A DNA stretch of 59,495 nucleotides, filler included. It is 5 parts of 5 records of this genome, joined end to end, with 100 filler letters (N's around TTAATTAATTAA, not from the genome) between each part and the next. Parts side by side here need not be neighbours in the genome. Positions count along the whole stretch, not along the records: positions 35,801 to 44,938 come from SRR20825006_941; 4 more parts are not named here. The stretch is one strand, 5' to 3'. Position 1 is the stretch's first letter. Each line of letters begins with the position of its first letter. The notes beneath the pieces were generated by a model. It searched no databases, was not told the origin of the DNA, and worked only from the letters and a program-made list of their open reading frames with translations. The translations under genes and the position numbers were made by a program. This document shows positions 1 to 59,495 of this stretch, piece after piece.

Positions 1-68
1 CGGCTCAATAAATCAACAGCCTGCTAAGCAACTGCCTCAGACGGGTACGCCGCGACGGCAGCCGACAT

Positions 69-1835
69 TCAATCGGCTGTATCAGCGGGAACGATTCGAA
101 GGTAATCCAACGCGAACATGTATGCCCTTTTCGCTTTGGGATTGGATCCCAGCATTTGGACATTCAGCGAATGCCCGGTTCCCTCGACCGTGATCTTCGA
201 AAACGACAAAACTCCCGTTGTCACCACGTTTTTGCTATACAGATCGATCGGCGGGCCGAGCGGTTGATCATCGAGTGTCAATTGCACAATGCCATAGTCG
301 CCCGCGCACGTGAGCACCACTTCCACGTCAACGGTGCCGGTGAACTCTGGCAGTGCGAGTGTCAATGTGTCGGCCGGCTTAGCCCCCGTCCACCAAAGCT
401 GCGATTGGTTACTCCACTGGTCCGATTTGAAACGAGACATATCCTGCGGTTTCGTGGAACCGGCGGTCGCTTTGCCCATCAGTGTTTCGCCTTCGATCGC
501 ACCTGGCACCTTTCCTGTCTTTGCGTCAATCGTTGATTTCGGACCACGCAACGCCTGCGCGTCTTTCACCTGCGGCAGCTTCGGACCGTCGTAGATCTTC
601 GGTTGTGCCGTTTGATACTCCGGCTCACTGACTGACTTCACCCGATGTGTCAAAACGTGAGCTCCCAGCATTCCACCGACTACGATGTCGGGAAGTTTGT
701 CGTCGTTGATGTCGACAATTGAAATCTGCCGACCGATCCCGGCTTCGCCATCCGCCTTGTACGGCACCCAGTCCACACCGTCACTGCTGCGAATTAGCTT
801 GAACCAATACACAACCGCACCTGCGTCCCATTGGGGACTTTGGCGGTGATGAGACCAATAAGTCTTTCCGGTAACGATGTCCTTCAACCCATCGCCGTCG
901 ATGTCGGCCAACGCCACGGAATGTAATTCGCTGAATGCGATGCCGTATTTGTTTTCCGATGGATGTTCGCCCATGATCAAATGATGCCTGAACTCAGGCG
1001 AATCTCCGTCGCCCGGAAGTTGTTCATACCACGCCAAGCCGAAATCATGAGCACGATGACTGGTGATGATATCGTTGTCACCATCGCCGTCGACATCGTA
1101 CACATACATCTCAGCACCGCCGTATCCTTCGCTCAAAGAAACCGGGTGATGGAACCATCGCGTCGACAACGCTCCCGTCATCGGTTGCTCGAACCAACCC
1201 TGTGAATGAATCAAGTCTTGACGTCCATCTCCGTTGACGTCTCCAATCCCCAATCCGTGGCCAAACTTCTTCGATGCGGTCTGTTCCGAGATCGGATGAA
1301 AATCCCACGCATCAAAGGGTCGTCCCCAATCAACCGTCGCAAACCCGAAAAAGCCGTCTCGGGTGCAGATCAGCTCGGGTCTTTCATCACCAACGATATC
1401 CAACCATTGGGGTGACTCATTCGAAACCCAGTCGAACACTTGGTGTTTTGGCCAATGTCGATCCAAGCCGCCTTGGCCGGGGTTTTCATAAACGTAGGCG
1501 GGGGTCCCCGGAAATCCCACCACAAAGACATCATTGCGTCCGTCGCCGTTGAAGTCATACAACCAGCTAAAGAAATTGTCCGCATAACGATCCATGTTCT
1601 GTGGAACAGGCTGGTAGATCTCATGTTTCGCTGAAAAGCTTGGTCCTTCAAACCAATACGGACCATAAACAACGTCAGCCATTCCGTCTCCATTGATGTC
1701 TGCCGCATTCGCACCTTCTGAGAAATAGGTGCCGGTCAACTGTTTTCGTTCGAACGAATGAACGGCATGCTCATCGGCCATTGCCATCACAGGCATGGCG
1801 ATGCTGACCAACAAAAAAATTCGAGACACAATCAT
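69..1835 (-). CDS. Secreted FG-GAP/VCBS-repeat protein with a C-terminal CBM-like beta domain
   Basis: Repeated DxxGDGxxD motifs (DINGDGMAD, DFNGDGRND, DVNGDGRQD, DVDGDGDND, DIDGDGLKD). A signal peptide follows the Met at 1835, so that start is preferred over 1871. Confidence 0.85.
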   Translation of the reverse strand: MIVSRIFLLVSIAMPVMAMADEHAVHSFERKQLTGTYFSEGANAADINGDGMADVVYGPYWFEGPSFSAKHEIYQPVPQNMDRYADNFFSWLYDFNGDGRNDVFVVGFPGTPAYVYENPGQGGLDRHWPKHQVFDWVSNESPQWLDIVGDERPELICTRDGFFGFATVDWGRPFDAWDFHPISEQTASKKFGHGLGIGDVNGDGRQDLIHSQGWFEQPMTGALSTRWFHHPVSLSEGYGGAEMYVYDVDGDGDNDIITSHRAHDFGLAWYEQLPGDGDSPEFRHHLIMGEHPSENKYGIAFSELHSVALADIDGDGLKDIVTGKTYWSHHRQSPQWDAGAVVYWFKLIRSSDGVDWVPYKADGEAGIGRQISIVDINDDKLPDIVVGGMLGAHVLTHRVKSVSEPEYQTAQPKIYDGPKLPQVKDAQALRGPKSTIDAKTGKVPGAIEGETLMGKATAGSTKPQDMSRFKSDQWSNQSQLWWTGAKPADTLTLALPEFTGTVDVEVVLTCAGDYGIVQLTLDDQPLGPPIDLYSKNVVTTGVLSFSKITVEGTGHSLNVQMLGSNPKAKRAYMFALDYLRIVPADTAD

Positions 1836-2268
1836 ATTGAAAGACCTTGCCGAGGGAGTTGTCCCGCACATAGACGTTGCGCGACGGAGGGGCGAAGTCC
1901 GGACTCCGAACTCAGGTGAAACGTGAGTCGGTCAAAACGTCGGACATTCGATCGACACATGATCGCATAAAACCAACCTCGCCGCTGAGTTGACACCAAA
2001 GACATTCTGCAATCACACGGTGCAAACGCTTTGCTCAATCGCGTGAAATATGACCTTTCTACATTCATCATGCGTTGAACGATTCAATTCGGTGGGAATC
2101 CGCTTGAACCGCCGATAGATCTTTTCGACGCAGCGGCTTCGCGACTTCGTTATAGTGGACCCAAACAGATTCAGGACGACAGACTCAGAACTAGATTGCT
2201 CCGTCGGAAACCATCGAGTTCCGGCCGGGACCGCCCCGCTGATGCACGCGGCCATGAACACGCACACT

Positions 2269-3663
2269 ATGAATCAAATCCACATGCAAACTCGGCGAAG
2301 CTTCCTTGCCAACGCAGGTGGTGGAATGGGAATGCTGGCTTGTGCTTCACTTGCCCAGGCCGACTCAGGTGCAAACGTTCATCAGCCGCATTTTGCCCCG
2401 CGTGCCAAAAGAGTGATTTGGCTTTTCATGCACGGTGGCCCCAGTCACGTGGATCTGTTTGATCCGAAACCCGCGTTGACGAAGTACAGTGGCCAGCCAT
2501 TGCCGGAAAGCTTTGGCAACGTGATGACGCGTCGCGACGTCAAGAAGAATCCTTTGCTCGCTCCAATCCGTGGCTTTCGACCGCGAGGCCAATCGGGTTT
2601 GGAGATCAGTGATTTCCTCCCACATATGTCTGAGCATGCCGACGATCTTTGTGTGATCCGTTCGATGCACGGCGACAGCGTGAACCATCCGCAGTCCGTT
2701 TATCAAATGAACACGGGCAGCATCCTGATGGGCAATCCCAGTGTCGGCAGTTGGGTCGCTTATGGATTGGGATCCGAAAACCAGAACATGCCAGCGTTTG
2801 TCGTTTTGCCCGATCCAGGCGGAGGACTCAAAGGTGGACCTCCCGCGTGGGGAAACGGCTATCTGCCCGCCTCCTATCAAGGCGTCACCATGCGTCCGGG
2901 CAACTCACCGATCCTTGACTTGCAACCACAACCGGGCGTCACCGAAACACAACAACGACTCGACCTTTCCCTGATTCAAAAGCTGAACCAAAGGCACCTC
3001 CAACAACGCGACTTCGACGATCGATTGAACGCTCGCGTGAAGGCGTACGAATTAGCGTTTCGAATGCAATCCGAAGCACCGGAATTGGTCGATATTCAGC
3101 AGGAGACTCATCAAACGAAACAGATGTACGGCATCGACCGGAAAGAAACTCGCGAATTTGGCGAACGCTGTTTGCTGGCCCGTCGGATGCTTGAAAGCGG
3201 TGTGCGTTTTGTCCAGTTGTATTCCGGCGACACCAATGGCTGGGATGCCCATGCAAACGTTGAAAAAAACCACACCGAGTATTGCCTTCGAACTGACAAA
3301 CCGATCGCTGGATTGCTGCAAGATCTCAAGCAGCGTGGGCTGATGGAAGACACATTGGTGATCTGGGGTGGTGAATTCGGACGAATGCCCATGAGCGAAC
3401 AGGGAAAGGGTCGCGACCACAACCCTTGGGGATACAGCGTCTGGCTCGCTGGTGCCGGAATTCACGGTGGTCGTGCGTTTGGTGCAACCGACGAAATCGG
3501 ACTGCGAGCAGTGACAGACAAAGTCTCAGTCAACAATTTCCACGCGACGCTGCTGCATTTGTTGGGAATGGATCACTACGACCTAACGTACTTTCACAAC
3601 GGTCTGGACAAGCGGTTGACCGGTCCCGATGAAGCGGAAGCGGTCGAAGGGATCCTTGGTTGA
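2269..3663 (+). CDS. DUF1501 family (sulfatase-like) Tat-exported protein
   Basis: TRRSFL Tat motif, AKRVIWLFMHGGPSHVDLFDPKP, WGGEFGRMP, GRDHNP. Start is 2269 or 2284. Confidence 0.9.
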   Translation: MNQIHMQTRRSFLANAGGGMGMLACASLAQADSGANVHQPHFAPRAKRVIWLFMHGGPSHVDLFDPKPALTKYSGQPLPESFGNVMTRRDVKKNPLLAPIRGFRPRGQSGLEISDFLPHMSEHADDLCVIRSMHGDSVNHPQSVYQMNTGSILMGNPSVGSWVAYGLGSENQNMPAFVVLPDPGGGLKGGPPAWGNGYLPASYQGVTMRPGNSPILDLQPQPGVTETQQRLDLSLIQKLNQRHLQQRDFDDRLNARVKAYELAFRMQSEAPELVDIQQETHQTKQMYGIDRKETREFGERCLLARRMLESGVRFVQLYSGDTNGWDAHANVEKNHTEYCLRTDKPIAGLLQDLKQRGLMEDTLVIWGGEFGRMPMSEQGKGRDHNPWGYSVWLAGAGIHGGRAFGATDEIGLRAVTDKVSVNNFHATLLHLLGMDHYDLTYFHNGLDKRLTGPDEAEAVEGILG

Positions 3664-5597
3664 TGCGTATTCTCCAACGAAAATCGTTTCCGATCACAAA
3701 CGTGGATTGTCTGTATGCGTTGATCGTGTTGTGTGCCTTTGCAATCAGCACATCGATCTTCGCACATGGCGTCATGGCCGATGACGGTGCAGCTGACTAC
3801 GTCGAGTTGCCCATCGACGAATACGACCGCGATCACTGGGCGTTCCTGCCAATCGAACAAGTCGAGGTGCCGCCAACTCTCGACTCAGTCTGGCTCCGAA
3901 ATCCAATCGATAGTTTTGTCCAATTCGAACTGAATCAACGTGGGTTGCATCCACAACCTCAAGCTTCACGGCGAACACTACTCCGGCGACTGAGCTTCGA
4001 CCTGACCGGATTGCCACCGACGCCAGAACAGATCGCCGAGTTCGAAGCGGACAATCGAACCGATGCGTATGAGCGGCTTGTTAATCGCTTACTCGATTCA
4101 CCTCAATATGGCGAACGGTGGGCACAGCACTGGCTCGATTTGGCACGTTTTGCAGAGACGGACGGGTTCGAACATGACAAGCTTCGTCCTAATGCGTGGA
4201 AGTATCGGGATTGGGTGATCAACGCCCTCAACGCTGACATGCCCTATGACCAATTCATCCGGCATCAAATTGCTGGAGACGAAACAAGCCCGAATGACGA
4301 GTCCGCTTCAACAGCAACGCGGTTTTGCCTGTCAGGACCGGACATGCCGGACATCAATCTGATTGACGAACGTCGGCACACTGTGTTGAACGAATTGACG
4401 TCGACCATCGGCGAGGTATTCCTCGGCTTGCAAGTTGGCTGTGCGCAGTGCCACGACCACAAGTACGACCCGATCAGCCAAGCGGACTTCTACCGACTGC
4501 GAGCCATCTTTGAACCATCTGTCCCTCTTAAAAAGAACCGCTCACTTTCAACGCTGCGCGAATCGTTCCCATCCACACACTCCAGTCATCTGATGCTGCG
4601 TGGGGATTTCCGCAGTCCAGGTCCTGAACTGAACCCCGGTGCCATCCGAGTCGTTTCGTCGAAAACGCTTGCTTACTCGCCAACACCAACAAATCATTCT
4701 GCCGGCCTTCGCACGGCCTTGGCTGATTGGTTGGTCGCGACTGAAAACCCGTTGACTGCGAGAGTCATCGTTAATCGCGTCTGGCAACATCATTTCGGTG
4801 CTGGACTATCCAGTACGCCCAGCGATTTCGGTGTGATGGGTTCCGAGCCCAGCCATCCCGAACTGCTGGACTGGCTCGCGTCGTCGTTCATGAAGCGAGA
4901 ATGGAGCCTCAAGTCGCTGCATCGAATGATTGTGACGTCGGCCACCTATCGTCAACGAAGCCGACTCACGGAAGATGCAACCGACACAGAAAAAAATATT
5001 TGGGCGGAGGCACAGAAAGCAGATCCAAATGCCCAACTGCTTTCCCGCTACCCGCGTTGGCGTCTCGAAGGCGAAGCGATTCGTGACGCGATGCTGGTTG
5101 CCTCGGGACAGATCAGTTGGAAGCCCAGTGGTCCAGGTGTTCGTCCGCCACTTCCTAAAGAATTGGTCGGAACACTGCTCGTCAACCAATGGAACGTCAC
5201 GGAAGATCGCTCTGAGCATACTCGTCGCAGCATCTACGTCTTTGCTCGGCGAAACTTGCGATACCCAATCTTCGAAGTCTTCGATCGCCCGAGTGCAAAC
5301 ACCAGTTGTTCCCGACGAGACATCTCGACAACATCACCACAATCGCTGCATCTTTTGAATTCGCAGTTCTCGCTGAGTCTTTCACGATCAATGGCCACGT
5401 CGGTCGTCAACGACTATTCGACCGATGCGGAACGCATTGATGCAATCTTCCTTCGCTCATTCAGCCGGCTTCCGGCACCTGAAGAACGGATCGAAGTACA
5501 AGACTTCCTAAGTTCAAGCACATCGACCGACACGCAGAAACTGGCTCATTTGTGTTTGGCTCTTTTTAACAGCAACGAATTCCTCACCATCGACTGA
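3660..5597 (+). CDS. DUF1549/DUF1553 (PSCyt2/PSD1) planctomycete protein
   Basis: HWAF..NPIDSF, YGERWAQHWLDLARFAET, CAQCHDHKYDP, NRVWQHHFG, PSHPELLDWLA, NSNEFL; overlaps the DUF1501 stop. Confidence 0.92.
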   Translation: MMRILQRKSFPITNVDCLYALIVLCAFAISTSIFAHGVMADDGAADYVELPIDEYDRDHWAFLPIEQVEVPPTLDSVWLRNPIDSFVQFELNQRGLHPQPQASRRTLLRRLSFDLTGLPPTPEQIAEFEADNRTDAYERLVNRLLDSPQYGERWAQHWLDLARFAETDGFEHDKLRPNAWKYRDWVINALNADMPYDQFIRHQIAGDETSPNDESASTATRFCLSGPDMPDINLIDERRHTVLNELTSTIGEVFLGLQVGCAQCHDHKYDPISQADFYRLRAIFEPSVPLKKNRSLSTLRESFPSTHSSHLMLRGDFRSPGPELNPGAIRVVSSKTLAYSPTPTNHSAGLRTALADWLVATENPLTARVIVNRVWQHHFGAGLSSTPSDFGVMGSEPSHPELLDWLASSFMKREWSLKSLHRMIVTSATYRQRSRLTEDATDTEKNIWAEAQKADPNAQLLSRYPRWRLEGEAIRDAMLVASGQISWKPSGPGVRPPLPKELVGTLLVNQWNVTEDRSEHTRRSIYVFARRNLRYPIFEVFDRPSANTSCSRRDISTTSPQSLHLLNSQFSLSLSRSMATSVVNDYSTDAERIDAIFLRSFSRLPAPEERIEVQDFLSSSTSTDTQKLAHLCLALFNSNEFLTID

Positions 5598-5853
5598 TCG
5601 CGTTGCAGCGATTACGACGTTCGCAACCGATTCACTCAGATGGGACTAGCAATGTGTCTGCCGTCGCATTGGCCATCGAAGCGAAGAATCAGTCAGAGCT
5701 TCGATTTCTTTTGGCTGGATAATCAGTCGAAATTGGGACGGCAACGAGGCCTGGAATTTCTTCGGAAATCGCGTCGATTTTCGCGAAGCGATCGCGAACT
5801 CCCGGGCTCAGGGTTAGGAGCACCCCGCCCAAACCAACGCCGGAAGACAAATC

Positions 5854-6561
5854 ATGAACGATCAATCCTCCCCCCAGCCAATCCCACTTTGGATCAAGCT
5901 CGCGTTCACCGCTTTCGTTGCGGTTCTCACACCGTACTACTGGCGAGAGTATGGCCCGACCAACTTTCTGTATTTTTGTGATGTCGCATTGTTTCTGGCT
6001 GTCGCCGCGGTGTGGACACAGCGTCCAATCTTTGCATCGATGGCAGCAGTAGGCATCACCATTCCGCAGTTACTTTGGCAAGTCGACTTTGTTGGGCAAT
6101 TGTTTGGCGTGCCCGCGACGGGCATGACCGACTACATGTTTGACCCGGGTATCTCACTCTTCGCTCGCGGCCTGTCGTTCTTTCACTTTTGGTTGCCGAT
6201 CCTGTTGCTCTATCTCGTGTGGCGTCTCGGTTACGACCGCCGAGCATTGGTCGCATGGACCGGTACCGCATGGCTATTGCTGTTGATCTGCTATTTCTTA
6301 ATGCCACCAGCCGGTGCCACCTTGGACTTCCCAAACCAGCCCCACAACATCAACTACGTCTATGGAATGGATGACACGCAGCCGCAGCAATGGATGCCCC
6401 CGCAAGCTTGGCTCGGCATGCTGTTTATTGGACTACCCGCACTGCTTTACTATCCAACTCACCTGGCGTTGAAAACCTTTCTTCCAAACCACTTGCCAAG
6501 TAAGTCCCGGAAACCAACCGTAGCCCCCAGTCCAAACGCTGCTTTGTCCAACGCATCTTGA
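5854..6561 (+). CDS. Integral membrane protein of unknown function
   Basis: About 6 hydrophobic segments; NFLYFCDVAL, LSFFHFWLP and NINYVYG motifs. Confidence 0.75.
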   Translation: MNDQSSPQPIPLWIKLAFTAFVAVLTPYYWREYGPTNFLYFCDVALFLAVAAVWTQRPIFASMAAVGITIPQLLWQVDFVGQLFGVPATGMTDYMFDPGISLFARGLSFFHFWLPILLLYLVWRLGYDRRALVAWTGTAWLLLLICYFLMPPAGATLDFPNQPHNINYVYGMDDTQPQQWMPPQAWLGMLFIGLPALLYYPTHLALKTFLPNHLPSKSRKPTVAPSPNAALSNAS

Positions 6562-6629
6562 CCGAGCATGGCCAAGAAACATTGGCAAACGTGCCTCCGC
6601 CATTGTTCACCGATCGAGACCTCACGACA

Positions 6630-7262
6630 TCAACGTTTCGGTTTTGGAACTTCCGAGAACAGATCACCAGTCGCGCAAACGTGCTTTGCAAGATCGATGA
6701 GTTTCTGACGATTTCGGGTGGCCGTGCTCTGTAGAAGCCGATGAGCATCGGATTCGCCCAGATCACGAACCTGCATCACGATCCCCTTTGCTCGTTCGAT
6801 GATACGTCGGTGCTCTAGCTTTTCTTCAAGCTCGGTGACCTGGCGACGCAAGTCCTCGAAGTGTTTGAATCGTCGCTCAGCGAGGAAGATGGCCGGCTGC
6901 AAACTCTCCGTCGTCAGCGGTTCAACCAGGTATGCCATCACATGGTCTTCCAATGCTCGTTCGACTTTGTCGAGGTCATCGCTGCGTGCAACGATGATCG
7001 CGGGAACCGGGCGTCTCTCACCAATTCGAATCAAAGCTTCAATGCCGTCCATATCGGATAACCGAGGCGCAGCGACGATGATATCCGGTGGACGGTGTAC
7101 CGAGTGCTCGATCAGACACTTGCCCGATTCTGTGACGACAGGGACTGTATGCCCGAGCGCTTCCAACATCGTCGAGATGACACGACGCGCACATTCGTCA
7201 CCGTGAGCTAAGTAGATCGTTCTCGATCGGCCGATGTCATCATTCATGCGAAGCTTCTTCAC
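6630..7262 (-). CDS. ANTAR-domain regulator with a pseudo-receiver domain (NasT/AmiR/PdtaR-like)
   Basis: C-terminal RRIIERAKGIVM...ESDAHRLLQ ANTAR motif. The receiver lacks the acceptor Asp (PDIIVAAPRL). Confidence 0.9.
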   Translation of the reverse strand: MKKLRMNDDIGRSRTIYLAHGDECARRVISTMLEALGHTVPVVTESGKCLIEHSVHRPPDIIVAAPRLSDMDGIEALIRIGERRPVPAIIVARSDDLDKVERALEDHVMAYLVEPLTTESLQPAIFLAERRFKHFEDLRRQVTELEEKLEHRRIIERAKGIVMQVRDLGESDAHRLLQSTATRNRQKLIDLAKHVCATGDLFSEVPKPKR

Positions 7263-7740
7263 TTTCGTCGTCGATGTTTTCGAGTGTTTCCTTTAGTTCA
7301 TCAATCCGTTGCTTCATCAGCTTTGATTGATCAAACCGGCGTCGAGCCAGGTAGATCGCGGTGCGAAGATCACGGTCGTTCACGGGTTGAACCAGGACTC
7401 CCATGACTTGGTCCGCCATCAGCCGATGAGAGCGATCGATGTCCTGATGCTCCAAAACCGCAACTGCTGGGCAGACATTCAGCTCACTCAGCTCATTCAA
7501 CAATTTGAAACAATCGTCACTCTCAAAACGCGTTCCAACCACCGCGATGTCGGGAGGATTTTCTTGGCATCGCCGGATCATGACTGCTGGTGACGACGTC
7601 GACAGTTCAATCCGATGCGTGAGCAATTCCAAGTTGGCCTGCAGCACCTTTCGCTGACCGTCGTCGCCGCTCGCCAAATAGATTTTCAAGTTGCTGTCTT
7701 TCATTCTCAAAACGGATCCGCCGGCGGCAGTCTGTGGCAC
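7240..7740 (-). CDS. Pseudo-receiver plus coiled-coil paralog of the adjacent gene, lacking the ANTAR domain
   Basis: Aligns by eye with 6630-7262 (IYLA, PPDI, DQVMGVLVQP vs DHVMAYLVEP, AIYLARRRF vs AIFLAERRF). Start is 7740 (GTG) or 7704. Confidence 0.8.
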   Translation of the reverse strand: MPQTAAGGSVLRMKDSNLKIYLASGDDGQRKVLQANLELLTHRIELSTSSPAVMIRRCQENPPDIAVVGTRFESDDCFKLLNELSELNVCPAVAVLEHQDIDRSHRLMADQVMGVLVQPVNDRDLRTAIYLARRRFDQSKLMKQRIDELKETLENIDDESEEASHE

Positions 7741-7760
7741 ACGTCACCTTGCCTCCAAAA

Positions 7761-7776
7761 CGCAAGTATCGTGCCG
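7761..7776 (-). promoter_or_regulatory. sigma54 (-24/-12) promoter
   Basis: Minus strand reads CGGCACGATACTTGCG, matching YTGGCACG-N4-TTGCW with GG-N10-GC spacing, just upstream of the pseudo-receiver pair. Confidence 0.7.
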
Positions 7777-8176
7777 CCTTCGCTGAGATTGCAGATACAT
7801 CATCGTTATCCCCAACATCGGTTTGGCTCGAAGCGGTTACGACTCAGAAATGGGAGCAGCAATTCGGCCGACCAAGAAATCGTTCCACAATTGGTCGTCT
7901 GCCATTTCTACGCGAGACCGTCCATTGCTCCATTAGAAAACCCGCGTTCGATTTCTTGTCGCAAGTTGCTCGCTGATGGTACGACCTGCTCGCTTTCGTG
8001 CCGAAACTGAGCCGATCGGCTTCCTTTGCAATAGCATCAAGTCAGAAGACGTAGCAGTTTCCGCAGCGCTTCTCGCATTGCATTCCGTGTCCGATCACTC
8101 GACACTGTGAATAGCACCGGACGATTCAGATCTCTCAGCTTTCTGTAACCGAACGCTGTTTCGAGCGGCCCAAAGT

Positions 8177-10270
8177 TTGCTCCTCTCGCTACATTATCCC
8201 TTCGCACCGACGCCGTGGCACTGGCATCTTTCCTCTCGATGCATCGACAGTCCAAGACGGATCCCCTTCTTTCGATTTAGTTCCTCCAGAGCGACCTACC
8301 GGACCAGATCCTTGAGACGTCAGAGCACGACAGAAGAGCGTTTGCGACTTGCCGTGTCGGTGGCTGAATTCGGGATCATCGAGATCGACTACCTGAGTGG
8401 TGTAGCAGTTGCGGACGAGAAAGCCGCCGTGCTGTTTGGTTTGCCAGCCAACCAGGAAGTCACCCGAGAGGAAGTACATCGCCGTTTTCATCCTGACGAT
8501 GTCTTCGACATTGAATGCAAGGTGAAACAATCCCTCGAACCCGATGGCACCGGCGAATTCGCCACTCAACACCGAGTGGTTCATCCCAAGGGCGAAGTTC
8601 GGTGGATGAGTGTTCGCAAACGAATTTTCTTTGACGAGGTCGATGGAAAACGCGTGCCCGTTTCTGGCATGGTCGCCGCGATTGATATCACCGAACAGAA
8701 AGAAACAGAACACAACATTCGCACTGGCGAGACACGTCTGAAGCTCGCCGCTGAGGTGACCGGCTTTGGCACTTACGATTTGGACATCCGTAGTTCGGAC
8801 TGCGTTTGGTCTGACGAAATCTATCGTATCTTTGGCATTGAAATCGGAGAAACATTCACGCGAACCGCGATGTTCGATCGAGTGCACCCGGAAGATCGTG
8901 CTCGATACCGCCAACTATTTCTGTCGTTGTCTGGCAAAGATGCCAAGCACAGCTTCAAGTTGGAACACCGGATCGTGCGTCCCGATGGCGAAGTTCGCTG
9001 GATCATCAATTCAGGGCTGCTTTTGTTCGATGAGCGGCACCCGGGTTCCATCCCCGAACGAGTGATCGGAACGATGCAAGACATCACCGATCGTAAACTC
9101 TTTGAACAATCGCTGCAGGACGCTCGAGATTCGGCCGAAGCAGCGAATCGATCTCGCGGCGAGTTTTTAGCGAACATGTCGCATGAAATTCGCACACCGA
9201 TGGCCGCCATCCTGGGGCATGCGGATATTCTTCGCGACCACCTACGGGATCCGGACAATTTGCAAGTCGTTGATACCATCCGTCGCAACGGCAATTTCTT
9301 GCTGGGTATCATCAACGACATTTTGGATTTGTCCAAAATCGACGCGGGCAAACTTGAAGTGGCCAAACAACCAGTTCGGCCAGATGCGATCGTGGCAGAA
9401 GTGCGATCGCTGATGGACGTGCGTGCGGCGGAAAAGAAGCTGCCACTTCAGATCGAGTTTGACGGTCCGGTTCCCGCGGTCATTCACACCGATGCGATCC
9501 GGATTCGACAGATCTTGGTGAACTTGGTCGGCAACGCAATCAAATTCACCGATGAGGGCGTCGTACGACTAACTGTTCGATTCGACGAAGCCAACAGCTG
9601 CCTTCAATTTCATGTGATTGACACCGGTATCGGAATCCAATCCGACGAAATCGACAAACTGTTTGATCCTTTCGTGCAAGTCGACAACACCTCGACGCGA
9701 TCGTTCGGCGGCACAGGGTTGGGGCTCGCCATCTGTCACCGACTCGCTCACGCGTTGAACGGGCAAGTCGATGTTGAAAGCCAGTATGGAGTTGGAAGCC
9801 GGTTCACTTTGTCGGTCAAAGTCGACCCTGATGTTCAGCTAGTCAATCCGAACTTGGCCCTCTCGATCTCGGCCGATGTTCCTCACGGGGAAATCCACCT
9901 TGACGCAAAAGTGTTGGTGGTTGATGACCGACGAGACATCCGATACTTAGCCCAGCACTTCATTGAACGTGCCGGCGGTGAAGTGGTCACGGCCACCAAC
10001 GGAAAGGAAGCGGTCGAGTTCATGGAAACCGGTGACGCCGACGACGTTGACTTGATCGTGATGGACATGCAGATGCCTATCATGGATGGCTATGACGCGA
10101 CGAGCGAATTGCGAAAACGCGGCTTCGAGCTTCCCATCATCGCATTGACGGCGAATGCCATGAACAGCGATCGCGACGTGTGCCTCAGCGTTGGATGCAC
10201 GGACTACACCACCAAACCGCTCGATAGCAAACTGCTGATACGGATGATCGACCGTTTGCTGACGGCATAG
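8177..10270 (+). CDS. Hybrid sensor histidine kinase (PAS-PAS-HisKA-HATPase-REC)
   Basis: FHPDD/VHPED PAS motifs, FLANMSHEIRTP, NLVGNAIKFT, GGTGLGLAI, MDMQMPIMDG. The true start is probably later (TTG near 8312). Confidence 0.92.
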   Translation: MLLSLHYPFAPTPWHWHLSSRCIDSPRRIPFFRFSSSRATYRTRSLRRQSTTEERLRLAVSVAEFGIIEIDYLSGVAVADEKAAVLFGLPANQEVTREEVHRRFHPDDVFDIECKVKQSLEPDGTGEFATQHRVVHPKGEVRWMSVRKRIFFDEVDGKRVPVSGMVAAIDITEQKETEHNIRTGETRLKLAAEVTGFGTYDLDIRSSDCVWSDEIYRIFGIEIGETFTRTAMFDRVHPEDRARYRQLFLSLSGKDAKHSFKLEHRIVRPDGEVRWIINSGLLLFDERHPGSIPERVIGTMQDITDRKLFEQSLQDARDSAEAANRSRGEFLANMSHEIRTPMAAILGHADILRDHLRDPDNLQVVDTIRRNGNFLLGIINDILDLSKIDAGKLEVAKQPVRPDAIVAEVRSLMDVRAAEKKLPLQIEFDGPVPAVIHTDAIRIRQILVNLVGNAIKFTDEGVVRLTVRFDEANSCLQFHVIDTGIGIQSDEIDKLFDPFVQVDNTSTRSFGGTGLGLAICHRLAHALNGQVDVESQYGVGSRFTLSVKVDPDVQLVNPNLALSISADVPHGEIHLDAKVLVVDDRRDIRYLAQHFIERAGGEVVTATNGKEAVEFMETGDADDVDLIVMDMQMPIMDGYDATSELRKRGFELPIIALTANAMNSDRDVCLSVGCTDYTTKPLDSKLLIRMIDRLLTA

Positions 10271-10355
10271 TGTTCGGCTCACATCCTGACGCACCAATCG
10301 CCAGCGATTCCGGATTGCAGTGATACCAGCCCGCAGTACAGGCTACATCAGCATC

Positions 10356-10886
10356 CTAAAGTTCCAACTGCACCAGCTTCGCGAACAACACTCGTAACAG
10401 CTCACGTTTGCGATCCGAATTCCCGGTCATCCGATCTCGAATTTCGGCCATGCTCATCCACTCATAGCCAGCAACCTCCGCGGGGTTGCATGTGATCAGC
10501 GTGTCTTCGGCGACCTTACTCAGCGACCCATAGTAAGCCTTGCCTTGCATCGATCGGATCGAAAACTCGACATCGCGACTACCTTGTCGCTCCGGGATCG
10601 CTTTGCGTCCCAACCAAACCGAACGCCGGAAATGCATTTGGTTTCGACTGACACCAAGTTCAACGTTCAAACATTGGGACGTCGCTTCTTCGACCGATGC
10701 GTTCGGCGGGATGCCTTCTTGCGGTGGCATCCAAGCTCCGCGACCTGCTGCCGGCTGAACAAATAGAAACGCATCTCGTTCGAGCGACTGGATCAAACAA
10801 ATCACCACCGGCCGGTAACCCAGCAATCGCTCGCGAGTCGGACGGTCATACGCCAGCTTCCCGGCCACCTTGATCCAATCCAACAT
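10356..10886 (-). CDS. Nudix-fold (RppH-like) protein with a degenerate Nudix box
   Basis: AWMPPQEGIPPNASVEEATSQCLNVELGV resembles the RppH WQFPQGG...RELFEEVGL box; EVAGYEW downstream. Confidence 0.7.
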   Translation of the reverse strand: MLDWIKVAGKLAYDRPTRERLLGYRPVVICLIQSLERDAFLFVQPAAGRGAWMPPQEGIPPNASVEEATSQCLNVELGVSRNQMHFRRSVWLGRKAIPERQGSRDVEFSIRSMQGKAYYGSLSKVAEDTLITCNPAEVAGYEWMSMAEIRDRMTGNSDRKRELLRVLFAKLVQLEL

Positions 10887-10889
10887 CGG

Positions 10890-11819
10890 TCACTCCTTTC
10901 CAACCCAATGAAACTTCTGCGCTGACAACGCGAGTTCGCCATCCCATCGGTACGCTACCAACTTACCGTTCTTGGCGACGCTGTAATCGGTGCAGGCCAC
11001 ATTGGCCGCCAACGGAACAGGCATGCCCGTCAACCAATAATGGCCCACCAAAACCGGTGGAGCATCAAGCGAGTAACCAACCAGTCGTTCAGCAGCAGCA
11101 GGATCGATTGCCAGATCGGGTACGTCGTCTGACCCAAAATGATAGCCGCGGTAGGTCCGTCCCGCTGGCTGCTCATACCACTTCACCCGAACCGTGTCTC
11201 GCACATGTCCGGACTTGTCCACGATTTCATACCCACTGGGCAACCTCAATTCCGGTCCCTTGAGCACATCTTCGACGGCCGCGTGCAATTCACTGCACGG
11301 TCTCGTGGCCTCCGCCAAAAATTCAGGCGTGAAAGGACCGAATGTATCCAACGACCGATTGATTTCGCCGATCCCATCCTCCATCCAAGCCGCATGAACC
11401 ACGCGGACGCCGTTGAGCTCCAACGCCACCGGTAGAGTTCGAAACCAAGCGATCGCATCGGTCAATTCTCGCGTCGACAACTGATCCAAAGTGGCTTGGT
11501 GCTGGTTGCGATTCTTATCAGAGTGCTCGCGATACCATTGCTTTGTGGTCCCTGGCACGATCGCATGAAAAGCAATCGCATTGAACTCGTGGTTGCCCAT
11601 CACCACGAGAGCGTCACCAGCATCGACCATCGAACGAACGATCTGGATCAAATCCGCGATCGCTGGTCCACGATCGATTAAGTCTCCAACGAATAGCACC
11701 ATCCGATCCGCGTGTCGAAAACCGTGGCCGTGTCGCTGGTACCCCAATTCCAACAACAACCGAACCAACTCCTCCGCATGCCCATGAATATCGCCAATGA
11801 TGTCGTAGTGCTGAGGCAA
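10890..11819 (-). CDS. Calcineurin-like metallophosphoesterase (ApaH/PrpE-like)
   Basis: IGDIHG, VGDLIDRGP, MGNHE, VVHA, VGHYW, DYSVAK motifs. Confidence 0.9.
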   Translation of the reverse strand: MPQHYDIIGDIHGHAEELVRLLLELGYQRHGHGFRHADRMVLFVGDLIDRGPAIADLIQIVRSMVDAGDALVVMGNHEFNAIAFHAIVPGTTKQWYREHSDKNRNQHQATLDQLSTRELTDAIAWFRTLPVALELNGVRVVHAAWMEDGIGEINRSLDTFGPFTPEFLAEATRPCSELHAAVEDVLKGPELRLPSGYEIVDKSGHVRDTVRVKWYEQPAGRTYRGYHFGSDDVPDLAIDPAAAERLVGYSLDAPPVLVGHYWLTGMPVPLAANVACTDYSVAKNGKLVAYRWDGELALSAQKFHWVGKE

Positions 11820-12185
11820 AATCCGTCATCCTGATTGCTGGGTGGCCCGGTTCCATTCCGGAGCCATCATAGCAATCAATGATGGCTTGCTGGGCGAGCA
11901 AGATCATCAAACACCTCGTCAATCCCTAACACCGCGCGGTACCGCTGAAACCAAAACCTGTCAGGGTTTGTGCCTTGATGCGGGAGGGCATCCGCCTGTT
12001 CAGACTCGTCGCACGTCCAATCCCATGATTGCGAACATCATTCGTTCAGAACGCGTATCACATCGCTCGATCATCAACGCTTTCGGGTCGATATGGAGAG
12101 CCGGCCGAGTGGAAGGCCAGAGCGAAAGCTTGCTGGAACCTCACTCCAAAAGAACGGCGGAGCCATGGGGCAACTTCGTCACCGC

Positions 12186-12914
12186 TCAGTGTTTTTGCGA
12201 TGACGTCTCAAATGCCGCCATCAGGACGTTGGCTCGGCTATCCAGTTCGGGATCCTGCTTTGCTTGACGCAGGTGTTCTCGTGCGGAGTCGACGTTTCCG
12301 GCATCGATGTCCAGCAATGCGAGATTGTGGTGCGCCGCTGTCTTTCCAACCGCGAGTTCCCACTGCTGGAACGACTTGGCATGGTCGCCATTTCGGTAGT
12401 GGACCATCGAGAGCGTTGATCTCAGACGTGTGTCCTCCGGAAATTTCTGAACGCCAATGGTTGCTTCCGCGATCGCTTGTTCGAAACGTCCCGCTTCCAT
12501 CAATGTCCAGGCATAGTTGTTGATCAACTCAGCGTCGTCAGGCGTCCGCTGAACGCAAAGCTTGTATCGTTCGATGGCGGAATCATGGTCACCAACTTCC
12601 GCATACAAAGGCGCGAGATCGGCATCTAGCGTTGTGGCGGTTGGATTCAGTTCTTCGGCTCGTTCAAAAAGCTTGATGGCTTCTTCGGCGTGTCCCTTGC
12701 CAGCGACCGTCTTTGCGGTTTCGATGCAAAGAGCACGTTCGCTGGGCATCGGCTGACTCGCCGCCCTGGTACCTGTTGATTCAGTCGATGCGAATGGCTT
12801 CAAAAAATCAGACTGGTGATCTTTTTCGATGCTGTTGCAACCAATGGCCAGCGGCAACAACGTCAAAAGCAGGATCCGATTTCGTCGACGTGCGATGCGG
12901 CAAAGGTTCATCAA
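12186..12914 (-). CDS. TPR lipoprotein (TadD/pilotin-like)
   Basis: LAIGC lipobox, TPR helices (NNYAWTLMEAG, HHNLALL); lies downstream of the secretin. Confidence 0.75.
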   Translation of the reverse strand: MMNLCRIARRRNRILLLTLLPLAIGCNSIEKDHQSDFLKPFASTESTGTRAASQPMPSERALCIETAKTVAGKGHAEEAIKLFERAEELNPTATTLDADLAPLYAEVGDHDSAIERYKLCVQRTPDDAELINNYAWTLMEAGRFEQAIAEATIGVQKFPEDTRLRSTLSMVHYRNGDHAKSFQQWELAVGKTAAHHNLALLDIDAGNVDSAREHLRQAKQDPELDSRANVLMAAFETSSQKH

Positions 12915-13489
12915 AAGATTCCCCCAACCTGGCTGCCAAAGGATTGACCGCCCAAGCCCGAGGGTTGTGAAATTGGTGCCCCCGTTCCAGAGGACGAGTT
13001 GCGGATGGCTCCGAATCCGCTGGCGACGCGTTCCGCCTGAGGACCTCGCAAACCCAGCGCGGCGGGCGTGGCAACTTCGACGACCGGTGAAGTGATTCCG
13101 AATGATGCCAGTTGGCCGACGACCGCGTTGACTCTCGCGGCGTCCAATTCATCATTGCCAGATGGCTCGATCAACGACGGCTGAGTGACGGCCAACCCGC
13201 CGTTTGCATTGCGAGCCATTCGCTCGGTCGCTCCCGGTGAAAGCTTCGCACTCATGCCGATGAAGTCAGCGTTGTACAGCACCGTTTGATCGGCAACCGC
13301 ACCGGTGACTTGGGCCGTTTGCCAGTTGCAAACCTTGGAACCAGCAGGCTCTGGGATTGCCCCGGCGGGAATGTCCGCGCATCGATCGACGCCCAAGATT
13401 CCGCCTCGAGAAGTGCAACCGACGGTCGTCGCCAAAGCGAACGCCAAACTTGTCGCGGCGAGCCCGATCATCTTTGGTTTATTGAGCAT
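12911..13489 (-). CDS. Lipoprotein associated with the Tad secretin (possibly CpaD-like)
   Basis: TVGC lipobox; overlaps both neighbouring genes. Confidence 0.65.
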   Translation of the reverse strand: MLNKPKMIGLAATSLAFALATTVGCTSRGGILGVDRCADIPAGAIPEPAGSKVCNWQTAQVTGAVADQTVLYNADFIGMSAKLSPGATERMARNANGGLAVTQPSLIEPSGNDELDAARVNAVVGQLASFGITSPVVEVATPAALGLRGPQAERVASGFGAIRNSSSGTGAPISQPSGLGGQSFGSQVGGIF

Positions 13490-15629
13490 GACTGCCTCGC
13501 TGAATCATTTGGCGTAGCGACGAACCTTCCAAGACAGCACCTTGCTCGGCTGGCACCGCAACCGGGAGTGGTTCAGTGGAACCGTTCTCGATGGTGGTCA
13601 TCGGTGGGTAACTCACCGGTTGGTTTTGAGATCGAATGGCCGTGTGTGGTACGGGTGATGGTCGAGGACAACAGCGATCCGTCGGACCAACCTCGCCAAT
13701 CATGAAGAGCTCTGGACAGCAATGCTCTGCACGTTTCTGTCTTGCGTAATCTGTCCGAACAGAAGATCGATGGTCTTTGGACCGTCGACTCTCCAAACGA
13801 TTCGCGATGAAGAACTCAATGTCACTAGGCTCGTACACGTCGCTGCCCGGCAGAGCGGGAGTTTCGCAAGCATCAACCGGGGCGACCAAGTGAGGCGTGA
13901 CGAGAATGACAAGTTCCTGTTCACCGCTGCTGCTGCGATTGACGCCACCGGTTGCTCCGATGATGGGCAAGTCACCCCAGAACGGCGTCCGATCCGAACT
14001 GGCCCCATAGTTCGTCTGCAGCAAACCGGCGACCGCAATCGTTTGGCCACTTCGAAGCTGCACCGTTGTGGAAAAGTTGCGACTGTTTAGGCCCGAGACC
14101 TGAGTCCCCCCGCCTCCGCCGCCGATGCTTGTTCCCAACGATTCATCGCGAGTACTGACTTCGGCGTTCATTTGCAATCGGATCACGTCGCGATCTTGGA
14201 TGAACGGAGTGAACTGCAATTGCACACCAAAGGGAACAAACGAGACGCCTTGCAGGTTGTTGCCAACGCCACCGCTGCTGATGATCGGAATGGGGAACTG
14301 ACCGCCGGCTTGGAAATCGGCGGGCTGGCCGTTCATCGCGACCAAGTTGGGCTCGGCCAATGTTCGCGAAAGATTCAATCGTCGGAGTGCTTCGATGGCC
14401 AAGCGGACTTGCCCCATGTCCAACGACGCGAGAATGTTGGCGCCGGATTGGTTTTGAGTGCTGGCGAGATTGCCGGTCAATGACTGAAAGACCGTCAAGC
14501 CGTTATCGTTATCGACACCAAAATTCAGCCCGATGCTGCGAGCGGCACTTCGGTTGACTTCCGCAACGGTGACTTTCAACATGACCTGTTGCTCGCCAAC
14601 GATCTTCATCTGATTGATGATCCCGGCTTGCGACAATGCGATCGGGTCCAGGTTGCGACGTCGCTCCGCGGCAGCCTCTTCGCTGGTGAGTGGATCCACT
14701 GCGCCGACGAAGTCATAAGCCGCCGCAACGGTGACCGGGTTGGCAGGTCGAGTCAGACCCGCCCGAACTCCACGTGCACCGGTCAAGATTTGCAAGATTT
14801 GTGACATCTCGATCGCATCCGGTGCTTGCCCGCGAACGATCAAGCGATCGGCGATTTCGTCGAGTTCAATAAAGCTGTTTGGAAACTTCTCATTCAGTTC
14901 CGTTTCCAGGTCACCAACGGGCTTGGCAAGAATCGGATCCTCATAAACCCGCACCAAGTAGCTGACGACACTTTGACCGCTGGGCGCACCGCTGTCTTTG
15001 AACCACAGCATCAACGTTGTCGTTCCCGGCTGAACGCCAGTGACCGCCAGTTCGCGTCCGCTTTCTTGATCGATGATTTCCGTGCGAATGGTGTCCTCAT
15101 CGGGGACATAAATTCGCGTTGGCGTATCGGCAAGGCGTAGAATTTTTGGACGACCGAGGACCAGCGAAAGTGGTATCTCGGGGTCGATCTCGGATTCAAC
15201 AAAGCGACTCGCTCGTTGCTTGGCAGCGTCACTGGGCGGCGGCAGGATCAACTCCGCGGGCAACCCCGATTGAATGCGTGAAGGGCCGACATCCGGAATC
15301 GGTTGCCATGGGATCGCACGATCATCGCTTGAGAATTCCAAGTCAGAACGGAGCGGCCGATCCTCACCGATTTGCAGATTGGTTTCTGGCAAACGGACCG
15401 GACCGCGTTCTTGTGCGAACGCTGGCATTGCGATCCACCCCATGAGCAGCGTCGCCAAAACGCGACGCAGCGGAGATCTCAGCGGCATTGCCGACTTAGG
15501 GGTCATGAAACGTCTTCCGTGAATGGACTGCAAAAAGACCTGCGCAAAGCGTCGCCGTAATCGACGCAGCACCAGCAGGACGGGTCCGACCACAGGACAA
15601 TCCTTCCAATCGGCACAATCGGAAGACAA
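13479..15629 (-). CDS. cpaC: Flp/Tad pilus secretin CpaC/RcpA
   Basis: QQVMLKVTVAEVNRS, LAEPNLVAMNGQPADFQAGGQFP, FGVQLQFTP, ELVILVTP. The start may be near 15506. Confidence 0.88.
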   Translation of the reverse strand: MSSDCADWKDCPVVGPVLLVLRRLRRRFAQVFLQSIHGRRFMTPKSAMPLRSPLRRVLATLLMGWIAMPAFAQERGPVRLPETNLQIGEDRPLRSDLEFSSDDRAIPWQPIPDVGPSRIQSGLPAELILPPPSDAAKQRASRFVESEIDPEIPLSLVLGRPKILRLADTPTRIYVPDEDTIRTEIIDQESGRELAVTGVQPGTTTLMLWFKDSGAPSGQSVVSYLVRVYEDPILAKPVGDLETELNEKFPNSFIELDEIADRLIVRGQAPDAIEMSQILQILTGARGVRAGLTRPANPVTVAAAYDFVGAVDPLTSEEAAAERRRNLDPIALSQAGIINQMKIVGEQQVMLKVTVAEVNRSAARSIGLNFGVDNDNGLTVFQSLTGNLASTQNQSGANILASLDMGQVRLAIEALRRLNLSRTLAEPNLVAMNGQPADFQAGGQFPIPIISSGGVGNNLQGVSFVPFGVQLQFTPFIQDRDVIRLQMNAEVSTRDESLGTSIGGGGGGTQVSGLNSRNFSTTVQLRSGQTIAVAGLLQTNYGASSDRTPFWGDLPIIGATGGVNRSSSGEQELVILVTPHLVAPVDACETPALPGSDVYEPSDIEFFIANRLESRRSKDHRSSVRTDYARQKRAEHCCPELFMIGEVGPTDRCCPRPSPVPHTAIRSQNQPVSYPPMTTIENGSTEPLPVAVPAEQGAVLEGSSLRQMIQRGSHAQ

Positions 15630-15861
15630 CTTGAGCCGCGTTCACATCGTTGGCGGTGTCGCGTCGATCACGCTGGCGATTGTCGCTGGTTATTCACAGC
15701 CATGAATTTCGCCAAGAACACGCGTGGTGCTCTTGATCCTGGTACCTCATAAAGCTTCGCCCGGAACGTCTAACACTGCCGTGCTCGCAGGGTCTATTCA
15801 CCCTCCTGAACGCAGAGGCTGTGCAGTTTTTAAGTGCTGTATTGCCAGGCGTTTATCATCA

Positions 15862-16045
15862 CCCTCCCATTGAGAAGGTCGAGCGAAGCGAGGGGAGGGC
15901 TCTGCATTGGATCCAGCGCGTCATCAACAACCCCACGGTCATCTTTACGCCGAAGGCGTTTTAAGAAGGTAGCCGGAGGTCGAGCGTAGCGAATACCGCC
16001 GGAATCTTACGCGACGTTCGCATCGACCCCAACGAGAGTCGCAGA
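15862..16045. repeat. Cluster of REP-like palindromic repeats
   Basis: CCCTCCC..GGGAGGG and CCGG..CCGG hairpins sharing the core GGTCGAGCG(A/T)AGCGA (15877 and 15978). Confidence 0.6.
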
Positions 16046-16071
16046 TCGGACGCGCGGGATGCGGCCCCAAC

Positions 16072-16503
16072 TTATTGGCAGTCATTGCAATGGCCGCGAA
16101 GCAGAATTTCGGTCACTTCGCCAACCTTGCCGCTCTCTCGCTGGCTGCCCGCGGTCAATTTCACGTCGTTCAGGCAAGACACGGTGCCGCAATCGACGCA
16201 CAGGAAGTGCGGGTGGGCCGATTGGTCGTGCTCCCCCTCCGCGATCGCTTCGAATCGCCAAACGTGATCCCCCAACTCGGTCCGACGGAGCAAACCGGAG
16301 TCCGTCATGTCGTTCAAGTTGCGAAACGCAGTCGCTTTGTCCACGCCGCTGGCGGCCAGTTGCTCAGCGACATCCGCGTGGGTCAGAGGTGCCTTCGCCT
16401 CCCGAAGCATGACGAGTGTGGCGATTCTCGCAGGAGTTGCTCGCAACCCCGCATCACGAATGGCCTGCTTGATAGCTTCGATTGACTCAGACGACTTGCT
16501 CAC
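16072..16503 (-). CDS. Fur-family metalloregulator (Zur-like)
   Basis: GLRATPAR, ATAFRNL, HPHFLCVDCG and C-terminal CNDC. Confidence 0.92.
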   Translation of the reverse strand: MSKSSESIEAIKQAIRDAGLRATPARIATLVMLREAKAPLTHADVAEQLAASGVDKATAFRNLNDMTDSGLLRRTELGDHVWRFEAIAEGEHDQSAHPHFLCVDCGTVSCLNDVKLTAGSQRESGKVGEVTEILLRGHCNDCQ

Positions 16504-16566
16504 AGAGGTGACCTAAAAAAAATGAACCTGACCAGGATTCGACAACGATCCTCCAGCATATCAATC

Positions 16567-16581
16567 TGCAATTCTTTTGCA
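16567..16581. promoter_or_regulatory. Putative Fur-family operator, box 1
   Basis: TGCAATTCTTTTGCA; overlaps the -35 of a minus-strand TTGCAA-16-TATGCT promoter for the fur-like gene. Confidence 0.65.
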
Positions 16582-16697
16582 AATCCACAAAATCGACAGG
16601 CACGACCGTGCGGGCGTGGCTGTCCCCGGAATAGCTACTTCCCCGAGCTTCCCAGTGACCCATTGCTCGTTTCCATAAACATCATTGCAGTTGTTTA

Positions 16698-16762
16698 TGC
16701 ACAAGCGTTGCATTTTCGATTGACAAGTGATCGACCGCATCCTTTAATGCACATACCTTGCA
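16698..16762 (+). promoter_or_regulatory. sigma70 promoter of the merC-like gene, flanked by operator boxes 2 and 3
   Basis: TTGACA (16720-16725), 17-nt spacer, TTTAAT (16743-16748). Boxes are TGCACAAGCGTTGCA (16698-16712) and TGCACATACCTTGCA (16748-16762). Confidence 0.7.
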
Positions 16763-16867
16763 TCTGCATGCACGATACCTAGACATGTTCCCGAAAGCCA
16801 ATTGCGTGTCTTTTCCTTTACCAGTACTGGGAAAAGAAGCCCCAACGACCATGATGGAGCCTGATCA

Positions 16868-17512
16868 ATGAGCGATGTCCCCTATCAACCCGCCAGTGCT
16901 CTGCCGCTCAGCAGTCCCGAGCCCACGAGAATTTCCACTTGGCGCGACTGGGTTGGGATCGTTGCATCGATCGGATGTGCGATTCATTGTGCGGCAATGC
17001 CGTTTGTGATCGCATTCTTGCCAGCGTTGGGACTCAGCTTCCTGGCTGACGAATCCTTTCATCAGTGGATGGCCCTGGCTTGCTTGTTGATCGCGATCGC
17101 GGCTTTCGTGCCTGGCTTCCGAAAGCATCGCCGGATGACACCGATCGCAGTCGCCAGCGTGGGACTGGTCCTGATCACCAGCGCCGCATTTGGCTTGGCC
17201 GGCGACTGCTGTGCTGCCTGTGAGACATCCACCATCGCGGCAACCGATGCCGCCGTTTGCACCGACGCATGCTGTGAACATTGCACCGCCGCGGCTGGTG
17301 CAGATGCCGGTTCCGATGGGGCAGAATCCACCCTGAGCAGTTTGGCTGCTAGTGGGAGCACGCCGGAGCAATCTGGGTTGCAAGCCTTGGTCGCTCCCTT
17401 CGCACTCTGGATCACACCGATCGGCGGACTCCTCCTGGTTTGCGCTCACTTGCTGAATCGACGATACGGATGCCTCTGCGGTTGCTGCGAACCGGCAATG
17501 CAAGCTGCCTGA
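16868..17512 (+). CDS. MerC-family membrane protein with a Cys-rich insertion
   Basis: DWVGIVASIGCAIHC, ESFHQ, GFRKHR, AHLLNRR MerC-domain motifs. Confidence 0.85.
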   Translation: MSDVPYQPASALPLSSPEPTRISTWRDWVGIVASIGCAIHCAAMPFVIAFLPALGLSFLADESFHQWMALACLLIAIAAFVPGFRKHRRMTPIAVASVGLVLITSAAFGLAGDCCAACETSTIAATDAAVCTDACCEHCTAAAGADAGSDGAESTLSSLAASGSTPEQSGLQALVAPFALWITPIGGLLLVCAHLLNRRYGCLCGCCEPAMQAA

Positions 17513-17544
17513 CCCGGTGAGCATCACGACGCGACCTCCAATCG

Positions 17545-18558
17545 CTACTTGCACTTCAGTAGCAGCTGTTCCACTTCGTCCCAGCCCGAGGTCGCTCTGT
17601 CAGTGATGACTTCCAATCGGCTGTCGCGACGATACGCCGTGGTGCTGAATGAGGTCTCATTCTTGCTGCGATTGATCACCCACCAATCATCCTGGCACCG
17701 AAACACGCCTTTGAGCCGCACGACCGGCTGCAGATAGCCAAGTAGGTCCAGCAACTGATCCCGATCAAAAACTTCATCGACGGAAAAGATCCACCCGCAC
17801 GCCCACTGCCCGTCGCCCTCGTTTTCAATCCGTTTGGGCTTTCCCAACATCGGCGAGGCCTCAACCGAAGTCAGCCCGCCCGCATCCACATGCCCGGCCG
17901 CATAGGAATGATTGTGCGAATGAGCCTCGCCAAACTTGGGTGGGCGGACAACCGTGTTTTGGATATCGAGCCACGCGGGATCGATTCGCCCATGGTCCGT
18001 TTCAACAATCAGCATCTTGGGCGGGTCGAATGATTCAATCCATTCACGGCATTGCTGCGTCAACTCGGGGTCTCGCTTGTCGGTGAAGTTGATCGCGACG
18101 ACATCGGCCATTTGAACCTGGTCATGAAAGACCTCGGAATCCCGCCACTGCGGTTTGCTCCAATCTTCAGGATCAACCAAACAAATTGTTGCCCGAAGAT
18201 CGATCGCTCGACGAAAGTTCTCGTCCCTCAACTTGTCGATCAAGGCCGCTGGATGCCCCGCGCCGCTGGGTTCCAAGAACAACCGGTCTGGTTTGCTGCG
18301 ACGAATGAATTGACTGAAGACTGCATCAAAAGCAAACGCGACGGTGCAGCACAAGCAACCGCCACCGAGTTCCTGCACGCTAACCTCCGGTGACTCCGAG
18401 TCGATCAGCATCTCGTCCACAGTCACCATGCCGTATTCGTTGACAAAGATCGACCATCGCTCACCGTCAGGTCGATGCGTGAGCAAACGATTGATCGCGG
18501 TCGTCTTCCCTGACCCAAGGAACCCGGTGATCAAATTGGTTGGTATTGGCATCGTCAA
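17545..18558 (-). CDS. COG0523/CobW-family G3E GTPase metallochaperone
   Basis: GFLGSGKT, VNEYG, GGCLCC (CxCC), EPSG, HSHNH His patch, RLKGVF. Confidence 0.92.
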   Translation of the reverse strand: MTMPIPTNLITGFLGSGKTTAINRLLTHRPDGERWSIFVNEYGMVTVDEMLIDSESPEVSVQELGGGCLCCTVAFAFDAVFSQFIRRSKPDRLFLEPSGAGHPAALIDKLRDENFRRAIDLRATICLVDPEDWSKPQWRDSEVFHDQVQMADVVAINFTDKRDPELTQQCREWIESFDPPKMLIVETDHGRIDPAWLDIQNTVVRPPKFGEAHSHNHSYAAGHVDAGGLTSVEASPMLGKPKRIENEGDGQWACGWIFSVDEVFDRDQLLDLLGYLQPVVRLKGVFRCQDDWWVINRSKNETSFSTTAYRRDSRLEVITDRATSGWDEVEQLLLKCK

Positions 18559-18639
18559 AATCGAACAGGGCTAACTTGCAGTCTGCGGATTGGCATCCGT
18601 TCTCGAGAGTTTAACAGATTTTCGAGAACACTTTCCACA

Positions 18640-18654
18640 TGCATACGTATTGCA
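18640..18654. promoter_or_regulatory. Putative Fur-family operator, box 4
   Basis: TGCATACGTATTGCA between divergent genes; overlaps the -35 of TTGCAG-16-TACACT. Confidence 0.65.
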
Positions 18655-18729
18655 GGTGCGTCGTGTTGTCATACACTAAATCGCGTCGTATCGGCTGCTA
18701 TCGCTTCTTCTCCTTCGAAGGGTTCTTCC

Positions 18730-19206
18730 ATGTTGCTCAAGTTCCGAACACTCTGCTTGATCGTTGCGTTATCCAGTGGTGGGGCCTTCGCGGTCGCCGA
18801 CCAACCCTCTCTGCAACAGCCCACGGATATTCGCGGCAGCAACGTTGCGAACCGAAGTGCCGAATCGACGACTGAGTCGTCACACCAAAGTGGTCCGATT
18901 CTTGTCGTTGCCCACAAGCGATTGCTCGACCAGATATCGACGTGGACCGACGCTCCTGCGGTGTGTCTTTTTGATCGAGAAGACCTACCCGCCAACGACA
19001 ACCGGCGGACGGTCCCAGCTCTACCCATCGCTCGATTGCTCAACGCGAAGTGCTACCTCTACTGCCCAAGTGAGGAACTGCCAATCGAAGCCATCTATCG
19101 AGAGCGTCTGGCAAACCATGGCGTGAAGGTCGTTCCCGTCGCATCACCGTCCCCGCGTCGCAATCAAGAATTGCAGAAGAGTTCGCTGCTGGCCAAGTTG
19201 CAGTGA
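18730..19206 (+). CDS. Secreted hypothetical protein, possibly a ZnuA/TroA-like half domain
   Basis: Signal peptide (AFAVA); GAAGGG-like RBS; lies in the metal locus. Confidence 0.6.
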   Translation: MLLKFRTLCLIVALSSGGAFAVADQPSLQQPTDIRGSNVANRSAESTTESSHQSGPILVVAHKRLLDQISTWTDAPAVCLFDREDLPANDNRRTVPALPIARLLNAKCYLYCPSEELPIEAIYRERLANHGVKVVPVASPSPRRNQELQKSSLLAKLQ

Positions 19207-19298
19207 GCAAGCCAACGCACGAGCAGAAAACACAAATTGGCCGAGCAGCCTTTTGATTCAGTCGTATACGAATGACAACAATTAGCCGATGGGCGTTA

Positions 19299-19398
19299 NN
19301 NNNNNNNNNNNNNNNNNNNNNNNNNNNNNNNNNNNNNNNNNNTTAATTAATTAANNNNNNNNNNNNNNNNNNNNNNNNNNNNNNNNNNNNNNNNNNNN
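19299..19398. other. Artificial contig linker
   Basis: 44 N + TTAATTAATTAA + 44 N, with an abrupt GC shift across it. Confidence 0.99.
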
Positions 19399-19567
19399 GA
19401 GGTATCTTCAGGATGACGGTGAGCGTTGATGGATTTATTAAAACTGTCAGCGAATTACCTAACATCTACAGGGATGACCGAGACTTTAAGAACTATCAAA
19501 TCTGTCAAGGAATTATCTACACCAACAATACCTGACGAAGCTAGGTGAGTGGAATAAACATCTATTT

Positions 19568-20752
19568 CTAATTCATTGGCGGTAAGTTTTTACCCCAAAG
19601 ATTAGCCATCCCATCAACTTGGACATTCATATCTGCTTTTTTAGCATTTTCATTTCTTGCTTCACAAAAAACTGCATCTTCATTAAACAGAGATTGGGCA
19701 AAAGCTCTTCCACCCAAAATAATAGAGTTGGCTTTTTCAAGACGGATAGTTTGGTAAGCTTCAAATGCATCCGAAACAGTGATAGAAGGTTCGCTTAAAC
19801 ATTGCGCCAAATGCCATGCATCTTCAATGGCTTGGCAGGCTCCTTGTCCGCTGGTAGGCAAAGCGGCATGAGCTGCATCTCCTAACAAACAAACATTATC
19901 CAGAAACCAAGTATTGATTGGGTGGTGATCAAATACTTCAATTCGTTTAATGTTTTCCTCGGCAGTAGTTTCTATAATTTCCAGAATTGGTGTTGGCCAG
20001 TGCTCAAAAATTTGAATCAATTCTTTCTTATTTCCATGAGGAGGTTCTCCTAATCCAAGAGGCAATTTTTTGCAACCTGCCCAGTATGCAGTTTTGGAAT
20101 CGACTGGCACAAAGCCGAATCGTTCTCCAACTCCCCAATAATCATGCACACTTTTTGTGATGTTGATATCCATTTCTGTGTGCTCAATCAAACCAACCCA
20201 GTTTACATAGTTTTGGTAGATGGGGGTATTGTTTCCTATTACATATTTCCGAGCAGAGGATTTCATTCTGCCATCGGCTCCAATTATAATATCAGCGCTA
20301 AGTGTTTCCCCATCACTAAATCTAATGTGAGGAGTGGCGTTAGAATCCTTTTCGATTTCTTCCACATTCTTTGAATAGGTGATCTCGATTTCTAGCTCAG
20401 TTAGCTTCTGAATTAGAATCTCTTGAAGGGCTTTCCTTGTAATTGGATGACTTGTGAATCCCATTATAGCATCTATTTTCTCGATAGATAAAACCCCTAA
20501 TTCTTCTCCTGAGTGAGAGAATCGAACCATACTTGAAAGCTTACCAGAGACTTCTTGAATCTCGTCATCAAGTCCCATTTTTGAAAGTATGCACATCGCA
20601 TTTGGCCACAATACTAAACCAGCTCCAATAGAATGGGAAGAGCTAGTTCTCTCAAAAATCTGAATATTATTAAAACCAGCTTGTTTTAATGTGATAGCTA
20701 GGCTCAAACCTCCGATACCAGCGCCAATAATAGCAATCGATTTATCTATCAT
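19568..20752 (-). CDS. FAD-dependent monooxygenase (HpxO/salicylate hydroxylase-like, group A)
   Basis: IIGAGIGG, GADG, LLGDAAH..PTSGQGACQAIED. Confidence 0.9.
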   Translation of the reverse strand: MIDKSIAIIGAGIGGLSLAITLKQAGFNNIQIFERTSSSHSIGAGLVLWPNAMCILSKMGLDDEIQEVSGKLSSMVRFSHSGEELGVLSIEKIDAIMGFTSHPITRKALQEILIQKLTELEIEITYSKNVEEIEKDSNATPHIRFSDGETLSADIIIGADGRMKSSARKYVIGNNTPIYQNYVNWVGLIEHTEMDINITKSVHDYWGVGERFGFVPVDSKTAYWAGCKKLPLGLGEPPHGNKKELIQIFEHWPTPILEIIETTAEENIKRIEVFDHHPINTWFLDNVCLLGDAAHAALPTSGQGACQAIEDAWHLAQCLSEPSITVSDAFEAYQTIRLEKANSIILGGRAFAQSLFNEDAVFCEARNENAKKADMNVQVDGMANLWGKNLPPMN

Positions 20753-21076
20753 GTTGTAATGGGTATTGATTGAGGAAATATAAAATTAGGCGAATAGCTA
20801 AAGTTGATGCAGATTAAACCGTTAAAGAGAGTGAATCGTTTACAATTTAGAATTTTACTGAGTATCCGAGATTACCATTCTATAAAATATTTTCATAACT
20901 ATGGTATTGGATAAATTAATCAGTATTTTTGTAAGCTTAAATTAACAAGAAATATTCTACTGTTAGCTTCGTGAAAGCTATCCCACAATAGGTAGAACCA
21001 CTCACTCCAATGTTACCGTTCAATAGTTTTCATGGATTAGTATTTCTTTGAACCGGTAATGTATTTAAATTTTTAG

Positions 21077-22606
21077 ATGAAAAAATATCTCAACTTTTTT
21101 GATTTCTCTCAGCCGATAAACTATAAAACTGAAGTTTTATCAGGCTTAACAGTTGCTCTGGCGCTTATTCCAGAAGCTGTTGCTTTTGCTCTTATTGCTG
21201 GGCTTTCTCCATTAACAGGATTGTACGCGGCATTTATGATGGGTCTTGTTACCTCCCTTTTAGGTGGCCGCCCAGGAATGATATCTGGAGCTACCGGTGC
21301 TATAGCTGTAGTTCTGGTAGTGCTAGCCAAGTCACATGGTGTTGAATATATTTTTGCCACCGTAATTTTGGCCGGTATTATTCAAGTAATTGCTGGGGGG
21401 CTAAAGCTTGGTAAACTTATGAGACTTGTTCCGCATCCTGTAATATTTGGATTTGTGAATGGACTTGCCCTAATCATTTTTATGTCGCAGTTAGAGCAAT
21501 TTAAAGACCCAACAGGCGCTTGGCTTTCAGGCTCTCCTTTGTATATTTTGTTAGGGTTAGTAGTGCTTACAATGGCTATAATTTGGGGTTTACCGAAACT
21601 GAGTAAAGCCATTCCTGCTTCTTTAGTAGCGATTCTAGTTGTGTTTGGTTTGGTAGTAGTTTTTGGGATTGATACCAAAACGGTTGGCGATATTGCTTCT
21701 ATTAAAGGTGGGTTTCCTCCGTTTCATATTCCACAAGTTCCATTTACAATGGAAACCTTTATGCTGATTTTGCCATTTTCTGCGATTGTAGCTGGTGTTG
21801 GACTTATAGAGAGTTTATTGACACTAAATATTATTGACGAAATTACTGAAACACGTGGTAGAGGTAATAAAGAAGCGGTAGCTCAAGGAACAGCAAATAT
21901 CTTATCAGGGTTGTTTTCTGGAATGGGCGGTTGCGCAATGATTGGCCAAAGTTTGATTAACACGTCTGCTGGCGCTCGTGCGAGACTTTCAGGTATTGTG
22001 GCAGCGGTAATGTTGCTAGTGTTTATTATGTTCGGCTCTAGCCTAATTGAGAAGCTACCGATGGCCGCTCTTACCGGTTTGATGATTATGGTTTCTATAG
22101 GAACTTTTGAGTGGGCAAGTTTACGCACATTCACAAAAATGCCTAAATCAGATATATTTGTGATGGTACTTGTAACGCTGGTTACCATATTCCTTCATAA
22201 TCTAGCATTAGCCGTTATTGTAGGTGTTATCATTGCAGCACTTGTATTTGCTTGGGATAATGCAAAACGCATCCGTGCTCGTAAGTCAGTTGATGAAAAT
22301 GGAGTTAAGCATTATGAAATCTATGGACCACTATTCTTCGGTTCTGTTTCAGCGTTTAATGATAAATTTGATGTATTGAGTGATCCTGAAGAGATTATTA
22401 TCGACTTTGCAGAAAGTAGAATTGTGGATATGTCGGCAATTGAGGCTGTAAATAGAATTACAGAGCGTTACTTAAAAGTAGGGAAGAAAGTTCACTTAAA
22501 ACATTTAAGTGCCGATTGTAGAGCTCTTCTAAAAAATGCAGAAGATATTATTGATGTGAATGTTTTGGAAGATCCAACATATAAGCTTGTTGTAGATAAG
22601 GCTTAG
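21077..22606 (+). CDS. sulP: SulP family anion transporter with STAS domain
   Basis: LALIPEAVAF, GGRPGMISGATGA, GMGGCAMIGQS, YGPLFFGS. Confidence 0.95.
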   Translation: MKKYLNFFDFSQPINYKTEVLSGLTVALALIPEAVAFALIAGLSPLTGLYAAFMMGLVTSLLGGRPGMISGATGAIAVVLVVLAKSHGVEYIFATVILAGIIQVIAGGLKLGKLMRLVPHPVIFGFVNGLALIIFMSQLEQFKDPTGAWLSGSPLYILLGLVVLTMAIIWGLPKLSKAIPASLVAILVVFGLVVVFGIDTKTVGDIASIKGGFPPFHIPQVPFTMETFMLILPFSAIVAGVGLIESLLTLNIIDEITETRGRGNKEAVAQGTANILSGLFSGMGGCAMIGQSLINTSAGARARLSGIVAAVMLLVFIMFGSSLIEKLPMAALTGLMIMVSIGTFEWASLRTFTKMPKSDIFVMVLVTLVTIFLHNLALAVIVGVIIAALVFAWDNAKRIRARKSVDENGVKHYEIYGPLFFGSVSAFNDKFDVLSDPEEIIIDFAESRIVDMSAIEAVNRITERYLKVGKKVHLKHLSADCRALLKNAEDIIDVNVLEDPTYKLVVDKA

Positions 22607-22634
22607 AGCACAACAACTATTTAGAATACAGTGT

Positions 22635-22675
22635 AAAAATGGGAAATTCTCTAGTAAAGAATTTCCCATTTTTTT
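22635..22675. terminator. Bidirectional intrinsic terminator
   Basis: AAAAATGGGAAATTCT-loop-AGAATTTCCCATTTTTTT between convergent genes. Confidence 0.9.
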
Positions 22676-22691
22676 GAATCGTATTCCTTAA

Positions 22692-24554
22692 CTAATATTC
22701 TAATCTAACTACTTTACCATCCATGGTTGTGGTAAGTAGTGCGTTCTCGCTAATTGGAAATACATTGTTAATAAGCGCATTCGATATTTTATGTGCCCAC
22801 TCAGTTTTTCTAGTGGTTCTGTTGATGGCATAAATAACACCCTTATCGCTAGGCACAAAAATCAAGTTCCCGTATTCAACAATTGGAGAGGGACTGATTT
22901 CATACCCAAACTGAACATCTAAAAACCAATCTGGTTCAATGCTGTTTGAACGAGTGCTATACGCAAAAAGAGTATCTTGCATAGCTTTGATGTAGATATG
23001 CTTACCATCTTGAGACACTCCGATAGACTCGCGCCCTTTATGGTGATTTGAGCGTTGCATTACTTTACCCGTTTTTGCATTAAAGCTGGTAGTAGCTCTA
23101 TCAGGAGCAGTGATATACACTTTACCATTAGCTTTAACAGGGAAAACCGTTGCTGGAGATAACATCCGACTACTAGCTCCGCTATTCCAAATCCAGTCGG
23201 GTTCACCTGTTTTTTTGTTTAATGCATAGAAGTCATTTCCCCATGAGCCAAAGTATACTCTATCATTGTCTACAAGTGGGCGAGTTTCAACAAAGCCAAC
23301 AATATTCTTGTTCTCCCAAAGTATTTCACCTGTTTTTAGGGAAAGGGCCCGGAATATTCCTTCAGAACTTCCTATAAAGACCTGATCTCCATCGATAGTA
23401 GCAGAGGCTACTATAGACTTGCCAGTTAGTACTTTCCACTTAAGAGCGCCACTTTTTGGATCAACGTTGTAAATAGTGCTGTCCGTTGAGGCAAAAACTA
23501 AATTGTCATCTTTTAAAGCGGGAGTAGAGTAAATCTTACCAGTAGTTTTGAATTCCCAAATCTTCTCTCCATTTTCTACATATCTGGCAATCATATTGCC
23601 GTAAGAGCTTGGGTAGAAAGCAAAATTATCATTTGCTACTATACCAGCGGCAACATCACTATCCTCTTGCATATTCCACTTTTCTTTGACATTTGGGTGC
23701 GTTTCGTTGATGGCGTAAGAAGGACGTGGATACTGAGTTGTGTCATTTTCAAAATGATGATTTTCGAGTTCCATTTTTCTCCACACTTCTTTGGTTTCAA
23801 CGTTTGGAGTACGTTCCGCAAAATACATGGTGTCGTTTGCTACGGTAACTAAGTTATAACCACCAATTTCATTCTCAGCACGCAAATTTGAACGCCCCAT
23901 TGTACCTGGAATTCCGTCATAGTCGAATGCTTTATTTAAATGACCATGGCCATTAAGTATACCTTGAGTATTTACTTTCTTGAGCTTATCAATGATTAAA
24001 TACCAATTGGCCATTTCTTCATTCATTGGATAATGATTAAGGAAAATAACAGGAGTATCACCAATTTTTTTGGGATCAAGTACTTCACCTAACCAAACTA
24101 CTTCTTCATGAGGAACTAACCCGGGAGCCATTCTCATGTTCGGCCCACTACTTGTTCCTACAAACAGAAAGCCATTAGCTTCAAAGGAGAAGTGGTCACT
24201 CCCAAAGATACTTTTAAATGTGTTAGCTCCACTTTCCGACCAATTCGCGTCGTGATTTCCTGGTACTAAATACCATGGTTTATTTAAAGTATCGTATAAT
24301 TTCTTTGCTTCGATAATTTCAGAGTCAGCGCCAAATTCGGTGATGTCTCCTGTAACCACTACAAATTCAATATCGTCGTTTGCATTTATATCGTTTATGG
24401 TTCGAGTAAGGTCTTCGTAGGATGTTTTGTTGCCAATGTGTGTATCAGAAACGAATGCGAAGGTGAATGGGGATTTCTTTTGAGTACAAGAGCTACTTAC
24501 TGTTAGGAAAGAGCCTAGTAGAAGGGCTGTTGCTATGCTTTTTAATGATTTCAT
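22692..24554 (-). CDS. Lipoprotein: metallophosphoesterase fused to a PQQ-like (BamB-type) beta-propeller
   Basis: SDTH, TGDITE, PGNHD, GHGH, followed by repeated G..LW/KW propeller motifs. Confidence 0.88.
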   Translation of the reverse strand: MKSLKSIATALLLGSFLTVSSSCTQKKSPFTFAFVSDTHIGNKTSYEDLTRTINDINANDDIEFVVVTGDITEFGADSEIIEAKKLYDTLNKPWYLVPGNHDANWSESGANTFKSIFGSDHFSFEANGFLFVGTSSGPNMRMAPGLVPHEEVVWLGEVLDPKKIGDTPVIFLNHYPMNEEMANWYLIIDKLKKVNTQGILNGHGHLNKAFDYDGIPGTMGRSNLRAENEIGGYNLVTVANDTMYFAERTPNVETKEVWRKMELENHHFENDTTQYPRPSYAINETHPNVKEKWNMQEDSDVAAGIVANDNFAFYPSSYGNMIARYVENGEKIWEFKTTGKIYSTPALKDDNLVFASTDSTIYNVDPKSGALKWKVLTGKSIVASATIDGDQVFIGSSEGIFRALSLKTGEILWENKNIVGFVETRPLVDNDRVYFGSWGNDFYALNKKTGEPDWIWNSGASSRMLSPATVFPVKANGKVYITAPDRATTSFNAKTGKVMQRSNHHKGRESIGVSQDGKHIYIKAMQDTLFAYSTRSNSIEPDWFLDVQFGYEISPSPIVEYGNLIFVPSDKGVIYAINRTTRKTEWAHKISNALINNVFPISENALLTTTMDGKVVRLEY

Positions 24555-24556
24555 AG

Positions 24557-24591
24557 ATTGGCTAAGATATTGGCTAAGATATTGGCTAAGA
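24557..24591. repeat. 12-bp tandem repeat, about 3 copies
   Basis: ATTGGCTAAGAT x2 plus ATTGGCTAAGA. Confidence 0.9.
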
Positions 24592-24886
24592 ACGATTTAT
24601 TTCTTTTAAAGAACGGGAAAAAGTATTGAAGTATGAATACTGCTGTATAGATTTTAACAAGTATTTATAGAGCTTGAGTTATAGTTACAATTATTTACAA
24701 ATGAGCAGTTTTAGAATAGAAACGTGAAGACTCGGTTACCCCGGATTTATGTTGAGATTTTACAGAAAGGCTATGAATTCGATCCTCGATCAATGAGTGT
24801 TTGAACAGAAATTTTCAATTGGAATTCAGTTTACGAATTAACGAATCTTAAGTCGAAATGAACTATTCGTTTATAAATTCATAGGC

Positions 24887-24921
24887 AAAAAAAAAGCCAT
24901 CCTGTAAACAAGAAGGCTTTT
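24887..24921 (-). terminator. Intrinsic terminator after ctpA
   Basis: Minus strand AAAAGCCTTCTTG..CAGGATGGCTTTTTTTTT. Confidence 0.8.
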
Positions 24922-24946
24922 AAGAAATTTAAAATCTAATTAGGGC

Positions 24947-26848
24947 TTAATTTCCATCATTTAGATTTCCAATATTTACCGCTGCTTTTCCTTTTGCTAA
25001 AGCTTCCAATCGGCCTACATTTTCCCAAAGTGTCATGGCTTTCTTTAGTGTGGTATCAAAAACATCGTTTACAACAGGGTAGAAGTAAGGCATTCCCCAA
25101 ACTTGGCGTGCAATTTCAGCTTTCATTCGCCCTTCGCTCATCCAAGCAACTTCTTCAAAGTGACCGGTAGGAATGAATAAAGAATCGTTTCTGAATTCTG
25201 GCTGTTTTACGGTATCAGAGATTGACATCCCTTTGGATATTAGAGATTGTTTGAAATCTGCTACTTCTTTTGCAGACCATTTGAAATCAGTTCGGAATTT
25301 TTCGAAATCACTTTCCCAAGTTGCTCTAAATTCATCGTTATTTTTATCTAAATAAGCACGAACGTAGTCAAATGCAGCTCGTTTACGCAATGCAAAGTTA
25401 ATAACATATCCTGATCGAGTAGTGTCTTCTTGAACTAAATAATCTGGCACAATTCCACCGCCACCGTAAACCACTCTCCCAGCATCGGTTGTAAATTTTA
25501 ATGAATCAGGTACGTGGTCTAAAAATTCAACAGCATCATTCTGTGCATTGTCATTTCTGCGATAAATCTCGTAAGCATATTCTTCTCCGCCACCTTCAAC
25601 AAATGGTTTTTGAATAAGGCGCCCAGAAGGAGTGTAGTATCTAGAAATGGTAACACGGATATTACTTTTGTCTACCAACTCGTATTGTTGTTGAACTAAG
25701 CCTTTACCATAGGTTCGGCGCCCAACAACCAAGGCTCTATCGTGATCTTGAAGCGCTCCAGAAACAATCTCACTAGCGGATGCAGATCCTTCGTCTACAA
25801 GTACAATAACGTGAGTATCTTTATAGGTTCCGTTATGACGTGAATAGTGATCTGCATTAAAGCGAGAATGTCTACTTTTGGTTGCAACAACTTCGGTTCC
25901 TCTTGGAAAAAACTCTTCAGAAATTGCAATGGCTTGGCCTAAATAACCACCGGGGTTTCCTCTTAGGTCAAGAACCAGTCGATCCATTCCTTGAGCTTTT
26001 AACTTCTCACCAGCCTCCATAAACTCTTGATGTGTTGTTGCTGCAAAACGGTTAATCTTGATATATCCTGTTTCGTCATCTAGCATATATGATGAATCTA
26101 CGGTATAAAGCGGGATGTCATCGCGAACAATCGTGAAAATTAAAGGGTTTTTAACACCAGGTCGTACAATGGTAACATTAACTTTAGTTCCTTTTTCACC
26201 GCGTAAATTTTTAAGAACATCATCGTTAGTATAGCCAACTGCATTGCTGTCATCAATAGCGACAATTCTATCTCCAGAGCGAATTCCGAGTTGATCACTA
26301 GGGCCACCTGCAATAGCTGTGATTACTGTGATTGAATCTTGAATAATGTTGAATTGAACTCCAATGCCTTGAAATTTACCAGCAAATTCTTCTTCAATAC
26401 GGTCACTATCCTCGGGTTCAATGTAGATCGAGTGAGGGTCTAAAGTGTCGAAAAGACCTCTAATAGCAAACTCAGTAAGACGAGTCATATTCTCCTCTGG
26501 GCTGTTATTTGAAATGTAGTAGTATGCTTGTTCAAAACGCTTATAAGAATCTGTAAGAGTTTGAATCTTAACATCTTTAAAAGTAGTATCAATCGGTGTC
26601 CCATCAATTTTTAAGGTAGAATCCTTCACGGCTTCAACCATTTTTTTGATGCTTGATTTATACATACTCTCTAAGTTGGGTTCCCCAAAGTAGTTAGATA
26701 CTATAGTTCTAGTAGCCTGTACATACTTAGTAATGTTAACTGAATCCTCGTTATTCGGCTTTATTACAGGGTCTATTCCAGTAAAACCTATTACAAAAAG
26801 CAGTATAGCAATTGCGATGTTTGGGGCAATGAATTTTTTAAACGGCAT
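24947..26848 (-). CDS. ctpA: S41 carboxy-terminal processing protease with PDZ domain
   Basis: LDPHS, GIGV, DLRGNPGG, SASASEIV, TYGKGLVQ, YYTPSGR. Confidence 0.93.
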   Translation of the reverse strand: MPFKKFIAPNIAIAILLFVIGFTGIDPVIKPNNEDSVNITKYVQATRTIVSNYFGEPNLESMYKSSIKKMVEAVKDSTLKIDGTPIDTTFKDVKIQTLTDSYKRFEQAYYYISNNSPEENMTRLTEFAIRGLFDTLDPHSIYIEPEDSDRIEEEFAGKFQGIGVQFNIIQDSITVITAIAGGPSDQLGIRSGDRIVAIDDSNAVGYTNDDVLKNLRGEKGTKVNVTIVRPGVKNPLIFTIVRDDIPLYTVDSSYMLDDETGYIKINRFAATTHQEFMEAGEKLKAQGMDRLVLDLRGNPGGYLGQAIAISEEFFPRGTEVVATKSRHSRFNADHYSRHNGTYKDTHVIVLVDEGSASASEIVSGALQDHDRALVVGRRTYGKGLVQQQYELVDKSNIRVTISRYYTPSGRLIQKPFVEGGGEEYAYEIYRRNDNAQNDAVEFLDHVPDSLKFTTDAGRVVYGGGGIVPDYLVQEDTTRSGYVINFALRKRAAFDYVRAYLDKNNDEFRATWESDFEKFRTDFKWSAKEVADFKQSLISKGMSISDTVKQPEFRNDSLFIPTGHFEEVAWMSEGRMKAEIARQVWGMPYFYPVVNDVFDTTLKKAMTLWENVGRLEALAKGKAAVNIGNLNDGN

Positions 26849-26944
26849 AATATCTAACTATCTGAATGGATAACTTAATGAACAAAAATATTGGTGAATA
26901 GTTTCTTCAAAAGATTGTAATAAATAAAGACGTTTAAACCAACG

Positions 26945-28339
26945 CTAAAGGATGTAGTGGCTTAAATCTTTGTCTTTGATCAAATTTTCTAATTGTTTAT
27001 TAACGTATTTGCTATCAATTGTTATTTCACCAGAGCTTATATCGTCGGGTACAGCAAACAAAAGTTCATCAAAAACCGATGACATGATGGTGTGTAACCT
27101 TCTAGCACCAATATTTTCTACGCTAAGATTCACTTCGGCAGCAATTTTTGCAACTTCTCTGATTGCATCGTCAGTGAAGTTGATGGTGACCCCTTCAGCC
27201 TCCAACATAGCCATGTATTGCTTTGTAAGAGCGTTTTTTGGCTCAGAGAGAATTTTATAAAAATCCTCTTCTGTGAGTGAGTTAAGCTCTACTCTAATAG
27301 GAAAACGCCCCTGAAGTTCGGGTATTAAATCCGAAGGTTTCGATATGTGAAAAGCACCTGAACCGATGAATAAAATGTGATCAGTCTTCACAATTCCGTG
27401 CTTAGTGCTAACGGTGCTACCTTCAACAATAGGAAGGAGGTCGCGCTGAACACCTTGGCGGCTTACATCTGGCCCGCTTTTTCCACCACCTGATGATGGA
27501 TCCGCGATTTTATCAATTTCGTCAATAAACACAATGCCTTGCTTTTGTACACGTACCAAAGCTTCTTGCACAGCTGATTCATGATCAATCAATTTCTCTG
27601 ACTCTTCTTCAAAAAGAATTTTTCGAGCTTCGGAAATAGGAAGTTTTCGTTTCGACTTATTCTGTCGTCCAGCACCGCCAAGCATATCTTGAAGGTTCAC
27701 ACCCATTTCTTCCATACCACCAGGTCCAAAAACCTGCATCATTGGATTTTTCTTGCTCTGAGTTTCAATCTCTATTTGGCGATCTTCAAGTTCACCATTC
27801 TTCAGTTTCTCACGAAAACGTTCTCTTGTACGTTCGTTTAACTCGTCATCGCTTGCATTGGCTGGGTCAAAGTTGGTAGTCGAGTCACTATTGAAACCAA
27901 CACCGGTTTTCTTAACGGCTGGGATGAGAATGTCTAGAATACGAGTTTCTACAGCTTCAGATGCCTTTTCTTTAACGCGCTCCTGCATTTCCATTTTAAC
28001 CATGTTAACACCAAGATCAGTTAGATCTCGAATCATAGACTCGACATCACGGCCAACATAACCAACTTCTGTAAATTTAGAAGCTTCCACTTTTACAAAT
28101 GGAGCCATAGCTAGTTTAGCAAGTCGTCTCGCAATTTCAGTTTTACCAACACCAGTTGGCCCAATAAGCAGAATATTATTAGGTACAATTTCTTCCCGAA
28201 TATCTTCCCTAGCGTTTAATCTTCTCCAGCGGTTACGCAATGCAATAGATACAGATCGTTTTGCTTCTTTTTGTCCAACTATGTATTTATCTAGTTCGCG
28301 GACAATTTGCTGTGGGGTTAAGTTTTTTTCTTCAATCAT
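26945..28339 (-). CDS. hslU: ATP-dependent protease ATPase subunit
   Basis: GPTGVGKTEIARRLA, KFTEVGYVGRD, ELQGRFPIRV, ENIGARRL. Confidence 0.98.
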   Translation of the reverse strand: MIEEKNLTPQQIVRELDKYIVGQKEAKRSVSIALRNRWRRLNAREDIREEIVPNNILLIGPTGVGKTEIARRLAKLAMAPFVKVEASKFTEVGYVGRDVESMIRDLTDLGVNMVKMEMQERVKEKASEAVETRILDILIPAVKKTGVGFNSDSTTNFDPANASDDELNERTRERFREKLKNGELEDRQIEIETQSKKNPMMQVFGPGGMEEMGVNLQDMLGGAGRQNKSKRKLPISEARKILFEEESEKLIDHESAVQEALVRVQKQGIVFIDEIDKIADPSSGGGKSGPDVSRQGVQRDLLPIVEGSTVSTKHGIVKTDHILFIGSGAFHISKPSDLIPELQGRFPIRVELNSLTEEDFYKILSEPKNALTKQYMAMLEAEGVTINFTDDAIREVAKIAAEVNLSVENIGARRLHTIMSSVFDELLFAVPDDISSGEITIDSKYVNKQLENLIKDKDLSHYIL

Positions 28340-28342
28340 CTG

Positions 28343-28891
28343 TTAGTCCTCAATCTCTAAAATAGTCAGGTTATGATTGGTGTAAATGTCGATGTCTGCA
28401 GCAATATTAAGCGACTCTTGCACAATCTCTTTCGATGTAAGATGTGGTGCATGTTTGCAAAGTGCACGCGCCGCAGATAGGGCATAGGAGCCACCGCTAC
28501 CGATTGTGGCTATATTGTCATCAGGTTCAATTACATCGCCTTGCCCAGAAATGACTAATGCATTTTCATCGTTCATCACAATAAGTAATGCTTCTAATTT
28601 CTGAAGGTATTTATCCTTACGCCATTCTTTAGCTAGTTCTACGGCAGCTCGTTGCATATTACCGTTGTACTCGTTTAGCTTTTCTTCGTAGCGTTCAAAA
28701 AGGGTGAAAGCGTCGGCCGTTGAGCCAGCAAAACCTGCTAGCACTTTCCCATTATATAATTTTCTTACTTTTTTTACGGTAGCTTTCATTACCGTTTTGT
28801 CCATAGTAGCTTGGCCATCGCTAGCAATAGCAGCTTTCCCATTATGGATTACTCCAACAACGGTTGTTGCGTGTAGTTTAAATGCGCTCAT
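28343..28891 (-). CDS. hslV: ATP-dependent protease peptidase subunit
   Basis: [26 protein letters not shown]. Confidence 0.98.
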
Positions 28892-28956
28892 CTCTAAATT
28901 TGTTTTATGAAAGTAATGACTCGACTAAGAACAATAATCGAGCCATTATAGTATGT

Positions 28957-30732
28957 CTACGACTTAGAATAACGTGGATTCGGTTTTCCGTTCGAATTGG
29001 CAGAGCCACCTGACGCTCTGCTATTTCCGTTATTTCTAGGACGACTGTTATCGTCATCATCGTCGCGATCATTCTTTTTAGAGTATTCTAAGGTAGATCG
29101 GTCTAGTTTACCGCTTTCTAGTTCTACGAGTTCGCCTTCACGCTCAAGCACTTCGTCTATCGATTCACCGCGCATAATCACGTCAGTAATGTCAATATCT
29201 GAACCTGCCAGAGTGACTCTGAATTCATTTAGAGAAATAGATTCGTCACTAATAAGTGTAATTTTGAGATGGTGTTTCAACATCCACTGCCATCTTTTGT
29301 TGAACCAACCTTTTAAAAGCATAGATTTCAGGTAAGGGTTCACATAAAGCTCGATTGCACGGTATGCTGAGTTGTGCTTAAAACGGCTTAACCAGGTTTC
29401 AATATCTGTAACAATAGTGTCTTGGCTTACCACATTCCCAGATCCGCCACACATTGGGCAGCTTTTAGAAACAGAATTAAGCACACTTGGACGAATACGT
29501 TGGCGTGTAATCTGTACCAAACCAAAGTCGCTCATTCCCAGCATATTTGTTTTTGCTGGATCTTTTCTGAACTCTTTCTTTAGTTCGTCATAAATCTTCT
29601 TACGGTTTTTATCGTCCTTTAAATCAATAAAATCTACTACAATAATTCCACCGATATCACGCAGACGTAATTGCTTCGCTATCTCTCTAGCAGCGTCTAA
29701 ATTTGTTTTAAGAGAATTATCCTCTTGGCGAGCTTTTGCGGCATATGGGCCAGAGTTAACATCAACAACATACATTGCTTCCGTTTGCTCAAAGATAAGG
29801 TAACCACCCGACTTCATGCGAACACGAGGACTGAAAATCGAGTTTACATCTTCAGAGATTTTAGCGTAATCAAAAATATGTTCTTTGCCTTTGTACTGCT
29901 GAACATTAGGCACCATATTTGGCGCAATTTGGCCAACATAAGACTTAATCTGACGATACATCTTAGGGTCGTCAATAAGTACGCGGTCATAATTCTTAGC
30001 AAAAAGATCGCGAATTAAGCTCTCTGTCATGTCTAAATCACGGTGAAGGAGAGAAGGTGGTTTTGCTGTTTCTAATTTGTCCAGCATGTTTTCCCACTTT
30101 TTCAAAACATCGCGTAAATCGTCTTCGATAGCGCTGTTATCTTGATCTTGAGCAACCGTACGAACAATTACACCAAATCCATCCGGCACCATTTTTGAAA
30201 GGGTGTTTTTAAGACGACGACGTTCTTTGTAATTACTGATTTTTTTAGAAACAGCAATGTAATCGCCCATAGGAATGAGGACAAGAAAACGGCCTGCGAT
30301 AGTAATATCTGTAGAAACGCGAGGACCTTTAGAACCGATAGGTTCTTTAACAATCTGTACGAGTAGTTTCTGTCCGCTCTTAAGCACTTTACCTGCAAGC
30401 ATTTGCTTCTCAGGATTGCTGAGATTCTCTTTGTTGCTTACGTCTTTACGAGCTTGAGGCGGAATGGCATTTGGGCCATTAAGCATGGAAATATAGTCAG
30501 GAAGATGATCTCCAGCGTCAGAAAAGTGCAAGAAAGCATCTTTTGGGGTGCCCATATTAATGAATGCTGCACGAATGCCACTCATTACTTTATGAACTTG
30601 AGCTACATAGATATTACCAACAGTACGCTGGTTTTCTTCTGTTTCTATGAATAATTGTGCTAATTCGCCATCTTCGATTAGCGCTATCCGGTCTTGATTG
30701 CCGGACGAGTGTATGATAATTTGGTTCTTCAT
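28957..30732 (-). CDS. Ribonuclease E/G family endoribonuclease
   Basis: VGNIY S1 domain, KEPIGSKGPR, TEAMYVVDVNSG, RLRDIGGIIVVDFID, CPMCGG. The ATG at 30732 is preferred. Confidence 0.95.
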   Translation of the reverse strand: MKNQIIIHSSGNQDRIALIEDGELAQLFIETEENQRTVGNIYVAQVHKVMSGIRAAFINMGTPKDAFLHFSDAGDHLPDYISMLNGPNAIPPQARKDVSNKENLSNPEKQMLAGKVLKSGQKLLVQIVKEPIGSKGPRVSTDITIAGRFLVLIPMGDYIAVSKKISNYKERRRLKNTLSKMVPDGFGVIVRTVAQDQDNSAIEDDLRDVLKKWENMLDKLETAKPPSLLHRDLDMTESLIRDLFAKNYDRVLIDDPKMYRQIKSYVGQIAPNMVPNVQQYKGKEHIFDYAKISEDVNSIFSPRVRMKSGGYLIFEQTEAMYVVDVNSGPYAAKARQEDNSLKTNLDAAREIAKQLRLRDIGGIIVVDFIDLKDDKNRKKIYDELKKEFRKDPAKTNMLGMSDFGLVQITRQRIRPSVLNSVSKSCPMCGGSGNVVSQDTIVTDIETWLSRFKHNSAYRAIELYVNPYLKSMLLKGWFNKRWQWMLKHHLKITLISDESISLNEFRVTLAGSDIDITDVIMRGESIDEVLEREGELVELESGKLDRSTLEYSKKNDRDDDDDNSRPRNNGNSRASGGSANSNGKPNPRYSKS

Positions 30733-31145
30733 TAAAGTTCTTTTTAGTACGGCCGGTACTTGCGACACAAGCAATCCATCGTCTAATCTTAATCTCTGTA
30801 CTGGGAACGTCCAACTTATTCAGATGTGGACTTGCCGTGATAGGAAAAGCAGTTACGTCGGCCTTAGTTTCTTGAAAATTTGTTGTATTGGGGGTTGATT
30901 CAATTTGTGAATCAAGGCTCAGTTCTCGTTTAGCTAATAAGATAAATAGGGTGCAAAAACTGAGAAAATCGATATAAATATTACCTAGAAGCGTTTTTTG
31001 AGCTTCTTGTAAAGTCTTTGTTTGATATATATTCTGTGCGTAAAGCAAAAATGTAAAAATGTAAAATCTCTTAATTTGTATATCGATTCAATGTTAGTCA
31101 ATATACATTAGAAAGAGCTAGGATAAAACGCCTAAATAGCAAAAT

Positions 31146-32414
31146 TTAATTAGCTTCTATTCTTTTAATTTTTGCTCCAACAGCCGTTAATTTTTGTTCC
31201 AGCGATTCGTAGCCTCTATCGAGATGGTAAACTCGTAACACTTCTGTAGTGTTTTCTGCTACCATTGCAGCTAATACTAAACTTACGCTGGCTCTTAAAT
31301 CTGTACTCATTACAGAAGCACCTTCAAGTGGTGTTTTTCCTGTAATGTGGACGGTATTTTTATCCAAATACATGGAAGCACCTAAACGTGTGAGCTCAGG
31401 AACGTAGCTAAAGCGATCGTAATAAACGTTGTCGGTAACTGTGGAATCACCATTAGCTTGAGTTAGCATGGTTGCCCATTGGGCTTGCATATCGGTAGGG
31501 AAACCAGGATAGATTTCGGCTTCAATAGAAACAGGCTTCAATTCTTTGGGTGCCTTAACATGGATAGTTGTGCCATCAATGGTAATTTTTGTACCTGTTT
31601 TCTCCAGCATTTTGGTAAATGTACCAAGTTGCTCTGGGTTGCAACCAGTGAGTGTCAGTTCTGACTCTGGATGCATAGTTCCCATAATCATAAAAGTGCC
31701 AAGTTCGATACGATCAGGGTCGTTACTAACTTCAACACCTTGAAGTGATTCAACACCGTAAATGGTAAGAGAATCAGTTCCAATGCCTTCAATTCGAGCG
31801 CCCATTTTTACTAGAAAATTGCAAAGCTGAACTACATCAGGTTCTTTCGCTGCATTATTAATGGTGAATTTTTGGCTTCGCAAAGCTGAAGCTAAAATCA
31901 AATTCACGGTAGCACCAACACTACTAGGCTCGAGAGTGAAAGAAGCAGGCTTGAGATTCTTTTCTGCTTTGGCAATTACATATCCTTTATCCAAGTCGAT
32001 ATCAATTCCCATGGCCTTCATACCTTTGAGATGTAAATCTACAGGGCGAGGACCCCACGCGCAGCCACCAGGTAAGGAAACTTTTGCGTAGCCATGTTTA
32101 CCAACTAAAGCGCCAAGCATATAAAATGAAGCACGCATTTTACGCACCAGATCGTAAGGAGCTTCTAAATGAGCTGCATTAGATGGGTCGATAACAAGCT
32201 TATTTTCTTGATCATGAAAATCTACTTTAGCACCAACAACACGCAATACGTTGTTGAAGGTATAAATATCTTGTAAACGGGGAATGTTATGAATGATACT
32301 TGGCGTATCTGCTAATAATGATGCTGCCATAAGAGGTAATGCAGCGTTTTTTGATCCACTAATTGCGATGGTACCTTTTAAGGGCGCGCCACCTTCGATT
32401 ACAAATTTATCCAA
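31146..32414 (-). CDS. murA: UDP-N-acetylglucosamine 1-carboxyvinyltransferase
   Basis: SGSKNAALP, RKMRAS, LPGGCAWGPRP, YPGFPTDMQ, HLDRGYE. Confidence 0.98.
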   Translation of the reverse strand: MDKFVIEGGAPLKGTIAISGSKNAALPLMAASLLADTPSIIHNIPRLQDIYTFNNVLRVVGAKVDFHDQENKLVIDPSNAAHLEAPYDLVRKMRASFYMLGALVGKHGYAKVSLPGGCAWGPRPVDLHLKGMKAMGIDIDLDKGYVIAKAEKNLKPASFTLEPSSVGATVNLILASALRSQKFTINNAAKEPDVVQLCNFLVKMGARIEGIGTDSLTIYGVESLQGVEVSNDPDRIELGTFMIMGTMHPESELTLTGCNPEQLGTFTKMLEKTGTKITIDGTTIHVKAPKELKPVSIEAEIYPGFPTDMQAQWATMLTQANGDSTVTDNVYYDRFSYVPELTRLGASMYLDKNTVHITGKTPLEGASVMSTDLRASVSLVLAAMVAENTTEVLRVYHLDRGYESLEQKLTAVGAKIKRIEAN

Positions 32415-32913
32415 CGGTTTCTATCTCCAATATAATTGTGTTTTTTTCTAACGATTGCCCTACTTCCACTGAAATACTAGAAATAACTCCATCAACGGGT
32501 GACTTCAGCTCATTTTCCATTTTCATTGCTTCAAGTATAACTAAAGGCTGTGCTTTGGTAACGCTATCACCCTCGGCAATAAGAATGTCTAAGATTTTCC
32601 CAGGCATTGGGGCTTTAAGTACTCCTTCAGCAACCGCATTTCCGGTTTTGAAACCCAGCTTATCAAGCAAGAGTTCTTGGTCGTCTTTAACATTCACTTT
32701 ATGCCAGCTTCCATTTATCGAAAATTCAATATCAGAGCCATCGTAAGTTACATTATCTATTTTGTAGAGCTTTGTTCCTGTGCGCAGTAAAAATCTTCCA
32801 TTTTGTTGAGTAAACTCAAAATCTCCAGTTAACTCACCAACACTAAAAGTCTGTTCTTTTTCGGAAATTTCTATTTCAAGAGGCTCTTCGGATACTGTTG
32901 CTTCAAACTTCAT
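32407..32913 (-). CDS. Biotin carboxyl carrier protein (acyl-CoA carboxylase subunit)
   Basis: KAPMPGKI, EAMKMENE biotinylation motif. Confidence 0.92.
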   Translation of the reverse strand: MKFEATVSEEPLEIEISEKEQTFSVGELTGDFEFTQQNGRFLLRTGTKLYKIDNVTYDGSDIEFSINGSWHKVNVKDDQELLLDKLGFKTGNAVAEGVLKAPMPGKILDILIAEGDSVTKAQPLVILEAMKMENELKSPVDGVISSISVEVGQSLEKNTIILEIETVG

Positions 32914-33179
32914 ACTTGCACGTTGGTTAAAACTTTAAGGCCAATTTTGGTCGCTCTGAACGTACATTCTTTTATGTTGTCACTATCAAAATAAGTCATC
33001 GAAGAGTCATCGGTTGGATCTAGATTTATGACTTCAATAAAGCGATAATTCACTAAGTTAATGAGGTCGTCTCTAAGAGTGCCATACGGAAATTCCGTTT
33101 CTTCCATAATCACATCAAATGACTCTGGAAAAATTAAACTCTCAACAATTTTTCGTTCAGATGGGGTTAACTTTCTCAT
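32910..33179 (-). CDS. Small hypothetical protein (possible winged helix)
   Basis: ATG start; 4-nt overlap with the next gene. Confidence 0.65.
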   Translation of the reverse strand: MRKLTPSERKIVESLIFPESFDVIMEETEFPYGTLRDDLINLVNYRFIEVINLDPTDDSSMTYFDSDNIKECTFRATKIGLKVLTNVQV

Positions 33180-33215
33180 AGATGAAGATAGAACCGCTAT
33201 TAAAATATCACAAGT

Positions 33216-33725
33216 TTACTCAACAAGAATATCGCCATAAGATATTAGGCGCTGGTTGAAGTCGAATAGAAAGATTCGGTGTAATCCTTTGGCAGATTCT
33301 GGTGTGTTAAACTGCCCTAAAGTTAATGGATCAATCTGGAATGTTGAGAGTCCAATTGGCAAAGGATTGTCAAAACTGGAGTAAATATTTCGCCAAGTAT
33401 TATCATCAAAACGAATTTGAATATCCAGACCATTAACAGGTTGAACGCCAGTAACACTAATTTCGAAATTGAGATTGCTACCAAGTTGCGCAGGGTTTGG
33501 GTACGGTGGAGAATATGTAGGCTGAATTTCTACTAGTCCTTGATAAAAAGGAGAAATCCGCCAGTCGTCTGGGTCGGTATTGGTAATTTCCCCTTGAATA
33601 TTAGTATAGGTTATATTTGATGGCGAACGATAGGCTTCGTTTTCAAAATCTCGCTGTTCTTTATTTCCTGAGCATGCAAAAAGCGTAGAAATAGTTAGTA
33701 ATAAAAGAAAATGAATGGACTTCAT
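33216..33725 (-). CDS. Hypothetical lipoprotein
   Basis: LFAC lipobox; PYPNP Ig-like motif. Confidence 0.75.
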   Translation of the reverse strand: MKSIHFLLLLTISTLFACSGNKEQRDFENEAYRSPSNITYTNIQGEITNTDPDDWRISPFYQGLVEIQPTYSPPYPNPAQLGSNLNFEISVTGVQPVNGLDIQIRFDDNTWRNIYSSFDNPLPIGLSTFQIDPLTLGQFNTPESAKGLHRIFLFDFNQRLISYGDILVE

Positions 33726-33820
33726 GAAAAAAGGAGTTCTAATGTTGGAAGTCGGTTCGTAATTGAAACGACAAACCGTATCTTAATGTTCAAAATACGA
33801 AACATAATTGTTGAAATGCC

Positions 33821-34180
33821 ATGCTGCATGTAATAGGAATAAAAAATTGTGATACTGTTAAAAAAGCTAGGGCTTGGTTAGCAGAAAATGACGTTGAGTA
33901 TGAATTTGTGGACCTGAAAAAAGAGCCACTAAATATAGATGAGCTCAAAGAACTCGAGTTTAAAGTAGGTTTAGATGTACTTGTAAACCGTAGAGGTACT
34001 ACTTACCGTAAGTTGGAACTTAAAGACAAAACCTTGACGGACGAAGAGATGCTAAACGTGTTACTCGAGAATCAATCGATGATAAAGCGTCCGGTTCTTG
34101 TGAAAGACGAAGCCGTACTTGTGGGTTTTGATGAGCAAGCATTTGAAGGTTTTGTGCTTGATGAGCCTGAAGAAGATTGA
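33821..34180 (+). CDS. ArsC/Spx (YffB-like) family protein
   Basis: GIKNCDTVKKA, NRRGTTYR, MIKRPVL. Confidence 0.92.
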   Translation: MLHVIGIKNCDTVKKARAWLAENDVEYEFVDLKKEPLNIDELKELEFKVGLDVLVNRRGTTYRKLELKDKTLTDEEMLNVLLENQSMIKRPVLVKDEAVLVGFDEQAFEGFVLDEPEED

Positions 34181-35016
34181 GCAATAAAAGAAAAGAAAAA
34201 GGGATTAACTCCGTTTCGCATTATATGAAATATTGGCTACTTGTTTTTTTATTGATTCCTGTTGCTGCTACCGCACAAAATCCTTTTCCTTCCCAAAAAG
34301 AGATAAATCCTACGTTAGAAGAGATTTTCTCCGTTAAAGAAACTTTTCGCTATGAAGTGAAATATGGCTTTCTAAAGCTAGGGTGGGTGGAAGTGAGCTT
34401 GTTGAGCGATACGCTATTCGACGGAAGCATAAAAAAACACATGTATACCGATATTCGCTCAAACCCCAGAATTCCTTTAGTGGGAACGGAAATCGATCAA
34501 TTCCATTCAATCTTTTATGTAAACGAAGATGGACTTCCGGTAACCTCAACATATTGGAAGGACAATGTAGACGAAGATAAATACGATGAAATTCGCTACA
34601 ACTTTGACCGTGAAAATGGGGTAGTGACTTACAAAGAAGAAGACGACACCCGAGATACATTAAAACTGGTTGAACCAGCTACGGCAGGTCACGTTATCTT
34701 TTATTTTTCACGGTTATTTGCAGGAAGCGACTCGACGGTCACCTTGCCAGTTTATGTAACCAAGCGAAGTGGAACTATCGTGATGAAAAATCCATCCAAA
34801 AAAGAAATTCGAAATTATGCAGCTTTCGATGAGCCTGTTGAAGCGTATCTGACCACAGGAAAAACTATAAATATTGACGGGCCATTTGGCTTTTCAGGAG
34901 ATTTTAGAGCGTGGTTTTTAGCCGATGACTTGCGTGTGCCTCTCGAGGCGCGTGTTAAAGTACTTTTTGGGAATGCCATTGTTCGATTAATAGAATATAA
35001 ACGAGAAGATTTATGA
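34177..35016 (+). CDS. DUF3108-like exported protein
   Basis: [15 protein letters not shown] and W...D..RVP motifs; signal peptide after the Met near 34225. Confidence 0.75.
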
Positions 35017-35459
35017 GCGAAATTAGATTTAAAAGATTACCACACGCTAAAGATTTAGCATTACCTAGCTACGAAACACCTTCATCTGCAGGAATGGATA
35101 TCCGCGCAGCTGTGGAAGAACCAGTTGTGATTAAACCCGGTGATCGATTTCTAATCCCAACAGGACTTCAAATGGCAATTCCTGTAGGCTTTGAAGCGCA
35201 GATTCGCCCAAGAAGTGGACTTGCTATCAAACAAGGGATTACGATGTTAAACTCGCCAGGAACTATTGACGCAGATTACCGTGGCGAAGTGAAAGTAATT
35301 GCTATCAATCATGGTAGCGAAGATTTTGTGGTGAATTTCGGAGATAGAATCGCACAGATGGTTATTGCTCCCGTTACCCAGTTTCCCGTTGTTGAAGTTC
35401 AAGAACTAGATGAAACTCAAAGGGGAGAAGGCGGTTTCGGAAGTACGGGTGTGAAGTGA
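35013..35459 (+). CDS. dut: dUTP diphosphatase
   Basis: [36 protein letters not shown]. Confidence 0.98.
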
Positions 35460-35700
35460 TTTTGGGAAATTAGGGGATAGTTATTAGTGGTGTACAAGCG
35501 AGGTGCTTGCACAAGGTTGGGTTAGATAATTCGGTGAGCATTTCGGTTTGCTTAAAACCTTCCGTCATCCAGAGGAGACTTCCGAAGGATCTTCGAATAT
35601 CTTAAGAAACCATTGCTTTTTTAGGTGGCTAATCTCAAAAAAAGCCACCACACCTGAGCAGTTAAGGACACGGGTCTAGAATCACAACACAGCCATCACT

Positions 35701-35800
35701 NNNNNNNNNNNNNNNNNNNNNNNNNNNNNNNNNNNNNNNNNNNNTTAATTAATTAANNNNNNNNNNNNNNNNNNNNNNNNNNNNNNNNNNNNNNNNNNNN
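35701..35800. other. Artificial contig linker
   Basis: 44 N + TTAATTAATTAA + 44 N. Confidence 0.99.
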
Positions 35801-35802
35801 GT

Positions 35803-36087
35803 GTTGAAGGAAAAGAAATTACTATTGTAGATGGTGGAAAAGAATTTCACTTTACAATGACTAAAGATTACGACAACATTCTCGATGCAGCACTTGGCGC
35901 AGGTGCAGATTTACCTTTCGCCTGTAAAGGTGGTGTTTGTAGCACGTGTAAATGTGAGGTAAAAGAAGGAAGTGTCGAGATGAAGATAAATTATGCATTA
36001 GATGATAAGGAAGTATCTCAAAATTTAGTGCTTAGCTGCCAAGCTGTTCCAACAAGTGATAAAGTAACTGTCGATTTCGACGTATAA
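35803..36087 (+). CDS. paaE: Phenylacetyl-CoA epoxidase reductase subunit, C-terminal 2Fe-2S domain (5'-partial)
   Basis: LPFACKGGVCSTC...LSCQA; directly precedes paaA. Confidence 0.9.
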   Translation, partial: VEGKEITIVDGGKEFHFTMTKDYDNILDAALGAGADLPFACKGGVCSTCKCEVKEGSVEMKINYALDDKEVSQNLVLSCQAVPTSDKVTVDFDV

Positions 36088-36097
36088 ATAAAATATT

Positions 36098-37054
36098 ATG
36101 AGCAACGCAGAAATAAAGAATTTAGAAGACATCTTTGAGCAACGCATTGCCAATGATGAAAAAATTGAACCAAAAGATTGGATGCCAGAAAAGTATCGAA
36201 AGACACACATTAGGCAAATGTCTCAGCACGCACATTCTGAAATCGTTGGAATGCTTCCTGAAGGTAATTGGATTTCACGTGCACCTTCATTAAGACGCAA
36301 AGTTGCGTTATTAGCAAAAGTGCAAGATGAAGCTGGTCACGGCTTATACTTATACAGCGCTTGTGAAACTTTAGGTGTGTCTAGAGAAGAATTATACCGT
36401 CAACTACATTCTGGTGAAGCAAAATATTCTTCAATCTTCAACTATCCAACATTAACTTGGGCAGATATGGGTGCGATTGGCTGGTTGGTTGATGGCGCAG
36501 CGATTATTAATCAAGTGCCATTGTGTAACACATCATATGGACCATATGCAAGAGCAATGGTGCGCGTGTGTAAAGAGGAAAGCTTTCACCAACGCCAAGG
36601 ATATGAAATCATGCTTTCACTTTGTAATGGAACTCCAGAACAAAAAGAAATGGCGCAAGATGCATTGAACAGATGGTGGTGGCCAAGCTTGATGATGTTA
36701 GGCCCAACAGATGATGCTTCAGTACATACAGAACAATCTATGAAATGGAAGCTGAAACGTAAAACCAACGATGAACTACGTCAGCAATTTATTGATCAAA
36801 CCGTTCCTCAAGCAGATATTTTAGGACTAACTATTCCAGACCCAGATTTAAAATTTAATGAAGAGACAGGAAGCTATGACTTTGGAGAGATAGATTGGGA
36901 TGAATTCTGGCAAGTTGTAAAAGGTCACGGTCCTTGTAATAAAGAACGCATGAACGCCAGAGTTAATGCTTGGAATGAAGGCGAATGGGTGCGCGATGCA
37001 GCTGTTGCCTATGCAGAAAAACAAGAAAATAAAAAAGTAGCGAAAGCAAGTTAA
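36098..37054 (+). CDS. paaA: Phenylacetyl-CoA epoxidase subunit A
   Basis: [33 protein letters not shown]. Confidence 0.98.
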
Positions 37055-37057
37055 GAT

Positions 37058-37348
37058 ATGAGCACTAAGAAAAATTGGCCCGTTTGGGAAATCTTCGTGA
37101 GAAGTAAAAATGGATTAGAACACCGTCACTTTGGAAGCCTTCACGCAGCAGATGCAGAAATGGCTTTAGCGAATGCGCGTGACGTTTACACAAGACGTAG
37201 CGAAGGCGTAAGCATTTGGGTTGTAAAGAGTCAACACATTACAGCGTCTAACCCAGACAATAATGGTGAGCTATTCGAGCCGGCACAAGACAAAGTGTAC
37301 CGTCATCCAACATTTTACGATTTACCAGACGACGTGAAGCATATGTAA
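37058..37348 (+). CDS. paaB: Phenylacetyl-CoA epoxidase subunit B
   Basis: GSLHAAD, NARDVYTRR, KVYRHPTFY. Confidence 0.98.
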   Translation: MSTKKNWPVWEIFVRSKNGLEHRHFGSLHAADAEMALANARDVYTRRSEGVSIWVVKSQHITASNPDNNGELFEPAQDKVYRHPTFYDLPDDVKHM

Positions 37349-37356
37349 CACTAGGT

Positions 37357-37418
37357 GTCACCCTGAATTTACTTCAGGGTCTTTTCCAATTTTGTCATTC
37401 CTGCGTAGGCAGGAATCC
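37357..37418. repeat. Two GTCA-footed REP hairpins
   Basis: GTCACCCTGAA-TTTAC-TTCAGGGTC and GTCATTCCTGC-GTAG-GCAGGAATCC. Confidence 0.85.
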
Positions 37419-37448
37419 ACTACTTACTAAATATTTGAACATTCTGAA

Positions 37449-38210
37449 ATGGCTATCAAAAACGACATTTTAATAAATTATATCCTCGGCATCGCCGATA
37501 ACTCACTCATCCTTGGGCAACGTCTAGGAACCTTAACTGGTCACGGACCAAGTTTAGAGACAGACATCGCTTGCACTAACATTTCATTAGACTTGTTCGG
37601 ACAGGTTCGTGGTTACTACCAATATGCTGCCGATTTATCTGAAGAGGACAAAACTGAAGATGATTTCGCGTTTCTCAGAAAAGAACGTGATTATAAAAAT
37701 GTGCTTTTGGTTGAGCAACCAAACCGAGATTTCGCTTACGTCATCGCAAGACAGTATTTGTTTGATGTTTTCCACATTTTACAAATGCAAGAACTTCAAA
37801 ATAGTAAAGATGAAAACTTAGCAGCAATTGCTAAGAAAGGCATTAAAGAAGTGAACTATCACGTGCGATTTTCTGGAGATTGGATGAAACGTCTAGGCGA
37901 TGGAACTGAAGAAAGCCATAATAAAATTCAGGAAGCCGTGAATAATCTTTGGGGTTATACCAATGAATTATTTATGATGACTGAAGCAGATAAAGAAGCT
38001 TCGGAAGCTGGTATCGGTGTAGATGTTTCAAAACTAAAAAACACCTATTACAATCGCGTTGAGAATCTTCTGAAAGAAGCAACTATCGAAACCCCTGAAA
38101 GTAAATACTGGCAAAAAGGTGGCAAAGAAGGTATTCATACAGAACATCTTGGTTATCTATTGAGCGATATGCAGTATATGCAACGCACCTATCCTAATAT
38201 GAAATGGTGA
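37449..38210 (+). CDS. paaC: Phenylacetyl-CoA epoxidase subunit C
   Basis: ADNSLILGQRL, KEVNYH, RLGDGTEES, YMQRTYP. Confidence 0.97.
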   Translation: MAIKNDILINYILGIADNSLILGQRLGTLTGHGPSLETDIACTNISLDLFGQVRGYYQYAADLSEEDKTEDDFAFLRKERDYKNVLLVEQPNRDFAYVIARQYLFDVFHILQMQELQNSKDENLAAIAKKGIKEVNYHVRFSGDWMKRLGDGTEESHNKIQEAVNNLWGYTNELFMMTEADKEASEAGIGVDVSKLKNTYYNRVENLLKEATIETPESKYWQKGGKEGIHTEHLGYLLSDMQYMQRTYPNMKW

Positions 38211-38213
38211 TAA

Positions 38214-38233
38214 ATTCCTGCGAAAGCAGGAAT
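38214..38233. repeat. REP hairpin
   Basis: ATTCCTGC-GAAA-GCAGGAAT. Confidence 0.85.
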
Positions 38234-38259
38234 CTCTAAAGATTCAGAAAATAAGGGCA

Positions 38260-38769
38260 ATGAAAACTCTCACTGAGGAACCTCACATAAACAAAAAACT
38301 TATAGACATTTTAGAGTCGGTTTCCGATCCTGAAGTGCCAGTACTTTCAATTTTAGATTTAGGTGTTGTTCGTTATGCAGATTTTGAAGACGACGGAAAA
38401 GTTTCAGTAAAAATCACACCAACATATAGCGGTTGTCCAGCAATGGATGTTATTGGTGACGACATTGAAAAAGCATTGACAGAAGCCGGTTACAAATCAA
38501 AAGTAAAATTGATTCTTTCACCAGCTTGGACCACAGATTGGATGAGCGAGAATGGCAAGAGAAAACTCGAAGAGTACGGCATCGCGCCACCAATGGACGC
38601 CACAGCAGACAAAGCTGCTTTACTAGGAAATGCCAAAATCGTAAAATGTACCAATTGTGGAAGTACGAACACACATTTGGTAAGTCAGTTTGGCTCAACG
38701 GCTTGCAAAGCAATGTTTAAATGTGACGATTGCCAAGAGCCGTTCGACTATTTTAAATGTTTAACCTAA
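38260..38769 (+). CDS. paaD: Phenylacetyl-CoA epoxidase subunit D
   Basis: DPEVP, TPTYSGCPAM, AWTTDW, FGSTACKA, CQEPFDYFKC. Confidence 0.97.
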   Translation: MKTLTEEPHINKKLIDILESVSDPEVPVLSILDLGVVRYADFEDDGKVSVKITPTYSGCPAMDVIGDDIEKALTEAGYKSKVKLILSPAWTTDWMSENGKRKLEEYGIAPPMDATADKAALLGNAKIVKCTNCGSTNTHLVSQFGSTACKAMFKCDDCQEPFDYFKCLT

Positions 38770-38910
38770 TTCCTGCGTAGGCAGGAATCTCTATGTTAGA
38801 AACGAGAACTTTAAAATATAAGCTCGCCGTCATTCTGAATTCGTTTCAGAATCACATTATACTATTCAAAATTTGAAAAATAAGAGAACCTGAATCAAGT
38901 TCAGGTTGAC
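38769..38910. repeat. REP hairpin plus inverted REP doublet (REPIN-like)
   Basis: ATTCCTGCGTAGGCAGGAAT (38769-38788); GTCATTCTGAA..TTCAGAATC (38829) paired with ACCTGAA..TTCAGGTTGAC (to 38910). Confidence 0.85.
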
Positions 38911-38924
38911 AAAAAAAAAGAAAT

Positions 38925-39710
38925 ATGACCGACCAACCCATAATAAAAACCATAAACGGAAACGTTGCTACACTAAAGCTAAACCGACCAAAAGGTTTTA
39001 ATAGTTTTAATCGTGAGATGGCGTTGCTGTTTCAAGATGAACTAAAAGCTTGTGATAAGGATGACAGCATTCGTGCGATTCTTATAACAGGTGAAGGCAA
39101 AGCATTTTGTGCTGGTCAAGACTTGAAGGAAGTTACAACTCCAGAATTAAATCCAGGCTTCAAAAAAATTCTTAAAGAACATTACAATCCAATTATTGAA
39201 TTGATTCGCAATATTGAAAAACCAATAGTTTGTGCCGTAAATGGCGTTGCAGCTGGCGCTGGTGCGAACATTGCTTTGGCTTGTGATATTGTTATTGCTT
39301 CAGAACACGCTAGTTTTATACAAGCGTTTAGTAAAATTGGCTTGGTGCCAGATAGCGCTGGAACCTTCTTTTTACCAAGGTTAATCGGCTTTCAAAAAGC
39401 TTCAGCATTAATGATGTTAGGTGATAAAGTTTCAGCTAAAGAAGCAGATGAACTGGGAATGATATACAAAGTTTTTTCTGCAGAAGACTATTTCTCTGAA
39501 GCTGAAAAAACTGCTCAGACATTATCTAAAATGCCTACCAAAGCATTGGGAATGACAAAGCGTTTGCTCAACCAATCAATGACCAATACACTTACTGAAC
39601 AACTAGAGTTAGAAGGCAAGCTACAAATTGAAGCTGCCCAAAGCGAAGATTACGCAGAAGGTGTGGATGCGTTTGTGAATAAGCGCAAACCAGAATTTAA
39701 AGGCAGATAA
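38925..39710 (+). CDS. paaG: Epoxyphenylacetyl-CoA isomerase (crotonase family)
   Basis: AFCAGQDL, VNGVAAGAGAN, FSKIGLVPD. Confidence 0.93.
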   Translation: MTDQPIIKTINGNVATLKLNRPKGFNSFNREMALLFQDELKACDKDDSIRAILITGEGKAFCAGQDLKEVTTPELNPGFKKILKEHYNPIIELIRNIEKPIVCAVNGVAAGAGANIALACDIVIASEHASFIQAFSKIGLVPDSAGTFFLPRLIGFQKASALMMLGDKVSAKEADELGMIYKVFSAEDYFSEAEKTAQTLSKMPTKALGMTKRLLNQSMTNTLTEQLELEGKLQIEAAQSEDYAEGVDAFVNKRKPEFKGR

Positions 39711-39715
39711 ATAAT

Positions 39716-39787
39716 AAACTCAAAATGATAAATGTAAAATTATAAAGGCATAGAACTTTGAAATTTTACATTTTAAATTTTACATTT
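39716..39787. repeat. Inverted heptamer-repeat hairpin
   Basis: AAACTCA AAATGAT AAATGTA AAATTAT, a short loop, then GAAATTT TACATTT TAAATTT TACATTT. Confidence 0.75.
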
Positions 39788-39792
39788 TTAAG

Positions 39793-40956
39793 ATGATAAA
39801 GAACGTAGGAATCATAGGAGCAGGAACAATGGGAAGTGGTATCGCGCAAGTTGCTGCTACAGCTGATTGTAAAGTCAAACTCTTCGATTTAAGTCAAGAA
39901 GCACTCGATAAGGCCAAAGCAGCTTTAGAGAAAATATTAAATCGGTTAATTGAAAAAGGCCGAATCGATGTTGAAGAAAAGAACCGTATTCAAGATAACA
40001 TCTCTTATATTTCAGATATGAAGAGCTTTTCTGATGCGGATATGACTATTGAAGCCATTGTTGAAAATATCGACATTAAAAAGAAAGTGTTTCAGGAGTT
40101 GGAAAGCATTGTTTCTGAAGATTGTATCATTGCTTCAAACACCTCAAGTTTGTCGATTGCTTCCATTGCGTCATCACTAGATAAACCTGAACGTTGTGTA
40201 GGGATTCACTTTTTTAATCCAGCACCGTTAATGAAATTGGTTGAGGTTATTCCAGCAATACAGACTTCAGAAGCAACGTTGAATACGTCAGTAGACACTA
40301 TTGAAAGTTGGAAGAAAGTTGTTGCAGTAGCTAAGGACACACCAGGATTTATTGTCAACCGTGTTGCACGACCATTTTATAGCGAGTCACTCAGACAATA
40401 TGAAGAAGGCATCGCCGACTTCGCCACGATTGATTGGGCGATGAAGGAATTTGGAGGCTTTAGAATGGGACCTTTTGAATTAATGGATTTTATAGGAAAC
40501 GATGTGAATTACACGGTTACTGAAACTGTTTTTGAAGCATTCTATTATGACCCACGTTACAAGCCAGCGTTCACTCAAAAACGCTTTTCTGAAGCAGGAT
40601 ATTTAGGCAGAAAATCAGGTAAAGGCTATTACAATTATTCTGAAGGCGCTACGAAACCAGAGCCTAACAAAGATGCAGCCTTAGGACAAAACATTTTCAA
40701 TAGAACATTAGTGATGCTTATCAATGAAGCTGCTGATGCCTTGTTTTGGAATGTCGCTTCAGCAAAAGATATTGATAATGCGATGACCAAAGGTGTCAAC
40801 TACCCAAAAGGTTTACTCGCTTGGGCAAATGAAAAGGGAATCGATTGGTGTGTTACGGAATTAGACAAATTGTACAATGAGTATCACGAAGACAGGTACC
40901 GTTGTTCACCGATGCTGCGTAGGATGAAGGATTCAGGAAGTAAGTTTGAGGTATAA
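39793..40956 (+). CDS. paaH: 3-hydroxyadipyl-CoA dehydrogenase
   Basis: GAGTMGSGIA, ASNTSS, GIHFFNPAP, PGFIVNR, MGPFEL. Confidence 0.93.
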   Translation: MIKNVGIIGAGTMGSGIAQVAATADCKVKLFDLSQEALDKAKAALEKILNRLIEKGRIDVEEKNRIQDNISYISDMKSFSDADMTIEAIVENIDIKKKVFQELESIVSEDCIIASNTSSLSIASIASSLDKPERCVGIHFFNPAPLMKLVEVIPAIQTSEATLNTSVDTIESWKKVVAVAKDTPGFIVNRVARPFYSESLRQYEEGIADFATIDWAMKEFGGFRMGPFELMDFIGNDVNYTVTETVFEAFYYDPRYKPAFTQKRFSEAGYLGRKSGKGYYNYSEGATKPEPNKDAALGQNIFNRTLVMLINEAADALFWNVASAKDIDNAMTKGVNYPKGLLAWANEKGIDWCVTELDKLYNEYHEDRYRCSPMLRRMKDSGSKFEV

Positions 40957-40995
40957 AAAGCCTGGAGCTGTGAGCCTTTAGCTATGAGATAAAAA

Positions 40996-41030
40996 AGGCA
41001 TTAGGTATTTGGAAATAGGCATTAGTAATG
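40996..41030 (+). repeat. Left heptamer array of the four-helix-bundle cassette
   Basis: AGGCATT AGGTATT TGGAAAT AGGCATT AGTAATG; the last unit supplies the ATG. Confidence 0.85.
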
Positions 41031-41408
41031 AATAGTGATTACAATTTTAAGTTTGAGGATTTACAAGTTTATCAAAAGGCGATGGACTTTGGAGAAGTCG
41101 TTGACAAAATTGTAAAGGATTTTCCTAAACACGAATTATATACTTTATCATCTCAATTTAGAAGAGCTGCAGATTCCATTGCTTTAAATCTTGCCGAAGG
41201 TTATCCAGGTTCAGATGCTCAATTTGTGAAACATATTAATCACGCAATTTATAGCGCTAATGAATGTGTGAGTTGTAGCATAAAAGCTATCAGAAGAAAT
41301 TATATCAGTCATCAACAAAATGAAGAAAACAGAAAGTTAATTTCAGAAATGACAAAAATGATGTCTTCGCTTAGAAACAAAATCTTAGAACGAAACAAAA
41401 AGTACTAA
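41028..41408 (+). CDS. Four-helix bundle protein (23S rRNA IVP / bAvd-like family)
   Basis: FEDLQVYQKA, FPKHELYTLSSQFRRAADSIALNLAEG signature. Confidence 0.93.
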   Translation: MNSDYNFKFEDLQVYQKAMDFGEVVDKIVKDFPKHELYTLSSQFRRAADSIALNLAEGYPGSDAQFVKHINHAIYSANECVSCSIKAIRRNYISHQQNEENRKLISEMTKMMSSLRNKILERNKKY

Positions 41409-41416
41409 TCCTTATC

Positions 41417-41472
41417 AATTACTAATACCAAATCCCTATTCCCTAATGCCTATTTCCAAAACCAAAATCCCA
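41417..41472 (-). repeat. Right (inverted) heptamer array of the cassette
   Basis: AATTACT AATACCA AATCCCT ATTCCCT AATGCCT ATTTCCA AAACCAA AATCCCA. Confidence 0.85.
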
Positions 41473-41856
41473 AATAAAATGCTAAGTCAAGACCACTTCT
41501 CAACCTGGCTCGGCATAGAAATTATAAGTGTCGAAATAGGTCGCGTTAAGGTTGGAATGACCATTCGCAAAGAAATGCTGAATAGTATGGGAAAAGCACA
41601 CGGCGGCATTTCATACAGTTTAGCCGATACTGCTTTTGGATTTTCAGCAAACACACACGGAAAATATGCAGTAAGTATTGAAACTTCGATTAATCATATC
41701 GAAGCACTTGAAGAAGGCGATTATATTACTGCTGAAGCGGTGACAGATGTTTCAAAGAAAAAAGTAGGGTTCAATATTGTCGAAGTTAAGCGAGGCGACC
41801 AACTTGTTGCGCTATTTAAAGGCGTTGTGTACAGAACGAGCAAAGATTGGGAATAA
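41446..41856 (+). CDS. paaI: Phenylacetyl-CoA thioesterase (hotdog fold)
   Basis: D.FS.WLGI, MLN...AHGGISYSLADTAF. Confidence 0.93.
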   Translation: MPISKTKIPNKMLSQDHFSTWLGIEIISVEIGRVKVGMTIRKEMLNSMGKAHGGISYSLADTAFGFSANTHGKYAVSIETSINHIEALEEGDYITAEAVTDVSKKKVGFNIVEVKRGDQLVALFKGVVYRTSKDWE

Positions 41857-41904
41857 GCATTTAGAAAATTGTATTTTTAAAGGACTAACCATAACCTATT
41901 AAAT

Positions 41905-42768
41905 ATGAAATGGAAAGGTAGAAGAAAAAGTGGCAATCTCGATGACCGTCGTGGTATGAGTACCAAAGGTAAAGTCGCCGCTGGTGGTGGCGTGATTGCT
42001 GTTATTGTCATTTTACTCCAACTTTTTGGAGGTGAAACAGGTCAGCAAATTGCACCAATTGTTGAGCAAATCAATAATTCCAGAACGACGACTCAGCAAA
42101 CCACTTCAAGAGAACTCACTTCAGCAGAACAAGAAATGGGCGATTTTATGGCGACTGTTTTAGCAGATACAGAAGATGTGTGGAATCAGCTATTTCGTCA
42201 AAATAATTTAGGCGATTATAAAGAACCACAAATGGTTTTGTTTACCGATGTTGTAAACACGCGTTGCGGAAAAGCAAGTTCAGCTTCTGGACCATTTTAT
42301 TGTCCTGGCGACCAAAAAGTCTATATGGATTTAGCGTTCTTCAAAGAACTACGAACACGTTTTGGTGCAAAAGGTGGCGATTTTGCTATTGCATATGTCA
42401 CGGCTCACGAGATTGGGCATCACGTTCAAACCTTATTAGGAACATCACGCCAAGTTCAACAAGCAAAACAAGGACGTTCTCAAGCAGATGCCAATAAGTT
42501 ATCTGTGGCTCAAGAACTCCAAGCTGATTTTTACGCAGGACTTTGGGCGCATTACAATAAAAAATATTTGGACGAAGGCGATATCGAAGAAGCATTAAGC
42601 GCGGCACAAGCCGTTGGTGATGATGCCATTCAAAAAAGAACCAGAGGTTATGTTCAGCCAGACAGTTTCACACACGGCACAAGCAGGCAACGTATGGAAT
42701 GGTTTATGAAAGGTTTTAGAAGTGGAGATATGAGCCAACACGATACGTTTAAAGCCATTTTAAATTAA
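41905..42768 (+). CDS. Neutral zinc metallopeptidase (YpfJ-like)
   Basis: GRRKSGNLDDRRG, GPFYCP, AHEIGHHVQ, ELQADF, FTHGTS. Confidence 0.93.
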   Translation: MKWKGRRKSGNLDDRRGMSTKGKVAAGGGVIAVIVILLQLFGGETGQQIAPIVEQINNSRTTTQQTTSRELTSAEQEMGDFMATVLADTEDVWNQLFRQNNLGDYKEPQMVLFTDVVNTRCGKASSASGPFYCPGDQKVYMDLAFFKELRTRFGAKGGDFAIAYVTAHEIGHHVQTLLGTSRQVQQAKQGRSQADANKLSVAQELQADFYAGLWAHYNKKYLDEGDIEEALSAAQAVGDDAIQKRTRGYVQPDSFTHGTSRQRMEWFMKGFRSGDMSQHDTFKAILN

Positions 42769-42778
42769 CATCAAAATT

Positions 42779-42848
42779 TCAGTTCGAGCGGAGTCGATAA
42801 CAATTAAAACTCCAAAAGTCAAAACATCTCGACTCCGCTCGATGTGAC
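42779..42848. repeat. Inverted REP doublet
   Basis: TCGAGCGGAGTCGA (42784-42797) and TCGACTCCGCTCGA (42829-42842), ending in GTGAC. Confidence 0.85.
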
Positions 42849-42911
42849 AAATTAAATTATAATTAATACTGTCTTCGATTTCAAATTCGATTTCAGTTTC
42901 AAATTCATAAA

Positions 42912-44126
42912 ATGAAAGAAGCATATATCATAGACGGAACACGCACACCAATCGGAAGTTACCACGGCACATTATCTGCTGTTAGGACAGACGATTTGGG
43001 AGCAATGGTCATCAAACACGTACTAGAAAAAAATCCAAACATCCCAAAAGACGCATTCGACGATGTTATAATGGGTTGTGCCAACCAAGCTGGTGAAGAC
43101 AACCGCAACGTCGCAAGAATGTGTTCACTACTTGCCGGAATGCCGTTTTCGGTTCCTGGCGAAACGGTGAACAGATTATGCAGTTCAGGTCTTTCGGCAA
43201 TCATCCACGCTAACCGAGCAATAAAAGCTGGTGACGGCGACTTATTCATTTCTGGAGGTGTCGAGAATATGACGCGCGGACCATACGTGATGAGCAAACC
43301 ATCTAAAGCATTTGGGAACGACAGTAAGATGTACGACTCTAGTTTTGGCTGGCGTTTTGTAAATACAAAAATGCACGAAATGTACGGCACAGATGGTATG
43401 GGAAACACTGCTGAGAATCTAGTCGAGAAATACAATATCAGTCGTGAAGACCAAGATGCTTTTGCTTACAATAGTCAGATGAAAGCAACTAAAGCTCAAG
43501 AAAATGGGCGTTTAGCAAAGGAAATAATGACTGTTGAAATTCCGCAACGCAAAAAAGACCCAATACAATTCAGTAAAGATGAATTTGTAAAACCAACAAC
43601 TACGAAGGAAATTCTTGGTAAGCTTAGACCTGCTTTCAAAAAAGAAAGTGGTAGTGTTACTGCAGGAAATTCTTCAGGATTAAATGATGGTGCGGCCGCT
43701 ACTATTGTCGCTTCAGAAGATGCTGTAAAGAAATACAATCTAAAGCCATTGGCACGAATCGTTTCTTCTGCCGTTGTGGGTGTCGAGCCAAGAATTATGG
43801 GAATCGGTCCAGTAAAGGCGAGTAATAAAGCCTTAGAAAAAGCCGGTTTAACTATGGAAGATATAGATGTCATCGAACTCAACGAAGCCTTTGCAGCACA
43901 AGCATTAGCCTGCATTCGCGAATGGGGGTTAAAGGACGACGACCCAAGAATTAACCCTAATGGCGGCTCAATTGCCATCGGTCATCCGCTTGGCGTAACA
44001 GGCGCGCGCATCGCCTATTCTGCGGCTTTAGAGTTGCAGGAAACTAACAAGCGTTACGCATTAGTTACGATGTGCGTCGGTGTTGGACAAGGCTATGCGG
44101 CGATTATCGAAAACGTGAATTTATAG
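42912..44126 (+). CDS. paaJ: 3-oxoadipyl-CoA thiolase (PaaJ/PcaF)
   Basis: CANQAGEDNRNVAR, NRLCSSG, NEAFA, GHPLG, MCVGVGQG. Confidence 0.95.
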   Translation: MKEAYIIDGTRTPIGSYHGTLSAVRTDDLGAMVIKHVLEKNPNIPKDAFDDVIMGCANQAGEDNRNVARMCSLLAGMPFSVPGETVNRLCSSGLSAIIHANRAIKAGDGDLFISGGVENMTRGPYVMSKPSKAFGNDSKMYDSSFGWRFVNTKMHEMYGTDGMGNTAENLVEKYNISREDQDAFAYNSQMKATKAQENGRLAKEIMTVEIPQRKKDPIQFSKDEFVKPTTTKEILGKLRPAFKKESGSVTAGNSSGLNDGAAATIVASEDAVKKYNLKPLARIVSSAVVGVEPRIMGIGPVKASNKALEKAGLTMEDIDVIELNEAFAAQALACIREWGLKDDDPRINPNGGSIAIGHPLGVTGARIAYSAALELQETNKRYALVTMCVGVGQGYAAIIENVNL

Positions 44127-44131
44127 AATTT

Positions 44132-44242
44132 GGGCGTTACCTAAAGGTCGGGCTTTCGCTACTCACTTTTTTAATGCCGCATTTCGACTGCGCTCAATGT
44201 GACATTAAAAAGAGTTCAAACAAACCGCTCAATCCCTAACGC
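44132..44242 (-). ncRNA. Flavo-1-like repeated structured RNA
   Basis: Minus strand GCGTTAGGGATTGAGCGG...GCGAAAGCCCGACC..GGTAACGCCC with paired ends; resembles the Flavo-1 motif as I recall it. Confidence 0.65.
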
Positions 44243-44257
44243 AAAAAACAACACAAA

Positions 44258-44860
44258 ATGAAAATCCTATTAGTTGGTGGCAACGGAACCATCGGAAGAT
44301 ATTTAAATACAACCTTATCAAAGGAACACGAAGTCATCGTCGCTGGTCGTTCAAAAGCTGATGTCATAGTCGATATTTCAGATTCTGAATCTATCAAGGC
44401 GATGTACGAGAAAGTCGATAACCTAGATGCCGTAATTTGTGTAGCTGGCGAAGCAAAATGGGAAGTATTCGAAAATCTTTCAGAAGAGGATTTCTATATC
44501 GGTATTAAGAGTAAGTTGATGGGTCAAGTTAATTTGGTTCGTATAGGTAAAGACTATTTAAATCATCGTGGCTCATTCACATTAACCACAGGAATTTTAG
44601 CAGATGAGCCAGTATATATGACAAGTTCTGCTGCAATGGTAAATGGCGGTATTCATAGTTTTGTAAAAGCTGTTGCTCTAGAATTAGGAAATGGCTTGCG
44701 TATAAATGCAGTGTCTTCAGATTTAGTAGAAGATGCCTACGAAAAATACCGAAGTTACTTTCCAGGAAATATTCCTGTTCCAATGAAAAAAGTAGCAATG
44801 GGCTATATTAAAGCCATTGAAAGTAGATTAAACGGACAAATCATAAGATTACAAGGTTAA
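44258..44860 (+). CDS. Short-chain dehydrogenase (atypical SDR)
   Basis: LVGGNGTIG, SKLMGQVNLV, GSFTLTTG, RINAVS. Confidence 0.9.
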   Translation: MKILLVGGNGTIGRYLNTTLSKEHEVIVAGRSKADVIVDISDSESIKAMYEKVDNLDAVICVAGEAKWEVFENLSEEDFYIGIKSKLMGQVNLVRIGKDYLNHRGSFTLTTGILADEPVYMTSSAAMVNGGIHSFVKAVALELGNGLRINAVSSDLVEDAYEKYRSYFPGNIPVPMKKVAMGYIKAIESRLNGQIIRLQG

Positions 44861-44872
44861 TTAAATTTCATT

Positions 44873-44898
44873 TGTCACATTGAGCGCAGTCGAAATGC
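44873..44898. repeat. REP element, exact inverse of 44179-44204
   Basis: TGTCACATTGAGCGCAGTCGAAATGC. Confidence 0.9.
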
Positions 44899-44938
44899 AA
44901 TCAATGACAAATTTTGAAACGATATAAAATGAACAAAA

Positions 44939-45038
44939 NNNNNNNNNNNNNNNNNNNNNNNNNNNNNNNNNNNNNNNNNNNNTTAATTAATTAANNNNNN
45001 NNNNNNNNNNNNNNNNNNNNNNNNNNNNNNNNNNNNNN
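44939..45038. other. Artificial contig linker
   Basis: 44 N + TTAATTAATTAA + 44 N. Confidence 0.99.
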
Positions 45039-45086
45039 AATTAACAACTTCAGCATTTAATAAGGCTAAATTTAAATAAGACAATA

Positions 45087-46175
45087 CTAAAGGTTTCTGG
45101 TAAGGTTTCTAACAATTTTATACTCACCCAAAGATTCTTTTGCAATTACTTTTAAGGCTGTATAAGCAGGTACAGCTACTACCATTCCTAGTACTCCAAA
45201 CACCAAGCCTGCTATTAGTATAACTAAGAATATTTCAAGAGGATGTGAGCGTACACTCTTTCCAAAAATTAATGGCTGAAATATAAAGTTATCTAGTATT
45301 TGACACGCAATATACAACGACCCAACTTTAATTAATTTAGGTAGAATTATAGCTGAAAAATTAGATCCTAAATTGCTTGAGATAACAAACATCATCATTA
45401 AAACTCCAGCAATAGTTGGTCCTAAATACGGGATTAAATTAAGGAAAGCACAGATAAATGCAATTGCAATAGCGTTATCTATACCAAAGGACATAAGTAT
45501 AATGGCATATAATAGAAACAATATCGTTATTTGAAACGTTAATCCTACAAAGTATCTAGAAAGTAATATCTTAATAGTATGAAACACGCGTTTAAAACGA
45601 TCTTCATCTCCTCTGTTAGAAAATGCCAAAACACTGTTTAATAGTAGTTTGCTATCCTTTAATAAGAAGAAAGAAATAAAAATAATTGAGAACAACCCAA
45701 TTAATCCTGATCCTAAACTACCAAAGACATTATTTAAAAACTTTGGGACAGAAGTTATTTCAAAATTCTTGACAAAATCAGACTGTTTAAAGCCTTCAAC
45801 AATGTTTATTTGATTTACCCCTAAGAACTCATTAATTTGTCGGTTTAAGTCATTTAAATCTGTTCTAAAAGCATCTATGTCTATTTGGCTAAGATTTTGG
45901 CTCTGCTCCACAATTATGGGGACAAATAACAAGATAAGACCAATAAATATGCTGAGGAAAATGACGAGTACAATGATAACTGCCACAAGGTTTGGCAATT
46001 TCAATTTGTGCCTCATAAATAAGACTGCTGGTCTTCCTATTAATGAAAGTACAGCGGCAATACCTATATAAATAATAACCGATTGTATTTCCCACAAAAA
46101 GAAAAGTAGTATTAAGATACCAAGAATAATACCTAAGGCCTTTAATATCCCGTAAGAAATAGTTTTGTAAGTCAT
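45087..46175 (-). CDS. AI-2E family transporter
   Basis: Multi-TM; LNLIPYLGP, DNFIFQP, HPLEIFL, GMVVAVP. Confidence 0.92.
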   Translation of the reverse strand: MTYKTISYGILKALGIILGILILLFFLWEIQSVIIYIGIAAVLSLIGRPAVLFMRHKLKLPNLVAVIIVLVIFLSIFIGLILLFVPIIVEQSQNLSQIDIDAFRTDLNDLNRQINEFLGVNQINIVEGFKQSDFVKNFEITSVPKFLNNVFGSLGSGLIGLFSIIFISFFLLKDSKLLLNSVLAFSNRGDEDRFKRVFHTIKILLSRYFVGLTFQITILFLLYAIILMSFGIDNAIAIAFICAFLNLIPYLGPTIAGVLMMMFVISSNLGSNFSAIILPKLIKVGSLYIACQILDNFIFQPLIFGKSVRSHPLEIFLVILIAGLVFGVLGMVVAVPAYTALKVIAKESLGEYKIVRNLTRNL

Positions 46176-46197
46176 TGCGTACAAAGATATTTTAAAA

Positions 46198-46713
46198 TTA
46201 AAGCTTTGGTGTTAAGGTTTTGGTAATTTGAAATAATGCAATACCAGTTGCCTGCGCAACATTCATACTACTGTTTTTACCAAACATGGTTATATGTGTA
46301 GCAAAATCACAATGCTTAAGAAGTTGCTCAGAAACTCCTTTACGTTCAGAACCTATAATTAAAATAAGTTTGTTTTCTGATGATAATGGTATAGCATCTA
46401 TAGGTATGCTGGAGTCTGTTATTTCTAGAGCTATTGTTGTATATCCATCAGATTTTAGAGAGGTTATATAGCTACTAATGTCATCAATACGTTCAGAAGG
46501 CACAGTTGTATTGGTAGTTCTGGCGGTTCGTTTAAAGCGGGAACTATTCAGGTCAATATCACAGCGATATTGTACAATTTTGGTTATTCCAAAAGCATCT
46601 GCTAGCCTAAAGATACTTCCAAGATTTGCAGGACTTGTAAGTTGATCTAAAACAAGAACAATAGGAAATTGTGTGTTAGGAAATTTAGTTTGGTGGTGTG
46701 TAAGTTGGCTCAA
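46198..46713 (-). CDS. TrmH/SpoU family RNA methyltransferase
   Basis: PANLGSIFRLADAFG, IGSERKGV, SSMNVAQA. Confidence 0.93.
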   Translation of the reverse strand: MSQLTHHQTKFPNTQFPIVLVLDQLTSPANLGSIFRLADAFGITKIVQYRCDIDLNSSRFKRTARTTNTTVPSERIDDISSYITSLKSDGYTTIALEITDSSIPIDAIPLSSENKLILIIGSERKGVSEQLLKHCDFATHITMFGKNSSMNVAQATGIALFQITKTLTPKL

Positions 46714-47354
46714 TGTTCAAAAGCGTATTTAATAATATTGGCGCCCATTTGTAATGCTTTAAGCCTAACAGACTCAGGGTCGTTATGTATTTCAGGATTT
46801 TCCCAACCATCGCCAAGATCACTTTCAAACGTAAATAAAAGTACCAATCTGTCTTCGTGATATATTCCAAACGCTTGCGGCCTTAAGCCATCATGTTCGT
46901 GAATTTTTGGCAAGCCATTAGGAAATGGATATGCTATTGAAAAAATAGGATGATTTGCTGGTAACTCTTGCAACTCCTTATTTGGAAAAACCTTTACCAA
47001 CTCTTTACGTATAAACTCGTTCATACCGTAATTATCGTCTATATGCAGGAAGCCTCCACTTATAAGATAGCTTCTTAAGTTGTCTGCATCTTCTTCAGAA
47101 AAGAAAACATTACCATGTCCTGTCATATGCAGAAAAGGGTATTGAAAAATATCAATACTGCCAGTATCTACCACATTGGGTTTTTCGGAGATAGATGTGT
47201 TTATCTGTGCATTGCAAAACGCAATGAGATTAGGCAATCCTGTTGGGTTTCCGTACCAATCTCCACCGCCACCATATTTTAGGGTAGCAATGTCTTGTGC
47301 ATTACAAAACCCAAGTGTGAGTAGGGCAATAAGTGTAAGTTTTAGGCATTTCAT
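46710..47354 (-). CDS. DUF4159 family protein
   Basis: YGGGGDWY, PFLHMTGHG, GGFLHIDDNYG, DLGDGWE. Confidence 0.85.
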   Translation of the reverse strand: MKCLKLTLIALLTLGFCNAQDIATLKYGGGGDWYGNPTGLPNLIAFCNAQINTSISEKPNVVDTGSIDIFQYPFLHMTGHGNVFFSEEDADNLRSYLISGGFLHIDDNYGMNEFIRKELVKVFPNKELQELPANHPIFSIAYPFPNGLPKIHEHDGLRPQAFGIYHEDRLVLLFTFESDLGDGWENPEIHNDPESVRLKALQMGANIIKYAFEH

Positions 47355-47381
47355 CGTCTAAAAGTAACAAAGAAATTAGTT

Positions 47382-48131
47382 ATGAAAAAGATATTGTTCA
47401 CAATACTTTTGGCAATATGTATTGTTCTCGCATTTCAGTTTACAACTACAGAAGTATCAGAAGAAAATCCGACGTCCAACACGCGTACAGACCAAGTTGT
47501 ATTATTGGAGTTATTTACATCTCAGGGCTGTTCGAGCTGTCCTTCAGCAGATAGGTTATTAGATAAAACTTTAGCAAACCATAAGAATGTAATTGGGTTG
47601 TCTTATCACGTAGATTATTGGAATTATATAGGTTGGAAAGATCCGTTTAGTTCTAAAGTTTACTCTAACTACCAGCGTGCCTATGGGAGCAAGTTTAAGT
47701 CTTCTTCAATTTACACGCCTCAATTGGTTGTTAATGGTAGTTCACATTTTACAGGAAGTGATGCTTTAAAATTAAATAGAAAACTTAATGAGGAAAGTAA
47801 TTATGTTTCAAATGCCATCACATTTAACTCTGTTGAAAGCGTAAATGGCAGTATTAATTTGTCATTAGAAACTGAGGCTCTAGCAGAATTATTAACGGTT
47901 GTGTTAGTAATTAAAGAACGTGAAACTAAAATACCAAGAGGAGAAAACCGTGATAGAACGCTATTAAACACAAATATCGTGGTGGCAAGAGAAGTAATCT
48001 CTAATTCTAAAAATGCTTCAGTAGCCTTAAAGATCCCTGAAATTGTTACTGAAGAAGATGAGGTGATGTTAATTGCTTTTTCTCAAGATAAAGACCTACG
48101 TGTTAATGCAGCTTCACAATACGAGCTTTAA
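47382..48131 (+). CDS. DUF1223 thioredoxin-like protein
   Basis: ELFTSQGCSSCP, HVDYWNYIGWKDPF, YTPQ, RGEN. Confidence 0.92.
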   Translation: MKKILFTILLAICIVLAFQFTTTEVSEENPTSNTRTDQVVLLELFTSQGCSSCPSADRLLDKTLANHKNVIGLSYHVDYWNYIGWKDPFSSKVYSNYQRAYGSKFKSSSIYTPQLVVNGSSHFTGSDALKLNRKLNEESNYVSNAITFNSVESVNGSINLSLETEALAELLTVVLVIKERETKIPRGENRDRTLLNTNIVVAREVISNSKNASVALKIPEIVTEEDEVMLIAFSQDKDLRVNAASQYEL

Positions 48132-48835
48132 TCGGTAAACTTTAGGTTGGCTATGGTTGTTGCAACAATTCCTGCAGTCTCTGTGCGTAACCTTGTGTTT
48201 CCTAAAGTTACGGGCAACCAATTATAATCTAACGCTTGCTGTATTTCTTCTAAAGAAAAATCGCCTTCTGGACCTATAAGAATTGTAAGACGGTTTGAAG
48301 TAATTTCATTTTGCATTGGCAATCGTTTCTTATCGTCTTCGCAGTGTGCTACAAACTTTTGGCCTTCAAAATTCTGGCCAATGACTTCTGAAAATGGAGT
48401 AAGTGCATTTAATTTTGGTAGGTGAAACTGTAAAGATTGCTTCATTGCACTTTGTAAGACACGCTCAAATCTATCAGTCTTAATAGTCTTTCGTTCGCTA
48501 TGGTTACAAAGAATTGGCGTTATTTCTGAAATTCCTATTTCGGTAGCTTTCTCTAAGAACCATTCCATACGATCGTTCATTTTAGTAGGCGCTATTAAAA
48601 CGTGTAAATACAGTTGTTGTGGTTCCTGATATTTTTTCTCTGTAATTACACCAACACATTTATTATGGTTATCACTAATGATTTCTACAGTAAACAACCA
48701 TCCTTTGCCATTGGTTACATGTAGAGTATCTCCAGCTTTTTTGCGCAGAACTTTTACAATGTGTTTACTTTCATCTCTTTCAAAATGAACGTTTATGCTT
48801 TTGTTATTTATATGTTCTTGATAAAATAGCTGCAT
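48128..48835 (-). CDS. rsmE: 16S rRNA m3U1498 methyltransferase
   Basis: HIVKVLR, EKATEIG, IGPEGDFS, RLRTETAG. Confidence 0.96.
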   Translation of the reverse strand: MQLFYQEHINNKSINVHFERDESKHIVKVLRKKAGDTLHVTNGKGWLFTVEIISDNHNKCVGVITEKKYQEPQQLYLHVLIAPTKMNDRMEWFLEKATEIGISEITPILCNHSERKTIKTDRFERVLQSAMKQSLQFHLPKLNALTPFSEVIGQNFEGQKFVAHCEDDKKRLPMQNEITSNRLTILIGPEGDFSLEEIQQALDYNWLPVTLGNTRLRTETAGIVATTIANLKFTD

Positions 48836-49857
48836 TATATGGCTAATCTCGCTTTTGCAACCACTGTAATGTCTGCAAAATCTTGTTTTAAATATTTATG
48901 ATATCCAGTAATGGCTATCATTCCGGCATTATCTGTGGTATATTCAAACTTCGGAATATACGTTGTCCAACCTAACGTATGTTCTGCTTGCTTTAGGGCA
49001 TCTCTAATGCCAGAGTTTGCAGAAACACCACCACCAATTGCAACTTGTGTAATACCAGTGTCTTTAACAGCTTTTTTAAGCTTAGCCATTAATATGCTAA
49101 TGATGGTATATTGTATAGAGGCACAAATATCTGCTAGGTTCTCTTCAATAAAATTTGGATTTTCTTTTACCTTCTTTTGTATAAAATAGAGAATGGCAGT
49201 TTTTAGGCCACTAAAGCTAAAGTCTAATCCACCAACTTTGGGTTTCGAAAAAGGGAATGCTTTAGGATTGCCCTGTTTTGCAAGTTTGTCTATTTCTGGA
49301 CCTGCAGGATATTTTAAACCAAGAAGTTTTCCACTTTTATCAAAAGCTTCGCCTACAGCATCATCAAGTGTTTGGCCTATAACATCCATATCAAAATAAT
49401 CATTAACCTTTACAATTTGAGTATGACCTCCACTTATGGTCATGGCCAAAAAAGGAAATGTTGGTAAGGTATAGCCATCTTCTTCTATAAAATGGGCTAA
49501 AATATGACCTTGCATATGGTTAACATCTAATAGCGGAATATTTAATCCCATTGCTAAAGACTTTGCGAATGAGACACCTACCAAAAGTGACCCCATTAAA
49601 CCAGGACCTTTGGTAAACGCAATACCGTGCAAATCTTCTTTTGTTATTCCTGCTTGTTCTAAAGCTTGATGAACAACAGGAACAATATGTTGTTGGTGTG
49701 CTCTAGAAGCAAGTTCTGGTACAACACCACCATATTTAATATGTATTTGCTGTGTGGCTACAACGTTGCTTAAAATCTCTCCGTTGCAAATCACAGCTGC
49801 TGCAGTATCGTCACAAGACGACTCAATGCCAAGAATGTATATTTTTTGTGAACTCAT
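48835..49857 (-). CDS. tsaD: tRNA threonylcarbamoyltransferase
   Basis: LGIESSCDDT, GGVVPELASRAH, HMQGH, SGGHT, DDAVGEAFDK, TDNAGMI. Confidence 0.97.
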   Translation of the reverse strand: MSSQKIYILGIESSCDDTAAAVICNGEILSNVVATQQIHIKYGGVVPELASRAHQQHIVPVVHQALEQAGITKEDLHGIAFTKGPGLMGSLLVGVSFAKSLAMGLNIPLLDVNHMQGHILAHFIEEDGYTLPTFPFLAMTISGGHTQIVKVNDYFDMDVIGQTLDDAVGEAFDKSGKLLGLKYPAGPEIDKLAKQGNPKAFPFSKPKVGGLDFSFSGLKTAILYFIQKKVKENPNFIEENLADICASIQYTIISILMAKLKKAVKDTGITQVAIGGGVSANSGIRDALKQAEHTLGWTTYIPKFEYTTDNAGMIAITGYHKYLKQDFADITVVAKARLAI

Positions 49858-49883
49858 TAAAGAATTAGGGCATAAAAATTGTA

Positions 49884-49901
49884 TAATTTTGAGCAAAGTT
49901 A
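49884..49901. promoter_or_regulatory. Face-to-face Bacteroidetes -7 promoter elements for tamB (+) and tsaD (-)
   Basis: TAATTTTG (+, 49884-49891) and TAACTTTG (-, 49894-49901) both fit TAnnTTTG. Confidence 0.65.
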
Positions 49902-49917
49902 CAATATAAGCTCGCCT

Positions 49918-52900
49918 ATTAAAAAGTTTTGGAACATACTAAAGAAAACCATAGTAGCCATCTTGCTGCTTTTTATCATTTTGGTGGTTTTATTTTCCAT
50001 TCCTTGGGTGCAAACTACTGTGGCTAAAAAGCTGGCAAACAGTATTAATGACACGTATAACACCAATATACAAATAGATAAAGTAAGCATTACATATTTT
50101 GGTGATGTTAAATTAGAAAAAGCGTTTGTCGAGGATCATCATCAAGATACTTTAATTTATGTTAATGAATTAAAAACATCGATTCTAAGCTTATCAGGTC
50201 CTTTGGACAATCATTCCACGTTAGGAAATTCATCAATAGATAGTTTAACCTTTAGAATGAAACGTTATAAGGGTGAAGAGTTAGATAATTTTGCAGTGTT
50301 TCTTCAAAAATTTGAACCAGAACAACCTAAACCAAGTTCAGATTTTTACCTTTCTGTAAGCCATATAGATGTAACAAACAGTAAATACAGCTTTGAGGAT
50401 GAAAATATTTCAGATCCTAGAGCCTTATTTTTAAATGATGTAGATATAAATGCAGATAATCTTGTTGTAAATAATAAGAACGTAAGTGTTAGTATTAACA
50501 CATTGGACTTTCTAGAAGAACGAGGCTTAACTATTAAAAACCTTAATGGAGATTTTACATATTCTCCGACCCAAATGGGTTTTGAAGAACTGAGAATTGT
50601 TACAGAAGACTCAGATATAAAAGGAACACTTTATTTTAACTATACTATTGAAGATCTTTCAGACTTTGTAAATAAAGTTAAATGGGATTTTACCTTGGAG
50701 GAAAGCGTCATAAATACAAACGATCTAAAGCCATTTTATAATGAGTTTGGAAATAACGTTCAGTTTGTAATGGCTTCCAATATGCAAGGAACCCTAAATG
50801 ACTTCGAGCTTACAAATCTTGAGCTACAAGGAATGAACCGTAGTGAGATTTACGGTGATATAAGAATAAGAGATGCTGTAACCAATCCTGAAGATTTAAT
50901 TATTAATGGTACGTTAAGCAACCTTTCAACAAATTACTATGACCTTGTATCTCTATTGCCAAATATTCTAAAACCTAATTTACCAGAGAGTCTAAAAGAA
51001 CTAGGAAACGTAAGGCTAACAGGTACGGCAAGAGTAACACCAACAACAGTAACAACTAAAGCAGATTTATTTTCTCAACTAGGAACAGCTAAAGTTGATA
51101 TTGACCTTGCCAGGCTTAACGATTCTGAAAATGCCACCTATAAAGGAAACTTAAATTTTAAAGATTTTAATGTAGGGCGTTTGGCAAAGACCACTAATTT
51201 AGGAACAACCACGTTTAATTTAGATGTAGATGGTAAAGGCTTTACCACAGAAAGCTTAAATACCAATGTAAAGGGAACCATTACAAAGCTAAAGTTTAAT
51301 AATTACACCTATAAAAATATAAAGGTTTTAGGAACGTTAAGAAACCCTGTTTTTAATGGAAACTTACTTATTGATGATCCTAACCTTCAAATGGAGTTTA
51401 ATGGTTTGGCAGATGTTTCAAAAGATATAAATATTTATGATTTTGAAGCTTCTGTAAGAAACGCAGATCTTAATGCACTAAACTTTGTAGGCAGAGACAG
51501 TATTTCAAATTTTCAGGGTGATGTCTTCATGAGGATGAAGGGTACAACCATTAATGACGCCTTTGGAACCATCTCACTATCTAATGCTACCTACGAAAAT
51601 CAGAATGATATTTATGCATTCGAAGATTTAAGGATTCAATCCAGTTTTGATAATGGTGTAAGAACAATAGATATAAACTCTCCAGATGTTATAAACGGAA
51701 AAGTGGTAGGAGTTTTTGCTGTTGAAGAGGTGCCAGCTTTGTTTGAAAATGCGGTAGGTAGTTTGTATACCAACTATAAGCCAAATACCATAACGACTAA
51801 TCAATTCTTAGAATTCGATTTTGATATTTACAACAAAATTGTTGAGGTATTTTATCCTGAAATAAATTTTGGCCCAGAAACCTTTATTCGTGGTCGAGTA
51901 GAGAGTGATGAAAGTGAATTTAAGCTCACCTTCAGGTCTCCTTTAATTGAAGCATTTGGTAACCGAGTAGAAAAAGTAAACATTCAAGTAGATAATAAAA
52001 ACCCGTTATTTAATACCTATGTCGAAGCAGATAGCATAAGCACAGACTATTACAATGTATCAGAATTCAATTTAATTAATGTAACCTTAAAGGACACGTT
52101 ATTTATACGCTCCGAAATTGTTGGCGGTAAATCTAATGATGATGCATTTAACCTAAACTTATACCATACCATAAATGAAAGTGGAAACTCTGTTGTGGGT
52201 ATTCAAAAATCTGATGTTAAGTTTAAAGAGAAGGTTTGGTATTTAAATGCCCAAGAAAATAAATCGAATAAAATAATCTTTGAGAATAACTTTAAAGATC
52301 TCAAAATAGATTCTTTAGTATTAAGTCATCAAAGTGAAGAAATAAGGCTTGCAGGACAAATGCGAGACAGTACCTATAAAGATTTCAATATTGCGTTTAA
52401 AGATGTAGATCTAGGTAAAATCACACCAGATATAGACAGCTTAGCACTAGCCGGAAATGTAAATGGTACCTTAAACTTTAAAGAAGAAGATGGCGCGTAT
52501 TATCCAAAATCAGAATTAACAATTGATGCACTTTCTATTAATAAAGGAAAGCTAGGCGATTTATCCATAGATATTGATGGTAACGAAGATTTGTCACAAT
52601 ATGCTATAAATGCCTTGTTGCGGGATGATGGTTTCGATTCCTTTTCTGCAGTGGGAACTATAGATGTTGTAGGAGAAGAACCTACCATAAATATGGATGT
52701 AGAGATGAAACAGCTAGACATCTCTGTATTCAGCCCATTAGGAGGTATTGTTATTAGTGATTTAAGAGGTATAGCAGATGGAAGGGCAAAAGTTACGGGT
52801 AATTATAAAAATCCAGATATAGACGGTAAAATTATATTAGATAAAGGTGGCTTGCTTGTGCCATATCTTAATACAGATTTCGATTTTAAAGAGAAAGCAA

Positions 52901-53903
52901 TAATTACGCTTACCAAACAGCAATTTAAATTTAATCAAGTAAAAATTGAAGATACTGAGTATAAAACTCAAGGACAATTAAATGGTATTATCTCTCATAA
53001 AAGTTTTAGTGACTGGTATTTAGACTTGGGTATACGAGGTAACCAATTGTTGGTCTTAAATACAGATTATCAGGAAGATGCATTATACTATGGTACAGCA
53101 TTTATAGATGGTGAAGCTACCATCGTAGGGCCAACAGATGAGTTGGTGATAGATGTTATTGCAGAAACAGAACCTGGTACAATATTTAAAATACCATTAA
53201 GTGATACAGAAAGTATAGGAGACAACTCATTTATTCACTTTTTAAGTCCAGAAGAAAAAGAAGCACGCTTAGCAGGAGAAGAAGTTATTTTTGAAGAGGT
53301 AAAAGGACTCTCTATAAACTTTGATTTAGATATAGATAAAGATGCTGAAGTTGAAATTGTTGTAGACCAAGTTAGTGGTAGCACATTAAAAGGAAAAGGT
53401 GCAGGAACACTACTCATTGAAATAGACACCAATGGTAAGTTTAATATGTGGGGAGATTTTGTTGCCTATGAAGGGGTTTATAATTTTAAATATGGCGGAT
53501 TAGTACAAAAGCAATTCGAGGTGGTTTCAGGAGGAAGTATAAACTGGGATGGTAGCCCTACTAGAGCTCAGTTAGATGTGCAAGCAGTGTATAAAGTACA
53601 GGCAAACCCTTCAATAATTCTCGAAAATCCTTCTATAAACAGAAAGATTCCGGTTGAGGTGGTTATTTCGCTTAATGGAGAAATTGTTCAACCAGACATT
53701 AGTTTTGATATTAATTATCCAAACGTTAGCTCAGTTGTAAGATCAGAGTTAGATTATTTAATAGATGATAGAGCAAGTAGAGAACTGCAAGCCTTGTCTC
53801 TAGTAACGCAAGGAACTTTTTATAGTGAATTTGCATTAGGTAATAATATTGTATCAGGAACACTGGCAGAGCGTGCTTCTAGTTTAGTGAATGATGCTTT
53901 TTC
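49918..53903 (+). CDS. tamB: Translocation and assembly module TamB (3'-partial; start uncertain)
   Basis: N-terminal TM anchor ending IPWVQT, long beta-rich body, C-terminal GSINWDGSP DUF490-like region; runs into the linker. Confidence 0.88.
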
Positions 53904-54003
53904 NNNNNNNNNNNNNNNNNNNNNNNNNNNNNNNNNNNNNNNNNNNNTTAATTAATTAANNNNNNNNNNNNNNNNNNNNNNNNNNNNNNNNNNNNNNNNN
54001 NNN
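53904..54003. other. Artificial contig linker
   Basis: 44 N + TTAATTAATTAA + 44 N. Confidence 0.99.
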
Positions 54004-54108
54004 CGACGGACAATGGAAGTACTCACATTTATACGCCAATGTTCGCATGTCTGAGGATCGCTATAAATAATTAATGAAATGGTTAGTTATATTAGAATAA
54101 ATTTAACC

Positions 54109-54145
54109 AAAAAAAGCGCCCCAATTGATTTCTCAATTGGGGCGC
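54109..54145 (-). terminator. Intrinsic terminator (minus strand)
   Basis: Perfect 13-bp stem GCGCCCCAATTGA/TCAATTGGGGCGC followed by U7 on the minus strand. Confidence 0.88.
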
Positions 54146-54309
54146 AAAAACATCTGGGTCGCATCTACATCTTCATGCCGCTAAACTGCTTCCCAGGACT
54201 TGGGTGGAGACGAATTCAGATATCACCCCGCTACATATATAGACTGATAATGACGGCGAGTTTGGTCCAAGCTAGAAATTGTTTATGAAATCAATAATAC
54301 TGAACTAAT

Positions 54310-54924
54310 TCACGCTTGGGGTGGTGGAAGTGTTTCGTATTTATACTCGCTTCCAGGTTTCACTGGTGCAGAACCGACTTTACATAGCTCCGATTCACTA
54401 GCACCGCTACGTAATTTTCTGAGCAGCAATTCTGGATCAAAATCAAGTCCAATTGGATTCTCTTCGAAATCTTCAGAGCTAAACCACGCTACGCATTCAT
54501 CCATTGTTGGAAAATTATCTACTTGAAGCTCTACTTCATTGCCATCGGGGTCTCGGAAGTACATCGACGTTGTGGGTCCGTGGTTTATACACCAAAACGG
54601 TTCGATTTCCTGAGCCTTTAGATTTTCCCAGTGAACCAATAACTCTTCAAGGCTCCCGTATGTAAAAGCAACATGGTCAAAGCCAGTGTATTTTTTGTCT
54701 GGTTGTGGGAGGTGGCTCGTATTTAGAAACGCTATCCGATGATGCTCTTCGTCGTAGGTGAGGAACGAAATCATTGGCGACTCAAAAGAAGATTTTAAGT
54801 TTAAAAGCTTTTTATACCATGATATCACTTCGTCGTAGTGTTTTGCTCTAATGACAACATGCGCAAGTTTCTTCGGAACAATTGAGCTAGGTTGAGATTT
54901 TTGCATATCGGAAATCACCTGCAT
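54310..54924 (-). CDS. VOC/glyoxalase-family protein (putative extradiol dioxygenase)
   Basis: LAHVV, TYDEEHHRIA, DHVAF, NHGPTTSMYFRDPDGNEVELQ. Confidence 0.9.
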   Translation of the reverse strand: MQVISDMQKSQPSSIVPKKLAHVVIRAKHYDEVISWYKKLLNLKSSFESPMISFLTYDEEHHRIAFLNTSHLPQPDKKYTGFDHVAFTYGSLEELLVHWENLKAQEIEPFWCINHGPTTSMYFRDPDGNEVELQVDNFPTMDECVAWFSSEDFEENPIGLDFDPELLLRKLRSGASESELCKVGSAPVKPGSEYKYETLPPPQA

Positions 54925-54981
54925 AAATATTTATTGTGATAACAAATTCAAGCGGTAGAGTACATTGTATTTACCATCCGG

Positions 54982-55857
54982 TCAATTTATTGTGGGAGCT
55001 ACGATCTCATTTTTTACTTCATTCTCAATGGCCCCAAGTTTATCAATTTCGACTCGAACTCGATCCCCTGCATGAAGAAACTGTGGCGGGTCCATTAATG
55101 CACCAACACCTGAGGGCGTCCCTGTGAATATTATGTCTCCGGGCTCAAGCGTCATAGCCTGGCTGAGATGTGCTACTTGTTCGCTACAGCTGAACATCAG
55201 GTGTCTGGTGTTGGATTCCTGCCTCATTTCTCCATTCACAAAGCAACGAATACCAAGGTTTGTCTCATCAATAGAATCGGCTGTTACAATATAGGGGCCT
55301 ATAGGTGCGTGTGTATCGAATGACTTGCCAATCATGAATTGACCGGTACGTAGCTGCCAATCTCTTATACTGAAGTCATTGCCAATACAAAAGCCAAAAA
55401 TGGCTTCGCGCGCCCTCGCGGCATCTATATTTTTGCAACGTTTTCCAATAACGAATACAAGTTCAGCTTCATAGTCTAACTTATCGGAAGCTAATGGCAG
55501 TTCCACTGAGCCAAATGGCTGGTTAATACTGGTAACTGCTTTCGAAAACCAAACCTGGTGCTCTGGCCGATCAAGACCTTCTGTTGCTGCCTCTGCAGCA
55601 TGATCCGCATAGTTGAGGCCAATACCCAAAATCTTTCCCGGTCGCCTAATTGGCGCTTCGAGGCACACCTCGTCGACAGAATAGTCGGAATTGGCCTTGA
55701 GTTTGGATATCGAATCTTTGAACATATCCCAGTTATTGATAAGGGATATCAGGTCAGAGGGTATATTGGGAATGTGGCGAGATAGGTCAATAATTCCGTC
55801 GTGTTCGACCAGTCCAATGCTGAAGACGCCATCAATACTAAACTGAGATAATCTCAT
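54982..55857 (-). CDS. Fumarylacetoacetate hydrolase family protein
   Basis: IGLNYADH, DYEAEL, NDFSIRDWQ, GKSFD, TLEPGDIIFTGTP. Confidence 0.95.
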   Translation of the reverse strand: MRLSQFSIDGVFSIGLVEHDGIIDLSRHIPNIPSDLISLINNWDMFKDSISKLKANSDYSVDEVCLEAPIRRPGKILGIGLNYADHAAEAATEGLDRPEHQVWFSKAVTSINQPFGSVELPLASDKLDYEAELVFVIGKRCKNIDAARAREAIFGFCIGNDFSIRDWQLRTGQFMIGKSFDTHAPIGPYIVTADSIDETNLGIRCFVNGEMRQESNTRHLMFSCSEQVAHLSQAMTLEPGDIIFTGTPSGVGALMDPPQFLHAGDRVRVEIDKLGAIENEVKNEIVAPTIN

Positions 55858-56132
55858 AGTTCTTCCAGTTTGAATCCGTTAATAATTAGCTACAATATTT
55901 GACAATATAATTTTGATATGCCTTGTTAAGGAAGATGCTAAAGGGGAGGAAAAGCATTCGGCCTCTGAAGAAAAAAATGTTAAATTCAGCATTGTCAGAG
56001 GGATAGCGACGTACAGTCGTATCAATGGATAAATGCCGTAAATCGCCACGTATCTAAACCGGTGCTTGTGTTTTAGTCTCCCAGCAATAGCATGGACTCA
56101 TCACATCTGATCGAATTACTCTCTGTATATTT

Positions 56133-58094
56133 CTAATGCGAAAGTTCATCGATATTCTTGAATAGCTCAAGTGAGTCAGGGTTTGCCAGAGATTCAATAT
56201 TTTTAATTGATTTTCCATTAATAATGTCTCGTACCGCGATCTCAACATTCTTGCCACTGATAGTCCGCGGTATGTCGGCAACATGAATAATCTTCGCTGG
56301 GACGTGCCTAGGCGTGGTATTTTCACGTATTTTTGTTTTAATCCGTATTTTCAGTGCCTCATCTAGCTCTACTCCGTCTCGTAGGATCAAGAAGAGTATA
56401 ACCCTGACATCATCTTGCCATTGCTGCCCGACGCATACGCTGTCCAAAACTTCATCGATCTGTTCGACTTGCCGATATATTTCTGCTGTGCCGATTCGTA
56501 CCCCTCCAGGGTTAAGTACTGCATCGCTACGCCCGTATATTACAAAGCCATCTTCAGTGGTTTGTTCTCCAAAGTCACCCTGCGCCCATACGCCCTCAAA
56601 GCGTTCAAAATAGGATGACAAATATCGTCTGTTGTCCGAGTCGTTCCAGAAATAAATCGGTCGAGATGGGAACGGGCGAATGCAAACTAGTTCACCTTTT
56701 TTGCCGATCACAGGACGCCTGTCGTCGTCCCAAATTTCTACGGCCATACCTAAGCCTTTACACTGCAACTGACCTGGGTAAACGGGTAGTGCAAAGGTTG
56801 CCTCAATGAAAGCCGAAATAATGTCTGTTCCGCCACAAATCGAACCTAAACAAATATCACTTTTAAAGTCACGATATACAAAATCGTAACCTTCGCGGAC
56901 GAGTGGTGAGCCTGTTGAAAGCATCATTCGTAAGCTATTCAGTGAGTGACTTTCCTTGGGCTTCAAGCCGGCCTTTTCTATAGCGCCAAGGTACTTGGCG
57001 CTAATGCCAAATACGCTGATTTGTTCTTCATCAATCAGATCAATCAGGCGGCTAGGATCGGGGAAGAATGGTGAGCCATCGTAGGCAATGACTCTGCACC
57101 CGGTAAGCAGTGCGCTTGCCAGAATGTTCCACATTGTCCAACCCGTTGTGCTGTAATAGAAAAAGGTATCTTTTCTATCTACATCATAGTGAATTACGTA
57201 CTCTTTTAGGTGCTGCATTAGGGTCCCACCAGCGCCATGGACGATGCATTTGGGTTTGCCAGTAGTGCCAGACGAGTACAATATATAAAGAGGATGATCA
57301 AAAGGAAGTTGTTCGAATTCCAAAGGAGCGTCCGAAAGAGCCGAAAATTCTGCGAATGTGAAATTTCTATGGTTAGAGTGTTGGGCTTCCTCTAGTGTCT
57401 CTTCACCAGTAACAATAACGCTATGCACAGATTCAAGAGCGGCAGCGACATCCATTATTTTTGATATGCAGGAGTGGCGTTTACCATTGTATTGATACCC
57501 GTCGCAGCCAAGAATGACTTTAGGCTCGGTTTGACTAAAGCGATCTAGTATTCCATCAATGCCGAAGTCAGGGGAACAGCAGGTCCAAATAGCGCCAATG
57601 CTTGCACTGGCAAGCATTGCGATAATCGCTTCGTGTGAATTTGGCAGCACACCTCCAACCCGGTCTCCTGGCACTATTCCGATGTGTTTCAAGCCGGCAG
57701 CAAAGGATTGAACTCTCGTAAATAATTCTGAGTATGAGATGGAGGTGCGTTCACCGCCTTCTAATATTGAGATGAAGGCTACTTTGTCGTCTCTAAAACG
57801 CAGCATGTTCTCTGCGAAGTTTAATTTAGCGCCTGTAAACCATGTTGCCTCCCAGATAGGCGCATTCTCGTCAACAACCTGTTCTGCGCGTTTACTGCTT
57901 ATGACATTGCAGTATTCCCAAACAGCTTCCCAGAATGCGCTAATGTTATCAGTGCTCCATTTGTGGAGCCCGCTATAACCTACGGTTCTGGCGTCGTATT
58001 GTTCATTGACAAAATATTGGAACTGACTCAGGTGGCTTTGCTGAATAGATTTCGCTGACGGAGACCAAATTGTGGAAACTGCTTCGCTGCTCAT
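56133..58094 (-). CDS. Acetoacetate--CoA ligase
   Basis: LNFAEN, SPDFG, YSSGTTGKPKCIVHGAGG, GRSDAVLNPGGVRIGTAEIY, PRHVP. Confidence 0.95.
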   Translation of the reverse strand: MSSEAVSTIWSPSAKSIQQSHLSQFQYFVNEQYDARTVGYSGLHKWSTDNISAFWEAVWEYCNVISSKRAEQVVDENAPIWEATWFTGAKLNFAENMLRFRDDKVAFISILEGGERTSISYSELFTRVQSFAAGLKHIGIVPGDRVGGVLPNSHEAIIAMLASASIGAIWTCCSPDFGIDGILDRFSQTEPKVILGCDGYQYNGKRHSCISKIMDVAAALESVHSVIVTGEETLEEAQHSNHRNFTFAEFSALSDAPLEFEQLPFDHPLYILYSSGTTGKPKCIVHGAGGTLMQHLKEYVIHYDVDRKDTFFYYSTTGWTMWNILASALLTGCRVIAYDGSPFFPDPSRLIDLIDEEQISVFGISAKYLGAIEKAGLKPKESHSLNSLRMMLSTGSPLVREGYDFVYRDFKSDICLGSICGGTDIISAFIEATFALPVYPGQLQCKGLGMAVEIWDDDRRPVIGKKGELVCIRPFPSRPIYFWNDSDNRRYLSSYFERFEGVWAQGDFGEQTTEDGFVIYGRSDAVLNPGGVRIGTAEIYRQVEQIDEVLDSVCVGQQWQDDVRVILFLILRDGVELDEALKIRIKTKIRENTTPRHVPAKIIHVADIPRTISGKNVEIAVRDIINGKSIKNIESLANPDSLELFKNIDELSH

Positions 58095-58135
58095 AGTGTA
58101 CGACCGCTGCTGAATTTAAATAAATTATTGATTAA

Positions 58136-58561
58136 TTACGATACAAAAATGGGGTTAATGTGACGGCGGAGAATCTTCCAATCTCCATTTTCTTTTATAA
58201 ATTGATCCTCTGCATCACAGATAAAATATGTGAAATCAGATGGGTTGCTGGATGTGGAACGATAAACAGTGCAGATGTATTGCACTAAAATTCGGCTGTC
58301 TGATCTTGAACAAATACGCAAGTTGCTAATAACGTGACGTGTTTTCAGGCAATCGTTTTTCTCCCGAGCCTCAAAGAATTTAGCAACGTTGTCGTAGCCT
58401 TTAATTTCTCCAGAATTCGGCCCATCTCCTTCAAAATATAGAGAGCCTTCTTTAGAAAAAAAAACTTTTGCCTGGCTTGCATTTCCATGGTCTATCAAGG
58501 CCGCAATACCGTGAACAATGCTTGTAGCAGCCCTATATTCGGAAAAACATACTTCGATCAT
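58136..58561 (-). CDS. SnoaL/NTF2-like protein
   Basis: TRHVISN, DQF..ENGDWKILRR. Confidence 0.85.
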   Translation of the reverse strand: MIEVCFSEYRAATSIVHGIAALIDHGNASQAKVFFSKEGSLYFEGDGPNSGEIKGYDNVAKFFEAREKNDCLKTRHVISNLRICSRSDSRILVQYICTVYRSTSSNPSDFTYFICDAEDQFIKENGDWKILRRHINPIFVS

Positions 58562-58634
58562 GCCGCCCCCTAACAGTTATGCGTTATATGTTTGCTATGA
58601 GATTTGCATTTTAAGTATGGAAGTCTCCCATGAA

Positions 58635-58715
58635 TTTACCATATGGTCAACTTACTGTGTGCTGCTGACAATATTCAGGCTTAACGAGATAATTTGAACT
58701 TTACCACATGGTAAA
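58635..58715. promoter_or_regulatory. Two palindromic operators in a divergent promoter
   Basis: TTTACCATATGGTCAA (58635-58650) and TTTACCACATGGTAAA (58700-58715). Confidence 0.75.
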
Positions 58716-58770
58716 AATGTGATTCAATGAGCGCCATATCAATAAGAGTTCATTGGAGTTTCAAAGAAGC

Positions 58771-59495
58771 ATGAATACCGAAGTTGTGATCGCGGGCGCT
58801 GGCCCAGTAGGAATGACATTGGCGCTTGAACTTGCGCGCTATGGGGTTAAATCAATCCTCCTTGAGCGCAATGAAACGACCACTCGCCACCCTAAAATGG
58901 ATCTTACAAACGGGCGAAGCATGGAGTTGTTTGCTCGATTGGGGATAGTCAATGCGCTTCGTGATGTTGGAGTACCTAGGGAGAATCCATTCGATATAAG
59001 CTGGGTCACCTCTTTGAGCGGTCATGAACTCTATCGCTTTCTGTATCCCTCTTCCAACGACTACGAGGCTAGGTCACGGGCCGTCAATGATGGGAGTTTC
59101 CCTGCAGAAGCTCCTTTGCGTGTAAGTCAAATAGATATTGAGCCGGTACTCAAATCGTTTGTAGATAAAAATCCGTTGGTGGATGTGCGTTTTGGCGTCG
59201 CGTTTGAAGATATCGTCGAGAATGCGGAAGGTGGTGTAAAGGTCAGAATTAAGAGCGAGAATTCCGGCAAAGAAGAGGAAATTTCGGCGTTATTTTTGGC
59301 TGGTTGTGATGGTGGTGGTAGCAGGGTGCGGCGTCGTTTAGGTATAGGGCTTGACGGCGAAGAAGAGGTGGCTGGCGCATTTATGGTGCACTTCCGCTCA
59401 ACGGATACTGAGCTTCTACAACGATGGGGAGCAACTTGGCATTATCAAAACGGCGCAGGTACGCTGATTGCTCAAAATGACAAGGATACATGGAC
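58771..59495 (+). CDS. FAD-dependent aromatic monooxygenase (3'-partial; absent from the ORF track)
   Basis: Read by hand from the ATG at 58771: MNTEVVIAGAGPVG...HPKMDLTNGRSMELF...AGCDGGGS; open to the window end. Confidence 0.92.
   Translation, partial: MNTEVVIAGAGPVGMTLALELARYGVKSILLERNETTTRHPKMDLTNGRSMELFARLGIVNALRDVGVPRENPFDISWVTSLSGHELYRFLYPSSNDYEARSRAVNDGSFPAEAPLRVSQIDIEPVLKSFVDKNPLVDVRFGVAFEDIVENAEGGVKVRIKSENSGKEEEISALFLAGCDGGGSRVRRRLGIGLDGEEEVAGAFMVHFRSTDTELLQRWGATWHYQNGAGTLIAQNDKDTW

Follow-up and report, generated by a model that had tools for sequence, protein, structure and literature searches.

An intervening sequence (IVS)-type gene cassette is wedged into the stop/start junction between paaH and paaI, two co-directional genes of a paa operon. 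The cassette gene looks promoterless, encodes a four-helix bundle similar to that of the accessory protein Avd, and is bracketed by inverted arrays of degenerate heptamers, which we call the left and right arms. A preliminary description had recognized a discrete unit of gene and inverted heptamers comparable to the ORF-bearing intervening sequences of 23S rRNA, but located in an mRNA operon, and the analyses reported here bear this out. The whole stretch of DNA that was analysed (59,495 nucleotides, filler included) is referred to as the window, and the locus resides in the 9.1-kb contig piece that derives from SRR20825006_941. Comparisons were drawn from the nearest genomes, named genome records and metagenome contigs. 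The features of the locus and its surroundings are as follows.

39722-39792, + strand: gene-less heptamer hairpin (39722-39781, by RNA fold), with more units up to the paaH ATG
39793-40956, + strand: paaH-like 3-hydroxyacyl-CoA dehydrogenase gene, the upstream host gene
40957-40990, + strand: orphan left arm of another cassette lineage ('type X', AGCTNTG-like units), which aligns with the left arm of the relative L194
40996-41030, + strand: left arm, five AGGNATT-type heptamers, G-rich and C-poor, the last ending in the ORF ATG
41008-41025, + strand: 5' half of an 18-bp inverted repeat, within repeat I4 and the MFE stem
41028-41408, + strand: four-helix-bundle gene, 126-aa product, PF05635 / TIGR02436
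41409 to about 41476, + strand: right arm, about nine AATNCCW-type heptamers, C-rich and G-poor, overlapping the first paaI codons
41443-41460, + strand: 3' half of the 18-bp inverted repeat, including the predicted paaI ATG (41446-41448)
41446-41856, + strand: paaI-like hotdog thioesterase gene, the downstream host gene, with an alternative start (Met12) at 41479
42875-42909, + strand: weaker heptamer-like G-poor array directly before the paaJ ATG (42912), from reading of the sequence

The left-arm heptamers at 40996-41030 read AGGCATT, AGGTATT, TGGAAAT, AGGCATT and AGTAATG. By direct reading, positions 41008-41025 are the exact reverse complement of 41443-41460 over 18 bp, and this perfect repeat is enclosed by the longer inverted repeat I4 (29 nt, 83% complementary). 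Four further long pairings connect the two flanks (I1, 63 nt, 73%; I2, 41 nt, 73%; I3, 38 nt, 71%; I5, 22 nt, 77%). Arithmetic on the repeat coordinates places the other pairings -14, -7, +7 and +21 nt off I1, and the second pairing register is therefore real. Each of these elements had been claimed in the preliminary description, namely five heptamers running into the gene's own ATG, a complementary heptamer array after the gene, a perfect 18-bp inverted repeat and a second pairing register, and all four can be recognized at the locus, with the registers of I1-I5 differing by multiples of 7. Tandem Repeats Finder reports only the cleanest portion (41433-41454, period 7, 3.1 copies, score 30), and a repeat search of 40900-41560 returned the arms only. 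Units of the AGGNATT type also precede the ATG in same-site orthologues, and the cassette arm is longer by two heptamers in environmental contigs.

When the region 40960-41500 is folded as RNA, the ORF is enclosed by a predicted helix in which 41004-41025 pairs with 41443-41463 and 41030-41040 pairs with 41431-41441. The z-score of this fold is -3.2, and none of 100 shuffled sequences folds as well; for the same stem folded as DNA the z-score is -1.9, and three of 100 shuffles fold as well. The flank-complementarity score of the locus is 39, compared with a 95th percentile of 22.4 and a maximum of 28 for 38 control genes of the window. A chance arrangement or an ordinary terminator hairpin was also considered, and is ruled out by the fold shuffles together with the flank-complementarity controls.

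The product of the ORF at 41028-41408 scores 97 bits against PF05635 (cut-off 33.8) and 92.6 bits against TIGR02436 (cut-off 24). Its structure model (pLDDT 93) consists of four helices, for which the best fold match is 2gsc (TM 0.85/0.91, rmsd 1.1). The entry 2rld (TM 0.76/0.85) and then phage Avd (4dwl; TM 0.77/0.90, rmsd 1.6 A) rank behind it, the latter with 11% sequence identity and a Foldseek E-value of 0.064. The protein had previously been called an IVP/bAvd-like four-helix bundle, a designation with which both the family scores and the order of fold matches agree. PDB entries 2gsc and 2rld contain five chains each, and a Xanthomonas relative is described as a homopentameric toroid (PMC4990558). 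The window's protein may likewise form a pentameric ring, which is known only by analogy with these five-chain relatives.

The contig piece carries paaA-D, paaG-, paaH-, paaI- and paaJ-like genes together with genes for a YpfJ-type Zn peptidase and an SDR, and its 11 ORFs other than the cassette gene all match paa, peptidase or SDR families. The upstream host gene matches NF006124 (511.9 bits, cut-off 508) and the Pfam families 3HCDH_N and 3HCDH. The downstream host gene scores 98.3 bits against TIGR02286, which is below the cut-off of 118.9, and 73 bits against TIGR00369 (cut-off 36.6). No rRNA or other Rfam family was found above threshold on the contig piece (35814-44924), and no reverse transcriptase or transposase is present among its ORFs, as the preliminary description had stated for the vicinity of the gene.

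In relatives whose junction lacks a cassette, the stop codon of paaH overlaps the start codon of paaI in the sequence TAATG. Where a cassette is present, the final right-arm heptamer CTAATG, as read from the sequence, re-supplies the predicted paaI start. The ATG at 41446, within the 18-bp repeat, is probably the true start of paaI, because in cassette-free relatives, too, the conserved Met is preceded by approximately 11 residues, which close with the same motif, I-P-x-K-M-L. The paaI ATG lies within the heptamer CTAATG in 14 of the 18 same-site orthologues; as a counterpoint, three of the 18 are without that ATG. Comparison of occupied and empty sites reveals a TAAT(G) motif at both cassette edges, which are too diverged for a duplication to be called.

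Of 29 close relatives (62-89% aa identity), 20 share the gene order paaH-IVP-paaI, where IVP denotes the cassette gene, and these belong to at least nine named genera. Among 18 same-site orthologues, the dN/dS of the IVP gene is 0.08 and that of paaI is 0.055. The left arms of orthologues have diverged less (0.45) than four-fold degenerate sites (0.59), a relation that holds in 41 of 59 pairs. Because it occupies the same site in 20 of 29 relatives and is under purifying selection, the cassette is an old resident of the paaH-paaI junction and not a fresh insertion.

Environmental relatives, of which 75 were compared at this junction, carry a cassette in 15 cases and none in 60, and 45 of the 60 are also without any array. 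Mapping of these states onto the host-gene tree requires 15 presence/absence changes, at least seven of which are forced by well-supported branches, and none of 500 label shuffles needs as few as 15. Four states occur in the window's own clade, among them a different cassette, gene-less sites at which the right arm alone is present, and a variant with an additional ORF. The right arm is retained in the gene-less close relatives L193, L195 and L196 and in contigs from RNA libraries. The different cassette is that of L194, whose left arm directly precedes its IVP ATG and aligns with the orphan array at 40957-40990 of the window; the IVPs of L194 and the window are 52% identical, whereas their host genes are 95-96% identical. 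The window's cassette lineage, with arms of the AGGNATT type, is found at other junctions in L156 and L161, which indicates that the arms move with the gene. In the Nonlabens clade, both arms have switched to a unit of the ACCACAT type.

Gene and arms thus behave as one unit that is co-inherited, moved, replaced in place, and deleted leaving orphan arms. The preliminary description had called for a search for empty sites and for variation of the repeat unit with the protein clade; the former are represented by the 60 cassette-free relatives, and the latter is seen in one clade, Nonlabens, where both arms switch together. The simple alternative that the gene is vertically conserved at this site holds by half. 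Its presence at the same site in 20 of 29 relatives and the purifying selection agree with vertical conservation, but the seven or more forced changes and the polymorphism of the window's own clade do not.

Other junctions of the operon show comparable traces. The gene-less hairpin at the paaG-paaH junction of the window folds as RNA with a z-score of -4.3, and none of 200 shuffles folds as well. At the same junction, L146, L153 and L165 have a third TIGR02436 gene with heptamer arms, L145 has the tail of a TIGR02436-type ORF, and L160 and L169 have arrays or a hairpin only. The sequence at 39722-39792 is probably the remnant of another cassette. Furthermore, IVP cassettes reside directly before paaJ in genus g1, L156 and L161. 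No sequence similarity was seen between the arms of these cassettes and the array at 42875-42909 of the window.

The protein family is very common in the phylum, with PF05635 present in 96 of 121 sampled genomes (approximately 657 matches, up to 19 copies per genome). We surveyed the flanks of 127 unique cassettes, taken from the best 150 of these matches within this single phylum, and used 38 genes of the window as the control set. Period 7 is the strongest in 81 of the 127 upstream flanks and 74 of the 127 downstream flanks; among the control genes the count is 4 of 38 for each flank. With regard to flank complementarity, 93 of the 127 cassettes score above the 95th percentile of the controls and 65 above the control maximum. 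When the cassettes are grouped at 65% identity, 46 of the resulting 70 clusters still pass for complementarity, and period 7 persists upstream in 44 and downstream in 42. Periodic inverted flanks are a family-wide property beyond chance, an enrichment that the preliminary description had foreseen for homologous genes.

The polarity of the arms is fixed relative to the gene, in that G-rich and stop-rich sequence lies before it and C-rich, G-poor sequence after it. Upstream, G exceeds C in 101 cassettes and the reverse is true in 19; downstream, C exceeds G in 103 and falls below it in 21, compared with 21 versus 16 and 19 versus 19 in control flanks. Left arms contain 3.0 stop triplets on the sense strand and 1.8 on the antisense strand, and right arms mirror this distribution. 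In the 15 cassettes that are antisense to both neighbours the polarity is weak (6 versus 5 upstream), and therefore it may reflect host context and not the cassette. Cassettes share the orientation of their neighbours in 95 of 121 and 100 of 123 instances. Neighbouring bacterial genes are usually co-oriented in roughly 70% of cases, and co-orientation was dropped as evidence since it is not clearly above this baseline. None of the nine cassettes that have no clear neighbouring ORF lies in rRNA. As to a promoter of their own, the eight-base consensus of the Bacteroidetes -7 promoter motif was found upstream of only 5 of the 127 cassettes. A sigma-70-type scan gave 14 sites against 10.1 +/- 3.6 expected, and terminator-like sites numbered 1 against 2.5 expected.

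We propose that the cassette is transcribed within the paa operon, and that its arms would pair in the transcript to form a helix (21 bp + 10 bp) with the ORF in its loop. The predicted helix would bury the AUG of paaI and flank the AUG of the cassette gene, and by analogy with rRNA intervening sequences, where this has been shown, it could be a substrate for RNase III. The insert would be tolerable to the operon because the stop-rich left arm would terminate translation arriving from paaH, and the G-poor right arm, when unpaired, would provide paaI with an open leader and a start codon. The ring-forming protein might in turn act on the hairpin or the arrays, which would result in self-regulation or cassette turnover. 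As a whole, the explanation that joins an IVS-type cassette to a transcript helix has, in our judgement, slightly better than an even chance of being correct. The RNA-level component of it (co-transcription, looping-out helix, RNase III substrate, tolerated insert) is more tentative and falls somewhat short of an even chance, and action of the protein on the hairpin or arrays, the least supported step, is doubtful.

Several comparisons bear directly on the predicted RNA helix. Mismatches compatible with G.U pairing are not in excess on the coding strand (56 G.T versus 52 A.C in 80 cassettes, p 0.77), and sequence evolution therefore does not point to selection on an RNA helix. In many same-site orthologues the stems are only short (scores 20-26), and the right arm of a cassette pairs with its own left arm no better than with the arms of other orthologues. 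Among predicted pairs in orthologue groups, 8 of 72 and 7 of 98 have changed on both sides, mostly inside the ORF, and for the outer pairs the count is 1 of 26. Co-variation of the arms is found at the level of unit type and not position by position. Separately, contigs from the RNA libraries of three marine studies cover paaH and paaI, and 41012-41415 is absent from them. Their source is a gene-less relative, and DNA is possible in such libraries, which makes these contigs uninformative on cassette transcription.

The same strand-symmetric mismatch spectrum (56 versus 52) also fits a reading in which the arms would be terminal inverted repeats or hairpins read in DNA when cassettes insert, replace one another or are deleted, with RNA structure incidental and the protein serving as a DNA-binding factor, or with host recombination or replication slippage acting on the hairpin. 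Much of the observed turnover fits such a mobile element: replacement in place leaves the orphan arm of the previous lineage, deletions leave one arm, gene-less hairpins occur, one lineage is found with its arms at three junctions, at least six arm-unit types have occupied the paaH-paaI junction, and active slippage is evident from perfect tandem arrays of up to 13 units. However, no catalytic domain, transposase or integrase occurs in or beside the cassette, and the arms differ between cassettes of one genome, which makes a single sequence-specific trans-acting enzyme unlikely. The strong strand polarity of the arms is unexpected for symmetric DNA ends, one site has been kept over at least nine named genera with a dN/dS of 0.08, and no clear target-site duplication can be defined. 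We consider a purely DNA-level element unlikely. The same estimate applies to a TRAP-like ring, in which each subunit of a pentamer would read one heptamer and the protein, bound to its own arms, would regulate itself and control translation or processing of the operon. In favour of such a ring, the crystals of 2gsc and 2rld hold five chains, the Xanthomonas protein is described as a homopentameric toroid (PMC4990558), and the window's left arm has five heptamers. Moreover, Avd, with the same fold, is found in complexes of RNA and protein (8ube and related entries), purifying selection acts on the protein, and unit type switches together with protein clade in Nonlabens. This switch is nevertheless a single event confounded with phylogeny, and unit counts vary between 2 and 13 instead of being constant at five. 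In five Nonlabens genomes, arrays of one unit are limited to one to three sites per genome, which leaves no large regulon for such a protein.

The arrays could also be ordinary host leader elements before start codons, like TAACTGA repeats, among which the four-helix-bundle gene merely happens to reside. Solo arrays do lie ahead of the paaH and paaJ starts in the window, the right arm persists before paaI in gene-less relatives, and the intergenic heptamer repeats of PMC4679880 are described as ending near start codons with stops in three frames. In opposition to this, 7-nt periodicity on either side is limited to 4 of 38 control genes, an inverted left copy is confined to the four-helix-bundle genes, and cassettes at new junctions have brought their arms along. 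In the window, solo arrays sit where relatives hold cassettes, and most cassette-free relatives (45 of 60) have no array at the paaH-paaI junction. We therefore regard host leader elements as a highly improbable explanation and retain the IVS-type cassette with a transcript helix as the preferred one.

The closest parallel among known systems is the IVS in helix 45 of Coxiella burnetii 23S rRNA (S23p), in which a PF05635 ORF occupies the loop of a terminal-inverted-repeat stem (PMC4990558). As in the window, tandem heptamers run up to the ORF ATG, and the sizes are similar at approximately 430-490 nt (PMC4990558). The Coxiella IVS is reported to have three tandem heptamers plus one degenerate copy before the S23p ATG, with strain-variable copy number, and its terminal stem of 28 bp is cleaved by RNase III in vitro (PMC4990558). 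Its authors argue that their S23p ORF is decaying and untranslated (PMC4990558), whereas the ORF of the window is under purifying selection. Unlike an rRNA IVS, the paa cassette has a protein-coding operon as its host, is flanked by paaH and paaI, and is inserted at a stop/start junction where it supplies the start codon of the next gene. Excision by RNase III is established for rRNA IVSs, but for the paa cassette the stem is a prediction.

The fold is shared with the DGR accessory protein Avd (4dwl; 8ube and other RNP structures), and PF05635 is described as the Pfam family most often found beside DGR reverse transcriptases (PMC10053308). The cassette differs from DGR Avd loci in having no reverse transcriptase among the ORFs of its contig piece. 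To our knowledge, inverted heptamer arms are not a DGR feature. MITEs and REP-type palindromes resemble the cassette in being short intergenic inverted repeats whose presence varies by strain, and the cassettes, too, have gene-less hairpin derivatives. Unlike them, the arms described here are internally periodic, differ among copies in one genome and hold a conserved ORF in the loop, and we know of no partner transposase for the cassette. TAACTGA repeats of Beggiatoaceae, cyanobacteria and some Bacteroidetes are similar in having a 7-nt period, a location just before starts, stops in all three frames of one orientation and variable copy number (PMC4679880). Those repeats are described as direct, with one inverted case, whereas the paa arrays are inverted pairs around one protein family. 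A word search of the same source returned no 'helix bundle', 'intervening' or 'S23', and our literature search did not find this architecture of gene plus inverted heptamers described outside rRNA.

The arms represent a candidate nucleic-acid partner for a very common protein family that was found in rRNA intervening sequences and has been without an assigned function ever since, and a marine flavobacterium growing on phenylacetate would offer a simple experimental system. The locus adds that a cassette can persist over the long term in a metabolic operon under selection, that cassettes of different lineages succeed one another at one stop/start junction inside a single species-level clade, and that a host gene takes its start codon from the arm of a cassette. 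Arms acting in RNA would amount to a new level of operon control, and arms acting in DNA would define a new type of gene cassette for which no recombinase is known. More broadly, PF05635/TIGR02436 proteins outside DGRs and rRNA could be the protein half of a very widespread, self-contained 'operon intervening element'. As a pentameric Avd-like ring, the protein would read the heptamer hairpin around its own gene (as RNA or ssDNA), control both processing and translation of the host operon, and drive cassette insertion at stop/start junctions, exchange and loss. The intergenic heptamer arrays of many bacteria, including orphan arms, gene-less hairpins and those of the TAACTGA and STRR types, would then be its footprints. 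This generalization is a long shot.

With regard to solo arrays, a regulon of many such sites was considered and is ruled out by the one to three sites per genome at which the cassette's unit was found in the five Nonlabens genomes. Five Nonlabens array sites were examined, and they proved to be three cassette arms, one of which belongs to a second cassette, and two solo arrays.

The cassette, a gene of the PF05635 four-helix-bundle family (the IVP gene) with a heptamer array on each side, lies in a phenylacetate-degradation (paa) operon, on a 9.1-kb contig piece. The window consists of separate contigs joined at 19283-19410, 35688-35813, 44925-45053 and 53891-54020 by N runs carrying a six-frame-stop linker. 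Its pieces may differ in their closeness to genome G001, because word sharing with this genome is 31% whereas PaaH identity is only about 60%. Features of the cassette-bearing piece are as follows.

35814-44924: the contig piece, carrying paaA, paaB, paaC, paaD, a paaG-like isomerase, a paaH-like dehydrogenase, ORF 41028-41408, a paaI-like thioesterase, a YpfJ-type Zn peptidase, a 3-oxoadipyl-CoA thiolase (paaJ-like) and an SDR
37397-37416, 38214-38233 and 38769-38788: REP-like palindrome (ATTCCTGC, 4 nt, GCAGGAAT) at the paaB-paaC, paaC-paaD and paaD-paaG junctions; the motif also lies 5ʹ of paaH in relative loci L150 and L155
40957-40990: orphan copy of the left arm of a different cassette lineage, that of locus L194
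41028-41408: the IVP gene, encoding 126 amino acids
41905-42768: the YpfJ-type Zn metallopeptidase gene, inside the operon between paaI and paaJ; some relatives have it and some do not (e.g. absent from L147, L149 and L157)
42784-42797 and 42829-42842: GC-rich hairpin (14-bp stem, 31-nt loop) 3ʹ of the Zn-peptidase gene (z -6.3)

The arms proposed in the preliminary description can be read directly in the sequence. The ATG of the IVP gene closes a run of five AGGNATT-type heptamers, and a complementary array follows its stop codon. Nucleotides 41008-41025 are the exact reverse complement of 41443-41460, and a repeat search recovered five long flank-flank pairings whose registers are offset by multiples of 7. 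The ATG at 41446 falls within the perfect inverted repeat. It is probably the real paaI start. In relatives without a cassette, too, the conserved Met is preceded by about 11 residues, which end in I-P-x-K-M-L; the equivalent ATG is, however, missing in 3 of 18 same-site orthologues.

The encoded protein matches PF05635 (97 bits) and TIGR02436 (92.6 bits). Its predicted structure has four helices (pLDDT 93) and superposes on 2gsc (TM 0.85/0.91) and on 2rld. Superposition with the phage DGR protein Avd (4dwl) is more distant (TM 0.77/0.90, 11% identity); a link between PF05635 and Avd is drawn in PMC10053308.

Inverted flanks with a 7-nt period are a trait of the PF05635 family and not a product of chance. 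Of the 121 genomes of the phylum that were sampled, 96 contain the family; matches total about 657 and reach 19 in a single genome. We surveyed 143 loci, which are the best-scoring of these matches and thus biased toward canonical members; 127 unique genes among them have full 90-nt flanks, and 38 other genes of the window served as controls. The enrichment foreseen in the preliminary description is evident among these best-scoring matches: 7 is the strongest autocorrelation lag in 81/127 upstream and 74/127 downstream flanks versus only 4/38 control genes per side, and complementarity between the two flanks exceeds the controls' 95th percentile in 93/127, their maximum in 65/127 and the maximum of 60 shuffles in 80/127. 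Majorities survive clustering at 65% identity: among the 70 clusters, complementarity passes the threshold in 46, and the lag is 7 upstream in 44 and downstream in 42. The heptamer varies among cassettes within one genome, and the left and right arms of each cassette match.

The arms are also polar relative to the gene, which is a new point. On the coding strand of the 127 best-scoring cassettes, G exceeds C upstream in 101 and falls below it in 19, and C exceeds G downstream in 103 versus 21 with the opposite skew; the corresponding counts for control genes are 21 versus 16 and 19 versus 19. Strands that read into the cassette are richer in stop triplets (per arm, 3.0 versus 1.8 on the left and 2.95 versus 1.95 on the right), and all three frames are closed in 35/80 left arms on the sense strand versus 12/80 on the antisense strand. 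The 85 cassettes that run in the same direction as both neighbours show the strongest polarity (73 versus 11, 74 versus 8), and it is weak in the 15 that are antisense to both.

The paaH-paaI junction is a site of cassette turnover. Of 80 metagenome loci whose PaaI is 79-100% identical, 75 include the end of paaH; a family member directly precedes paaI in 15 of these and is absent from 60, which establishes the existence of the empty sites sought among relatives. In 45 of the 60 cassette-free loci at most 20 nt separate the paaH stop from the PaaI alignment start, and in 4 of 12 junctions inspected (L203, L206, L225 and L244, for example) the genes overlap as TAATG. On a tree of PaaI and the C-terminal part of PaaH (79 rows, 32 with and 47 without a cassette), presence requires 15 changes, at least 7 of them being forced by well-supported branches, whereas label shuffles average 25 changes and none of 500 gave as few as 15. 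The trait is therefore inherited within clades yet repeatedly gained or lost. At least six arm-unit types occur at this junction.

The window's own clade, which is well supported and has five rows, is polymorphic at paaH-paaI, with the following states.

L195 (98% identical to the window over 372 amino acids), L193 and L196: gene and left arm absent, right arm kept
L194: AGCTNTG-type arms around a different family member (52% identical)
L197 and L198: the window's cassette, 720 nt being inserted between left arm and ATG

RNA-library contigs from two studies agree with the gene-less, right-arm-only state, and contigs of two of three RNA runs carry two extra heptamers. One half of the 42784-42842 hairpin recurs at this junction in L193, L195 and L196, in the expected place of the left arm. 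The insert carries a 185-amino-acid ORF whose product is hydrophobic at the N-terminus and belongs to no Pfam family (L198:372-926; also in L197 and RNA-library run X22), such that the hairpin loop of these cassettes holds two genes; its position explains the break of the X22 contig at 41025/41026. The window itself retains the orphan L194-type arm at 40957-40990, so one cassette took the place of another at this site.

Proteins closely related to that of the window (62-89% identity) occur in 29 genome records, 20 of which have the order paaH-IVP-paaI; this order is seen in Bizionia, Winogradskyella, Lacinutrix, Oceanihabitans, Gelidibacter, Dokdonia, Psychroserpens, Ulvibacter and Patiriisocius, among others. 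Across 18 intact orthologues, the IVP gene has a dN/dS of 0.08, compared with 0.055 for paaI, and therefore the protein is kept by selection. Of the 18 same-site orthologues, 13 have a spacer of 13 or 20 nt from stop codon to paaI ATG, and 14 have this ATG within the heptamer CTAATG.

Established for the cassette are its character as a unit, its type of site, the polarity of its arms, selection on its protein and its turnover. On the model of rRNA intervening sequences, it would be co-transcribed with the paa operon, its arms would pair in the RNA and bury the paaI AUG, and RNase III would cut the paired arms. PMC4990558 describes a Coxiella intervening sequence in which tandem heptamers precede the S23p ATG and a 28-bp stem is cut by RNase III in vitro. 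The predicted RNA fold at the window's site loops out the ORF (z -3.2), and the DNA fold has the same stem (z -1.9). The main rival explanation is that the protein acts at the DNA level, in cassette exchange. Arm mismatches show no bias toward G.U-compatible pairs (56 versus 52), and position-by-position compensatory change is rare within orthologue groups; both results count against a simple RNA reading. The TRAP-like reading of the heptamers by a ring-shaped protein, suggested in the preliminary description, is possible but unsupported. We found no description of inverted heptamer arrays around this family outside rRNA in full-text searches that covered few subscription journals; a word search of PMC4679880, on TAACTGA heptamer repeats, found no mention of helix bundle, intervening or S23.

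Cassettes also occupy other junctions. The window's lineage, its AGGNATT-type arms retained, directly precedes paaJ in L156 and L161. At paaH-paaI, L161 also holds a decayed family member (1555-2022) with two in-frame stops and GAGTCAT-type arms, the intact relative of the window's gene being at paaI-paaJ of the same locus. A third lineage resides at paaG-paaH in L146, L153 and L165, where a heptamer hairpin without a gene is all that the window has (z -4.3). Two other lineages occupy paaI-paaJ in another genus, g1 (19 of 23 informative loci); on the PaaH tree these two types are intermingled, one sister pair having 100/100 support, and the copies include three pseudogenes and one with a composite arm. 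In this last copy (L012), type-A units followed by type-B units precede a truncated type-B gene, a second instance of in-place replacement.

A Nonlabens clade has its cassette elsewhere than among the paa genes, and there an ACCACAT-type unit, in as many as 13 perfect copies, has taken over in both arms. Solo ACCACAT arrays, with no family gene within 1.5 kb, precede start codons in L173 (G152:C129:8733-8823, 13 perfect units) and L177 (G155:C11:25009-25057, 6 perfect units); upstream of the latter lie one inverted unit and a hairpin resembling a terminator. Finally, two family members are directly 3ʹ of matches to the SAM_alpha riboswitch model (L082:275-350 and L066:863-937; 40.3 and 37 bits, gathering score 36), these cassettes being placed between the riboswitch and its regulated gene.
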